53,071 bases of DNA from Candidatus Altiarchaeota archaeon (GCA_043813075.1 JBDRLL010000011.1:1-53071); one strand, 5' to 3'. Positions 1 through 53,071 are shown, counted from the first letter of the stretch. The notes: generated by a model from the letters alone, not told the origin. Made by a program: numbers and translations.

Positions 1-140
1 ATGTCTTCTGACTCTACCAGGTGCTTGTGTGCCATGTCCCTTGCGGTATGCACCCTGCCTGTTATGTACACTACGTCCCCTACCCTAAGTTTTCTCACGT
101 CCTCCTCGCTCAGTGGCGTCTCGAGATGATATTCCTTCAT
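1..140 (-). CDS. Class I fumarate hydratase / tartrate dehydratase beta subunit, 5' part (runs off the window)
   Basis: Not in the ORF track. Manual translation from ATG at 140: [46 protein letters not shown], the typical beta-subunit N-terminus (L.VGD.V.I.G...TARD.AH). ATGA overlap with the upstream gene's stop. Confidence 0.9.
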
Positions 141-1735
141 AGTATATTGTATATGCTCAGCCAGGTTTTTTTATCCTCACTGTACGTCCTCCTCACCAGC
201 CGCATCCTGTTTGGATTGAATATGTTGGCTATTATGCAGTCCCTCCAGCCTCCAGCGTATTTCGCTCTGATGTCGTTGAAATCGGACTCTCTCGTCAGGA
301 TTATGTAAGCCCCCCTGTTGTCCCTCCTGCAGTCATAGTAGCTGAGGTCTCCTATGAAGCCTTTACTCGGATCTCCCTTGAAGTTCTTCACCCCGCTCCT
401 CCTCGAGTAGCCAGACTTCAACTCCAAGTCCTGCTCTATGAAAGCCTCGGTCCAGACGTTCGCCTTCTCGTTCTCCCTGACGAACTCGTATATCTCCCTG
501 TTGAACTGGTTGTACCTGGTGTACGTCCGATGATAGTCCCCCATTATGCCAGCCGACTGGTATACGAGCGCGGTGATTATCACGGCCACTATCATCCAGC
601 GGGCCCTCCCATGTCCCCTGTTTTCCGTAAACCTTGAGAGTCCTCCAGCAAGTATTATCATGGACGGGCCTGTTATGATGGTGAAGTATCTAGGCTCCTT
701 GTGGAGTGGCAGGTATTTCTGAGGGCTCATTGTGCCGAAGGCGAAGTAGGCGAGTATCACTGCCACCCAAAGCATCATGAAGTAGTATCTCCTGTCCCTC
801 TTATGCGAAAGGTAGATCATGGAGAGGAACACCATCAGGTAGAAGCCTCCTGTCCTAGTGTACTTTTGCGTCCAGTGGAGGGAGTTGACGACGCGGTCGC
901 AGTAGCCGTTTTGGATGTCTAGCAGAAGGCACGGCACGTACCACGGGTCCTGTGTGGGGTCCACCACATTAGGGTTCTCGTAGATGTGTGTCTGCAGTAG
1001 AAGACCGACATCATACCTCTGGAGAATGTTCCCTGTCTCGAGTTTGAGGTATGCTCCTTCGGCAGCGACGAATAAGAGGAATCCGGCCAGCACGTACATG
1101 TACTTCCACCGTATCCTCCTGCTGTACGCCGAGTGTATGACTGATATGATCATGTAGGCTGCCATCACCATTAGGCCTAGCTTCTTCACGTTATATACTA
1201 TGCCAGCCGCAAACCCGGAAAGCAGCAGGAGAGTGCGGTATGTTCCTCCCATGTATTTTTTTGATACGGTGAACAGGAATACGCTAAGCATGGCGTAGAA
1301 CCCTATCTCCGTGTCTCCTCTTATGGTGGTGGACACGAAGGCGTCAAGCGGGAACACGCTCATAAGCAGTGCGGCGAATAAGCCCGCTCTCTTGTCGTTG
1401 AATGCCGTTGAGCAAAGGGCGTATGCGAGCACCACCTCCAGCATGGATAGCGTGAATGTGGGCAGGAACGCGAGCCGGTAGCTAGCCCCGAAGATTTGGA
1501 AGAGGAATACTATGGGATAGTAGACGAACAGCCTAAGTCCCGCGTAGTGGTTAAGTATCCCGTCAAGGGAGTTATGCCCGTCAATCCACTTCCTCACCAG
1601 CATGAGGTACAGGAAGTCGTCGTGCATCCCTATGCCATTGAAGTAGTAGAGCCTGAAACAGCACGCCATGATTAATATTATCACCAGCAGGGCCGCCTCC
1701 TTGTTAAAAATATTCCCCCATTTTTCAGACCGCAT
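137..1735 (-). CDS. GT-C fold glycosyltransferase (ArnT/PMT, GT39/GT83-like), polytopic membrane protein
   Basis: About 11-13 hydrophobic helices; acidic DD pair (GMHDDFLY) in the first external loop; EPRY motif; soluble C-terminal domain. Confidence 0.75.
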
Positions 1736-1747
1736 AGCAAATCCCCC

Positions 1748-2608
1748 CTATTCGACCGGGATGGTCATCATATGCCTCCTGCAGGCCCAGCACATGAATG
1801 ATACTGCCACGAAGAATGAGGCCGGATGGCGGTGCTGCTTCCCAGCCTTGACTGCTAGTGCCGTCGTCTTACCCCCCAATCCCATGGGGCCTATTCCAAG
1901 AGTGTTTATCTTATCCAACAGTTCTTCCTCCATCCCCCCAAGCCCCTCGTCATTGTTCTCATCATCCACCCTCCTCAGGAACTGCTTTTTGGAAAGTTCT
2001 ATTGAAGTGTCCGCCAGGCCCCCTATACCCACCCCTATTATGTTGGGGCTGCACGCCTTTCCCTGCACCCTCACCACAGCATCCAGCACGCATTTTATTA
2101 TGCCGTTTTTGTCTCTTCCAGCCTCAAGGCGGGTGTCGGGGAGCGTGTACAATAGTGTCGCGTTCTCTGAGCCCCCTCCCTTCAGCATCAACTCGACGGT
2201 CATCTCCCCCACATCCCCCTCATCGAAGTGGATGACCGGTATTCCGGAGCCTGTGTTGTCGCCGCTGTTCCTCCCCGTAGTCGTGTCCACGGCGTTGGGG
2301 CGTAATGGAATCAATTCGGTAGCTGTCTTGGTTGCGGCGATTATCTCCTCCCGCAGTTCTCTCTCACTTATCCCACAGGGTTTTCTCACGTAGAATACTG
2401 GCGTCCCGGTGTCCTGGCACATGGGAAGTGAGGATTCCCTCGCCATCCTGATGTTCTCGAGGATACCTTCTAGAATGCTGGCTGCAGTTCCCTCCTCCCC
2501 TTCACGGGCCTTCCTTAACGCATCTTCAACGTCCTTGGGCAGGTCTGTGGCAGCCTTCCTGTATAACTCAACCAGCTCCTCCCGCATTCGAGGGTGTGTC
2601 ATTCTCAC
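1748..2608 (-). CDS. Class I fumarate hydratase / tartrate dehydratase alpha subunit
   Basis: PMCQDTG, KGGGSEN, ACSPNIIGVGIGG, LGIGPMGLGG, HPAS and CWACRR motifs. Confidence 0.92.
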   Translation of the reverse strand: MRMTHPRMREELVELYRKAATDLPKDVEDALRKAREGEEGTAASILEGILENIRMARESSLPMCQDTGTPVFYVRKPCGISERELREEIIAATKTATELIPLRPNAVDTTTGRNSGDNTGSGIPVIHFDEGDVGEMTVELMLKGGGSENATLLYTLPDTRLEAGRDKNGIIKCVLDAVVRVQGKACSPNIIGVGIGGLADTSIELSKKQFLRRVDDENNDEGLGGMEEELLDKINTLGIGPMGLGGKTTALAVKAGKQHRHPASFFVAVSFMCWACRRHMMTIPVE

Positions 2609-3879
2609 TGGACTTGCCTGTGCGCGGCCTCAACAAGCCTTATGGTGTTCGCCTCAACATCATTTGGGTCGACTTTTATCCTTGCGACCCCCGTCTCCAT
2701 GGCAGTCTTCGCTACCGCCGCCGCGACTATTGGGGCGACCCTCTTATCTAATGGTTCTGGTATAATATATTCCCTGCCCAGCTTGTCTCCGACCACTCCC
2801 GCTATCGCGTTCGCGGCCGCGATCTTCATCTCGTCGTTTATCTCCGAAGCCCTGCAGTCCAAAGCACCCCTGAATATGCCTGGGAATCCTAGCACGTTGT
2901 TTATCTGGTTCGGGTAGTCTGACCTGCCTGTCGCCACGATAGCGGCTCCGCCGGCAGCGGCTTCTTCAGGCATTATCTCAGGCACTGGATTCGCCATCGC
3001 AAAGACTATGGCGTCTTCTGCCATGGACTCCACCATCCCCCTCGTCACTATGCCTCCAGCAGACACGCCTATGAATATGTCAGCGTCCTTCATGCCGTCC
3101 GCCAGCGTCCCCTTCCTACCTTCCTTGTTGGTGTACTTAACCAGATCCTGCTTGAAGGGGTTCATGCCTTCCCTCCCCTCGTAGAGTATGCCCTTGCTGT
3201 CGCACACTATTATGTCCTTGACTGGAGTGCATATTGTGTGGTTTATCCCCATGCACAACAGTAGTTTTGATATGGCCATGCCCGCAGCGCCCGCGCCTGA
3301 AATGCATATCCTCAGGTCCTGTACCCTCTTGTCCACGAGTCTTATCGCGTTCTTGACTGCCGCGTAGACCACGACCGCCGTCCCATGCTGGTCGTCGTGG
3401 AATACTGGTATGTCAAGCTCCTTCTTCAACCGGTCTTCTATCTCAAAGCATCGTGGCGCGCTGATGTCCTCCAGGTTTATGCCCCCATATGATGGTGAAA
3501 GCCATTTGACTGCCGACACGACTTCATCAACCTTCTTGGTGTTAAGGCACAGGGGGAAGGCGTCCACTCCCGCCAGCATCTTGAATAGTATGGCCTTGCC
3601 CTCCATCACGGGAAGCCCAGCCTCCGGTCCGATGTCCCCAAGCCCCAGCACTGCTGTCCCGTCCGACACTACGGCCACGAAATTCCCCTTGTTTGTGTAG
3701 TCGTACACCTTCTCAGGCTCCTTGTTGATTATCTTGCATGGTTCTGCAACTCCTGGCGTGTATGCCAGCGTCAGGTCTTTGATGGTGTTCAAGGGGACTT
3801 TGCTTGCGATAGCGACCTTGCCCTTGTTCTCCTCATGCAGCTTCAGGACTTCTTCCAGAGTGTACTTCACGTTTGGCAT
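2605..3879 (-). CDS. NAD(P)-dependent malic enzyme
   Basis: [46 protein letters not shown] and [12 protein letters not shown] motifs. Confidence 0.95.
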
Positions 3880-3953
3880 GCGAACACCGATGTTTCTTAA
3901 TCTATAATCCCTCGATTATAAAAGCGCTGGGTTTCATATGTAAACAATTCAGA

Positions 3954-5045
3954 ATGAATACGTTTGGCCGGATATTCCGGATGACTACGTGGGGCGAGTC
4001 CCATGGTAGTGCGGTCGGATGTGTGGTTGACGGGTGTCCGTCTAACCTGGAGATTGGACTTAAAGATGTTCAGTCCGCTTTGGACCGGCGGAGGCCGGGC
4101 CAGAGTAGCGTGTCCACCCAGCGTGAGGAGTCTGACATGGTGGAGATTCTGTCTGGCGTTTTTGAGGGCAGTACGCTCGGTACTCCCATAATGATGGTTG
4201 TGAAAAACACTGACGTTGACTCCAGCAAGTATGTTGAGCTTGTGAACACTCCCCGGCCGGGTCACGCAGACTACACGTGGCGTGTCAAGTATGGTCATGT
4301 GGACTGGCGTGGGGGCGGCAGGGCATCGGCCCGTGAGACTGTGGGCAGGGTTGCTGCCGGTGCGGTTGCAGGCAAGTTGTTAGGCAAATTCGGTATTGAT
4401 GTTGTCGCCTACACTAGGCAGGTTGGGGGCGTGGTGTCTGAGGAGACCCTTGACGTCGGCATGAGGGGTGTCAGGGATCTGGTGGAGAGCAATCCTGTCA
4501 GGGCGTTGGATGTGGAGAAGAGCAGGCTTATGGAAGAGGTTATCATTGAGGCTCGGAAGATGGGTGATAGTGTTGGCGGCGTTGTCGAGTGTGTTGTCTT
4601 GAATCCTCCCGCAGGTTTGGGCGAGCCAGTGTACGGGAGGCTTGACGCTGACTTGGCTTCCGCGCTCATGGGCATTCCCGGAGTGAAGGGTGTTGAGGTT
4701 GGCGCCGGCTTCAGGATGGCTGGCATGCACGGTAGCGAGGCTAACGACGAGTTCATAGTGAAGGATGGTAAGGTAAGGACTAGGACAAATAACTGCGGCG
4801 GAATTCAGGGCGGCATATCAAATGGCATGCCGATAGTGGTTCGCGCTGTCATGAAGCCTACATCCTCCATAGCTAAGAAGCAGAATACTGTTGACTTGGG
4901 GTCTATGACCGACACTAACGTCCAGGTTGGCGGGCGCCATGACCCGTGCATAGTCCCGAGGGCTGTGCCTGTCGTCGAGGCTATGGTCAACATGGTTGTC
5001 GCAGACCACTGCAGGATTTCCGGAGTGATTCCCGGAAGGCTTTAA
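3954..5045 (+). CDS. aroC: Chorismate synthase
   Basis: Start revised to ATG 3954 (MNTFG). Motifs GESHG, RRPGQS, RPGHAD, GGGRASARET, GGISNG and GRHDPC. Confidence 0.96.
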   Translation: MNTFGRIFRMTTWGESHGSAVGCVVDGCPSNLEIGLKDVQSALDRRRPGQSSVSTQREESDMVEILSGVFEGSTLGTPIMMVVKNTDVDSSKYVELVNTPRPGHADYTWRVKYGHVDWRGGGRASARETVGRVAAGAVAGKLLGKFGIDVVAYTRQVGGVVSEETLDVGMRGVRDLVESNPVRALDVEKSRLMEEVIIEARKMGDSVGGVVECVVLNPPAGLGEPVYGRLDADLASALMGIPGVKGVEVGAGFRMAGMHGSEANDEFIVKDGKVRTRTNNCGGIQGGISNGMPIVVRAVMKPTSSIAKKQNTVDLGSMTDTNVQVGGRHDPCIVPRAVPVVEAMVNMVVADHCRISGVIPGRL

Positions 5046-5071
5046 ATTATCGTTTTTCCGTATATTATCTT

Positions 5072-5410
5072 ATGGGAGCTGTTAAGGGAACACGGAAAAA
5101 GGATTTCAGGCCTAACAGGCCTGGCGTCGAGCCTCTGGGCGGCACTGAAGTGTCTTCAATAACCTCTGGTGGCTTGGGTGAGCGTCTTCTCATAGAGCAG
5201 CGTCATGATGCTGAAGCGCGTCTAGGCGGGCAGGAGCCTGTGTTAAGTGTCGGAGCCTCTGACGATAAGCTTGATTTGGCTGACAACAGCGAGCTTCTCG
5301 CACGTCAGAGAAGGTTTGCTGCAATATCACAGGATCCTAGCGTGCTGGCTGCGATGGATGATCTGCGCATCAAGGCTGCGAGGCGCGACGGGAAGAGAAG
5401 CAGGAGGTAG
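5072..5410 (+). CDS. Hypothetical protein, 112 aa, basic termini
   Basis: ATG 5072 follows an AT-rich spacer and the ORF fills the gap between aroC and glnA. No recognisable motif. Confidence 0.55.
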   Translation: MGAVKGTRKKDFRPNRPGVEPLGGTEVSSITSGGLGERLLIEQRHDAEARLGGQEPVLSVGASDDKLDLADNSELLARQRRFAAISQDPSVLAAMDDLRIKAARRDGKRSRR

Positions 5411-5423
5411 AAAATAAAGAATT

Positions 5424-5444
5424 CTGGGGAGATGATCTCCCCAG
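5424..5444. terminator. Inverted repeat between convergent genes (possible terminator or mRNA stabiliser)
   Basis: CTGGGGAGAT-G-ATCTCCCCAG, perfect 10-bp arms. Confidence 0.5.
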
Positions 5445-5454
5445 GAGTGTTTTC

Positions 5455-7557
5455 CTAATACACGAACAATAGTTCCCTGTATTTAGGGAGCGGCCATAGT
5501 GCGTCGTCGACAGTCCTCTCCAGTTCGTCCACGACTTCGCGCAGCTTGATCATGTCGCGTATCGTGGTCCTGGTCTTGCCGTCGTCCACGCTCTTCTCCA
5601 GGCCTTTTATGCTTGCAATCAGTCTTGACACGAGATATGAGACCTTGTCCAGCTCTGCCTTCACGCCTCTTGAGGCGGCAGGCTTCACTCCAGCGTGTTT
5701 CAGTCCTCTAACCGTCTTCGCAAGGTTTCTCTGGTGTTTTAAGGCCACTGGCAGTATCATCGTCTGCGCCATGTCCAGTGCAGTCTTCCCTTCGAGGTCT
5801 ATGGTCTTGACGTAGTTCTCCATGTTTATCTCGTACCTTGCTTCAAGCTCTTTTTTGCTCAGCACATCGTACTTGCCCATAACCTCTATCGTCTCCTTGG
5901 AGATGATGGCCTTCAACGCCTCGTCGCTCGTCTTTATGTTGGGTAGGCCGCGTTTTTCAGCTTCTCTCTCCCATTCTTTGGTGTAGTTGTCTCCGTTGAA
6001 GAGTATCCTCTTGTGTTTCTTCACGACTTCCTGGAGTATCTCCTGCAGGGCCTCGTGCTTGTTCTTGTTTTTTGAAAGAGCTTCCTCTAGTTTGTCTGAA
6101 ATGTGGTCTAGCGCTTCCGCGAAGGCGACGTTCAACACGGTGTTCGCTCCGGCGCAGGATTGGTTTGACCCTACCGCCCGGAACTCGAATTTGTTTCCTG
6201 TGAACGCGAACGGTGATGTCCTGTTCCTGTCTGTAACGTCCTTCGGGAATTCGGGGAGTGTTGTGACGCCCAGCCTTACTGTCTCGCTTGCCTTGCTGGT
6301 CTTGGCTCCTCCCTTCTCTATCTGCTCTATTATGTCTGTCAGCTGTTCTCCAAGGAAGATGGAGAGTATCGCTGGCGGGGCTTCGTTTGCGCCTAGCCTG
6401 TGGTCGTTTCCTGCCGTCGCGACTGCTGCCCTCAACAGTTTCGCGTGCTTGTCTACGGCCATCATGACTGCGGCTACCACGGTGAGGAACTTCGCGTTCT
6501 GGTGTGGTGTTTCGCCTGGCTTCATCAGGTTTTTCCCTGCAGGTGACGTGACGCTCCAGTTGTTGTGTTTTCCGGAGCCGTTTATCCCTGCAAATGGTTT
6601 CTCATGTAGCAGGCAGACTAGCCCGTGTTTGTCCGCGGTCTCCTTTAGTATCTCCATCAGGAGCATGTTGTGGTCTACCGACAGGTTCAGGTCTTCGAAG
6701 ACTGGGGCAAGCTCGAATTGTGCTGGAGCTACCTCGTTGTGTCTTGTCTTTGCGGGTATGCCGAGTTTCCAGCATTCTGTGTCCACGTCCTGCATGAACC
6801 TCAGCACCCTGGGTTTTATTGCAGTGAAGTAGTGGTCTTCCATCTGCTGGTGCCTTGATGGCAGGCTCCCGAAGAGTGTTCTCCCAGTCAGCATTAGGTC
6901 TGGCCTGCTTAGGTACAGTTCCTTGTCCACTAGGAAGTATTCCTGTTCAGGGCCTAGCGTCGGGTATGACCTCTTGTCTGCCACTTTTCCGTCCAACAGT
7001 TTTATGAATCTTTTAACAGACTTGTCCAAAGCCTGCATGGATCTTAGTAGTGGCGTCTTCTTGTCTATGGAGTCTCCGGTGTAGGCCATGAATGCGGTGG
7101 GGATTGCTAGTGTCGGCCCGTCTTCGCTGTCTTTTATGAATGCCGGGCTTGTGGGGTCCCATACGGTGTACCCCCGTGCCTCGAATGTTGGTCTTAGCCC
7201 TCCTGACGGGAAGCTTGATGCGTCTGGTTCTCCTTGTATGAGGTTTTTGCCTGAGAACTTCATTATGACGTCGCCGTTTTTTGTCGGCTCCACGAATGCG
7301 TCGTGTTTTTCCGCAGTCATGCTTGTCATGGGTTGGAACCAGTGGGTGTAGTGTGTCGCACCCTTTGATATCGCCCATTTTTTCATTCCTTCGGCAACGT
7401 CGTCTGCTATTCCTTCAGGTATCGGCTTGCCCTTTTCCATGGTGTCTTTCACTGCGTCTAAGACTTTCTTTGGCAGGAATTTTGACATAGCCTTTAGCCC
7501 GAACACGTTTTCCCCGTATAGCATGGGGATCTTGTCTTCACCACCTTTTTTAACCAT
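5455..7557 (-). CDS. glnA: Glutamine synthetase type III
   Basis: 700 aa. GSIII-diagnostic motifs THYTHWFQP, AEKHDAF, QGEPDASSFPSGGLR, GPEQEYFL, HEKPFAGINGSGKHNNWS, NDHRLGANEAPP, DRNRTSPFAFTGNKFEFR and WPLPKY. Confidence 0.95.
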   Translation of the reverse strand: MVKKGGEDKIPMLYGENVFGLKAMSKFLPKKVLDAVKDTMEKGKPIPEGIADDVAEGMKKWAISKGATHYTHWFQPMTSMTAEKHDAFVEPTKNGDVIMKFSGKNLIQGEPDASSFPSGGLRPTFEARGYTVWDPTSPAFIKDSEDGPTLAIPTAFMAYTGDSIDKKTPLLRSMQALDKSVKRFIKLLDGKVADKRSYPTLGPEQEYFLVDKELYLSRPDLMLTGRTLFGSLPSRHQQMEDHYFTAIKPRVLRFMQDVDTECWKLGIPAKTRHNEVAPAQFELAPVFEDLNLSVDHNMLLMEILKETADKHGLVCLLHEKPFAGINGSGKHNNWSVTSPAGKNLMKPGETPHQNAKFLTVVAAVMMAVDKHAKLLRAAVATAGNDHRLGANEAPPAILSIFLGEQLTDIIEQIEKGGAKTSKASETVRLGVTTLPEFPKDVTDRNRTSPFAFTGNKFEFRAVGSNQSCAGANTVLNVAFAEALDHISDKLEEALSKNKNKHEALQEILQEVVKKHKRILFNGDNYTKEWEREAEKRGLPNIKTSDEALKAIISKETIEVMGKYDVLSKKELEARYEINMENYVKTIDLEGKTALDMAQTMILPVALKHQRNLAKTVRGLKHAGVKPAASRGVKAELDKVSYLVSRLIASIKGLEKSVDDGKTRTTIRDMIKLREVVDELERTVDDALWPLPKYRELLFVY

Positions 7558-7769
7558 TTCAACACCTCATTTTTTGAGCATTTATTTAAATTATGGTTTA
7601 TATTATTGCAGAAGTTATTTAAATATTTATCGTTTTTTGAACAAATCATCAATATAATCCTTTTTAAAACCAAAAATAAATCATTTTCTTATATTATACT
7701 GATTTTTTTGTGTGTTTGTGTTCTATTATTCTATAAAGTATAATATCTTCACCTAACCCCGGGGGTGTT
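7558..7769. promoter_or_regulatory. Very AT-rich divergent promoter region (glnA / mre11)
   Basis: About 210 nt almost free of G/C, with several TATA-like boxes (TTTATATT, TTTAAATA, TATAAAGTATAA). Confidence 0.55.
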
Positions 7770-8864
7770 GTGCGCATGAATATCGCTTGCATAAGCGACT
7801 GCCATATAGGCTATAGACACAGGTTCAAGACTCAGAGGCTATGGGATTACGTCTCATCATTCCACGATGCACTCGAGAAATCGCTTGAGAGAAAGCCGGA
7901 CATAATCGTGTTCGGCGGCGACATACTGCATCACTCAAGGCCTGACCCTGTGAGCTTGAGGGCTGTGGTCAGGAAGCTGATTGAGGTGGCTGATAAGACG
8001 CCTGTCGTAGTGTCCATCGGGAACCACGAGATTGAGGGTCATCTCGGAACAGCATATGCTCCGATCTATTCTGACTTGCATGAGAACATACACGTCCTGA
8101 CCAGCGAGAACCCCCACGCCACTGTGAGGTTGAAGGATGGTAAGGCTGACTTCTACGGGTTCGAGTACGTCAGAAACCGGGAGCGGGTTGAGGACATGCT
8201 GTTGAAAATGAGTGAGGGGGTTAACACGAGGGGCGCTAACATACTTCTGCTACATCAGGCGGTGGAGCATTATCTGGAGCCGCATGAACTATCAATCTCT
8301 GCTCTCAGGGAGGTGGCCGGAAAATACGACCTGATTCTTCTCGGCCACGTGCACAAGCATCAGCGGGTCGTGGAGGTGTCTGACATAACCCCCTGCTATT
8401 ACATCGGCAGTACCGAGAGGATAAGCTTTAATGAGGCATCTAACCCCACTGGCATATTGTTCTTCAAAAACGATTTCTCGAATCCCGAGCACGTTAGGGT
8501 TAAGTCAGCTTCAATGAGGCATGTGAGGGAGCGGATGGGGGAGGCAGCTCCTGGTGATGTTAACAGGCGTGTTGAGGATCTGCTTGAGTCTAACCGGAAA
8601 GTGAAGCTTCTACGGGTGGATGTGGATGTGGAATTCCAAGGGGATTTGACTGAGGTGAGGAGGGACTGGAGCGCCTATGAGGGGGAGCACACCATACTTG
8701 AGGTTAGCGTGAATCAGCCACAGGTTTCGGATCAGATAGCCCTTGAGCGCATAACGTTCGACGAGGATATGATACGCGAGTACTTCGAGAAGTCTGGCAT
8801 ACGCGACAAGGAGCTCGAGGAACTATGCGTGAGATTGTATGGTAAATACTCGGTGGGTTCATGA
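7770..8864 (+). CDS. mre11: Mre11/SbcD-family metallophosphoesterase nuclease
   Basis: SDCHIG, GGDILH, GNHE, LLLHQ and LGHVH motifs plus YIGSTERISFNE. Start is GTG 7770 or ATG 7776. Confidence 0.85.
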   Translation: MRMNIACISDCHIGYRHRFKTQRLWDYVSSFHDALEKSLERKPDIIVFGGDILHHSRPDPVSLRAVVRKLIEVADKTPVVVSIGNHEIEGHLGTAYAPIYSDLHENIHVLTSENPHATVRLKDGKADFYGFEYVRNRERVEDMLLKMSEGVNTRGANILLLHQAVEHYLEPHELSISALREVAGKYDLILLGHVHKHQRVVEVSDITPCYYIGSTERISFNEASNPTGILFFKNDFSNPEHVRVKSASMRHVRERMGEAAPGDVNRRVEDLLESNRKVKLLRVDVDVEFQGDLTEVRRDWSAYEGEHTILEVSVNQPQVSDQIALERITFDEDMIREYFEKSGIRDKELEELCVRLYGKYSVGS

Positions 8865-9538
8865 TAAAGCTAAGCCAGTATCCCGGGGTCTTGGACGAGC
8901 TGCTTGACGGAGTGCTGACTCAGGTTTACGGCCCGCCGAATTCCGGCAAGTCGAATCTCGCTATAATCTCGTCGGTAGCGGCTTCGAAGCACGGTAAGGT
9001 AGTCTACATCGACCCTGAGGGCGGCTTCAGTGTAGAGCGTCTCAAGCAGATTGCTGGCGCAGACTATCGTACTGTCCTGGAGAACATCCTTTTGATAGAG
9101 CCCACCACGTTTGACGAACAGAAGGTTGCGATAGGTAAGCTAGACGACATAGTCGTCCAGGATTCGGTCAGCCTGATAGTGGTGGACAGCGTCGCCATGC
9201 TCTATCGTCTGGAGGAGGATATAACCGCTAAAGAGCTGGCTAAGTTCATGGCAAGCCTCCTCAGGATAGCCCGCAAGTATACCATACCCGTGCTCCTCAC
9301 GAACCAGGTGTACTCCGACTTCGAGACCGGTAAGAACAGGCCTATAGGCGGTGTGATAAACGAGTACTGGGGCAAGGTCATACTGGAGGCTGACATAAGG
9401 CCTGACGGCGTGAGGACCCTGATGTTGCGGAAGCATTTGAGCCGGCAGACGGGCGTCAGCATGGAATACCGGATAGTCAGTGAGGGTGTGAAACCCCTCT
9501 CCACGTCCTGCAGGATGCGGGTAGACCAGTTCGAATAG
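8861..9538 (+). CDS. radB: DNA repair and recombination protein RadB
   Basis: 225-aa RecA core with no N-terminal domain. Walker A GPPNSGKS, YIDPEGG, IVVDS, LTNQVY, basic RKH patch. ATGA-coupled to mre11. Confidence 0.88.
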   Translation: MIKLSQYPGVLDELLDGVLTQVYGPPNSGKSNLAIISSVAASKHGKVVYIDPEGGFSVERLKQIAGADYRTVLENILLIEPTTFDEQKVAIGKLDDIVVQDSVSLIVVDSVAMLYRLEEDITAKELAKFMASLLRIARKYTIPVLLTNQVYSDFETGKNRPIGGVINEYWGKVILEADIRPDGVRTLMLRKHLSRQTGVSMEYRIVSEGVKPLSTSCRMRVDQFE

Positions 9539-9631
9539 ATACTTTCCAACCGCTCAGACAAGTCTTTTAAGCTAATAATACTTAGTTATTTCTACCCGCT
9601 TTTTTTTACGGCGGATGGGATGGTGGTGGAT

Positions 9632-9700
9632 ATGGATAAGTACAGCTGCGTTTACTTCGCGGCGCTTGCCACAGCCGTTTTCGCGGTTGTGGTATTATGA
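9632..9700 (+). CDS. Putative 22-aa single-TM microprotein (MDKYSCVYFAALATAVFAVVVL)
   Basis: Manual translation. GGTGG SD-like sequence just upstream; alternative in-frame ATG at 9620; followed by a GC hairpin. Confidence 0.35.
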   Translation: MDKYSCVYFAALATAVFAVVVL

Positions 9701-9711
9701 AGGCCGTTCAA

Positions 9712-9731
9712 GGGGTCTCTTAGGGGACCCC
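9712..9731 (+). terminator. GC-rich hairpin
   Basis: GGGGTC-TCTTAGGG-GACCCC; the stem can extend with G-U pairs. Confidence 0.4.
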
Positions 9732-9797
9732 GGGCTTTCAATACACTCTACTCATATTCCCGTCTGTCTATTTAATTCTTGCGTTGCATTTACTAGT

Positions 9798-10910
9798 ATG
9801 GACGTCGGCTTGTTCCATGATAACCTTATTTATCGTGGCGGCGCTGAGCGCATAATACTTTCTTTGAGTTCCATGTTTGACGCTGAATTGAATACTTCCG
9901 GATTCATGCAGTCATTGTTCTCTGACTGGGATACTAGCAGGGTCTTGGACATAGGCAACACGACTTCGCGTGTGAGCGGGATTTTTGGTTGTGGGCGGAT
10001 GGGGTTTCATTCGGTGTTTAGGGTTGGTTATCTGGAGACGGCTCTTCGTTTTCATCTTCTGAGGGGCAGGCGGTCCTATGGCGTCAACATATTCAGTGGC
10101 TTTTACTCCATATTCTCTGCACTGGAGGATGGTTTCAACATGTGGTATTGTAATACCCCTAACCGGACTCTATACGACCTGCGTGACTCAGTTTATGCCG
10201 GCTTGAATCCGTTAGCCAGGCCTTTGTGGGATGCGTACTCTAAGGTATTCTATTCCCGTGACCAGCGTGTCGTGAGGGAGTGTATGGATGTTGTGATAGC
10301 GAATTCCAGGAACGTTAGTGAGCGTGTCCGTAGGTATTATGGGTTGGAGTCTGAAGTAGTATACCCGCCGGTGTCTGCTGGAAAGTATGTCTTTCGCGGT
10401 TTCGGAGATTTCTTTCTTACCGTTAACCGGCTTATACCCGCGAAGCGTGTGGACTTGATGGTAAGAGCGTTCATTGAAATGCCGGATAAAAAGCTTGTGG
10501 TGGCTGGTGATGGCCCCCAGATGAGTTACTTGAGGGGTCTTGCCAGGGATTCGCCGAACATATCTTTCCTAGGTAACGTGGATGACGGCCGGCTTTTAAG
10601 GCTCTACGGGGATTGTCTTGCGACGATATACCTTCCCGTGCAGGAGGACTTCGGGTTCATTCCCATAGAGGGTAATGCTGCTGGAAAGCCTTGCATATCC
10701 GTTGATGAGGGGGGGTGCAGGGAGACTGTGCTGCCAGGGAAGACTGGATTCTTCATCGAGCCCACGGTCGGGGCTCTGGTGGAGCAGGTCCGGTCTATGG
10801 ACGAGAGGACTGTCTCGCCGTTGAGGGATGATTGTGTCTCATGGGCCCGGGGGTTTGATGACTCGGTGTTCAAGCAGAAGATCAGCGACTTGATAGAAAA
10901 GTACCGTTAG
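9798..10910 (+). CDS. GT4-family glycosyltransferase (WbaZ-like mannosyltransferase type)
   Basis: Start revised to ATG 9798 (MDVGLFHDNL). Motifs GGAER, IANSRNV, VYPPV, NRLIPAKR and EDFGFIPIE (E-x7-E). Confidence 0.9.
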   Translation: MDVGLFHDNLIYRGGAERIILSLSSMFDAELNTSGFMQSLFSDWDTSRVLDIGNTTSRVSGIFGCGRMGFHSVFRVGYLETALRFHLLRGRRSYGVNIFSGFYSIFSALEDGFNMWYCNTPNRTLYDLRDSVYAGLNPLARPLWDAYSKVFYSRDQRVVRECMDVVIANSRNVSERVRRYYGLESEVVYPPVSAGKYVFRGFGDFFLTVNRLIPAKRVDLMVRAFIEMPDKKLVVAGDGPQMSYLRGLARDSPNISFLGNVDDGRLLRLYGDCLATIYLPVQEDFGFIPIEGNAAGKPCISVDEGGCRETVLPGKTGFFIEPTVGALVEQVRSMDERTVSPLRDDCVSWARGFDDSVFKQKISDLIEKYR

Positions 10911-11463
10911 CCTTCTTTCTCTTCAGCTCCTCCAGCGCTTCATACACGCCTTTCGGAGCCCAAAGCGGTCCGTTAATCTCCTCGCTAGTGTGGCCTATCC
11001 TCTTTTCGAAGGGCGTGAAGAAGACCATCCTGTCCGTCATTGTCTTTGTCTTGCCTTCCAGGTCTATTTTTTCTAATGGTATGAATGCCTTCCCGCCAGG
11101 CCTTATGTTCACTCCAAGTCCTGAAGGGAAGACTATCCAGTCTATGAACGGCGATGAGGCATTGAACAGCCCTATCCTGCCGTACGAGTATTTTCTTGCG
11201 TACACTGGTTTTTCGTCAGGGAATCCTGTCCGCTCCAGCCTGCCGAACATGCTGTACTGCCATGGGAAGATGAATATGGAGAACAGCATGAATGCCGCAG
11301 GTATCATGCATGCCGCCATCAGGGTCATGTAGTATCCACGCCATTCTTTCGGCGGGAATCCTATGCTGCCTCCTCCCATCACCAGGATTGTGAGCAGTAT
11401 CACGTATACGATGTACGCCCTGTAGACCAAGTACCTGTTGTGGTCCTTCTCCCTAGCCATCAT
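10882..11463 (-). CDS. Hypothetical membrane protein (2 N-terminal TM helices)
   Basis: Directly downstream of alaS on the same strand; overlaps the GT4 gene's 3' end by 29 nt. Confidence 0.65.
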   Translation of the reverse strand: MMAREKDHNRYLVYRAYIVYVILLTILVMGGGSIGFPPKEWRGYYMTLMAACMIPAAFMLFSIFIFPWQYSMFGRLERTGFPDEKPVYARKYSYGRIGLFNASSPFIDWIVFPSGLGVNIRPGGKAFIPLEKIDLEGKTKTMTDRMVFFTPFEKRIGHTSEEINGPLWAPKGVYEALEELKRKKANGTFLSSR

Positions 11464-11466
11464 TGA

Positions 11467-14331
11467 TCATGGTTTGAATTCCTTAAGGATCTTCTCAAGG
11501 CCCTTAGTATTCCCCCCTCCAATCGCGAGAGTCGGGCTGCCGCCTCCCCCCCCGCCGAGCAGGGCGCACAATCTTTTGCATACGTCTCCAGCATTGTACT
11601 TCGACTTTGATGCGACGACTACATTCACCTTATCGCCTGACTTGTTGACTATTATCAACAGCCTGCCCTCTTCCCTTCCGACTATGCTTTTCGCGGCCTC
11701 GCTTAACGCCTTAACAGACATGCCTTCCACAACGTGCTTCACGGTCTTGCCTCCAGCGAACTTCCCTTCAACCCCCTCTTCCATGCCGCCTGCCTTGTCT
11801 TCCAGGATTTTCTCCAGCATCTTTTTCTGTTTCTTCCATACGTCGAACAGTTGTGTCACAGCATCCGACATGTTCTCGGATGTCCTGAACTCCGGGAGAT
11901 TTTCGCCCATGTCAATCAGCTTATCCCTGTCTGCAGTGACTTCTGAAATGAATCTTTCAATGCTCTGGAGCAGCTGGTCCTGGGGGACGTTCAGCGCTTT
12001 GGCTGATGAGACAAGCTGCTCCTTGCCGTATCCTGTGTCAGTCACCTCTATGACCGATAGTCTGCCGAGAATCTCTGAGAACAGCTCCTCCTCTTCCGAG
12101 GATTGTCTCTCGCTTGCAGCCCCTGCCTTGAACTCGAGCCTGACGACGCCGTCCTGAATCCTTTTGGCTGAAACCATCTTGATTTTACCGACTTCACTGG
12201 TGTTGTGGAGGTGCGTTCCCCCGCATGCTTCAGCGTCAACATCCCTTATGTTGATGACCCTTAACTCGGTGCCTGGCACAGCCCCGCCTTGATACAGCCT
12301 GAATCCGAACCTCTCCTCCGCCTCATTTCGCTTCAGGACGAGGTGTTCAACCTCGATTCCAGCGTCAACTATCCTCCCCGCCTCGTCCTCGATCGCCTTA
12401 AGCTCCCCACCCCCAACACCCTTGTAGTGGGTCACGTCCAGTCTCGACATCTCAACGCTCTTGTGGGCTCCCGCCTGCCATATGTGGGGGCCCAACACTT
12501 TTCTGGCTGCCGCGTTCACTATGTGTGTCGCGGTATGGTGTTGCATTAGTTGTCTTCTTCTTTCGACGTCCACATTGCAGTGCACTTCACTACCTTCCCT
12601 TATCCTTGACGTGTCATCGACCTTGTGTAGGACGACGTTTCCTGATTTCTGCACGTCGAAGACCCTGGCATTCCCTATATGTCCGTGGTCTGCTTCCTGG
12701 CCGCCGCCTTCAGGGTAGAAGTGGGTTTTATCTAGGATAACGTATCCATCGAGTATCTTCAGTATCTTGGCCTTGAATTCGACTTCCTCAACGTCTTCAT
12801 AGTATAGTGGTATCGTCTCCGGTATTTTGTCTGTTTCTGGGAGTCTTTGTTTTTCCTCTTGCGCCTTGTTTTTCTCGTGTCTCTCCTCCACTAGGGCGTA
12901 GAAGTTGTCTGGCACTTCCACGCCAGCCATCTCACTCACTACGTCTGGGGTTATGCCCTGGCTGTCGTATAGCTCAACCATCCTCTCGGCGTTTATCCCC
13001 TCACCGGACTCAATTATCCGCTCTATCATGCGTCTGCCTTTTTCCCTAGTCTCCTTGTATCTCCTTCCTTCAACGTCGAGTATGTCATAGAGGCTTCCTT
13101 TCTCCCGTAGTTCAGTGTACCAGCTGCCGAACTCTTTGACGTGTATGTCGAACACTTTCTCAAGGTCTATGTCGTACCCGAACTCGTCTATTAGCGCCCA
13201 ACACCTCCTAAGGATGGTCCGCAGGTTGTATCCGCCCCCTACGTTGCTTGGTAGCGCGCCGTCATGGATGGCGACGAGCAGGCTTCTAGTGTGGTCTGCG
13301 ATGGCGTAAAGCGCCCTCATCTCGTAGACCCTCCTCTTGAGGTCCGGCAGTTCCATGCTCATCCTACCTGCTATCTCACCCCACACGGAGTTGATGTCGT
13401 CCACCTCGTCTATGTCCAGCATTCCAGAGTAGCCGCCAAAGGTTTTCGCGAACTTGTCGTCGACATTGAATCCCGACGCCCTCCTAAGGTATTTCATGAC
13501 TTCAGGGAAGACGGTGTCGTAGCTCATTGGTGCTCCCTGGCTGAACCAGCTCCAGCGTTCCAGGCCCGCGCCCATGTCTATCACCTTTGTCTTCAACTCC
13601 CTGCCGCCGCCGTCCGGCAGTACCTCGTACTGCATGTAAACTTGGTTGCCTAGCTCAAGGCCTCTGCTGAAGAATTCCATGCTTGGCCCGTAGTTCCCCC
13701 CTCCAGCCCAAACGTCCTCGTGGTAGAATATCTCCCTTGGGTGTATGCCCAGGCCTTTGGTGAGGAACTCGTGCATCTGGAGTATTCCCTCGTCCTTGAA
13801 GTACACGTGCCTGTCTTTTGTGTTGAAGGTGTGTTGTCCCACCATTATGAATCCGGTGTAGTGTCTCCCGGTGACGCCGACTGAGTCCATGTCCTGGAAG
13901 CGGAGGCAGAACTGGGGTTCAAGTACTGCGGGTGCTGGAGGCTCCACTTCGCCGGCGACCACGTAGGGCTGGAAGTCGTTGACTCCAGCGTTCACGAAGT
14001 AGAGGTCTTCATACCACCTGCATACTACCGGATATCTCTTGAGGGGTACGTAGTCCCATTGTCTGAACGTCTTCACGTACTCATCCCACGCCTCCTTGTA
14101 TTTGAAGGGCTTCCTCGTGAGTTTCTCCCCGATGAAGCGGTATCCTCCAGAGCATGTGGGTTCGTCGCAGTATTCCCTCTCCTCGAGGCTCCAGAATCCT
14201 CTCCCGCATTTGCTGCAGACGCTCCTCTTGAATCCGATGCTTTCAAGCGACCCTACCGGATAGTATTTGCCGTAGTTCTTAGCGAATTCAGGCTTCTTCT
14301 CCTGCTTCAGTCTGCGGAAATCGAATGCCAT
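11467..14331 (-). CDS. alaS: Alanine--tRNA ligase, archaeal type
   Basis: N-terminal CxxC..FW..C motif, YPVV.RW, IDMGAGLER, IADHTR, editing domain HHTATH/ACGGTH, C-terminal DHHA1 with GGGGG. Confidence 0.97.
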   Translation of the reverse strand: MAFDFRRLKQEKKPEFAKNYGKYYPVGSLESIGFKRSVCSKCGRGFWSLEEREYCDEPTCSGGYRFIGEKLTRKPFKYKEAWDEYVKTFRQWDYVPLKRYPVVCRWYEDLYFVNAGVNDFQPYVVAGEVEPPAPAVLEPQFCLRFQDMDSVGVTGRHYTGFIMVGQHTFNTKDRHVYFKDEGILQMHEFLTKGLGIHPREIFYHEDVWAGGGNYGPSMEFFSRGLELGNQVYMQYEVLPDGGGRELKTKVIDMGAGLERWSWFSQGAPMSYDTVFPEVMKYLRRASGFNVDDKFAKTFGGYSGMLDIDEVDDINSVWGEIAGRMSMELPDLKRRVYEMRALYAIADHTRSLLVAIHDGALPSNVGGGYNLRTILRRCWALIDEFGYDIDLEKVFDIHVKEFGSWYTELREKGSLYDILDVEGRRYKETREKGRRMIERIIESGEGINAERMVELYDSQGITPDVVSEMAGVEVPDNFYALVEERHEKNKAQEEKQRLPETDKIPETIPLYYEDVEEVEFKAKILKILDGYVILDKTHFYPEGGGQEADHGHIGNARVFDVQKSGNVVLHKVDDTSRIREGSEVHCNVDVERRRQLMQHHTATHIVNAAARKVLGPHIWQAGAHKSVEMSRLDVTHYKGVGGGELKAIEDEAGRIVDAGIEVEHLVLKRNEAEERFGFRLYQGGAVPGTELRVINIRDVDAEACGGTHLHNTSEVGKIKMVSAKRIQDGVVRLEFKAGAASERQSSEEEELFSEILGRLSVIEVTDTGYGKEQLVSSAKALNVPQDQLLQSIERFISEVTADRDKLIDMGENLPEFRTSENMSDAVTQLFDVWKKQKKMLEKILEDKAGGMEEGVEGKFAGGKTVKHVVEGMSVKALSEAAKSIVGREEGRLLIIVNKSGDKVNVVVASKSKYNAGDVCKRLCALLGGGGGGSPTLAIGGGNTKGLEKILKEFKP

Positions 14332-14403
14332 GGTCTCTTACTAATAGCCTATTGGCTTTAAAATCGGTTATATTATTTATTCAATGGGCATGAAATACTA
14401 TTT

Positions 14404-15771
14404 GTGAAAGCTGAGGGCCGCTCGTTCCTGGGTTATCCGCTAATCCTCTTTTCCATGGGGATTCTGGCTTACCTCCTGTTGGGTTTCAACCTGGAGGAGG
14501 GTGTCACGACAGGCGTTTCACCCATGTGCCCTGGATGCAATATACTGTTAGTCTCCATAGACACCCTCCGGGCAGATCACATGGGCTGCTATGGCTACGG
14601 ATTGAACACGACCCCTAACATAGACTCTCTTTCCAGTAACTCGCTGTTGTTCACCCGATATTACACTGCATTGCCTTCGACAATGCCCTCCCATGCCACG
14701 ATGTTCACGTCAAAGATGCCATACGAGCACAAGCTTCAGGAAAACGGTCAGGCCATATCATTGAACGAGACTACTCTGGCGGAAGTGCTTAATGGGGGTG
14801 GTTACAATACGGCGGCAATCACGAGCGCAGGCCATCTTAACACTGGCTCTGGTCTTGGCCAGGGGTTTGACTACTTTGATTCTCCTGGAGAATCGAATAC
14901 GCGCCTCAGAAGGCAGATTGTGGGTTATACTAGGGGGGCGTCTGAGACCACTGACCTGGCTTTGGAGTGGTTGGAGTCTAATCCTGGAGGCAAGTTCTTC
15001 ATGTTCCTGCACTACTGGGATCCGCATTCACCCTACACTCCCCCCAAGAAGTACGACGTCTTCAGGGGTGCTTCTAATGGCACTAAACTCGCTAGGAGGC
15101 GCGGTGGGTATGACGGTGAAGTCTTTTATGTTGACTCCGAGTTCGGCAGGATAATCGATTATCTTGAAAAAAACGAGATGCTCGATAATACCCTTGTTGT
15201 CGTCACATCAGACCACGGCGAGTCCCTTGGGGATCATGGAGGATATTTCGGGCACGGCCCCCTGCTGTACGAGCATCAGATACGCATACCCCTAATAATA
15301 TACTGCCAGGGTGTCTTCAGGGAATACGACAAGCTCTCATTGAACACCCAGCTTATGCCCACTATCCTCGAAATGGTTGGCGTGGGGGATTCCGCATCGT
15401 CCTCCCCCTCCCTGTTTGAAGACGGCCTTCAGGCGTTGTTTTTTGAGAGCGACGTCTGCAGCCATCCTCGTGTCAGCGGGTGTTATCCCCCCAAGACTGT
15501 TCAAGGCAAGTTGATTGGCGTGAGGAAGGGTGACTTCAAGCTAATACAGACTCCGACTTCCACCGGATTTAGGAGTGAGTTATACGACTTGGATTCTGAC
15601 GCAGGTGAGGTTAACGATGTTTCAGGAAGTCTTATGCTATACTACCGCAGGTGGGTGATGGACGGCATGGTGTCGGGAATCTCCAGTCAAGTCAGGGACC
15701 CGTCCAACAACAAGCGCTCTAATGACGAGAAGCTTATCAAGAAGCTTAAAGCTCTCGGCTATTCCCTCTGA
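14404..15771 (+). CDS. Membrane-anchored sulfatase-like (alkaline phosphatase superfamily) hydrolase/transferase, Thr nucleophile
   Basis: N-terminal TM, SIDTLRADH, STMPSHATMFT, HYWDPH, TSDHGE and C-terminal LKALGY. Confidence 0.85.
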   Translation: MKAEGRSFLGYPLILFSMGILAYLLLGFNLEEGVTTGVSPMCPGCNILLVSIDTLRADHMGCYGYGLNTTPNIDSLSSNSLLFTRYYTALPSTMPSHATMFTSKMPYEHKLQENGQAISLNETTLAEVLNGGGYNTAAITSAGHLNTGSGLGQGFDYFDSPGESNTRLRRQIVGYTRGASETTDLALEWLESNPGGKFFMFLHYWDPHSPYTPPKKYDVFRGASNGTKLARRRGGYDGEVFYVDSEFGRIIDYLEKNEMLDNTLVVVTSDHGESLGDHGGYFGHGPLLYEHQIRIPLIIYCQGVFREYDKLSLNTQLMPTILEMVGVGDSASSSPSLFEDGLQALFFESDVCSHPRVSGCYPPKTVQGKLIGVRKGDFKLIQTPTSTGFRSELYDLDSDAGEVNDVSGSLMLYYRRWVMDGMVSGISSQVRDPSNNKRSNDEKLIKKLKALGYSL

Positions 15772-15840
15772 AACATAAGCCATGACTGTACTGTTGGCAT
15801 CTGGTATCGATATTTATTTATGCTACTCATAGTACTGTTC

Positions 15841-17331
15841 ATGAGGCGGGCGTTAATACTCCTATCGCTATTCCTGTTCCTACTCCTAATCTCCTTTAGC
15901 ATAGAGTATGTGCTCAACCCGTCTGACGTAGCTGACATTGAATACCCTCTAAACCCCCCAGTAAGTGCCGACTACGTTGATTCTGCCAAAAGAATGTATC
16001 AGTGCTCTGACTGCAACGTGATAATAATCTCCATCGACGCGTTGCGCGCAGACCATCTTAGCACATACGGGTACTCCCGGAAGACAAGCTCTTTCATAGA
16101 TTCCATCGCCCGTAAGGGCGTGGTTTTCGAGAACGCCATAACACCCAGACCTAAGACGGTGGTAAGCCTCACGTCGATGCTTACAGGCCTATACCCCTAT
16201 CATTCTGGGGTGAGGGGTTATGGTGAAAAGCCGGTCTACCTGCCGTCTTTGCTGAAGGAAAACGGGTTCACTACCGCCGCTTTCGTGAGCAACTGGGCTC
16301 TGCGTCCTGACGAGTCCGGTTTTGACAGGTACTTCGACGTCTATGACTATGACTTCACAAGGAGCTATTATCCCCGGCCGTGGGTTTACGAGAGGGATGC
16401 TGGCGAGACCAATGAGAATGTCTTCCGATGGCTTGATGAGAACCATGATAAACGGTTTTTCCTTTGGATACACTACATGGAGCCTCATGGACCCTACGAC
16501 CCTCCGGAGGCTTTCAGGGGTGTATTCACCCATAAGACCCGGCGGATGATACCCCGGGACCTCATACCCGCGTATCAGGACGTCAACAAGTCTTTTGTCG
16601 CCGGCAACATGACCGATTACAGGGACTATCTCGACCAGTACGACAACGAGATATACTATGCTGATGTGGAGGTCAGGAATCTCTTCGATAAACTGGATAC
16701 TCTTGGGATTACCGCTAATTCGCTGGTGATACTAACATCAGATCATGGTGAGAGCCTGGGGCAGCATAAATACTATTTCGAGCACGGTCATGAAGTGTAC
16801 GACGACTCTGCCAGGATACCATTGATACTAAAGTTCCCGGATGACAAGGGGGTTAGGCCGATGCGGGTAGCCCCCATAGTCTCCAACATGGACGTCTACC
16901 CCACCATACTTAGCATACTTGGAATGGACTCTAGTCATGTCCCGCTCATGGATGGTGTTGACCTGCTTCCGTTGTTGGCTTCAAACCAGTCTTCACGCAG
17001 GGAAGTGTTCATCGAGCGGTATAATTTCGGCCATTTCCTGAGGGTTGCGGTTAGGACGGACAGGTACAAGCTCATACGGAATGCTAACTGCAAGGTGTTC
17101 TCCAGTGACGTCTGCAAGCTCCCTGAGTACGAGTGCTATGACCTGAGGAGGGATCCGAGGGAGATTAACCGGAGCGGGTGCAGGAACGATACTTTCGATT
17201 CGCTAAAGAAGATTCTTGATGATTACGTGTGGCGTTCCCAGGAGCCCATGCCTAACCCGCCTTTGGTCGTGGAGAAAGAGTTGAATGAAGTTGACGAGAA
17301 GATACTCCGCTCTCTCGGGTATGTTGACTAG
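15841..17331 (+). CDS. Membrane-anchored sulfatase-like hydrolase/transferase, Thr nucleophile
   Basis: N-terminal TM, SIDALRADH, PKTVVSLTSMLTG, HYMEPH, TSDHGE and LRSLGY. Start is ATG 15841 (or 15820). Confidence 0.85.
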   Translation: MRRALILLSLFLFLLLISFSIEYVLNPSDVADIEYPLNPPVSADYVDSAKRMYQCSDCNVIIISIDALRADHLSTYGYSRKTSSFIDSIARKGVVFENAITPRPKTVVSLTSMLTGLYPYHSGVRGYGEKPVYLPSLLKENGFTTAAFVSNWALRPDESGFDRYFDVYDYDFTRSYYPRPWVYERDAGETNENVFRWLDENHDKRFFLWIHYMEPHGPYDPPEAFRGVFTHKTRRMIPRDLIPAYQDVNKSFVAGNMTDYRDYLDQYDNEIYYADVEVRNLFDKLDTLGITANSLVILTSDHGESLGQHKYYFEHGHEVYDDSARIPLILKFPDDKGVRPMRVAPIVSNMDVYPTILSILGMDSSHVPLMDGVDLLPLLASNQSSRREVFIERYNFGHFLRVAVRTDRYKLIRNANCKVFSSDVCKLPEYECYDLRRDPREINRSGCRNDTFDSLKKILDDYVWRSQEPMPNPPLVVEKELNEVDEKILRSLGYVD

Positions 17332-17332
17332 G

Positions 17333-17875
17333 CTACTTGAGGAACTCGCATAGTCTTTCCACAGCCTTCCTACGGTGGGATGCAAGGCTCTTGTGCTGCG
17401 GGTCTTCGGCGAACGTCTTGTCATGGCCTTCCGGCTTGAATATGGGGTCGTAGCCGAAGCCGTCTCTACCTCGGATATCCTCTGTTATCACCCCCCCAGC
17501 AGAGCCGTCGAAGACGCGTGATTCTCTCCCGTCGGTGTATGCTACTGCTGAAATGAAGGTCGCCTTCCTGTCTTCAATCCCCTTCATTAGTCTTAGGATG
17601 CCGTGGTTCCCTATTTTTTTGAAGACGAAACTGCTGTATGGTCCTGGGAATCCGTTTAGCGATTCTATGAATAGTCCCGAGTCCTCCACTATCACCGGTT
17701 TATTCAACTTTGTGTGGGCGTGTTTGACGCCCTCCTCAGCTATCCTAAGCACCGAGTCATCCCTTATCTCAGGGTATCCTACGTCAGCCTGCCTGAATGT
17801 TATCCCGTATCTGCCGCTAATATCATTCGCTTCATCCACCTTGTGCCTGTTGGATGTTGCGAATAGTATCTCCAT
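17333..17875 (-). CDS. rdgB: Non-canonical purine NTP pyrophosphatase (RdgB/HAM1)
   Basis: FATSNRHK, EDSGL, NGFPGPYS, GFGYDPIF and SHR motifs. Confidence 0.95.
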   Translation of the reverse strand: MEILFATSNRHKVDEANDISGRYGITFRQADVGYPEIRDDSVLRIAEEGVKHAHTKLNKPVIVEDSGLFIESLNGFPGPYSSFVFKKIGNHGILRLMKGIEDRKATFISAVAYTDGRESRVFDGSAGGVITEDIRGRDGFGYDPIFKPEGHDKTFAEDPQHKSLASHRRKAVERLCEFLK

Positions 17876-17885
17876 CTTAAGAAAT

Positions 17886-19127
17886 CTATGGGAGCCTTAA
17901 CTGCCCCTCATTACTCTTGTGCTTCTTGTATAATTCTATTAGCAGTGGCTTCTTCTCTTCGAACATGAGCGCCTGCTCCTCTATCAGGTGTTCCGCCTCC
18001 CTGTTGTTCATGTCCCTCGACTCTATCGTGAAGTAGGCGACCCTCCCCATCCACAGGTGCCGTAACACATCCAAGACCTCCTCCTTCCTCTCGTCTGGCA
18101 CGAAATAGTATGTCATCACTATGTGCGAAAGGACTTCAACCCATAGTTCGCTGTCGAATATGAATTCCTCCACCATGTCGGGTATGGACGCTACCTCCCT
18201 GTAAATGTTTTGCGGCAGTATGCTCTTCAAGAGGTTCATGTACTTCGCTCTGCCGCCCAGGAATATGTTCATCATATTCCTAACGTCCACGTCGAATGGT
18301 TCCGGGTGGCTGAACCTTATGCTCCCCCTCACTCTGGGCAGCGGCTCGCTTCCAGAAACGTCCATCCAGTCTTTTCCGTAGTATTTCACGAGATTCAGTA
18401 TGCTCCCTATGACCTGTCTGAACATGGGCGCCAGGTGTAGTGACGGGTCCTTGACGTCATGTATCTTCACTCCAAGAACCGCCTCGCATATGTTCCTCTT
18501 CTCTCCCAGCGCTGTTATGGTGAGGAATGAGTCTATACCGAACTGGGCTGTCTCCGGCTTGTCCCACAGCTTGTGGTTCATCGCTGTACGGTAGAACTCA
18601 GCGGACATGCCGAATTCCCCGCCTATCGGCTGCCTCACTCGTTTACCGAATAGCGTCCTAACTATCGGGTATCCTATGAAGTTGGTTATCGTGCCGTCGT
18701 ACTTGTATCGCAGATAGTATGGCGAGACGAAGTCGTAGTTCCCTGAGAGTGTTGGCTCAACCAGCAGTTTGACCCACTCCTTGTTTATGCTCCTCAGGTC
18801 CGAGTCTATCAGCGCCACGCTCTTGGCGTCGAGTTCGTCGGCGATACTCAGTGCAGTCTTTATTCCCGCCCCTTTCCCGCATACTCCTTTGCATGGCTTG
18901 TCTGTGGCGGTAATCGTCCTCACCGGTATCTTTATGGCCTTCGTAACTTCTTGCGTGCCGTCAGTGGAGTTTCCGTCAACGTTTATTATCACAGACTTCT
19001 TGTCTGGGAAGTATTCGCTCAGTCCAGTAGCCACCTGGTGGAGGACATACCCGATTGTCGGGGCGTTGTTCCTGCTTGATATCACCACTGCAATATCGAC
19101 TTTATCATGCATCTTACCTGAACTCAT
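17886..19127 (-). CDS. Glucosylglycerate synthase-like single-step glycosyltransferase (Ggs/Mgs-type GT-A)
   Basis: NNAPTIGYV, DGNSTDGT, GKG, DSDLRSI, YKYDGTITN, RQPIGGEFG, FGIDSFLT and K.HD.KDP motifs; sits in a gpgS/gpgP context. Confidence 0.78.
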   Translation of the reverse strand: MSSGKMHDKVDIAVVISSRNNAPTIGYVLHQVATGLSEYFPDKKSVIINVDGNSTDGTQEVTKAIKIPVRTITATDKPCKGVCGKGAGIKTALSIADELDAKSVALIDSDLRSINKEWVKLLVEPTLSGNYDFVSPYYLRYKYDGTITNFIGYPIVRTLFGKRVRQPIGGEFGMSAEFYRTAMNHKLWDKPETAQFGIDSFLTITALGEKRNICEAVLGVKIHDVKDPSLHLAPMFRQVIGSILNLVKYYGKDWMDVSGSEPLPRVRGSIRFSHPEPFDVDVRNMMNIFLGGRAKYMNLLKSILPQNIYREVASIPDMVEEFIFDSELWVEVLSHIVMTYYFVPDERKEEVLDVLRHLWMGRVAYFTIESRDMNNREAEHLIEEQALMFEEKKPLLIELYKKHKSNEGQLRLP

Positions 19128-19169
19128 CGTGTATACTTTTTTAATTCCTCGTTAATAACTTTCCCAACA

Positions 19170-19949
19170 CTATCTGAAAAGCCGTCTGACGGCATTGCTC
19201 CATCCTAATGGACCAACGCCCTCTGCCTTAATCATGTTGTCAAGCATCACATCCTCGTATGACCCGTCCGGCTTCTGGACTATTATGGGGGTGTCCACTG
19301 CACTCAGCATTTCCCTGTCGTTCATGGAGTCTCCAATGCCTATGGTCTTAACCCCTGGATTCACCTTCCTGTACAGCCCGTTCAGTCTTCTGACGGCATT
19401 GCCCTTGTCGCTCCCGCAGATGCAGTAGTATCTCCCGCCGCGCAGCACGTTCAGGCCGTTATCCCTGAAGACGTTAGCATCCTCGTCGCCGAGTTCCAGC
19501 GCGACTTCACTATACTCCCTTTCTTTCGCCATCAAAGCCTCATGTACTGGCAGCCCGGAGTCTTCAGCAACATCCTCTACTGTCATGTCGCTGAATGACG
19601 TGAACTTCATGCCGTGTTTTTCCCTCATCTCAGCCACCATCCTACTTACGTCTCCAGCATGGTGCCCGAACCCTATGACATAATATCCTCCCGTCCTGTC
19701 GTCGTGAATGAAACTGAAGTTAAAGGTTTCCTCAGGAACGTATATGGCCGACCCGTTCTCTGATATGAATGGGTCATCCAAACCCATCCTTTTCCTGTAT
19801 GCCTCCATCTCGCGTCTGGTCTTGCTAGAGCATAATACGAGTGGGATGCCCCTTTTCCTCAGGATCATCAGACCTGGCATCGCGTCTTCAAACGAGTATT
19901 CATCGTCCAGTATGGTGCCGTCCATGTCGGAGTAGACTACGTAGTCCAT
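19170..19949 (-). CDS. Glucosyl/mannosyl-3-phosphoglycerate phosphatase (HAD IIB, MpgP/YedP type)
   Basis: SDMDGT, CSSKTR.E, FISENG, REYSE, GGRY, DKG and GDSMND motifs. Confidence 0.9.
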   Translation of the reverse strand: MDYVVYSDMDGTILDDEYSFEDAMPGLMILRKRGIPLVLCSSKTRREMEAYRKRMGLDDPFISENGSAIYVPEETFNFSFIHDDRTGGYYVIGFGHHAGDVSRMVAEMREKHGMKFTSFSDMTVEDVAEDSGLPVHEALMAKEREYSEVALELGDEDANVFRDNGLNVLRGGRYYCICGSDKGNAVRRLNGLYRKVNPGVKTIGIGDSMNDREMLSAVDTPIIVQKPDGSYEDVMLDNMIKAEGVGPLGWSNAVRRLFR

Positions 19950-19955
19950 TTCTCA

Positions 19956-21389
19956 TCAGTAGACGTCGCAGTAGGCCTCGATTATCTCAGTAGTCCTGTC
20001 TATCTGTATGTGTATTTTTGTGAGTATGGTGTCTGAAGTGAACATGTTGACCCTCTGCTGTAGTGTTGCCTTCAGGTCTTTGTAGCTGTACCCCCTTTTC
20101 TGGTCCATGTATTCCTTTACTTCAATCCATGGTTTCAGCAGTTTTGGCTTGTAGGATTTCGGCGACTGCAGTCCTTCGCGTATCACCCTCTTGTACCTCT
20201 CTATCCTCTCCATGTCGTCTTCAACCTCCTGCTTCCTGTACTTCACCTTCCCCCTGCTTTTCGTCGCCCACATCTTGTACTCCTTTAACATGCCCTTCGC
20301 CGTCTTCTCATAGTCTTCCATGAACTCGTCGATGTCCCCTATCCTATCCTCGAAATCGTATTTCCTCACCCAGTAGTGGAATGCCTTGCTGATCTCCCCA
20401 AGCATGTTTGTCGCGTGCTCCTCGTCCCCCGGCAGGTGCCTGAAGTATCCGAAGTCTGCCTGGCTTAGCATGTCGACGCCCACCTTCTTCCACAGCTGGC
20501 ATAGCACACTGGTCTCTATGTCATAGCTGTTGCTGAATTTTATCTCGTTCACAATGTCTCTCGTGAAAGCGCATTCCCCGCTGAACGGGTATCTGAATCC
20601 TTCCAGCCCCTCCATTATCCCCCGTTTCGCAAGTACCTTGAATAATGGCCTTGCCGCGAGCCTAGTGAGTCTTCCGCCAAGCTTGTATCCTCCCTTGATT
20701 TTGTGTTGTCTCTTGTATGTCGCCTTGCTGAATACTATGCTCGACTTCCTGTTACTCTTGTTTTCCACACCCCACCCGTCCAGTATGGGCTTTACGAGCC
20801 CTTTAACGTAGCTGTCGTTGAATGATACTATGTCAGAGTCGACGAAGCATATTATGTCTCCGTAGGTCACTGGTATGCTGAACCACATGTTCGCTCCCTT
20901 GCCTCCGCGCAGGAATTCTATCTCCTCCATGCTGAGTATCTTGTGGTCTAGGAATACCTGGTGCATCTGCGGGTCGACCTGGCTTAGTATCCTGACGCAG
21001 AAGTCGTATCTGCCTTGCATGGCCTTCTGCTTGCCTTCAGGCATGCCTTGGACGAACAAGACCTCGTTCTTGAACGTCTTGCAGTATCTCATCGCCACGG
21101 CCAGTATGTATTCCATAAAATCATAGTCTGGGGTCCCGTCCTCTAGCCTTGAGCCTTCCGCTATCAGTATCTCGTCTATAGCCCCCTTGTCTATGAGCTG
21201 GCAGCACTCGCTCAGAACCTTGTACAAAGCGCGATTGTATTTCGGGTCTTTCTTGTTGAAGGTCGGTATTACGACGGAAATCATGACTGGCCTGTCTCCA
21301 GAGTCGTCTCTAACCTTCTTCTTCAGTTTTAAGGCCTCTATCTGCCTTGACTGAAGCCTTTTAAGCGTCTTGTTGTCTATGTTCCTCAC
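19956..21389 (-). CDS. Glucosyl-3-phosphoglycerate synthase-like GT-A enzyme with N- and C-terminal extensions
   Basis: ISVVIPT, GKGANMW, GDIICFVDSDI, KATY.R, GGRLTRLAARP, P.SGECA and YDIET motifs match the GpgS (GT81) pattern. Confidence 0.75.
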   Translation of the reverse strand: MRNIDNKTLKRLQSRQIEALKLKKKVRDDSGDRPVMISVVIPTFNKKDPKYNRALYKVLSECCQLIDKGAIDEILIAEGSRLEDGTPDYDFMEYILAVAMRYCKTFKNEVLFVQGMPEGKQKAMQGRYDFCVRILSQVDPQMHQVFLDHKILSMEEIEFLRGGKGANMWFSIPVTYGDIICFVDSDIVSFNDSYVKGLVKPILDGWGVENKSNRKSSIVFSKATYKRQHKIKGGYKLGGRLTRLAARPLFKVLAKRGIMEGLEGFRYPFSGECAFTRDIVNEIKFSNSYDIETSVLCQLWKKVGVDMLSQADFGYFRHLPGDEEHATNMLGEISKAFHYWVRKYDFEDRIGDIDEFMEDYEKTAKGMLKEYKMWATKSRGKVKYRKQEVEDDMERIERYKRVIREGLQSPKSYKPKLLKPWIEVKEYMDQKRGYSYKDLKATLQQRVNMFTSDTILTKIHIQIDRTTEIIEAYCDVY

Positions 21390-21440
21390 AGAATACCCAC
21401 CCCATCAGAGTATTCTATTAGTTTATAATATATAAATGGT

Positions 21441-22748
21441 TCAGTCTTTTGGCGTTAGGATTACCCTAAGGTCGTTCACGTTCGTCCCAGTCTCCCCTGT
21501 GTAGACTAGCGCACCGGTTTTACGGAAGAATTCATGGGAATTGTTGTGGGAAAGGTATTCTCCAGCGTCAAGACCGTGTCCTTTAAGGGAATTGTCTGCG
21601 ATGGCTCCGGCAGCGTCAGTGAAACCGTCTATCCCGTCGGTGTCGACAGCGCACACGGTGAAATCCGTCTTACATGCTTCCAGGAATCCTAGGACGTATT
21701 CCTGGTTCCTGCCCCCCATCCCACTGCCTGTCAAAGTCACTGAAGTCTCCCCGCCGGACACGAGGCAGGTGGCTTTACCCACACCTTCCAGCATCCTGGC
21801 GTGTTTCGCTGCGAGTGTCCGTGATTCCCCGTATTCCTCGCCCAAGTCCACTGTGTTATAGCCGAGTTCCCCTGCCTTATCCAGCGCAGCCTTCCTGGCC
21901 TGCCTGTTGCCGCCTATGACCTGGTTCACCACCCTGTTGAAGGATTGGTCACCTCCCTTGGGGTTTTCACTTAAAAGCCCTTTGACTCCGTCGTCAAGCC
22001 TCCTTCCTATGCTTTCCGGGATTTTGTTCCATAGCCCATAGTCTCTGAGTATCCTGACGGAATCACTGAACGTTGATTCGTCAGGGCATGTGGGGCCAGA
22101 GGCTATCACATCAAGCCTGTCTCCGACAACATCGGATATTACGAGTGATAGCACGCTGGCTTTACCGCAGTATTTCAGTAGACCACCACCCTTCAATTCA
22201 TCCAAGTGTTTTCGGACGGCGTTGAACTCATCTATTGAAGCCCCTGAGTTTAACAGCATCCTGCTTACGCTAACATAGTCTTCCAGGCTGACGCCGTCAG
22301 CCGGCTTTGTGAGGAGTGCGGAGCCGCCACCAGAAATCAGGCAGATTATTATGTCTCCCTCGCCAGCATCATTCAAGTATCCAATCAGTCTCTCTGAAGC
22401 CCTCACATTAGCATCCGAGACTATAGGATGGCTTCCAGTTAACACACTTATCCTCCTGCACCCAGGATCCCTCTTAGATATCACCACCCCCCCCTCAATG
22501 TACTCTCCTAGATTCTCCTCCAGGAATAAGGCCATGCTTGCAGACGCCTTCCCGAAACCCACCACAAAAACCCTAGCGTACTCCCCTAGGTCATAGCGGC
22601 TACTGCCTGCATTAATAACACCCTCCTCAATCAGGCCGGACATCAGGTTCTCAACGAGGCTTGCCTTAATGCCTGCCTCGATTATCCCTATGGCGTCCTT
22701 CCTTGAATTATCGCCCCCGATGATGGAGTCCATGTCCCGTATGATCAT
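21441..22748 (-). CDS. Glycerate kinase, MOFRL/TtuD family
   Basis: GFGKAS, HP, LISGGGSAL, RKHL..LKGG, SDVVGD..IASGPT, GGETSV, GGRNQE, DTDGIDG and TGTNVND motifs. Confidence 0.93.
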   Translation of the reverse strand: MIIRDMDSIIGGDNSRKDAIGIIEAGIKASLVENLMSGLIEEGVINAGSSRYDLGEYARVFVVGFGKASASMALFLEENLGEYIEGGVVISKRDPGCRRISVLTGSHPIVSDANVRASERLIGYLNDAGEGDIIICLISGGGSALLTKPADGVSLEDYVSVSRMLLNSGASIDEFNAVRKHLDELKGGGLLKYCGKASVLSLVISDVVGDRLDVIASGPTCPDESTFSDSVRILRDYGLWNKIPESIGRRLDDGVKGLLSENPKGGDQSFNRVVNQVIGGNRQARKAALDKAGELGYNTVDLGEEYGESRTLAAKHARMLEGVGKATCLVSGGETSVTLTGSGMGGRNQEYVLGFLEACKTDFTVCAVDTDGIDGFTDAAGAIADNSLKGHGLDAGEYLSHNNSHEFFRKTGALVYTGETGTNVNDLRVILTPKD

Positions 22749-22798
22749 TAATCCCACACCCAGCTGTAGGTAAATATAATCCCTGTTTAATATATCCT

Positions 22799-23716
22799 AT
22801 GCCCTCACTGACCGAGGATACTAGGATCGTCTTCACTGCCGCAATACTCTTTGCTATCGCTTATCCCGGTCTTGCCGGCCCGCTTAAGTGGGCTCTAACA
22901 CCTTCCCTTGTGGTGGCGATGACTCTTGCCTTGAGGGGTATAGATTACGCTGGACTGAGCTTGAGTGGCGTCCGGTCTCACGTAATCAAGTCTCTCGCCC
23001 TACACTACATACTGCTGAACCTGCTGATACTGCTGTCGGCATACTATCTAATCGAGGATCCAGAATACCTGGCGGGATTCATAATAATGGCTGCGATACC
23101 TCCAGCGGTTTCGACAGTCCCATTCACATTCCTGCTCAACGGCGACACCCGGCTTTCGGCTGTAACCGAAGTATCAGCCTACATTCTATCACTCTTCTAC
23201 ACCCCCCTCCTGATATTCACGCTACTGGAAGGCAGTATTGAGGTATCCTATCTTATACAGCTTCTCGCGGTGCTGATAATGTTCCCCCTGGTTTTATCGC
23301 GTCTACTAGCCAAATCCGAGTGCAGGATATGGGCTTCCAGCAAGTCGGTGATAACCCTGCTTTTCGGCCTCATAACCTACGTCATACTCGGCTTGAACCA
23401 TGACTTAATAACGTCAGACCCTCTTTCCCTCACACCCGTGGTCACTGTGGTATTCATACGTACGATGCTCATAGGGTCGCTGGTATACTATGCCACGCGT
23501 AAGACGGGGCCTGCAGCAATAACCTACACCCTGTTCTCATCCTACAAGAACAACGGGGCTGCAGCAGTCATAGCCATACTACTACTGTCAGTCAAGTCTT
23601 CCATGCCAATGGCTTTCGCGGCAATATTCGAGCCCGTCTTCATCATAATACTCCAAAACATCACTGGAGTAAGAAGCCAAAAAATCAATAAACTGGCCCC
23701 CTCAAATACCACTTAA
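22799..23716 (+). CDS. Bile acid:sodium symporter (BASS) family transporter
   Basis: About 9-10 TMs; AAIPPAVS..PFT.LLNGD and SYKNNG motifs. Confidence 0.75.
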   Translation: MPSLTEDTRIVFTAAILFAIAYPGLAGPLKWALTPSLVVAMTLALRGIDYAGLSLSGVRSHVIKSLALHYILLNLLILLSAYYLIEDPEYLAGFIIMAAIPPAVSTVPFTFLLNGDTRLSAVTEVSAYILSLFYTPLLIFTLLEGSIEVSYLIQLLAVLIMFPLVLSRLLAKSECRIWASSKSVITLLFGLITYVILGLNHDLITSDPLSLTPVVTVVFIRTMLIGSLVYYATRKTGPAAITYTLFSSYKNNGAAAVIAILLLSVKSSMPMAFAAIFEPVFIIILQNITGVRSQKINKLAPSNTT

Positions 23717-23741
23717 CTACTTATTTACAATAACACTAAGC

Positions 23742-24854
23742 ATGAACCAGAAATATCCCCGCGCATTCCACCACCTACTCCAACATCCCATGCAGATACC
23801 ATCATTTTACCGTTTTATGACTGGCTTTAAGGGAAATAGTCACTACTATCGCCTAGATGATGGCATGGCACCCCCGCCCATGGTTATTGTATTAAGGCCA
23901 ACCTACAGGTGCAATTTAAAGTGCATTATGTGCGATATATGGAAAAAATATCAGGGCACTGGTCTGCAAAACGCTATGGAAGAACTTTCGACAGACGATT
24001 ACACGTCATTCATCGATCAGGTCTCAAAGTTCAAACCCCACCTTCATTTTAGTGGTGGAGAGCCTTTGCTGCGCGATGACATTCATCATCTCATTAAACA
24101 CGCGTCAGACAAAAATCTCATGACAAGCATAAACACTAACGGCCTTATACTCAAAAAAAACGCGGAAAAACTAGTGGATCATGGGGTTCACCTCATCTAC
24201 GCTAGTATTGATGGTCCTGAGGAGATACATGATACAATACGTGGAACTAGAGGTTCTTTTAAAAAGATAACGGATGGCGTGAAAAAAGTCATTGATTATC
24301 GTGAAAAAACTGGTAGTTCACTTCCCCTCATCCAAGTCCAGTCAGTTATAATGACAGAGAACCATCATCTCCTCTCAGAAACCGCTAAAATAGTGGGCCG
24401 GCTTGGTGTTGATAATTATTCACTGTTTCTACTTGACTACCGTGCTACCAGCTCAGATGAGGATCCCTTGTGGACTAGGGAAAAACCACCTTATCATTCA
24501 ATAGATACCAACTTAATCGAAGAACAGGTTAAATCCATTTCCGAATCAAATCATGGTTTTAACTTTAGGCCATATCCTCAACATAACAATCCTTCATTTA
24601 ATATACATGATTATTTCAATGATCCTTGGAATAATAGGTCCTGTCTTGGGTGTAATGTACCCTGGACTTATTCTGACATACAGCCTAATGGTGACGTTTA
24701 TTTCTGTTCTAACATGTATGCTCGTGTTGGTAACATATCCGATCAGGATTTCATGGATATATGGAATGGTACTGATTATTCTCAACTAAGACAGAGGCTT
24801 GTTGGAAAAAATCTTAATTCACCCATTGTTTGTGGACGCAAGAGAACAGGATGA
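23742..24854 (+). CDS. Radical SAM protein with SPASM/Twitch-type C-terminus
   Basis: CNLKCIMC, SGGEP, NTNG, SIDG, CNVPW and GDVYFC motifs. Lower GC than its neighbours. Confidence 0.9.
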   Translation: MNQKYPRAFHHLLQHPMQIPSFYRFMTGFKGNSHYYRLDDGMAPPPMVIVLRPTYRCNLKCIMCDIWKKYQGTGLQNAMEELSTDDYTSFIDQVSKFKPHLHFSGGEPLLRDDIHHLIKHASDKNLMTSINTNGLILKKNAEKLVDHGVHLIYASIDGPEEIHDTIRGTRGSFKKITDGVKKVIDYREKTGSSLPLIQVQSVIMTENHHLLSETAKIVGRLGVDNYSLFLLDYRATSSDEDPLWTREKPPYHSIDTNLIEEQVKSISESNHGFNFRPYPQHNNPSFNIHDYFNDPWNNRSCLGCNVPWTYSDIQPNGDVYFCSNMYARVGNISDQDFMDIWNGTDYSQLRQRLVGKNLNSPIVCGRKRTG

Positions 24855-24862
24855 GAGAGTAA

Positions 24863-25450
24863 TCAAAGGTTCTTTGAGATCACGAATCCTATGACCATGC
24901 CCTGGGAGTCCGCGCTCTGGAATGCGAGCACATTCACCTGATCCCCGACCTGCAGGCCAGAGCCTATCACCTGCATCTCAACAGACGATAATTCCCCCTT
25001 GTACACGTCGTATATGGTGTATCCGCCTGCCATGTTCACTGAACCCCTTATCTCTTTTTCAGCGTTCTTCCTGTCGTTAACGTCAAAACGCATGAGGATG
25101 TATTCGTTAGTCAACTCTACCATAGTGTCTGTTATGTCTGTCGAGTTCATCGCAGAGACCTGCTCCACAAGGTCTGTGGTCACGTCAGCCTGGTTGTTGG
25201 GCAGCAGGACAATCTGGTTAACCAAACCCGTAATGCTCGCAACCTCCTCTCCCGCTCCGACCGGGACGACGGAATACCTTAATATCGGGGCTTCAATGCC
25301 TGTCCCGCCTGTTGGGTTGGCCGGCTGGTTGCTGTAGCTGAAGAAGGATAGCGCCGACAGAATCATTATCCCTCCTATTGCTAGGATCCATATCCTGGTG
25401 TTCTTGGACTTCTTCCTCCCTGCTTTTTTACCCTTCATTTTCCCCGCCAT
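24863..25450 (-). CDS. Hypothetical membrane-anchored protein
   Basis: Start revised to ATG 25450. Lys-rich N-terminus, one TM, then an extracellular domain. Confidence 0.7.
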   Translation of the reverse strand: MAGKMKGKKAGRKKSKNTRIWILAIGGIMILSALSFFSYSNQPANPTGGTGIEAPILRYSVVPVGAGEEVASITGLVNQIVLLPNNQADVTTDLVEQVSAMNSTDITDTMVELTNEYILMRFDVNDRKNAEKEIRGSVNMAGGYTIYDVYKGELSSVEMQVIGSGLQVGDQVNVLAFQSADSQGMVIGFVISKNL

Positions 25451-25506
25451 CCTGAATCTATGGTATTTATTAAAGTAAGTATTAAATCTTAAAACCGATT
25501 CCAAAA

Positions 25507-26196
25507 ATGGATTTCATAAAGATATCGTATACCGGCAGGATTAAGGATGGTGGCGTCTTCGACACCACTGACCGTTCCGTTGCTGAGAAGGAGGGCATAT
25601 TCGACAAAAACAGGGTATACCAGCCTCTGAGTGTTGTAGTGGGTTCCGGCCAGCTTGTCAAGGGTCTGGATGAGTCGCTGAAGGGCATGAATGTTGGTGT
25701 GGGTAAGAAGGTTGAGGTAAAGCCTGAGGACGGTTACGGCAGCCGCAGTCCAGAGATGGTCCGCCTCATCCCAATGAAGTTCTTCAAGCAGCAGAAAATC
25801 AATCCGATACCCGGCATGCCTGTTGAAATCGACGGGATGCCCGGTAGGGTGCAGACTGTCGCCGGCGGCAGGGTCCGCGTAGACTTCAATTCAGAGCTTG
25901 CCGGCAAGACGCTAGTATTCGACGTTAAGGTCGAGGCGAAGGCTTCTTCAGAGAGCGATAAGGTGTCATTCCTTCTTGAAAGGAGTTTTGGCTCAGCAAG
26001 TGAAGTCAAGACGAGTCTGTCAGCAAAGAAGCTAATGGTGAAACTGCCGGAGGAAGTGCAGAGGGATAGGAACCTCTTGGCGAGGAAGGCTTCTTTCACG
26101 GCGGACTGCTTCAAGCATCTCGGCTTGAGTGAAGTCACTTTCGAGGAGTCATGGAAGAATCCCGAATCTTCCGAGAAGCCTGTAAAGAAGAAGTAG
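25507..26196 (+). CDS. slyD: FKBP-type peptidyl-prolyl isomerase, long archaeal SlyD type
   Basis: YTGRI, VFDTT, GLDE.L, PEDGYG.R and GRVRVDFN.ELAGKTL motifs. Confidence 0.9.
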   Translation: MDFIKISYTGRIKDGGVFDTTDRSVAEKEGIFDKNRVYQPLSVVVGSGQLVKGLDESLKGMNVGVGKKVEVKPEDGYGSRSPEMVRLIPMKFFKQQKINPIPGMPVEIDGMPGRVQTVAGGRVRVDFNSELAGKTLVFDVKVEAKASSESDKVSFLLERSFGSASEVKTSLSAKKLMVKLPEEVQRDRNLLARKASFTADCFKHLGLSEVTFEESWKNPESSEKPVKKK

Positions 26197-26231
26197 TCTG
26201 ATTCTTTTAGCATAAAATCCTGGTTTTTACC

Positions 26232-26897
26232 ATGAAGACGCTTCACGTGCCCTGCTACTCCCTGTCAGACCCTCTGCCACTACTACGTGAAAACATGGGG
26301 GTGTTGGGCGACTATCCTTCGATAGGTATTGTCTCAACCGCACAGCATTTGGACCGTATCCCTGCTGTCCGTGAACTATTGGAGTCTAATGGGAAACAAG
26401 TCTTTGACGCCGGTCAGATACTTGGCTGCAGGAGGGATAATGCACGTGGATTATACTCTACAGTCGACTGCTTCCTATACGTCGGTTCAGGCAGGTTCCA
26501 TCCACTGGGAATCGCAATCGAGTCTGATCGTCCAGTGTTCATACTCAACCCGCTTTCAGGCGTGATGGACGAGGTCTCCGGGGAGGAGAAGAGACGCTGG
26601 CTTAAGCGCAGGAAAACCCGGTTTGGCAGGGCCGCTGGAGCACGTGTGTTCGGGGTCTTGGTCTCCACAAAGGATGGCCAGTTCAACATAGCGCGGGCTT
26701 TTGAGGTTACGGGCATGCTTAAGTCGCGCGGTTTTAAGGCATTCATATTCTCTGGAGACGAGCTTACCCCCAACAGCCTACTCCCCTTTCCTGTTGACTG
26801 CTGGGTTAACACAGCGTGCACCCGGCTGGTTGATGACGAGTTCGACAAGCCGGTCGTCAATCCAGACGAGTTGAAAGAGATTTTTAGCCTGAATTAG
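26232..26897 (+). CDS. dph2: Diphthamide synthesis Dph2-like protein lacking the N-terminal domain
   Basis: STAQH, GQILGC, GSGRFH, STKDGQ and NTACTRL motifs. Only 221 aa. Confidence 0.8.
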   Translation: MKTLHVPCYSLSDPLPLLRENMGVLGDYPSIGIVSTAQHLDRIPAVRELLESNGKQVFDAGQILGCRRDNARGLYSTVDCFLYVGSGRFHPLGIAIESDRPVFILNPLSGVMDEVSGEEKRRWLKRRKTRFGRAAGARVFGVLVSTKDGQFNIARAFEVTGMLKSRGFKAFIFSGDELTPNSLLPFPVDCWVNTACTRLVDDEFDKPVVNPDELKEIFSLN

Positions 26898-26907
26898 AAT
26901 CAATTAC

Positions 26908-28266
26908 ATGCATTTTAAAATCATTCTCCTATCCCTATTACTCCTCACCGCTGCACTGGTCCTGCTTATCCCCCCCGAACCTGTTGAGGTTGGCAAGGAA
27001 GCGAAACAACCAGCGGTTGATGAGAAAAAAGTTATTGAAGACCAGGTGCCGCGCAAGTCGAATGTGGTCATCATACTCGTCGATACTCTGAGGGCCGACC
27101 ACCTAGGTTACATGGGGTACATGAACATATCGCCGAACATCGACGCTCTTGCTGGTGATGGTGTAGTATTCGAGAATGCTTTTTCACAGTCCTCGTGGAC
27201 CAATCCGGCGATCGCATCCCTCTTCACCGGCCTCATACCCTCCCGGCACGGTTATTACATCCACAATGAATTGAGTGAAAACGTAACGACCCTTGCGCAG
27301 GCACTTAATGATGGCGGCTACTCTACTATCGGCCTGCAGGCTCACTGGTGGTTCAAGCACAACAACTCTGTTAACCGCGGTTTTGACGAGTATGACGTGT
27401 GGGAGTTCGCTAAGGCGAGGAGGATAATCACTCGACTCCCAAAGGCGCTTGATTCCGTGATGTCCTCCAACTTTTTCATGTACATACACCTCATAGACCC
27501 TCACATACTCTACTACCGCCATAACATCTCGAAGGGTATTTATTCCAAGGAATGCAGGGAGCAGGCCAAGAGGATACCCTTGTTGTACCGTCATCAGATA
27601 TTGAAGAAACTTGATGAGTTCGACATGAAGTGTATGGTGGAATTGTATGATGGGGAGATAATGTACACTGACTATTATGTCGGCGAGATAATGCGGGAGC
27701 TTAAGGAGAGGGACTTGTACGACAACACGCTCATAGTCCTGGTGGCAGACCATGGCGAGGAGTTCATGGATCACGGCTCCTTCGAGCACGGCCACACGCA
27801 ATACAATGAGCTGCTTCACATACCACTCATCATGAAGTTCCCTTCAGTCAAGCCTGCTAGGGTGAATTCTATGGCGCGGATTGTTGACGTCATGCCGACG
27901 GTACTCGCCTATGTTGGTGTTGGCTATGACCATGATATTGACGGTGTTGACTTGATGCCCGCAGTCCTGTCTGAGGCCTCTAGGAGCACTTACTCTCTGG
28001 CGGAATTCAACTTCTATAATGGCGAGTTGAAGTCAATACAGAACCTCAGGTGGAAGCTTATGGTCAACCCTGAGACAGGAGGGACGATGCTGTTCGACTT
28101 GAAGAACGATCCCGGAGAGTTGAATCCTGTTGAAAACAAGTCGATCGAGTTATTACTGCAGTCTAGGATGGATTCCTACCTGGAGAAAACCAGGCATGAC
28201 TCTAGGAAAATAGAGCTGGATGATAAGCAGCGCGATAAACTGAGGAGGATAGGCTACATATTCTGA
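26908..28266 (+). CDS. Membrane-anchored sulfatase-like hydrolase/transferase, Thr nucleophile
   Basis: N-terminal TM, VDTLRADH, SSWTNPAIASLFTG, HLIDPH, ADHGEEF..HG...HG and LRRIGY. Confidence 0.85.
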   Translation: MHFKIILLSLLLLTAALVLLIPPEPVEVGKEAKQPAVDEKKVIEDQVPRKSNVVIILVDTLRADHLGYMGYMNISPNIDALAGDGVVFENAFSQSSWTNPAIASLFTGLIPSRHGYYIHNELSENVTTLAQALNDGGYSTIGLQAHWWFKHNNSVNRGFDEYDVWEFAKARRIITRLPKALDSVMSSNFFMYIHLIDPHILYYRHNISKGIYSKECREQAKRIPLLYRHQILKKLDEFDMKCMVELYDGEIMYTDYYVGEIMRELKERDLYDNTLIVLVADHGEEFMDHGSFEHGHTQYNELLHIPLIMKFPSVKPARVNSMARIVDVMPTVLAYVGVGYDHDIDGVDLMPAVLSEASRSTYSLAEFNFYNGELKSIQNLRWKLMVNPETGGTMLFDLKNDPGELNPVENKSIELLLQSRMDSYLEKTRHDSRKIELDDKQRDKLRRIGYIF

Positions 28267-28270
28267 AGTC

Positions 28271-28723
28271 TCATAGTATGTCTATGCCGTGTTGTTCCTT
28301 CACCACGTTCAAAACCATCATGGTGTACGTCCTGTCCACGTTTGGCATTCCAGTCAGCTTCTTCACGAACCCGTTCAGCCCGTTCCTGTCCTTGAATTTC
28401 GCGACTATGATCGCGTCATACTGGCCGGTCACGTCGTATACTGCTGAGACGGAGGGTTCTCTTGAAATCTTTTCCTCCACTTCCGGGAGATGACCGCCCT
28501 TAACGACTATCCCGATTACCGTGCTAAGGTCGTACCCTATCTTACTGTAGTCTACCTGCGCCATGAAGCCGGTGATTATGCCGTTTTTCTTAAGGTTGTT
28601 GACGTGATTGTATACTGTGCCTTCCGCGACACCAAGTTTTCCGGCAAGCTCGCGAAAGCTCTGTCTCGCATCCTCCCTCAATTCTGATATAATCTTCAAG
28701 TCAATGTCATCCAGGTTAGCCAT
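28271..28723 (-). CDS. Lrp/AsnC transcriptional regulator
   Basis: LDDIDLKII..L..DAR.SF HTH followed by a RAM domain with YDVTGQYD. Confidence 0.95.
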   Translation of the reverse strand: MANLDDIDLKIISELREDARQSFRELAGKLGVAEGTVYNHVNNLKKNGIITGFMAQVDYSKIGYDLSTVIGIVVKGGHLPEVEEKISREPSVSAVYDVTGQYDAIIVAKFKDRNGLNGFVKKLTGMPNVDRTYTMMVLNVVKEQHGIDIL

Positions 28724-28745
28724 TTAATCACCAAAAAGATGTTAT

Positions 28746-28807
28746 GTTGAATATATGTTCAACTACAAATATAAATTATAGTGGGTATTACCTACATGTA
28801 ACATGTA
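28746..28807. promoter_or_regulatory. Two palindromes in the Lrp/nadE divergent promoter
   Basis: GTTGAA-N6-TTCAAC (28746-28763) and TACATGT-A-ACATGTA (28793-28807) flank TATAAATTATA. Confidence 0.45.
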
Positions 28808-29595
28808 TGATGGATGGGCTTGTCTTAACTGGGGCTGAGCTGGAGTCTGCCCTTTCGGAAGCGGTTGATTCGATAAGGAATATAGTCTCCAAGACCGGCA
28901 GGAAGGGCGTGGTTTACGGTCTTAGCGGCGGCATAGACTCGGCGCTGGTATGCAAGCTGGCTTCTGAAGCAGGTGTTGACGCTCACGCACTCATAATGCC
29001 TGAGGAAGGCCTCACAGACCCGGAGTGTGTCGGGGATGCTGTTTGTTTGGCGGAGAGTCTTGGCGTGAAGCATACTATACTCCCCATAAATGATATCCTC
29101 GAGTCTTTCCGCAGGTCTTTCCCCCATGGGGTGGATAAGCTATCTTGGGGCAATGTTAAGGCGAGGACGAGGATGGTGCTAAACTACTTGACTGCAAACA
29201 TTGAGGATAGGATAGTCCTCGGCACCGGCAACAAGACCGAGCTGCTCCTCGGCTACTACACGAAATACGGTGATGGTGGGGTGGATTTCCTGCCTATAGG
29301 CAGTTTGTACAAGACGCAGGTAAGACAGCTTTCAAGGCACGTTGGCCTGCCTGAGAAGATAATCTGCAAGCAGCCTTCCGCAGGACTATGGGCCGGCCAG
29401 ACGGATGAGGGTGAGTTGGGTATCGACTACGAGAAGTTGGACGCGGTTCTGTTGAATATGGTCGACCTGCAGGTTTCAGTCGGCGAGGCGTCAGCTAGGA
29501 CCGGGGTTCCGGAGGATAAAATAAAGTCTCTTCTTGAGAGGGTGAAGTCTAACAGGCACAAGATTGACGGCCCTGAAATACCTGGCCTACTTTAA
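28807..29595 (+). CDS. nadE: NH3-dependent NAD+ synthetase
   Basis: GLSGGIDS, GNVKARTRM, GTGNKTE, GYYTKYGDG, LYKTQV and PSAGLWAGQTDE motifs. Start revised to ATG 28807/28810. Confidence 0.95.
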   Translation: MMDGLVLTGAELESALSEAVDSIRNIVSKTGRKGVVYGLSGGIDSALVCKLASEAGVDAHALIMPEEGLTDPECVGDAVCLAESLGVKHTILPINDILESFRRSFPHGVDKLSWGNVKARTRMVLNYLTANIEDRIVLGTGNKTELLLGYYTKYGDGGVDFLPIGSLYKTQVRQLSRHVGLPEKIICKQPSAGLWAGQTDEGELGIDYEKLDAVLLNMVDLQVSVGEASARTGVPEDKIKSLLERVKSNRHKIDGPEIPGLL

Positions 29596-29640
29596 AAGAA
29601 ATCCCTATTATTATATACTCTAAACTATCATGGTGTTTTG

Positions 29641-30930
29641 ATGAAGATTTCAGTTGTTGGTTCCGGATACGTGGGGTTGATAACTTCGGCTGGTTTCGCT
29701 GAGAAAGGGTATAATGTGGTGTGTGTTGACATAGACCAGAAGAAGGTGGATATGATAAACTCCGGAAAGCCTCCGATATATGAGAAGGGGCTTCAGGAGA
29801 TACTTGATTATGTTGTCCCAGAGAAGCTTAAGGCTTCAATGGACTTGGAGTCCGCCATCCTGGATACTAACGTGACTTTCATATGTGTTGGAACGCCTTC
29901 AGACGATGATGGCTCCATAAACCTGAAGTATGTGAAGGAAGTCTCAAAGGAGATTGGCGCTGTTTTGAGGAAGAAGCAGGATTACCATGTTGTTGTCGTT
30001 AAAAGCACCATAATACCAGGTTCGACTGAAGAGCACGTGATTCCCATCCTGGAGGGTGAGTCTGGGAAGAAGGCTGGCGAGGACTTTGGGGTGGTCATGA
30101 ATCCTGAATTCCTGAGGGAAGGCGTGGCTGTGGATGACTTCATGAAGCCTGACAGAATAGTCATCGGCGCCATAGACTCGAAGTCAGGGGACCTTATAGA
30201 GCGGCTCTACTTCAAATTCAAGTCTCCTGTGTTGAGGGTTAGCTTGAAGACCGCTGAAATGATAAAATACACTTCAAACTCGATGCTCGCCACCAAAATA
30301 AGCTTCATAAACGAGGTGGGCAACATCTGCAAGAAGCTTGGCGTCGACGTCTACGACGTTGCTAAGGGAGTCGGCCTTGACCACAGGATCGGACCCCACT
30401 TCATAAACGCCGGTCCAGGCTTCGGTGGCAGCTGCTTCCCCAAGGACGTTAAGGCCCTGGTGCACAAGGCCAAGGATGTGGGTGTTGAGACACGGCTTCT
30501 TGACAGCGTGCTGGAGGTGAACGACAGGCAGCCGCTCATACTGCTAGGCCTTCTCAAGTCAAAATACGGGCTGAAGGGGATGAGGGTTGCGGTGCTCGGC
30601 CTCGCGTTCAAGGCAGGCACCGATGACATGAGGGAGAGTCCGGTGATACCTGTCATAAACGGCCTTCTCGATGCTGGTGCGGTTGTTGTCGCATATGATC
30701 CTGAGGCTCTTGAGAACGCCAGGCATGAGTTCGGCGATAGGATTGTTTACGCGGATTCCATAAGCAAGGCTCTTGATGGTGCTGAACTCTCCGTGATAAT
30801 GACTGAATGGGAGAAGTTCAAGAAGATAGACTTCAGTCCAATGAAGGTTAAACGGGTTTTTGACGCCAGACACATACTAAACCTCAATCTAATGGACTCT
30901 GACGTGGAATACGAGGGTCTTGCCTGGTAA
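29641..30930 (+). CDS. UDP-glucose 6-dehydrogenase (AglM-like)
   Basis: GSGYVG, CVGTP, KST, NPEFLREG, GFGGSCFPKD and GLAFK motifs. Confidence 0.94.
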   Translation: MKISVVGSGYVGLITSAGFAEKGYNVVCVDIDQKKVDMINSGKPPIYEKGLQEILDYVVPEKLKASMDLESAILDTNVTFICVGTPSDDDGSINLKYVKEVSKEIGAVLRKKQDYHVVVVKSTIIPGSTEEHVIPILEGESGKKAGEDFGVVMNPEFLREGVAVDDFMKPDRIVIGAIDSKSGDLIERLYFKFKSPVLRVSLKTAEMIKYTSNSMLATKISFINEVGNICKKLGVDVYDVAKGVGLDHRIGPHFINAGPGFGGSCFPKDVKALVHKAKDVGVETRLLDSVLEVNDRQPLILLGLLKSKYGLKGMRVAVLGLAFKAGTDDMRESPVIPVINGLLDAGAVVVAYDPEALENARHEFGDRIVYADSISKALDGAELSVIMTEWEKFKKIDFSPMKVKRVFDARHILNLNLMDSDVEYEGLAW

Positions 30931-30964
30931 TTTTAATGAAGCAATGTAAAATCATTAAGGTAAA

Positions 30965-31819
30965 ATGAAGGCTGTTATTCCTGCTGCGGGGTTGGGAACA
31001 CGGTTCCTGCCGGCCACTAAGGCGATGCCAAAGGAGATGTTGCCGTTAGTTGATACGCCGTCAATACAGTTGGTGGTGGAGGAGTGCGTGAACTCTGGCA
31101 TAGACGACATCATAATCATCACCGGCCGCGGTAAGCGCGCTATCGAGGACCACTTCGACCATAGCGTTGAGTTGGAGGACGTCTTGAAGAAGAAGGGGGA
31201 TAATAAGATGCTGAAGATGGTGTCCGAGATCAGCGAGCTGGTGGACATACACTTCATAAGGCAGAAGCATGCGCTCGGGCTGGGCCACGCCATACTGCGG
31301 TCTGAAAAGCATGTGGGTGACGAGCCCTTCGTGGTTTTGCTTGGCGATGACATAGTCTTCAGCAAAACTCCGTGCAGCAGGCAGCTGGTTGACTTGTATA
31401 AGAAGTACAAGTCTCCAGTCATAGCGGTCGAGAGGGTTCCGAAGCATATGATAAAATCCTACGGGATAGTTGATGTGAAGAACAAGGAGGACAGCCTTCA
31501 TGTCATAAAGAATCTGGTTGAGAAGCCGGAGCCTGATAAGGCTCCCTCCAACCTGGGCATAATCGGCCGTTACCTTCTTACGCCTGAAATATTCGACTGC
31601 GTCCGCAAGACTAAGCCTGGCAGGGGTGGTGAAATCCAGTTGACTGACGCGCTACAGCTTTTGAACAAGAAGAGGAAGATGTATGCGTGGGAGTTCGAGG
31701 GCGTTAGATATGATCTTGGGAACAAGTTCGACTACCTGAGGGCTTCCATAGAGTATGCTTTATCACGGGATGACTTGGGCCCTAAACTAAGGGAGTATTT
31801 GAGTGAATTGGAGTTGTAG
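30965..31819 (+). CDS. galU: UTP--glucose-1-phosphate uridylyltransferase
   Basis: PAAGLGTRFLPATK..PKEM, LGLGHA, LVEKP and GEIQLTDA motifs. Confidence 0.95.
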   Translation: MKAVIPAAGLGTRFLPATKAMPKEMLPLVDTPSIQLVVEECVNSGIDDIIIITGRGKRAIEDHFDHSVELEDVLKKKGDNKMLKMVSEISELVDIHFIRQKHALGLGHAILRSEKHVGDEPFVVLLGDDIVFSKTPCSRQLVDLYKKYKSPVIAVERVPKHMIKSYGIVDVKNKEDSLHVIKNLVEKPEPDKAPSNLGIIGRYLLTPEIFDCVRKTKPGRGGEIQLTDALQLLNKKRKMYAWEFEGVRYDLGNKFDYLRASIEYALSRDDLGPKLREYLSELEL

Positions 31820-32755
31820 GTGGTTTGTTTGGATAAGGCTTTGATTACTGGCGGGGCGGGGTTCATAGGCTCGCACTTATGTGACCTGCTGCTTGGTGAG
31901 GGTTTTCAGGTGACTTGCGTGGACAACCTGATAACCGGCAGCATGAGCAACATCAAGCACCTGGAGGATAATGAGGACTTCACGTTCGTGAACCATGATG
32001 TGACGAAGTACATAAAGCATGATGGCGACCTTGACTACGTGCTGCATTTCGCAAGCCCCGCAAGCCCGATAGACTATCTTAAACTGCCTATACAGACACT
32101 CAAGGTGGGTTCATTGGGGACTCATAACGCGTTGGGCCTAGCCAAGGATAAGAACGCCGTATTCCTGCTGGCGTCGACTTCGGAAGTGTACGGCGACCCG
32201 CTGGTGCACCCACAGCCTGAAACCTATTGGGGTAATGTGAATCCGGTTGGCCCCCGCGGAGTATATGACGAGGCGAAGAGGTTCGCTGAAGCCATTACCA
32301 TGGCATACTATAAGGTTCACAGCGTCGACGTTAAGATAGCACGGATATTCAACACGTATGGGCCTAGGATGCGTGCAGGTGATGGTCGTGTGGTGCCTGC
32401 GTTCATTAATCAGGCGTTGGAGGGCGAGCCGCTCACCGTCTTTGGTGATGGCAGTCAGACCCGGAGCTTCTGCTATGTCAAGGATGAGATAGCCGGGCTT
32501 TACGGGCTTATGCTGTCTGACTTGAACGAGCCTGTCAACATAGGGAACCCGAATGAGATGACGATACTCGAGTTCGCGGAGAACATAATCCGGCTGGTTG
32601 GCTCGGACTCTGAGATAACTTACGAGCCCCTTCCAGTGGACGATCCTAAGACCAGGCAGCCTGACATAAGCAAGGCCAGGAAGCATCTTGGGTGGGAGCC
32701 GAAAGTCGGTCTTGAGGATGGCCTCAGGGAGACTATAGATTATTTCAAAAAATGA
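31820..32755 (+). CDS. UDP-glucuronate decarboxylase (UDP-xylose synthase) family SDR
   Basis: [53 protein letters not shown] and DDPK.RQPDI motifs. Start is GTG 31820 or TTG 31829. Confidence 0.9.
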
Positions 32756-33672
32756 AGGCACTTGTTACTGGTGGCGCAGGTTTCATTGGAAGCAACATAG
32801 TGGACTTGCTTGTCAGCGAAGGATATGATGTTGTGGTGGTCGACGACTTGTCAACAGGCAAGAAGGAGAACATCAATGATAGCGCAGTCTTCCGTGAGGT
32901 GGACATAACCTCGCCCAAACTAGACTCGGTTTTCATGGAGGAGAAGCCCGACTACGTCATTCATCAGGCAGCTCAGATAAACGTTAGGAAGTCGGTGACT
33001 GAACCGGAGTTCGACGCCCGGGTGAACATACTCGGTTCCATAAACCTGCTTGAATGCTGTCGTAGGCACGGTGTGAAAAGAGTAGTCTACGCTTCGTCGG
33101 GCGGCGCGGTTTACGGCGAGCCAGAATATCTTCCAGCAGATGAAAGCCACCCGGTGAATCCGTTGTGCCCTTATGGCGCCTCAAAATATGCTGTGGAGAA
33201 GTATTTGTTCCTCTACAGCGTCAACTATGGGCTGGACTACATAATACTCCGTTACGGTAACGTGTATGGTCCTCGCCAGGACCCTCTCGGCGAGGCGGGT
33301 GTCGTAGCGATTTTCACGAAGAAGATGTTGTTGTCTGATACTCCTGTGATAAACGGTGATGGGGGGCAGACCCGGGACTTCGTTCACGTTAAGGATGTCG
33401 CGAGGGCTAACCTTCTGGCGTTGAGGGCAAAGACGGGGGAGAGGGTATTCAACATAGGCTCTGGAGTGGAGACGTCGGTGAACGAGATAACAAAACACCT
33501 GATGGAATGCACTGGCGCTAAAGTCAAGCCAAAGCACGGGCCTGAAGTCAAGGGTGAGGTGCGTCGCATATATCTTAACGTCGGTCTCGCAGGTTCTGAA
33601 CTCAAATGGGCGCCTGTGATAGGGTTGGAGGATGGCTTAAAGGAGACTGTGGAGTGGACCAGGAATGAGTAA
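32752..33672 (+). CDS. NAD-dependent epimerase, UDP-glucose 4-epimerase-like
   Basis: [32 protein letters not shown] and QTRDFVHV motifs. Confidence 0.9.
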
Positions 33673-34729
33673 GGTTGTTGTCTTAAAGACCAGTCCTAAG
33701 ACAGTATTGGATGATTACGCCCGCCTCATGGACATGGCTGGGTATCAGAAGAGCCTTCCTAAAGACAAGGAGACGTTGATTAAGCTTAACCTGTCTTGGA
33801 GCCTCTATTTCCCATCATGCAGCACGGAGCCATGGCAGCTTGAGGGCGTCTTGAGGAAGATGGTTGAAGACGGCTACGACAGGATAATCCCTGTCGAGAA
33901 CCGTACTGTAGTCACAGACCCGTGGAAGGGAGCCGAGCTGAACAAGTGGCTTCCCATACTGGACAAGTACGGCCAGAAGTTCACGCCGCTCACCGAGGTG
34001 GAGTGGATGCAGTACGAGCCTAAGGCGGAGATGACGGCGATGTACGACATATTCCCGGAGGGATTCACGATACCAGCATTCTTCCCCGGCAAGAGCGTGC
34101 TGCATCTTCCAACGCAGAAGACCCACGGCCACACAACGATAACTGGGGCGATGAAGAACGCGTTCGGAGGCCTCCTCACGAAGAAGCGCCACCACAGCCA
34201 TCGTTTAATCCACGAGGTCCTTGTTGACTTGCTTGCGATACAGAAGGAGATTCACACCGGCATCTTCGCGGTGACTGACGGCACCGTGGTTGGTGATGGC
34301 GCGGGGCCGCGTGCGATGATCCCGAGGATTGAGAACTACATACTAGCGTCCGAGGACCAGGTCGCGATTGATGCTGTCTCAGCCAGGATGATGGGTTACG
34401 ATCCGCTTAAAATACATTTCATCAAGATGGCGCACGACAGGGGTCTTGGCGTCGGAGACTTGGGTCAGATCGATGTTGTCGGCGAGGACATATCCGATGT
34501 CTGCTATAAATGCCATACTGAGAAGAGCCTCATAGTGTGGGGTGACCAGTTGTTCCGTAAGGGGGTGTTATCCTTCCTGGAGCCTTTGATGTTCCACACG
34601 CCATTGTTCTGGTTCTGCATACAGGCTTCATCGGTATATCACGATCAGATATGGTATCCTACAGTTGGTAAGGGCCGCATAAGAGAGTTCATGAAGACTG
34701 ATTGGGGCAGGTTATTCCAGACTTACTAG
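33665..34729 (+). CDS. DUF362-family protein
   Basis: LIKLN, LPTQKTHGHTTITGAMKNAFG and DQVAIDAV motifs; His cluster RHHSH. Confidence 0.8.
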   Translation: MSKVVVLKTSPKTVLDDYARLMDMAGYQKSLPKDKETLIKLNLSWSLYFPSCSTEPWQLEGVLRKMVEDGYDRIIPVENRTVVTDPWKGAELNKWLPILDKYGQKFTPLTEVEWMQYEPKAEMTAMYDIFPEGFTIPAFFPGKSVLHLPTQKTHGHTTITGAMKNAFGGLLTKKRHHSHRLIHEVLVDLLAIQKEIHTGIFAVTDGTVVGDGAGPRAMIPRIENYILASEDQVAIDAVSARMMGYDPLKIHFIKMAHDRGLGVGDLGQIDVVGEDISDVCYKCHTEKSLIVWGDQLFRKGVLSFLEPLMFHTPLFWFCIQASSVYHDQIWYPTVGKGRIREFMKTDWGRLFQTY

Positions 34730-35583
34730 CCTATGACGTACAGTACATAGAAGCTTGCGAGAATCCAGAGTAGGAATCCTATCAGTATCTGCTTGTCCTG
34801 GAACATGTACTGCGTCTTTCTCGCTATCCTATGGTTGACTGAGGCGAAATAAAGGTATCTGAATACTATGAAGCTGGCGAATGGTATCGTCAGCATCATG
34901 TAGCCGCTGTTGTGGACCTGGAATGTGTATAAACTGTAGGCAAACAGTAGTATGCTGGAGACCACCACCAGAAACATGTCCAGAAGGGGTTGGGTGTAGT
35001 ACTCGTATACTCTCTTGAACTTCACCGCATCATCACCCAGCAGGGAAAGCTCCGAGCGTCTCTTGCTTATGCCTAAGAGCAGGGCCAGGAAGAAGACTGT
35101 CATAATCAGCCATGGGCTTGTGGGGACGTTGATCAGCACGGCACCTGAGACCGCCCTGATGAGGAAATTGACGGCAATCACGTGCACGTCAACGAATGGA
35201 ATGTCCTTCAGCCCCAGGTTGTAGGCGTTGCTTGATATGAAGAGGATGACTGGGAACACCATGAAGGGTATTGACAGGTTGTATCCTATCACACAGGATG
35301 ATATGAACAAGAGGCCGCTGACAGCGTATCCCTCGCTTACGGAAACCCTGCCTGAGGCGATGGGCCTGGTCTTCTTCTCAGGATGCTTCTTGTCAGCATC
35401 CCTGTCCTTTATGTCATTGAGGATGTAGTATGCGGAAGAAATGAAGCAGAGTGATATGAACCCCAGGAAAGTCTTGTACAGTAGCACATGGTTGAAGATG
35501 TTTTTCGTGAAAAACAGTGCTAGGAATATGACCAGGTTCTTGTACCACTGGTGGGCCCTCAACATCTGCAAGTATCTTTGCAT
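34726..35583 (-). CDS. UbiA-family polyprenyl-phosphate phosphoribosyltransferase-like protein
   Basis: R.HQWYKN, YILNDIKDR..D..HP.K..RPIASG, SPWL and KRRSEL motifs, typical of the DPPR-synthase branch. Confidence 0.85.
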   Translation of the reverse strand: MQRYLQMLRAHQWYKNLVIFLALFFTKNIFNHVLLYKTFLGFISLCFISSAYYILNDIKDRDADKKHPEKKTRPIASGRVSVSEGYAVSGLLFISSCVIGYNLSIPFMVFPVILFISSNAYNLGLKDIPFVDVHVIAVNFLIRAVSGAVLINVPTSPWLIMTVFFLALLLGISKRRSELSLLGDDAVKFKRVYEYYTQPLLDMFLVVVSSILLFAYSLYTFQVHNSGYMMLTIPFASFIVFRYLYFASVNHRIARKTQYMFQDKQILIGFLLWILASFYVLYVIG

Positions 35584-35643
35584 GACTATCCTCTGTTATT
35601 ATCCTGTTGGCTCATCACTCCTTATGCCGGCCATACTAAATTA

Positions 35644-37356
35644 TCATCCTGTATAATAATATCTGTTTGTGGAGCGTTGTTCCCTGTCCTTAACGCTGTC
35701 CGGCTTGTTGGCTCTTGGTCTTCCAGTCTCAGAGTCTCTCCTGAATGTCACGTCCATCGCCTTAAGGAAGTTGTTCATCCCATCCTGCATTTCAAGGGGC
35801 TTGTCCGCAGTCCCTGTCTTGCCCGCCTCCCCTGCAAACACGAGTAGTTCATCGCTCAGGTAGTCTATTATCAGTATGTCATGGTCCACCACCATGATGC
35901 TCTTCTTGTTGTCTAGCGCGAAGCTCCTCAGGTATTTAGCGAGGCTTATCCTCTCCTCCACATCCAGGTATGCTGACGGCTCGTCCAGCATGTATATGTC
36001 CGCATCCTGCGATAAGCAGTCCACTACGGCAACCTTCTGAAGCTCTCCGCCTGATAGTTCCGACAGCTTCCGGTCAAACAAGTGGTTGATCCTGAATCTT
36101 CCGACAATCTCCGGCTTCAGCCTAAGATTTAAGACAGGGTCTTCGCTGGTCTTTATGTACTGTGGCTTGTATGATACCGTCAAACCAAGGTCCACACCCC
36201 CTTCGTCTGGTTCTTCAACTCCTGCCAGCATCTTCACGTAAGTCGTCTTTCCGGTTGCGTTAGGCCCTAGTATGCCAAGGACTTCAGGCGTCGATATCTT
36301 CCCCGCCTTTACTCTTAGCGTGAACTCCCTGTAAGTCTTCACCATCTCAGGGTATTCTGCCAGTGTCTTAAGCCTTGATTTTTCTGATGGTGGTTTTACG
36401 TCGAATTTTATGGCTTCCCTGAACCGCATGTTCTCTGACCTTAGGAATCCGCTCAGGTACTCGTTTATCCCAACGCGGACGCCCATTATATTGCTTATTA
36501 TGCCGTATGCTCCAGTGTTCCCGAATATGACGTGCACGTGGTCGCTCAGGTAGTCCAGCACAGCAAGGTCGTGTTCAACAACGAAAACGTACTTGTCTCC
36601 CATATTCCTGATGACTCGCGCCACATTAAGCCTCTCCCTCACGTCCAGGTAGCTTGACGGCTCGTCTATCAAATACATGTCCGCTTCCTTTAGGAGGCAT
36701 ACTGCTATCGCAAGTCTCTGGAGTTCCCCGCCTGAAAGCGATTTAACGTCCTTCTCCATGGAGTTCTTCAAGTCAATCGAATCCACTATGCTCTTCATCA
36801 AACCGCGTTCATCAGCCCTATCCAGTATCGACTTCACATCACCCTCAATCACTTTAGGTATTGACTCAACGTACTGGGGTTTCACCACAGCCTTTACCTC
36901 CCCCCTGGATAGCCTCTCAACGTATCCCTGAATCTCCCTCCCCTTATACCTCTCAAGCACGTCCTCCCACCCCGCGTCTTTACCCAGGTTCGGCCTGATT
37001 TCCCCGGACATTATCCTTAACGCAGTGCTCTTCCCTATGCCATTGCATCCCACTATCCCTACTACACCCTCCCTTGGTGTGGGGAGATTGTAGAGTCTGA
37101 ATCCATTGACCCCGTACTGGTGTACCGGCTCGCCTATCTCCTCAGGCAGGTTGATTATCTTGATGGCGTCGTACGGGCATTTCTTCACGCATATCCCGCA
37201 TCCAGTGCACATGACCTCGCTTATGACAGGCTTCCTAGTCTCCTCGCTGACTGTTATGCATTCCCCTCCAGTCTTGTTGACTGGGCACATCCTCATGCAC
37301 AGGTAATTGCAGTCCTTTGGCTTGCACCTGTCCTTGTCGTGTATTGCAATCCTCAT
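35644..37356 (-). CDS. Ribosome-recycling ATPase ABCE1 (Rli1)
   Basis: N-terminal two-cluster FeS domain (C..C...C...CP, CTGCGICVKKCP); two NBDs with GIGKST/ATGKTT, LSGGELQ and DEPS; FRRD...RPR.NK tail. Confidence 0.97.
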   Translation of the reverse strand: MRIAIHDKDRCKPKDCNYLCMRMCPVNKTGGECITVSEETRKPVISEVMCTGCGICVKKCPYDAIKIINLPEEIGEPVHQYGVNGFRLYNLPTPREGVVGIVGCNGIGKSTALRIMSGEIRPNLGKDAGWEDVLERYKGREIQGYVERLSRGEVKAVVKPQYVESIPKVIEGDVKSILDRADERGLMKSIVDSIDLKNSMEKDVKSLSGGELQRLAIAVCLLKEADMYLIDEPSSYLDVRERLNVARVIRNMGDKYVFVVEHDLAVLDYLSDHVHVIFGNTGAYGIISNIMGVRVGINEYLSGFLRSENMRFREAIKFDVKPPSEKSRLKTLAEYPEMVKTYREFTLRVKAGKISTPEVLGILGPNATGKTTYVKMLAGVEEPDEGGVDLGLTVSYKPQYIKTSEDPVLNLRLKPEIVGRFRINHLFDRKLSELSGGELQKVAVVDCLSQDADIYMLDEPSAYLDVEERISLAKYLRSFALDNKKSIMVVDHDILIIDYLSDELLVFAGEAGKTGTADKPLEMQDGMNNFLKAMDVTFRRDSETGRPRANKPDSVKDREQRSTNRYYYTG

Positions 37357-38003
37357 TCTCCCTCAATCACGCTCCTGACTTCACTTAGGCTTCTAACAAC
37401 TGGAAACTCTTCATTAAAAACCTTTTCATAACGGTCCACCAGTATGCCGCTCATCCCAGCGTCCAACGCACCTCTAACATCCGTCTTTTCACTGTCACCA
37501 ACCATCCACGCACTATCCGCGCTGGCTCCCACTTCACCCAGCGCCTTCAGGAAAATCCTTGCGTCAGGCTTTGACAATCCGATGTCGCATGAAAGCAAAA
37601 CCGCGTCAAAGTGCCTTATAATACATTCATAGTTCTCCTTGAAGTATTCCGCCCCACTGACGTCGAGGTTGGATATCAACGCCAGCTTATAATCCCTCTC
37701 CAAATCACCCAAGACATCCTCGGTCTCCGGGAATACGCGCGTGTCCTCAAGCCTACTCTCCCACAACACTCCCACATCATCAAGCAGACTCTCATCCACA
37801 TTACGCCCCCTCCTCAAACACTCATCCCTCATGAAGTCCCTCACAGTAACCCTGGAGTCTGTGAAAGTCTTCTCCTTAAGCCCTGAGATGAATCCGTCAT
37901 AGTCCAAGTCAAAGCCAGTCAACCTGACTATGTCCATGACCCTGTCTCTGGTCGGGCAGTAGATTAGCGTGTTCCACAGGTCAAAGAAGATAGCATCAAT
38001 CAT
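37353..38003 (-). CDS. HAD-superfamily hydrolase
   Basis: FFDLWNTL, ISN, KPD.RIF and MVGDS..TD motifs. Confidence 0.9.
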   Translation of the reverse strand: MIDAIFFDLWNTLIYCPTRDRVMDIVRLTGFDLDYDGFISGLKEKTFTDSRVTVRDFMRDECLRRGRNVDESLLDDVGVLWESRLEDTRVFPETEDVLGDLERDYKLALISNLDVSGAEYFKENYECIIRHFDAVLLSCDIGLSKPDARIFLKALGEVGASADSAWMVGDSEKTDVRGALDAGMSGILVDRYEKVFNEEFPVVRSLSEVRSVIEGE

Positions 38004-38004
38004 G

Positions 38005-39117
38005 TCAGATAATCCCCCCTATGAATGCCGCCAGCAGATCACCGTCCACCATTCTCGGATTCGCCTTTGTTGACCCGCCCAAACCCAACTCCACCATGGA
38101 ATCAACGTCGTCCACGCCGACACCAATCCCCCCTAGCCTGGCAGGGATTCCGATGGACTCCTTAACTTCCACTATCCTTGAAACAAGCTCCCCCGCATCG
38201 CATAGCCCACAGTACTCCGCCAGGGCGTCAAACTTGCCGCCAACAGCCTTCATGTTAAACATCATCACATGCGGCAGCAGGAGACCAACCGCAACACCAT
38301 GCGGCACTCCAGCAACCCTCCATACAGCGTAAGACAGGCCGTGAGCTAGCCCAGCGCTTGCATGCGTTATGCCAAAGCCTGCGATAAGACTCGCATACAT
38401 CATCCGCTCACGCGTCACCATATCACCGCCGTCAACGTAGGCATTCTCTATGTTATCCAAAACTATCCTGACCGCCTCCATGCACAATATGTCCGTCATC
38501 GGCTGGCTCTTGAGTGACGAGTACGCTTCTATAGCGTGGGTCAATGCGTCCATCCCCGTGTAGGCTGTGACCTCTCTCGGCATCGTCCTTGTCAGTGTTG
38601 GGTCGTCCAATGCCACTCTGGGGTAAATTAATGGGCTGCGGATGCTCTTCTTTATCATAGTTTTCCTGTCTGACAGCACTGAAATCTGTGTTACCTCAGT
38701 ACCTGTCCCAGATGTAGTGGGGATGGCTACCATCCCAGGGCCGGGATTCTTAATGCCTCTGCCTTTAAGATAGTCCCCCGCATTACCACCATTCCCAACG
38801 ACTGCTGAAATGGCTTTAGCAGCGTCCAAAGGGCTTCCACCGCCCAAACCCACTATCAAGTCGACTTCTCTCGCGTATTCCACGGCATCATCTATCGTAT
38901 CCACGGACGGGTCGCTCTCAACATTGTCAAACACTTCGACGCTAACGTCTCCTAGCAGGCTGATGACCCTCTCCAAAACCCCCGTCTTCCTCATGGAACC
39001 ACTTCCAGTGACGATCAGGGCCTTTCCGGCGTCGGATTCGCCCACGATTTCTCCCAGCCTGTCCAACACTCCGCTACCGAAAATCACTCTCGTCGGCATG
39101 TGATACTCGAAATTCAT
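38005..39117 (-). CDS. Iron-containing alcohol dehydrogenase
   Basis: GLGGGSPLD, IPTTSGTG.E, GMDALTHAIE, AHGL and PHG motifs. Confidence 0.92.
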   Translation of the reverse strand: MNFEYHMPTRVIFGSGVLDRLGEIVGESDAGKALIVTGSGSMRKTGVLERVISLLGDVSVEVFDNVESDPSVDTIDDAVEYAREVDLIVGLGGGSPLDAAKAISAVVGNGGNAGDYLKGRGIKNPGPGMVAIPTTSGTGTEVTQISVLSDRKTMIKKSIRSPLIYPRVALDDPTLTRTMPREVTAYTGMDALTHAIEAYSSLKSQPMTDILCMEAVRIVLDNIENAYVDGGDMVTRERMMYASLIAGFGITHASAGLAHGLSYAVWRVAGVPHGVAVGLLLPHVMMFNMKAVGGKFDALAEYCGLCDAGELVSRIVEVKESIGIPARLGGIGVGVDDVDSMVELGLGGSTKANPRMVDGDLLAAFIGGII

Positions 39118-39764
39118 GGCACAACACCCAAAGTATTAAGCGAGACATCCTCCAGCGAGTCGACTATCACATCCGCCTTCCCGAGGTCTTGCCCGTACGT
39201 GTTCTGGCTTCTAACGGCGACAACCATCATGCCCGCAGACTTCCCCGCGGATATGCCTGCCTCAGCATCCTCCACTACCACGCACTCTTCCGGCTTCAAT
39301 CCCAGCCTTTCAGCAGCCAGCAAGAATGGCTCTGGATTTGGTTTGCCGTTCTCACAGCAGTCTCCTGAGACTATAAAATCGAATTCCATGAGCAACCCAA
39401 CCTCCTCAAGGCTTGCGTTAACCCGGTCCAAGGGGCTTGAAGACACGACCACAATCCTAATGCCGGCTTCCTTAAGCTCGTTCAGCAATCCAACGACGCC
39501 CGGCAAAGGCTCTAGCCTGCCTTTAATCATCCTAGCGTACAACTCACCCTTCCTCCTGACCAGCTCTCCAGCATCCAGGCTAAGCCCCCTCGCCATTATA
39601 GCGTCCCTATAATTGTCTATAGTCCTCCTCCCGAAGACCTGTTTTCTCTCCTCCTCACTCTGCACTATCCCGACATCCTCAAGCACCCTGTCAGACGCCT
39701 CCCTGCTTATGATCTCAGAGTCAACTAAAACCCCATCCAGGTCGAATAACACTGCCTTAATCAT
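39114..39764 (-). CDS. HAD-superfamily phosphatase (beta-PGM/CbbY-like)
   Basis: FDLDGVLVDS, VSSS, KPNPEPF and EDAEAG motifs. Confidence 0.9.
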   Translation of the reverse strand: MIKAVLFDLDGVLVDSEIISREASDRVLEDVGIVQSEEERKQVFGRRTIDNYRDAIMARGLSLDAGELVRRKGELYARMIKGRLEPLPGVVGLLNELKEAGIRIVVVSSSPLDRVNASLEEVGLLMEFDFIVSGDCCENGKPNPEPFLLAAERLGLKPEECVVVEDAEAGISAGKSAGMMVVAVRSQNTYGQDLGKADVIVDSLEDVSLNTLGVVP

Positions 39765-39765
39765 T

Positions 39766-40410
39766 TCAAGAAAAAAGGTCGTACATCCTTAATATATCCT
39801 CCCCACGCCCTATATGTCCGTGGCCAGGGAAAATCTTGGCCACACCCCTTCTCCCATGCAATTCAACGAGCCTTCCAAGGGATGCCCTCAAGTCATCCAT
39901 GCTGCCTCCAGGGAGGTCTGTCCTCCCAACACCATCCCTAAACAGGGTGTCCCCTGTGAACAGGCTCTTTGAAGCCGGCTCGTACAGGCACATGCTCCCC
40001 CCCGTATGCCCTGGAGTGTGCAGGACCTCCAGCATAATTCCGCCGAGATCCACCTTATCCCCATCCTTGAACTTCAATCCCACACAAACACTCTCGAATT
40101 CCATGCCAAACAGGCTGGATAGGATAAGGCTGTCGTCGCCGGATTCAACGGCTACAGCGTCTCTCTCATGCAATCCAAGCCTTAAACCCTTCTCCCCAAT
40201 TATCCTGCTGTCAGCGCCGCAGTGGTCAAAATGGCAGTGGGTATTTATTAAGACATCCGCATCTATATTATACTCTTCAAGCTTACTCAAGACCCTACGT
40301 GGATTGATGCCCGGGTCGATTATACAGGCCTTTACGCCTGCCACGATAAAAGCATTGGACTCGAAGGAGTCGCTCAAGACCGGGTAAATCACGTAAACAT
40401 ATTTAAACAC
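39766..40410 (-). CDS. Metallo-beta-lactamase fold hydrolase (glyoxalase II-like)
   Basis: THCHFDH, TPGHT, TGDTLF..GVGRTD and PGHG motifs. Confidence 0.9.
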   Translation of the reverse strand: MFKYVYVIYPVLSDSFESNAFIVAGVKACIIDPGINPRRVLSKLEEYNIDADVLINTHCHFDHCGADSRIIGEKGLRLGLHERDAVAVESGDDSLILSSLFGMEFESVCVGLKFKDGDKVDLGGIMLEVLHTPGHTGGSMCLYEPASKSLFTGDTLFRDGVGRTDLPGGSMDDLRASLGRLVELHGRRGVAKIFPGHGHIGRGEDILRMYDLFS

Positions 40411-40431
40411 AAACTATATAATGTAACCACC

Positions 40432-40499
40432 AGCCGTCCCAGCAATGGGGGCGAGTCTAGTCGGGCTTCACAGCCCTTGACGAGAGTTGTTCAAAGGCT
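40432..40499 (+). ncRNA. Structured 5' leader of tRNA-Ser; possible degenerate copy of the tRNA precursor
   Basis: Lies downstream of TATA-like CTATATAA (40414). Hairpins CCCA-GCAA-TGGG and GGGCT-TCAC-AGCCC; outer AGCC/GGCT; several short blocks collinear with the tRNA. Confidence 0.4.
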
Positions 40500-40508
40500 T
40501 TACAAAAA

Positions 40509-40614
40509 GCCGAGGTGGCGGAGTCCGGAAACGCGCGGGCCTTGAGTTCACATTAACGAGACGAGGTAGCCCGTGTCCCCCTGGGACACTTGAGTTCAAA
40601 TCTCAACCTCGGCG
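40509..40614 (+). tRNA. tRNA-Ser(UGA) with a 21-nt intron at 37/38 (40547-40567)
   Basis: Acceptor GCCGAGG/CCTCGGC, discriminator G, anticodon stem CGGGC/GCCCG, TGA at 40543-45, long variable arm TGTCCC/GGGACA, T arm TTGAG-TTCAAAT-CTCAA. BHB: CUUG/CGAG helix with bulges AG^U and GU^A. Confidence 0.93.
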
Positions 40615-40618
40615 AACC

Positions 40619-40755
40619 CCTTTCTTGTTGTAAAAAGAAAGGTGCGGTGAAGAGCAAAACCCTTCATGCACACGAAGGCTTTGCCTTCGTCGTGTTTCAT
40701 CCCCCAAGAAAAACAGATGTGTGGGGGAGGGTTAGGGAGCCGATAGGCTTCCGCA
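40619..40755 (+). ncRNA. Multi-hairpin structured RNA between tRNA-Ser and rps13
   Basis: Stems CCTTTCTT/AAGAAAGG, TGAAG/CTTCA, ACGAAGGC/GCCTTCGT, TCCCCCA/TGGGGGA and GGAGCC/GGCTTC, with enclosing TGCGG/CCGCA. Confidence 0.5.
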
Positions 40756-40784
40756 AACCTCGTCAAAAATAGAATCGATTTGAG

Positions 40785-41360
40785 ATGGCTAAGAAGAAGG
40801 CGGAAGAAGGCAAGGGAGCGGGTAAGGCCGGTAAAAGCAAGCCCGATAGCTCTAAGAAGCCTCAGAAGCAGAGGGAGCATGATGCAGCATCCCACAAGCC
40901 AAGGCCTAAGGGCGATTCTGACGTAGTCCAGCTGGTCAGGGTTTCAGGTGTCGTTGTTGACGGTAGCCTTGACATGACGCGGGCTTTAATGAAGATTAAG
41001 GGTATCGGCAGCAGGGTGTCCAACACCATGCTGCAGACGCTCGGATACGATAAGAACGCGCAGATAGGCAGCCTATCTGAAGAACAGATTGATGAACTTG
41101 AAAAACAGATCACAAACCTCTCTGAAACTCTGCCGGAATGGATGTTAAACCGCAAGAAAGACAAGGAGACTGGTGAATACATGCATCTGACCGGCAGCGA
41201 CTTGGACATATCCAAGCGGGAGGACATCAACTTAGAGCGGAAGATAAAATCCTATCGTGGGGTAAGGCACAGCCTGAACCTCACTGTCCGCGGTCAGAGG
41301 ACAAGATCCTCTTTCAGGAAGGGGAGTACGATAGGAGTCAGCCGCAAGAAAGGCCGTTAG
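40785..41360 (+). CDS. rps13: 30S ribosomal protein uS13 with a charged N-terminal extension
   Basis: IKGIG, PEWMLNR.KD.ETG, SYRGVRH and VRGQRTRS motifs. Confidence 0.95.
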   Translation: MAKKKAEEGKGAGKAGKSKPDSSKKPQKQREHDAASHKPRPKGDSDVVQLVRVSGVVVDGSLDMTRALMKIKGIGSRVSNTMLQTLGYDKNAQIGSLSEEQIDELEKQITNLSETLPEWMLNRKKDKETGEYMHLTGSDLDISKREDINLERKIKSYRGVRHSLNLTVRGQRTRSSFRKGSTIGVSRKKGR

Positions 41361-41370
41361 GAGGTAGAAG

Positions 41371-41901
41371 ATGGGAGACCCTAGGAAGCAAAGGAAGAAG
41401 TTCACTAAGCCAACACATCCGTGGAAGATGGATAGGATTACTGAGGAGAACGAGCTCATCAAGAAGTACGGACTTAAGAACAAGAGGGAGGTCTGGCGCA
41501 CCAAGGTTTTACTGAGGAACTTCAGGAAGCAGGCTAGGACCCTTCTAGGGCAGTCCGGGCCAGAAGTCGATAAGGAGGCTAAGGACTTGACACGTAAGCT
41601 AGTGTCGCTGGGGATGCTGAGCGGAGAGAGTCTGGAGGACGTCCTTGCGTTGAACATAAACAGCATACTCGACCGCAGGCTGCAGACCCTGGTGTGCGCT
41701 AAGGGCCTTGCGAACACTATGAACGAGGCCAGGCAGTTCGTGGTTCACGGCCATGTTTTTGTGGGCGGTCATGTGGTTGATGTTCCAGGATACCTTGTCC
41801 CAAAGCGGGAGGAGGATTCAATCAAGTTAAACGAGATAATGGTGAAGAAAGTTGACGTCAGAGGAGAAGAAAAAGTCAAGCAAGAAGGAACAGCAGCCTG
41901 A
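41371..41901 (+). CDS. rps4: 30S ribosomal protein uS4
   Basis: [25 protein letters not shown] and ARQFVVHGH motifs. Confidence 0.96.
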
Positions 41902-42421
41902 AGAGGAAAACTCTGCTGAATCCGCTGAGGAGTCGGTGAAAGACTCTGGTAGTGGTGGGGCTGATGTTACCCAGGAAGGCGGTGATGACCGTCAGGGGAA
42001 GGATTCGTCTTCACAGCCAAAGTCGGTTAGGAAGGAAGGACTCTGGGGTGTACTACACTTATACTCCTCTAAGAACGATACGATACTCCATGTGACAGAC
42101 ATTACGGGCGCTGAGACGATTTCGATATGTTCAGGAGGCATGATAGTCAAGTCATCTAGGGAGGAGTCGTCACCCTATGCTGCAATGCAGTCTGCGCTAA
42201 GGATTGCTGACGCGTGCAAGGAAAAAGGATTCACAGGATTGAACATAAAAGTCAGGGCTCCGGGAGGCCATAACGGCCCTAAATACCCTGGTAAGGGCGC
42301 TCAGGCCGCGATAAGGGCGATTTCCCGGACTGGCATAAAAATCGGTTACATCGAGGATGTGACTCCAATACCCCACGACGGCTGCAGGCCTAAGGGGGGT
42401 AAGAGAGGTAGGAGAGTATGA
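41852..42421 (+). CDS. rps11: 30S ribosomal protein uS11 with an acidic N-terminal extension
   Basis: [35 protein letters not shown] and [11 protein letters not shown] motifs. TTG start has GGTGA 6 nt upstream. Confidence 0.93.
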
Positions 42422-43020
42422 ACGTCACCAACTTTGAGAAAAACGGGAACATCATCCGTTTCACTGTGAGTGGGATAGATACTAGCATGGCTAACGCTCT
42501 TAGGCGGACGATAATATCCGGCGTTCCGGTCATGGCTGTGGAGAAGATAACCTTCTACAATAACTCGTCCATACTTAACGACGAGATACTAGCACACAGG
42601 ATTGGCCTAGTGCCGTTGACGACCGACTTGAAGACCTATAATTCCCGTGCCGAATGCAGTTGCAAGGATAAGGGTTGTGGGAAATGCACTGCCGTGCTTA
42701 CCATGGATGTGGTAGGCCCTAAGACCGTCTACTCTGGGGACATTATGGCAACCGACCCCAACGTAAAGCCGGTGTTCGAAACCATACCGCTCGTTAAGAT
42801 TATGGCTGGTCAGAAGGTTAAGATGGAGGCTGAGGCCATACTGGGTTATGGTAAAGACCACATTAAATGGCAGCCTGGGATAGCTTCTTACGAGGCTGGT
42901 GAAAAGGGTTTTGAGTTTATAGTCGAATCATATGGCCAGTTAACTCCGGAGGAGCTGGTCAAAAAAGCGTTTAGCGAGGTGGAGGAGAAGATTAGTCCGT
43001 TAAAGGCTAAGGTAAAGTAA
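42418..43020 (+). CDS. rpoD: RNA polymerase subunit D (Rpo3), short form
   Basis: [28 protein letters not shown] and VESYGQL motifs; [11 protein letters not shown] loop. Confidence 0.93.
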
Positions 43021-43028
43021 TCCTATAC

Positions 43029-43145
43029 GCGGGGGTGCCTGAGCTGGTCAAACACGATCTTCTACTCTGGATGTCGTGGGCTAGAAGGGCACGGTTGAGG
43101 GCCGTGTGGCGTAGGCCTACGCGAGTTCGAACCTCGTCCCCCGCA
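43029..43145 (+). tRNA. tRNA-Leu(GAG) with a 33-nt non-canonical D-loop intron (about 21/22; 43052-43084)
   Basis: Acceptor GCGGGGG/CCCCCGC plus discriminator A, anticodon arm CACGG-TTGAGGG-CCGTG, long variable arm, T loop TTCGAAC. BHB: GGUC/GGCU helix, bulges AA^A and AG^A, flanked by CACGA/TCGTG and CT/AG. Confidence 0.9.
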
Positions 43146-43169
43146 AACTTTTCTTAAAAAGAAAAGTTT
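43145..43169 (+). other. AT-rich 11-bp hairpin immediately 3' of tRNA-Leu
   Basis: AAACTTTTCTT-AAA-AAGAAAAGTTT. Confidence 0.6.
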
Positions 43170-43190
43170 GATCAAAAGAACAAAAGAACA

Positions 43191-43553
43191 ATGGTTCAAA
43201 CAGTATCATACAAGGATCCAGGAAGGCTGGAGTTGATAAGGCAGCTCGAGAGTGCGTCGAATACGGGGGCTAATGTATGGTCTTCTGTGGCCAAGGAGTT
43301 GTCGCGCGTTAGGAGGAACCGTAGGGAGGTTAACATAAGGAAGCTGGACAAATACACGAGTGACGGTGATGTCGTGGTTGTCCCCGGGAAGGTTTTGGGT
43401 GACGGCTTCCTGAATCACAAGATTGTTGTCGCAGCATACCAGTTCACTGATGGTGCGGAAAAGAAGATCATTCAGGCTGGAGGCGAGGCGATGTCAATAT
43501 CCTCTCTGCTCGAGAGGAATCCCAAGGGGAGCAAGATAAAGATCATGGGTTGA
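43191..43553 (+). CDS. rpl18e: 50S ribosomal protein eL18
   Basis: W..VA..L..VRRNR.EVN, VVVPGKVLG and NPKGS motifs; conserved operon position. Confidence 0.95.
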   Translation: MVQTVSYKDPGRLELIRQLESASNTGANVWSSVAKELSRVRRNRREVNIRKLDKYTSDGDVVVVPGKVLGDGFLNHKIVVAAYQFTDGAEKKIIQAGGEAMSISSLLERNPKGSKIKIMG

Positions 43554-43555
43554 AC

Positions 43556-44002
43556 ATGAAGTATATTAACGCTGAGGGACAGGTTTTGGGGAGGGTTTGC
43601 AGTTATGTTGCAAAGCAGGCTCTGCTTGGCGAGGATGTGGTTATAGTCAATGCAGAGAAGGCTCTCATATCAGGCGAGAAGAGTTCCATCCAGGCTAATG
43701 AGAAGGCGAAGCTTGAGATAAAGAATCTTGGTAACTATACCGAGGGTCCCTTCCATCATAAGCGCCCTGACCGGTATGTTAGGCGCGCTGTTCGCGGGAT
43801 GCTTCCATACAAGAAGCAGCGTGGCAGGGACGCGTACAAGAGGGTAAGCGTCTACATTGGCGTGCCTTCAGAGGAGATAAAGAAGAACCATGGTGTTGAA
43901 GCGTCAAAAATAAGGTATGATGCTGTTGAAGGCGTGAAGAAGCATTTGCGGCGCAGCGTCACTGTTGGCGAACTATGTGGTTTCATAGGGGGTAAGTGGT
44001 AA
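43556..44002 (+). CDS. rpl13: 50S ribosomal protein uL13
   Basis: VLGR.CS.VAK, VNAEKA.ISG and GPFH.KRPD...RRAVRGMLPYK motifs. Confidence 0.95.
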   Translation: MKYINAEGQVLGRVCSYVAKQALLGEDVVIVNAEKALISGEKSSIQANEKAKLEIKNLGNYTEGPFHHKRPDRYVRRAVRGMLPYKKQRGRDAYKRVSVYIGVPSEEIKKNHGVEASKIRYDAVEGVKKHLRRSVTVGELCGFIGGKW

Positions 44003-44003
44003 T

Positions 44004-44420
44004 ATGGCGGAAAAAATCGTTCACAAGTCAGGCAAGCGGAAGAAGTCTGTTGCAAGGACCACGATAAAACCAGGTGTTGGTGTTGTCAGGGTGAATTCCA
44101 TTCTAATGGATGACTATTCCACAAAGACGGCTAGGTACAAGATCAAGGGAGTGCTTTCCCTGGCATCAGACTACGTCGACTTGAATAAGATAGACATATC
44201 CTCAGTCGTCTACGGCGGCGGAGTCTTAGGTCAGGCCGACGCGGTAGTCTGCTCGATAGCGAGGGGTCTAGTCGAGTATTCCGGCGATGATGAACTTCAA
44301 AATAATTTTATAAAGCATGACAGAACCCTTATTGCGGGAGACCACCGTGAGACGGAAGTCCACAAGCCAGGTCAGAGCAGCAAGGGTCCGAGGCATAAGA
44401 GGCAAAAATCATACAGGTGA
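44004..44420 (+). CDS. rps9: 30S ribosomal protein uS9
   Basis: SGKRKKSVAR, GGGVLGQA, DRTL and RQKSYR motifs. Confidence 0.95.
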   Translation: MAEKIVHKSGKRKKSVARTTIKPGVGVVRVNSILMDDYSTKTARYKIKGVLSLASDYVDLNKIDISSVVYGGGVLGQADAVVCSIARGLVEYSGDDELQNNFIKHDRTLIAGDHRETEVHKPGQSSKGPRHKRQKSYR

Positions 44421-44424
44421 TTTG

Positions 44425-44622
44425 ATGATAATACCAATACGCTGTTTCAGCTGCGGAAAGCCGATCGCACAGGACTGGGATAACTATGAGGAACAGACTG
44501 CGGGCGGGAAGGATGCGAAAAAGGTTTTAGATGACCTAGGGCACACCAGGTACTGCTGCAGGCGGATGTTCCTATCGCACAGTGAAGTGATAGAAGAGTC
44601 CATGAAGCACAAGAGATTTTAA
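44425..44622 (+). CDS. rpoN: RNA polymerase subunit N (Rpo10)
   Basis: MIIPIRCFSCGK and LDDLG..RYCCRRM motifs; start revised to ATG 44425. Confidence 0.96.
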   Translation: MIIPIRCFSCGKPIAQDWDNYEEQTAGGKDAKKVLDDLGHTRYCCRRMFLSHSEVIEESMKHKRF

Positions 44623-44623
44623 A

Positions 44624-44797
44624 ATGGAAAAATACAACAAATTCGAGAAAACTCGTTTAATAGGGGCAAGAGCCCTTCAGATAAAAATGGGGGCTCCAAT
44701 ACTGGTGAAGGTAAAGGACAAGTATGCAAGCTCTCTTGACATAGCGAAAATGGAGTTGGATCAGGGTGTCCTCCCAATAACGGTGAAGAGAAGATGA
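44624..44797 (+). CDS. rpoK: RNA polymerase subunit K (Rpo6), 57 aa
   Basis: Not in the ORF track. Manual translation MEKYNKFEKTRLIGARALQIKMGAPILVKVKDKYASSLDIAKMELDQGVLPITVKRR; ATGA overlap with rps2. Confidence 0.95.
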   Translation: MEKYNKFEKTRLIGARALQIKMGAPILVKVKDKYASSLDIAKMELDQGVLPITVKRR

Positions 44798-45480
44798 GCG
44801 ACAATGAGACTATCGAAACACAGGCCGAGAACGAGCTTCTAGTGCCCTTAGATGATTATCTGTCAAACGGGATACACGTTGGCCTTAAGTATAAGACCAA
44901 GGACATGAGGCCGTTCATCTATAAGATACGGCCGGACAAGCTTTGCGTTTTCGACGTCCAGAAGATAGACGAGCGTATTAGGATTGCTGCTGAATTCATC
45001 GGCCGATTCAAGCCTGAGGAGGTTCTCGTAGTCTCTAACAGGGTTTACGGTAGGACTCCCATAAAGAAGTTCGCGGAAGTCACAGGCTACAATGCTTTCA
45101 CTGAAAGATTCGTCTCAGGGTCTCTCACCAATCCTGACATCGAGACTTTCGCTGAGCCTAAGCTTTTGCTTGTCACAGACCCTACGGCAGATCAGCAGGC
45201 TATTGAGGAGGCTTCTGCGATGGGGATCACGGTCCTGGCTATATGCGACACGAACACGAGGATAAAGAACATAGACTTTGTGGTGCCTTCAAACAACAAG
45301 GGCAAGAATGCATTGGCGTTGATATACTGGATTCTCGCGAGGGAGATATCGAGGATTAAGGGTCTTGGGGAGATGACAGTGCCTCTCGAGGATTTCATAT
45401 CCAAGGCCGAGCCCCAGCCATACCTGCTTGACATACAGGAGCAGCAGCGTCTGAAGAGAAGGAAGAAAAAGCGCAGGTAA
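44794..45480 (+). CDS. rps2: 30S ribosomal protein uS2
   Basis: YLSNGIHVG, M.PFIYK.R.D, RFVSGSLTNP, TDP..D.QA..EA and PSNNKG motifs. Confidence 0.96.
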   Translation: MSDNETIETQAENELLVPLDDYLSNGIHVGLKYKTKDMRPFIYKIRPDKLCVFDVQKIDERIRIAAEFIGRFKPEEVLVVSNRVYGRTPIKKFAEVTGYNAFTERFVSGSLTNPDIETFAEPKLLLVTDPTADQQAIEEASAMGITVLAICDTNTRIKNIDFVVPSNNKGKNALALIYWILAREISRIKGLGEMTVPLEDFISKAEPQPYLLDIQEQQRLKRRKKKRR

Positions 45481-45515
45481 GATAGTCTTTTTTAGCGTAA
45501 TTCTCTTATCTTGAT

Positions 45516-47495
45516 ATGCAAAACACTAGGATTGCGCTGGCGTCATCGATATTGGTCTTCCTGGGCTCCTACATACTCTTACCCTTCATTATCGGGGCCT
45601 CTCTCTCAGAGAAGATAATATCACTATCCTACTTCACACTATTAATCTACTCTACTGGATACTCTGTCACAAAGGGTGTTGTGTTCACCAAGGATTTTTT
45701 CGAACTCCACCTGATGCGCTCTGGAATAGGCTTGGCTGCGCTACCCCTAATTATAGTCCTCCTCGACACTCTTGGAGTGCCCCTCCACTGGCTTGTGCTC
45801 CTCATAATCTCCCTTTCATACCCCCTCTGGATGACCGTGAAATCCAGCGGCCTTAAGCGTAGGTTCAAATGCTCCATCCCAGAGCCTGACTGGCATACTG
45901 TCTTAACGCTCCTTCTCGCGTCACTCCTCTTTTTCCTGGCTTTAAAGGGTTCTTTCGCCTACCCCTACCTGGAGGACGGGGATTCATGGGAGCATGCTGT
46001 CGGCACGAAATACGTTTCACTATACCACACCTACCTAAAACCTGATGGCGTGTATGTCTCCCACTATCTGCCCCCATACCCTCCCACATACGACGCCATA
46101 ATGGCGATGATACACCAGTTGAACAATCACCTCCAATGGACCCTCAAGGCTTTCAACGCAATAATGGTCGCATTAACGTACGTCTACGCATACTACTTCA
46201 TACGTGAATACACTGGCCGCAGCGACCTGGGATTGTACTCCGTATTCTTCCTTGCCGGAGCCCCCGCCTTCGGAAGCCACACAATATGGTCCCACACGCT
46301 TGGCATGGCGGTATTATATCCCGTATTCTACTGCATCGCCAAATTGGGGTCAGACCCCTGGTTCCCCCGCCTATCAATAATACTGCTCGCTAGCAGCATG
46401 ATAACACAACCACTCGTGTCAATGGTCATAGGCATACTATACCTGCTATACCTGATTTCGCACTCCGCACACAATAGAAAAGACTCTAAGAAACTACTCC
46501 AGATAGGCGTAGCAGCGCTACTAATCTCCATGGTCTACTGGATACCGTCTGTCGTGAACTACGGCGTTGAATTGGAGAACGTTGACCGTGTCGGCGGTGA
46601 AGTCCTTGACCTGAACTTCCGGTTCGGCTTCAGCGATAAAGACAAGCCGCCTGGACTCGATACTCTAGTCTTCCCACTCACTCACGGCGACATATACATG
46701 CAGCACGGCTTCGGCCTTCTATTCTCGGTGATGATGGCATACGCTCTAGCCAGTATCCTCCTCAACTCCAGGAAATACGGTTCTTTCCTTATGGAGCGGA
46801 AATGGCTTCTAACCAGCCTATTATGGTTCATCTTCATGTTCACAGCCCTCGAGTCAGTGGCGCTCCCAGTGTCAGTATACCCTGCCAGATTCTGGGGCAT
46901 GCTCCCAATAGCAGGATCCATACTAGCTGCTTATTCCACCTCCGATTTCCTGGACTTCGTGAAAAAGATGGGTGGAAGCCCGAAGATAGGGCTGCTACTG
47001 ATAGTGGTCCTCCTGTTCGCCACGTCAGGATACCATAAGGCTAGGGTGCAATTGAGTTCCAACGGCTGGCCTTCAGACATCAAAAGCCTTCTGGACAACC
47101 AGATAAGCGGTTTCATATCACTTGCTTCCCTACCCTCAGACACAATGGTCTACCCCCTATGCCTGAAGGACAAGTACGTCATGGGAATGGACAAGATGAG
47201 CCTTCCATGGGACAAAGAGGCTGTTGAATTCAGGGATACCGCATTCGCCAGGACCTCACAGGAGACCCACAACTTCCTGAAGTCCAACGGATTCCAATAC
47301 TTCCTCATAGACTCCTACTGCATCAAAAAGTGTGTTGACTACAATCTCCCTAAAGGCAGTGACAACACTAAACACAAGTATGTTGAGGCAGAATGCACGA
47401 AGGAATACGCGTCATACATAAACTCGATAATGAATGATGCAGGCTTCAAGAGAATCTACGCCGGAAGGAAGATAGGCGTATTCATAGTAGAATAA
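45516..47495 (+). CDS. Large polytopic membrane protein, probable GT-C-like glycosyltransferase
   Basis: About 15 TMs; external loop LEDGDSWEHA..YPP; RFW motif; soluble C-terminal domain. Confidence 0.6.
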   Translation: MQNTRIALASSILVFLGSYILLPFIIGASLSEKIISLSYFTLLIYSTGYSVTKGVVFTKDFFELHLMRSGIGLAALPLIIVLLDTLGVPLHWLVLLIISLSYPLWMTVKSSGLKRRFKCSIPEPDWHTVLTLLLASLLFFLALKGSFAYPYLEDGDSWEHAVGTKYVSLYHTYLKPDGVYVSHYLPPYPPTYDAIMAMIHQLNNHLQWTLKAFNAIMVALTYVYAYYFIREYTGRSDLGLYSVFFLAGAPAFGSHTIWSHTLGMAVLYPVFYCIAKLGSDPWFPRLSIILLASSMITQPLVSMVIGILYLLYLISHSAHNRKDSKKLLQIGVAALLISMVYWIPSVVNYGVELENVDRVGGEVLDLNFRFGFSDKDKPPGLDTLVFPLTHGDIYMQHGFGLLFSVMMAYALASILLNSRKYGSFLMERKWLLTSLLWFIFMFTALESVALPVSVYPARFWGMLPIAGSILAAYSTSDFLDFVKKMGGSPKIGLLLIVVLLFATSGYHKARVQLSSNGWPSDIKSLLDNQISGFISLASLPSDTMVYPLCLKDKYVMGMDKMSLPWDKEAVEFRDTAFARTSQETHNFLKSNGFQYFLIDSYCIKKCVDYNLPKGSDNTKHKYVEAECTKEYASYINSIMNDAGFKRIYAGRKIGVFIVE

Positions 47496-47504
47496 AATAC
47501 CATA

Positions 47505-47524
47505 ACCCGGCCGTTAGGCCGGGT
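47505..47524. terminator. Hairpin between convergent genes
   Basis: ACCCGGCC-GTTA-GGCCGGGT. Confidence 0.55.
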
Positions 47525-47536
47525 ATTAATGTAAAA

Positions 47537-48826
47537 TCACTTCCTCGTCTTCCTGAAATCCTTTCCCGGATACTTGGCTTTCCCATCCAACTCCCCTTCA
47601 ATACGCAGAAGCTGGTTGTATTTAGCAAGCCTCTCGCTTCTCGCCGGAGCACCCGTCTTTATCTGCCCAGTATCCAATCCAACAGCGAGGTCAGCGATAA
47701 AGCTGTCCTCAGTCTCGCCTGAACGGTGGCTTACGGTCACACCCCACTTGTTCTCGAAAGACTTGTTCGCGGAATCAATGGATTCCGTGATGCTGCCGAT
47801 CTGGTTCACCTTCAATAGAAGGGCATTGCAGGCGTTCAAGCCAATAGCCTTCTCAATCCTCTTGACGTTCGTGACAAGAAGGTCGTCTCCGGTTATCTGT
47901 ATCCTGCCGCCAAGCTTCCTGGTCATCTCAACCCACCCATCCCAGTCGTCTTCAGCCATCCCATCCTCGATGGACACTATCCTGAAAGTGTCGCACAAGT
48001 CAGCGTAGAAGTCCACAATCTCTCCTGGCGAATACTTGTCATCCCCGATCATGTAGTGGCCGCCATCCTTATAGTAGTACTCTGACGATGCTGGATCCAA
48101 TGCTATAGCCATCTCATCAGCATAGCCTGCTTCCTCAGCAGCCTTCACCATCAACTCCAGACGATCCTGCGGCGTGTCTATGGGGGGCACAAAACCCCCT
48201 TCATCACCCAACTGCACTGCATGAACCCCATACTTGGCTTTAAGCATCTTCTTCAGGGTCTGGTAAGTCTCAGCGCCCATCCTAATAGCCTCCCTGAAGG
48301 ACTTGGCGCCAACAGGCATGTACATGTTCTCCTGAATGTCGTTCTCCTTCCCAGCGTGCTTACCACCGTTTATAACGTTAAGCTGCGGCACAGGCAGTGT
48401 GACACCCTTGCTACCCGCAATCTCGGCTATATACGCGTACAACGGCATCCCCTTTGAAGCCGCCGCCGCCTTACACGCCGCCATGCTGACCGCGAGTATG
48501 GCGTTAGCCCCCAGCTTGCCCTTGTTCTCAGTGCCATCCAAACCAAGCATGGCGTCATCCAAAGCCTTCTGACTCCCGCAGTCCATGCCAGCTACCTTTG
48601 GCGCTATAATCCTGTTGACGTTCTCAACAGCCTTCAGCACTCCCTTGCCCATGTACCTGGCCTTGTCTCCATCCCTCAACTCCAAGGCCTCATGCACTCC
48701 AGTGCTCGCGCCGCTGGGCACCATAGCCCTGAACAATCCATCCTCAGTCACCAAATCCACCTCAACCGTCGGGTTTCCGCGTGAATCCAGGACTTCCCTT
48801 GCTTTAACAGAATCTATCTTAGCCAT
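47537..48826 (-). CDS. eno: Enolase
   Basis: [50 protein letters not shown] and GQIKTG motifs. Start revised to ATG 48826, which has a GGTGA SD. Confidence 0.97.
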
Positions 48827-48905
48827 ATCATCACCTGAATGTACTTCAAATATGTGAAAAAACGTATATAAACAGTTATTACCCCCCACCACCCCATATT
48901 ATCTA

Positions 48906-49886
48906 ATGCCCCTATGGCCGAGCAGAAGGAGGGGATTAGACTACAAGCCCCCGCAACCGATAGACCCGCTAGAGCATAGGGCAGAAGCAGGCCCACGAAA
49001 GTCCGACCCCTTCCCCACCGAACTATTCGAGGAAACAAGCCACCCAGAAAAAACAATGCGCTTCCTGAAGGTGTATGAGCAGGAACTACAGGCACTATCC
49101 CAGGCTAAGCGGAAGGACGGTCGGGCCTTGTTCCACGGCCTCGGATTCTACCCTGAAGTCGGCGCAGACCTACTGCCGGTAGTCAGCACACGCCAGCATG
49201 GCAGACTCGTGGGCATGTCAATGCACGAAAGCGAAGTACTTGCTGGATGCGCATTACTCAAGAACCTCGGCTACGACCCTCAGGAAGTATTGGGGTCATA
49301 CATAAGCTCCGGCCCCATAAGAAGAGACATGGATGTTGAGGGACTATCCGCATTCGGGCAGAAAAACCTTCAGGCTGCGTTAAGCCGCATAGCCGACTCA
49401 AGACGCTGGATAGGCAAGGAGATCGGAACCAGGGACTGGAGGAACTACGGGAGGTATGTGAACTGGCAGCACTTCAGCTTCCTGCCGTCAGTCTCAGGGG
49501 ATGAGACAATACTCGGCGACTATCTTGGAGACAGAAAATTCGACTACATGATCCTGAAGGGCACCCTACCCTTCAGGTACGAGCAAGACGATGACGTGAG
49601 GATGCAGGACTACTCTAGGTGGCTTTCAACGACTAGCGACCGATTCCTAGCGGATGATGCCGTCGTCCTAGCGTCTTCAGTGGATCGTCCCGCCATAGAA
49701 GTCCTCAAGGGAAAGGGTTTCGAGGAGACAATAAGATCACACCAACCTTACCCACAAGAGGTACAAACTACCGGATCAGTCGATGGGAACAGGATAAACC
49801 CCAGCATCTCAGGAATACGACTGTTCCGTGGCAGATCCTTCGTGAGATTCATTCCAGGCGCAGGATTCACGGCCCTAGAGCGGTAA
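48906..49886 (+). CDS. Hypothetical protein, possible degenerate class I methyltransferase-like fold
   Basis: 326-aa ORF. FYPEVGAD loosely resembles motif I and KFDYMILK motif IV; the match is weak. Confidence 0.55.
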   Translation: MPLWPSRRRGLDYKPPQPIDPLEHRAEAGPRKSDPFPTELFEETSHPEKTMRFLKVYEQELQALSQAKRKDGRALFHGLGFYPEVGADLLPVVSTRQHGRLVGMSMHESEVLAGCALLKNLGYDPQEVLGSYISSGPIRRDMDVEGLSAFGQKNLQAALSRIADSRRWIGKEIGTRDWRNYGRYVNWQHFSFLPSVSGDETILGDYLGDRKFDYMILKGTLPFRYEQDDDVRMQDYSRWLSTTSDRFLADDAVVLASSVDRPAIEVLKGKGFEETIRSHQPYPQEVQTTGSVDGNRINPSISGIRLFRGRSFVRFIPGAGFTALER

Positions 49887-50006
49887 CAAGCATTTATAAC
49901 CCTCAACTGCCTATTCCCTAAAGCCCCCCATAGGGTCACCCTTCGGTGAGACTCGAAGACATTAGTCGATCAATGAGCCTGGGTGTTAATGGCGGGGCAA
50001 CACTCC

Positions 50007-50705
50007 TCACACCAAAAGACTACATTCAGAAGTCCTCTCACTTCCGTCAACAACAACAGTCCTAACAACCTTACCCTTCCTCTTCGCCCTAATCCTCGCC
50101 TCACCAGGATCCTTAACATCCCCCGGCGCAACAACCTCGTCAATAACATACCTGTGGGATACGCTAGCCCCCTTGAATCCACCATCAACGTCAAACAACA
50201 AATCCTCCATCAACAGGCCAAGCGCAGAACCTCCGAGAGATGCTTTAACGAAATTATCCTTAACCCCGCCACCCGGCTTAGGCAGCTTCTTGCCTGAACT
50301 CAAAGACCACGGCTTATCACCCTTAACATTCAACAAAGGAAAACCATCCCCCACAGACTCGTAAACACCCTTCAAGACACCAGAATCCAACTCAGAATCC
50401 AACTCGACAGTATAATAACCCTTCTTAGTCTTATCCAGAAAATCCACGCCAAGACCAGACAAAGCACCCCTAAAGTCAACCCTAGAGTAAATACAACCCG
50501 ACACATCCAGACTCCCCTCAACACTCCCAGCCAGCACCCACCCGACACCACCACAATACTCCGGCGAACCAGTAACCCTCAAAACACCCTTACCCACCTT
50601 CACGCCAAGAACAGGGCCGCTAAAATCACCCCTACCATACTTGGTGAAAAAACCATGAGCCCCATCACCGACAGAACCCCCGAAAATACCCCTAATAAAA
50701 TGCAT
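50007..50705 (-). CDS. Hypothetical protein (archaeal conserved-hypothetical-like)
   Basis: 232-aa ORF with F.KY.RG.F.GP, KLPKPG and ARIRAKRKGK segments; strongly G/T-ending codons. Confidence 0.65.
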   Translation of the reverse strand: MHFIRGIFGGSVGDGAHGFFTKYGRGDFSGPVLGVKVGKGVLRVTGSPEYCGGVGWVLAGSVEGSLDVSGCIYSRVDFRGALSGLGVDFLDKTKKGYYTVELDSELDSGVLKGVYESVGDGFPLLNVKGDKPWSLSSGKKLPKPGGGVKDNFVKASLGGSALGLLMEDLLFDVDGGFKGASVSHRYVIDEVVAPGDVKDPGEARIRAKRKGKVVRTVVVDGSERTSECSLLV

Positions 50706-50747
50706 AATACCTAATAATTCCCATACCAGAAATAAAAACCAAATAAA

Positions 50748-51263
50748 ATGATGGAAACACTACTACAAACCGGAGACCCCACCATACAACTATACGGGCT
50801 CATATTCCTGCTCGGCAGCCTCACAGTAGCCAGCCTATCAGACCTACGACGCCTCGCAGCACAAAAAGACTTCACAGAAGTCTGGATATTCTTCACAGCA
50901 ACCATGCTACTCACAGACATATACCTACTCACAACAAACCAGACAGACCCGTTAACCGCAACCGCCAAATGGACAATCATAATAGCATTCGCATCCATAA
51001 CCACCACCACAATACACTTCAACATATCCACCATGGACGCAGCAGCAGTCACAGCACTACTATCCCTCCTAAACCCAGTGGAAATAACCCTAACACTAAT
51101 ACTACTCCTAATAACCGGAGAACTACTACAACCCCTACTCAAACAATACGGGGAAGCAGGAGCATACCCCTTCCTACCCATAGCATGGACCATCAACATA
51201 CTACTACTAGCATACGCCACAACAGGAGGCCCCGAAACGCTAGCCCAAATCATAATAACCTAA
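50748..51263 (+). CDS. Membrane protein resembling a minimal A24 prepilin-peptidase family member
   Basis: About 6 TMs; ASLSDLRR (first Asp), STMD (second Asp position) and YPFLP. Confidence 0.5.
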   Translation: MMETLLQTGDPTIQLYGLIFLLGSLTVASLSDLRRLAAQKDFTEVWIFFTATMLLTDIYLLTTNQTDPLTATAKWTIIIAFASITTTTIHFNISTMDAAAVTALLSLLNPVEITLTLILLLITGELLQPLLKQYGEAGAYPFLPIAWTINILLLAYATTGGPETLAQIIIT

Positions 51264-51307
51264 AAACCACATTTTTTAACAATCCAAACCCAAAGTATAT
51301 GTCACAA

Positions 51308-51379
51308 CCAAAAGGGGCTGTGGGGGAACGGTCACGGTCCGTTCACACCCGTGGCGCATTCAGCAAAGCTGAATGCACC
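51308..51379 (+). repeat. Shortened upstream copy of the tRNA-Trp precursor (tRNA 5' end plus intron two-hairpin module)
   Basis: CCAAAAGGGGCTGTGGGG matches CCAAAAGGGGCTATGGGG (51407-51424). 51326-51379 matches 51452-51507 in all outer stem segments. Confidence 0.85.
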
Positions 51380-51412
51380 TAAGCCAAACACACGATAACA
51401 CACACACCAAAA

Positions 51413-51656
51413 GGGGCTATGGGGTAACTCGGCATCCTAGCGGGCTCCAGCGAACGGTTTCGTCCGTTCACACCGACGGCGCATTCACCCATACGGGCGA
51501 ATGCACCAGTGAAAAGGATAACACAAGACTGGAGCGCTGAGTCCCGGCCAACCCGGGACAATGACGAAAAACAAAACAGGTCAAAGGCCAAACAAATGCC
51601 TGGAAAAAAAAGTTCGAAGTGACCTGCCGATGGGGGTTCAAATCCCCCTGGCCCCA
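51413..51656 (+). tRNA. tRNA-Trp(CCA) with a 171-nt intron at 37/38 (51451-51621)
   Basis: Acceptor GGGGCTA/TGGCCCC plus discriminator A, anticodon stem GCGGG/CCTGC, CCA at 51447-49, T arm GGGGG-TTCAAAT-CCCCC. BHB with GAAC/GTTC, central helix CUCC/GAAG (one mismatch), bulges AG^C and UG^A. Confidence 0.92.
51509..51592 (+). ncRNA. Intron-encoded box C/D guide RNA for tRNA-Trp 2'-O-methylation
   Basis: Guide CTGGAGC pairs with tRNA 31-37 and places C34 exactly 5 nt upstream of box D' CTGA (51537-40). C' ATGACGA at 51561-67. Second guide CAGGTCA pairs across the 3' splice site; terminal C and D boxes are degenerate. Confidence 0.8.
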
Positions 51657-51698
51657 CAGGTGTGATGTTGAACCTGTAGGGTTTTGGGGCATTTTTTT
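51656..51698 (+). terminator. Hairpin plus T7 tract after tRNA-Trp
   Basis: ACAGGT-N10-ACCTGT followed by TTTTTTT at 51692-51698. Confidence 0.55.
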
Positions 51699-51753
51699 AA
51701 AAGAGAAATAGGGGGTATTATCAACCTCTGTTATTTTCTAATATCTCATCGTA

Positions 51754-51984
51754 TCACCTCCATCCGTGGCATCCGTGGCCTAGGTATGCATCATCCTCTT
51801 CCGGTCTCCATCCGCTAAAGCTATGGTCTTCTATCCATTGTGCAAGTCCATTGTGATGGGATATCATATTGCTGATATGCCAGCCATCACTTCCCTCATC
51901 ATCTACTTCTTGGCTCTCATAGTGGGCAGATACTACCCCCATCACTATAAGAATTACAAGACCTGATATAATGCTTTTCCTCAT
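51754..51984 (-). CDS. Small secreted His/acid-rich protein (76 aa)
   Basis: Signal peptide ending VVSA-H; mature part has 7 His and ends GHGCHGWR; strong GGAGGTG SD. Confidence 0.7.
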   Translation of the reverse strand: MRKSIISGLVILIVMGVVSAHYESQEVDDEGSDGWHISNMISHHNGLAQWIEDHSFSGWRPEEDDAYLGHGCHGWR

Positions 51985-52085
51985 CTTATCACACCTCCTA
52001 ATGCATGTTCTCTTGTTTTTCTTTTGTAGTCAATCACAATCCAAACTCCGTATCCTGTAAGTATCCACATTAATACTTCATTCAT
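51981..52085 (-). CDS. Putative 34-aa membrane microprotein (MNEVLMWILTGYGVWIVIDYKRKTREHALGGVIR)
   Basis: Not in the ORF track; translated manually. Start overlaps the Cys-rich gene's end and the stop forms ATGA with the His-rich gene. Hydrophobic segment followed by basic KRKTR. Confidence 0.5.
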   Translation of the reverse strand: MNEVLMWILTGYGVWIVIDYKRKTREHALGGVIR

Positions 52086-52272
52086 TTTTTGTATGGTATT
52101 CTGGCCAAGGATGGTCTCCACACGTTATCACAGGCAGGCACCAGTAACAGTCTGCGGGCTCACCACCATCTCGCTTATCATAGTTCCTGTTTTTCCCACA
52201 TCTTAAGCATTTTCCCCCGCAAGGTTTATCGCCTTTGTCGGGAAAACAACATCCTTGACCACTCAAACACAT
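52078..52272 (-). CDS. Small Cys-rich protein (64 aa, 9 Cys), metallothionein/zinc-finger-like
   Basis: GAGGTGA SD 5 nt before ATG 52272; CC, CxxxCxxC and CxxC patterns. Confidence 0.6.
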   Translation of the reverse strand: MCLSGQGCCFPDKGDKPCGGKCLRCGKNRNYDKRDGGEPADCYWCLPVITCGDHPWPEYHTKNE

Positions 52273-52296
52273 ACACGTCACCTCTTTCTTTTAGTC

Positions 52297-52450
52297 GAAT
52301 ACAGCTTTCCAACCGTCTTCGCTGTATTCCCTTTAGCTGTTACAGGACAAGTCTTTTACTGTTACCAAATATTTTTTAGCCTTCAGAAAGTGTTACGAAA
52401 GGTTTTTATAGGGTTATGACGTAGTATATGGTAACATTAACAATTGTTAA
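52297..52450. promoter_or_regulatory. Divergent control region: 9-bp inverted repeat, phased TGTTAC boxes and a 14-bp palindrome
   Basis: GAATACAGC-N15-GCTGTATTC (52297-52329); TGTTAC at 52338, 52360 and 52391; inverted GTAACA at 52431; TTAACAATTGTTAA (52437-52450). Confidence 0.55.
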
Positions 52451-52457
52451 GACTTTT

Positions 52458-53071
52458 ATGGATTTAGGAAATAACATACTATGGATTATTGTACTTTTGC
52501 TTGTCACAGCATTGACTCTAAATAACTCCCATCATCATCACAAGATAATAGCATTACATTATGGTCCATCAGCAAGGCTATTTGACCCTCTAATTGCAAT
52601 AACCTCCTTTCTCGTTGGTGCTTTGGTAACTCTGATGTTTCAGTTAGGAATCAATGTCTTGAATTTTGAAAGGGTTTCAAAGCTTTTGCCAAAAAACGAG
52701 AAGATAGTTATGGACGCCCTTTTTAACAACAAGACAATGACTGAACTGGACCTCTCAGTTCAAACAGGTTTATCCAAAAGGAGAATATCTCAAATACTTT
52801 CGAAAATGGAAAAGAAGGGAGTAATAACAAGGACTACAGAAAATGATTCAACCACCATAAATTCAAGTATTTACAAATTGCATAAATCGGCAAACATTAT
52901 ATCTGACTTACCTGGTTTAACAGAGAAAAGAGTACTCATTATGATATTTCTGGTTCTATTATTCGGGTTGTCCTTTTCAATATTGAACAACTACCATAAC
53001 TCCTATCTTGAACATCCACTAAGGCCAGTAATGTACCTTCTTGCTATAGAGTTCTGGGCGCTTGGTGGTAT
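52458..53071 (+). CDS. Membrane-tethered winged-HTH (MarR-like) regulator with a His-rich loop, 3' end outside the window
   Basis: Not in the ORF track (no stop codon). Manual translation: TM1-NNSHHHHKIIALH-TM2-LPKNEKIVMDALF...MTELDLSVQTGLSKRRISQILSKMEKKGVITR (wHTH)-TM3-NNYHNSYLEHP-TM4. Confidence 0.8.
   Translation, partial: MDLGNNILWIIVLLLVTALTLNNSHHHHKIIALHYGPSARLFDPLIAITSFLVGALVTLMFQLGINVLNFERVSKLLPKNEKIVMDALFNNKTMTELDLSVQTGLSKRRISQILSKMEKKGVITRTTENDSTTINSSIYKLHKSANIISDLPGLTEKRVLIMIFLVLLFGLSFSILNNYHNSYLEHPLRPVMYLLAIEFWALGG

Follow-up and report, generated by a model that had tools for sequence, protein, structure and literature searches.

The short copy of the tRNA-Trp gene start that lies ahead of tRNA-Trp in this archaeal contig is a real repeat beside a cassette of a larger hairpin family and is not a Trp-specific splicing switch. 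We analyzed a 53,071-nucleotide stretch of Candidatus Altiarchaeota DNA (the window), its source genome (G000, 89% complete), and related genomes. Our preferred reading, to which we give a probability of about 0.6, is that this copy (the shadow) forms the left member of a duplicated target that brackets a small noncoding hairpin cassette, in the order [X1 51307-51329][cassette to 51405][X2 51406-51428]. The features of the unit are as follows.

51270-51302, plus strand: two TATA-like boxes, a T-rich run (51270-51285) and AAAGTATATGT (51292-51302), candidate promoters for the whole unit as judged from the sequence
51307-51329, plus strand: X1 (the shadow), left-hand copy in the proposed target duplication, comprising tRNA positions 1 to 16 and the 7 nt of leader before them, with 2 mismatches
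51326-51349, plus strand: cassette hairpin 1 (GAACGG, 7-nt loop, CCGTTC) followed by an ACACC box (sequence, family covariation)
51353-51379, plus strand: cassette hairpin 2, whose 12-bp stem carries a conserved C.A mismatch below an AAA loop (repeat search, related copies elsewhere)
51380-51405, plus strand: A/C-rich cassette tail holding GCCAAACA and GATAACACA, both of which recur in the intron (repeat search)
51406-51428, plus strand: X2, right-hand copy in the proposed target duplication, which supplies leader and start to the working gene (repeat search)
51413-51450, plus strand: tRNA-Trp 5' exon, anticodon CCA at 51447-51449 (ARAGORN with the intron re-placed at 37/38; orthologues)
51451-51621, plus strand: canonical 171-nt intron (ARAGORN; bulge-helix-bulge read from the sequence)
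51452-51507, plus strand: second copy of the cassette (hairpin 1, ACACC, hairpin 2), with which the intron opens
51529-51582, plus strand: box C/D-like intron core with guide CTGGAGCG, CTGA (51537-51540), a 7-bp hairpin, AATGACGA (51560-51567), and a second guide, ACAGGTC
51622-51656, plus strand: tRNA-Trp 3' exon, to discriminator A (ARAGORN; T-arm match)

A repeat search aligned the tRNA-Trp leader and first 16 nt with the shadow at 21 of 23 positions and a spacing of 99, leaving an interval of 76 nt between the two repeats; this extends the 17/18 match of an 18-mer ahead of the gene that the initial annotation had described. The last 4 nt of X1 also serve as the 5' strand of hairpin 1. A further repeat joins 51337-51362 to 51462-51487 (88% over 26 nt), and the leader and intron copies of the module are identical at 45 of 56 positions, with hairpin arms at 51353-51364/51368-51379 and 51478-51490/51495-51507, respectively. 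GAATGCACC, GATAACACA, and GCCAAACA each occur twice in the region, and both units present their common blocks in the order leader and start, hairpin 1, ACACC, hairpin 2, GATAACACA. The statements that the annotation had made about repeats, stems, and boxes all hold on reinspection and repeat search, including the placement of TATA-like boxes upstream of the shadow only: inspection of 51380-51412 found no comparable T/A box. Because these boxes lie only before the shadow, at a normal tRNA-promoter distance, the cassette is probably transcribed, and its co-transcription as a leader is plausible. Among public data, no contig from four runs covers 51169-51373. One RNA run held 5% of the sampled words, with its single contig confined to the upstream open reading frame (ORF), and in run X3 a relative's contig carries the 5' 21 nt of tRNA-Trp twice, 155 nt apart.

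The gene itself is easily misread. ARAGORN with introns allowed (-i) predicts a tRNA at 51413-51657, named Arg-CCT, with a 171-nt intron at position 36/37. If the intron is moved to the canonical 37/38, the same sequence reads as Trp-CCA with a regular bulge-helix-bulge containing one C.A mismatch. This motif comprises the anticodon stem (51440-51444/51623-51627, 5 bp), 3-nt bulges (AG/C and TG/A), a central helix (51445-51448/51616-51619, 4 bp including the C.A), and an outer helix (51452-51455/51612-51615, 4 bp), the last of which uses the first four bases of the intron cassette. The central helix of the tRNA-Trp gene in relative G018 is perfect, and the exons are common to orthologues in 34 of the 40 relatives searched. 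Default ARAGORN and Rfam at the gathering score returned no RNA gene anywhere in the window. Two further intron-bearing tRNA predictions, Ser-UGA at 40509-40614 and a doubtful Pro-AGG at 43029-43145, also appear only when introns are allowed. Shadows mislead tRNA annotation, and default tools missed all three tRNA genes of the window. Immediately past the tRNA-Trp 3' end, the G+C content falls from ~0.49 to 0.35-0.43; this stretch (51700-53071) holds small ORFs (one Cys-rich, 67 amino acids) along with a membrane protein whose middle part is winged-helix-like and whose reading frame extends past the contig end, and it may be foreign DNA integrated on the 3' side of the tRNA.

Beyond its cassette, the intron resembles a methylation guide. 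In box C/D RNAs, the target base lies five nucleotides from the D or D' box. Here, CTGGAGC (51529-51535) pairs with 51444-51450, so that G51532, the fifth base upstream of CTGA, faces C34 (51447), and a second intron stretch is complementary to tRNA positions 38-42. The D' (CTGA) and C' (AATGACGA) boxes are clear and conserved in relatives, whereas the terminal C and D boxes are poor matches; this core is kept in relatives whose introns differ elsewhere. No Rfam C/D family matched, and fibrillarin is encoded in the source genome. In a thermodynamic model, pairing between guide and anticodon has a probability of ~0.99 and the splice motif is not formed. The intron GAAC (51452-51455) is complementary to GTTC (51612-51615), as had been noted, and the suggestion that a local GAACGG/CCGTTC hairpin competes for this GAAC is borne out in the folding model, which assigns p 0.78 to the hairpin and ~0 to the outer splice helix, with or without the leader.

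Copies of gene ends are widespread in the source genome. Among its 34 predicted tRNA genes, 10 are preceded within 300 nt by an exact copy of 11 nt or more of their own 5' end, 8 are followed by a copy of their own 3' end, and 17 show one or the other within this distance. When gene ends were paired with the flanks of other tRNA genes, copies were found in 13 and 15 of 1,122 pairs (~1%), and by this genome-wide flank-swap control the copies are not chance. The tRNA-Val gene is flanked by partial copies of itself. Searches of the genome with the module located it also ahead of tRNA-Gln and where the tRNA-Arg(GCG) intron begins, and a sequence-only hidden Markov model (HMM) found 11 copies of hairpin 1 (E < 0.1), 10 of them in or beside tRNA genes and on the same strand as the tRNA. 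Hairpin 1 is fused to copies of the first 12 to 19 nt of tRNA-Asn, Thr-GGU, Gly-UCC, and Trp; it occurs in the Gln leader and in the Trp and Arg introns; and it follows the 3' end of Thr-UGU and copies of the Ile and Ser 3' ends. Six of the 11 copies have their left-hand flank repeated on the far side of the cassette. Shadow and module together also precede intronless tRNAs (Gly-UCC, Gly-GCC, and Met), and junction positions recur at 12/13 (Trp, Gly-UCC, and Met; Val in G015), at 15/16, at 19/20, and immediately past the 3' end. The eleventh copy (C1:1810-1990) occupies the opposite strand where the trpE stop and trpG start overlap, inside a 60-nt direct duplication that leaves both reading frames whole; G012 has the same arrangement with a 47-nt duplication. 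The two repeats at trpE/trpG are near-identical within each genome and different between the two genomes.

The hairpin is conserved as a structure well beyond this genome. We aligned 34 copies gathered by the sequence-only HMM, whose seeds came from a pattern presupposing part of the pairing; several of the variants recovered fall outside that pattern. Within the alignment, 99% of the cells of hairpin 1 (6 bp) are paired, compared with at most 61% for slid partners; both-side changes occur in three of the six pairs (9 cells), and none of 500 shuffles reached the covariation score. Across 49 genomes of the order, the exact hairpin pattern turned up in 14, giving 25 matches against 1 control match. 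A wider scan with a 21-nt core pattern, using one genome per species, yielded 65 records (61 archaeal and 4 bacterial by title), for which we estimate ~6 chance matches. The archaeal records are titled Altiarchaeota or Altiarchaeales, Thermoplasmatota, Woesearchaeota, Nanoarchaeota, and Iainarchaeota (DPANN groups), Methanosarcinales, and unnamed archaea. Across these phyla, hairpin 1 is near-invariant including its loop, with compensatory changes in the outer pairs; the two outermost pairs take eight complementary forms among the core records.

Many of these copies share the bracketed arrangement. A tRNA lies within the 750 nt examined for 25 of 67 motif copies, and 23 of the 67 have the form [X][cassette][X], with an exact repeat of the left flank (at least 11 nt) 44 to 170 nt to the right, although two of the 23 possibly reflect low complexity or sequence internal to the cassette. 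In five of seven non-tRNA cases examined, the repeat spans the 3' end of an ORF on the opposite strand and leaves it intact; one repeat is ~125 nt long, and in one case the site is the end of a weak C/D small RNA (sRNA) match. The cassette is on the opposite strand at protein genes, at the weak C/D sRNA match, and at tRNA-Cys of G034 and G035. In one Thermoplasmatota-titled record (L157, ~1500-1670, minus strand), a cassette end, X, a cassette, and X form a tandem array in which X is a 38-nt gene-end repeat; unequal recombination between repeats would produce such an array. Rfam gave no match to the module at the gathering score, and a permissive search of the Trp locus and eight other cassette loci gave only two weak matches, one to C/D beside a cassette and one to H/ACA ~450 nt from another cassette. 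By eye, the registers of the hairpins misfit a K-turn or H/ACA identity. A viral origin was likewise rejected: the hairpin pattern occurs in 39 viral contigs, none of which has the rest of the module, and by rough estimate this number is close to chance.

Orthologous loci in relatives gave a mixed picture. G018, which belongs to another genus and has the same upstream gene, fuses tRNA-Trp position 12-16 to hairpin 1 and ACACC; the G018 locus also has a different second hairpin, a further partial copy, and an intron without the module. G001 (same genus) has the intron module and lacks the shadow, and G012 and G008 join a 20- to 22-nt shadow to a different module; with many other tRNAs also bearing shadows, the leader is not a Trp-specific feature. 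In G009, the module stands immediately behind the tRNA-Trp 3' end. The tRNA-Asn and Gly-UCC loci are equally patchy, with shadows in G000 and in G002 or G012. G001 lacks all three shadows (Trp, Asn, and Gly-UCC), and its flanks differ from those of G000; no pair of empty and filled sites with identical flanks was found among the relatives compared. Cassettes occupy orthologous places across genera at Trp (G000/G018), Gly-UCC (G000/G012), and trpE/trpG (G000/G012). The shadows of G008, G012, and G018 carry the lineage-specific bases of their own tRNA, which calls for repeated conversion, re-insertion, or selection. In G000, the two Trp copies agree better with one another (45/56) than with their orthologous counterparts (39/60 and 38/57), so sequence was exchanged recently between leader and intron copy, and this exchange explains the identical outer stems without selection on the pair. 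The idea that conserved stems with divergent loops signify structural selection fails for the Trp pair, in which the stems reflect recent copying; across the family, the hairpin structure is conserved with compensatory changes.

We propose that a cassette of this multiphylum archaeal family arrived at roughly position 12-16 within the tRNA-Trp gene, and that the leader and first 16 nt were left on both sides of it, which would have re-created an intact gene downstream. X would be whatever host sequence lies to the left of hairpin 1, at tRNA-Trp the leader and positions 1-16; bracketed copies would survive where X holds a gene end, because one intact gene remains. Transcription would start from the old promoter upstream of the shadow and read through the cassette, and RNase P would remove shadow and cassette as a leader of ~100 nt; the source genome has a full-length match to RNase P RNA (65 bits, below the family gathering score). 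The sole service of the intron copy may be to lend GAAC to the outer splice helix. Candidate routes of insertion are staggered cuts, recombination of a small circle carrying X, and an RNA intermediate. In the 89% complete source genome, searches for Cas1, tyrosine recombinase, reverse transcriptase, Y1 transposase, and TnpB all gave 0 matches, DDE transposases lying outside the search. The tyrosine-recombinase family PF00589, which an archaeal XerA-type enzyme is expected to match, was present in all 14 control genomes. To our knowledge, duplications of 11 to ~125 nt are too long and too variable for any known transposase. More tentatively, and with somewhat less than even odds, the cassettes could represent an undescribed class of archaeal mobile element, 50 to 160 nt long with a cross-phylum hairpin end, that inserts into the first or last 10 to ~125 nt of genes (mainly tRNA genes) and duplicates that stretch so that the gene survives. 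Their movement would depend on host machinery or pass through an RNA or a small circle, and would involve no known transposase or integrase. The earlier alternative of a small mobile or protein-binding RNA module fits this evidence.

The annotation had favored a regulatory leader whose exchange of base pairing with the intron or acceptor stem would set the timing of tRNA-Trp splicing and C34 methylation. Its probable co-transcription and the modeled competition between intron hairpin and outer splice helix would suit such a leader, as would the ability of the near-copy of the 5' acceptor strand to compete for the 3' strand; this last pairing, however, has a predicted probability of 0.75 only if the RNA ends at 51657 and of 0.0 once the trailer is included. 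Partition-function folds of the kind that the annotation had called for predict no effect of the leader on either the bulge-helix-bulge or the intron hairpin. Moreover, the arrangement is specific neither to Trp nor to introns, since intronless tRNAs, tRNA 3' ends, and trpE/trpG carry it, and G001 keeps the intron module without the shadow. We regard such a timing role as unsupported and very improbable. We put equally little weight on a local accident, in which a tandem duplication of -7 to about intron position 74 was followed by loss of positions 17-38 from a decaying upstream copy. The shared blocks do stand in the same order in both units, and the units are each other's closest relatives, but parallel loci strongly disfavor this account: G018 has the same position 12-16/hairpin 1 fusion with an intron that lacks the module, the fusion recurs at other, intronless tRNAs, and such copies accompany 17 of 34 tRNA genes. 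Other structural roles were also rejected. For a leader-trailer processing stem or split-tRNA helix, duplex energies fell within those of shuffles at 10 of 10 loci (z, -0.9 to +1.0); a complement of 13/15 between 51343-51357 and 51651-51665, considered as a processing stem, is unmatched in G018; and the bases flanking the supposed splice sites of the shadow are identical and not complementary, which argues against a spliced true exon.

Another explanation is that the cassettes are RNA or DNA modules useful to the host and under selection, whether as signals for processing, termination, or stability or as small RNAs that RNase P, tRNase Z, or the splicing endonuclease would release, with the duplicated gene end as a trace of arrival. 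The near-invariance of hairpin 1 and its loop across phyla with compensatory outer pairs, the shared strand of all 10 tRNA-linked copies in the source genome, the orthologous places in different genera (Trp, Gly-UCC, and trpE/trpG), and the absence of any mobility enzyme among the families searched all point this way. So does persistence: close direct repeats should vanish quickly, and their survival across genera hints at function, leaving host function or repeated re-insertion as possible sources of the orthologous places. This explanation is nonetheless unlikely, given a distribution that is patchy even within the genus (G001 lacks three shadows), the opposite orientation at protein genes, the weak C/D sRNA match, and tRNA-Cys of G034/G035, the lack of an Rfam family match, and leader-trailer pairing that does not exceed shuffled controls. 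Less likely still is an att-type scar, left when an integrase-bearing virus or plasmid integrated through a gene-end copy and was later almost wholly deleted, so that only the displaced gene end and an attachment-site arm remain. A direct repeat of a tRNA end beside an intact gene is the classic mark of archaeal integration in the accounts of PMC3293823 and PMC9897764, and both are present here; protein-gene ends are used too, and the fall in G+C past the tRNA (~0.49 to 0.35-0.43) could reflect foreign DNA. Neither an integrase nor element-sized DNA accompanies the repeat, however. Only 76 nt separate the repeats, with similar intervals at many other loci, and PF00589 has 0 matches in the 89% complete genome (SSV-type integrases had no separate model). 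In addition, the same cassette adjoins the ends of over 10 different genes, although a single integrase family is expected to use few targets; the 39 viral contig matches, none with the rest of the module, are near chance by estimate; and the repeat is at the 5' D-arm and not in the part of the gene that runs from the anticodon loop or T loop to the 3' end.

Other modules were observed at tRNA genes of the source genome. Behind tRNA-Phe, tRNA-Asp, and a gene called SeC(tca) by ARAGORN (C3:124900-125120, C6:87450-87750, and C10:64990-65230), the T arm and 3' end occur a second time, with an insert of ~55 nt and two hairpins interrupting the T loop; the Asp case recurs in G002, and the ends of the insert could form a bulge-helix-bulge (4-bp central helix plus T stem). 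A second module type consists of AAC-C, a T-rich/A-rich hairpin (TTTCTTTC / GAAAGAAA), GTTTAC, and then a further AAAGAAAGAA strand, which could compete for the T-rich strand. It is found in tRNA introns (Asn and Asp; Trp of two relatives) and trailers (Ile, Phe, and Ser), at C6:2970-3100, C10:99200-99310, and C3:124950-125040 and also in L006 and L004. A third conserved hairpin (TCGGAACC-GTA-GGTTCTGA, with GGAGGT ahead; C6:92300-92330, C10:99100-99120, and C20:74470-74500) lies immediately ahead of the partial copies of the 3' end found downstream of tRNA-Pro, Ile, and Cys, and in G035 of tRNA-Ser, and may be the other end of a longer cassette. Finally, AAC-GAGCGAG at C6:85160-85177, a conserved stretch of what we take to be the 16S rRNA gene, is complementary to hairpin 1 across its loop and 3' strand (CTCGCTC..GTT) and is likewise preceded by an ACGG-6 nt-CCGT hairpin; this complementarity of only 7 to 10 nt may be chance.

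The gain of introns, fragments, and splits in archaeal tRNA genes is a long-standing open question, and a passage of one review (PMC4090602) states that the transposition mechanism of archaeal tRNA introns is unknown. Here, one module family stands in a tRNA intron, in a leader fused to a gene-start copy, and in trailers and the ends of protein genes. The motif and its bracketing duplication offer a concrete handle on what inserts these cassettes and on whether introns start in this way. If the cassettes are indeed a mobile class, the tRNA-Trp shadow would be a fresh footprint of insertion and the intron cassette would hint at how archaeal tRNA introns are gained. A search of the topic literature and of text for a 14-nt motif, with supplements and most subscription journals outside its scope, found no published description of such cassettes; the cross-phylum core, the covariation count, and the protein-gene cases are new here.

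Several known systems resemble parts of this arrangement. MITEs and the REP/REPIN elements associated with Y1 transposases are small, structured, noncoding, and multicopy, and they are often co-transcribed with their neighbors. The cassettes are likewise small, structured, noncoding, and multicopy, with a hairpin followed by a fixed short box (ACAC). Unlike MITEs, they have no terminal inverted repeat joining their ends in our repeat search, their target duplication is long and variable (11 to ~125 nt) instead of a fixed 2 to 10 bp, and they lie inside gene ends and not between genes; Y1_Tnp and TnpB have 0 matches in the incomplete source genome, DDE families being outside the search.

The remainder of the intron, as distinct from the shadow, has its closest parallel in the intron guide of archaeal pre-tRNA-Trp. 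The Haloferax tRNA-Trp intron is described as a box C/D guide for C34 and U39 (PMC11408192). [quoted passage not shown] It differs in its poor terminal C and D boxes and in the extra hairpin cassette at its 5' end.

Partial tRNA copies derived from integrative elements are known in archaea (PMC3293823; PMC9897764), and Caldiarchaeum is described as having a 5' tRNA fragment upstream of an intron-bearing gene (PMC3293823). As with the attL/attR repeats of SSV-type and pNOB8-type integrases, one tRNA end is repeated directly here and the gene is intact; the same accounts allow tandem fragment arrays and the occasional use of protein-gene ends, both of which we see. The present inserts are 50 to 160 nt and noncoding, the integrase search of the source genome was negative, and a single cassette family is found at many gene ends, with repeats of 11 to ~125 nt that are often at the 5' D-arm. 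Thermoproteales tRNA introns offer the other precedent: near-identical short sequences occur in different tRNA genes, from which spread at the DNA level was inferred (2010 study cited in PMC4090602). Correspondingly, the Trp and Arg-GCG copies place hairpin 1 in splice-bounded introns. In contrast to those introns, the present module also lies outside any splice motif, in leaders, trailers, and protein-gene ends, and the flanks of the shadow are identical and not complementary. The cassette is bracketed by a duplicated target, an arrangement that intron transposition of the Thermoproteales type does not predict.
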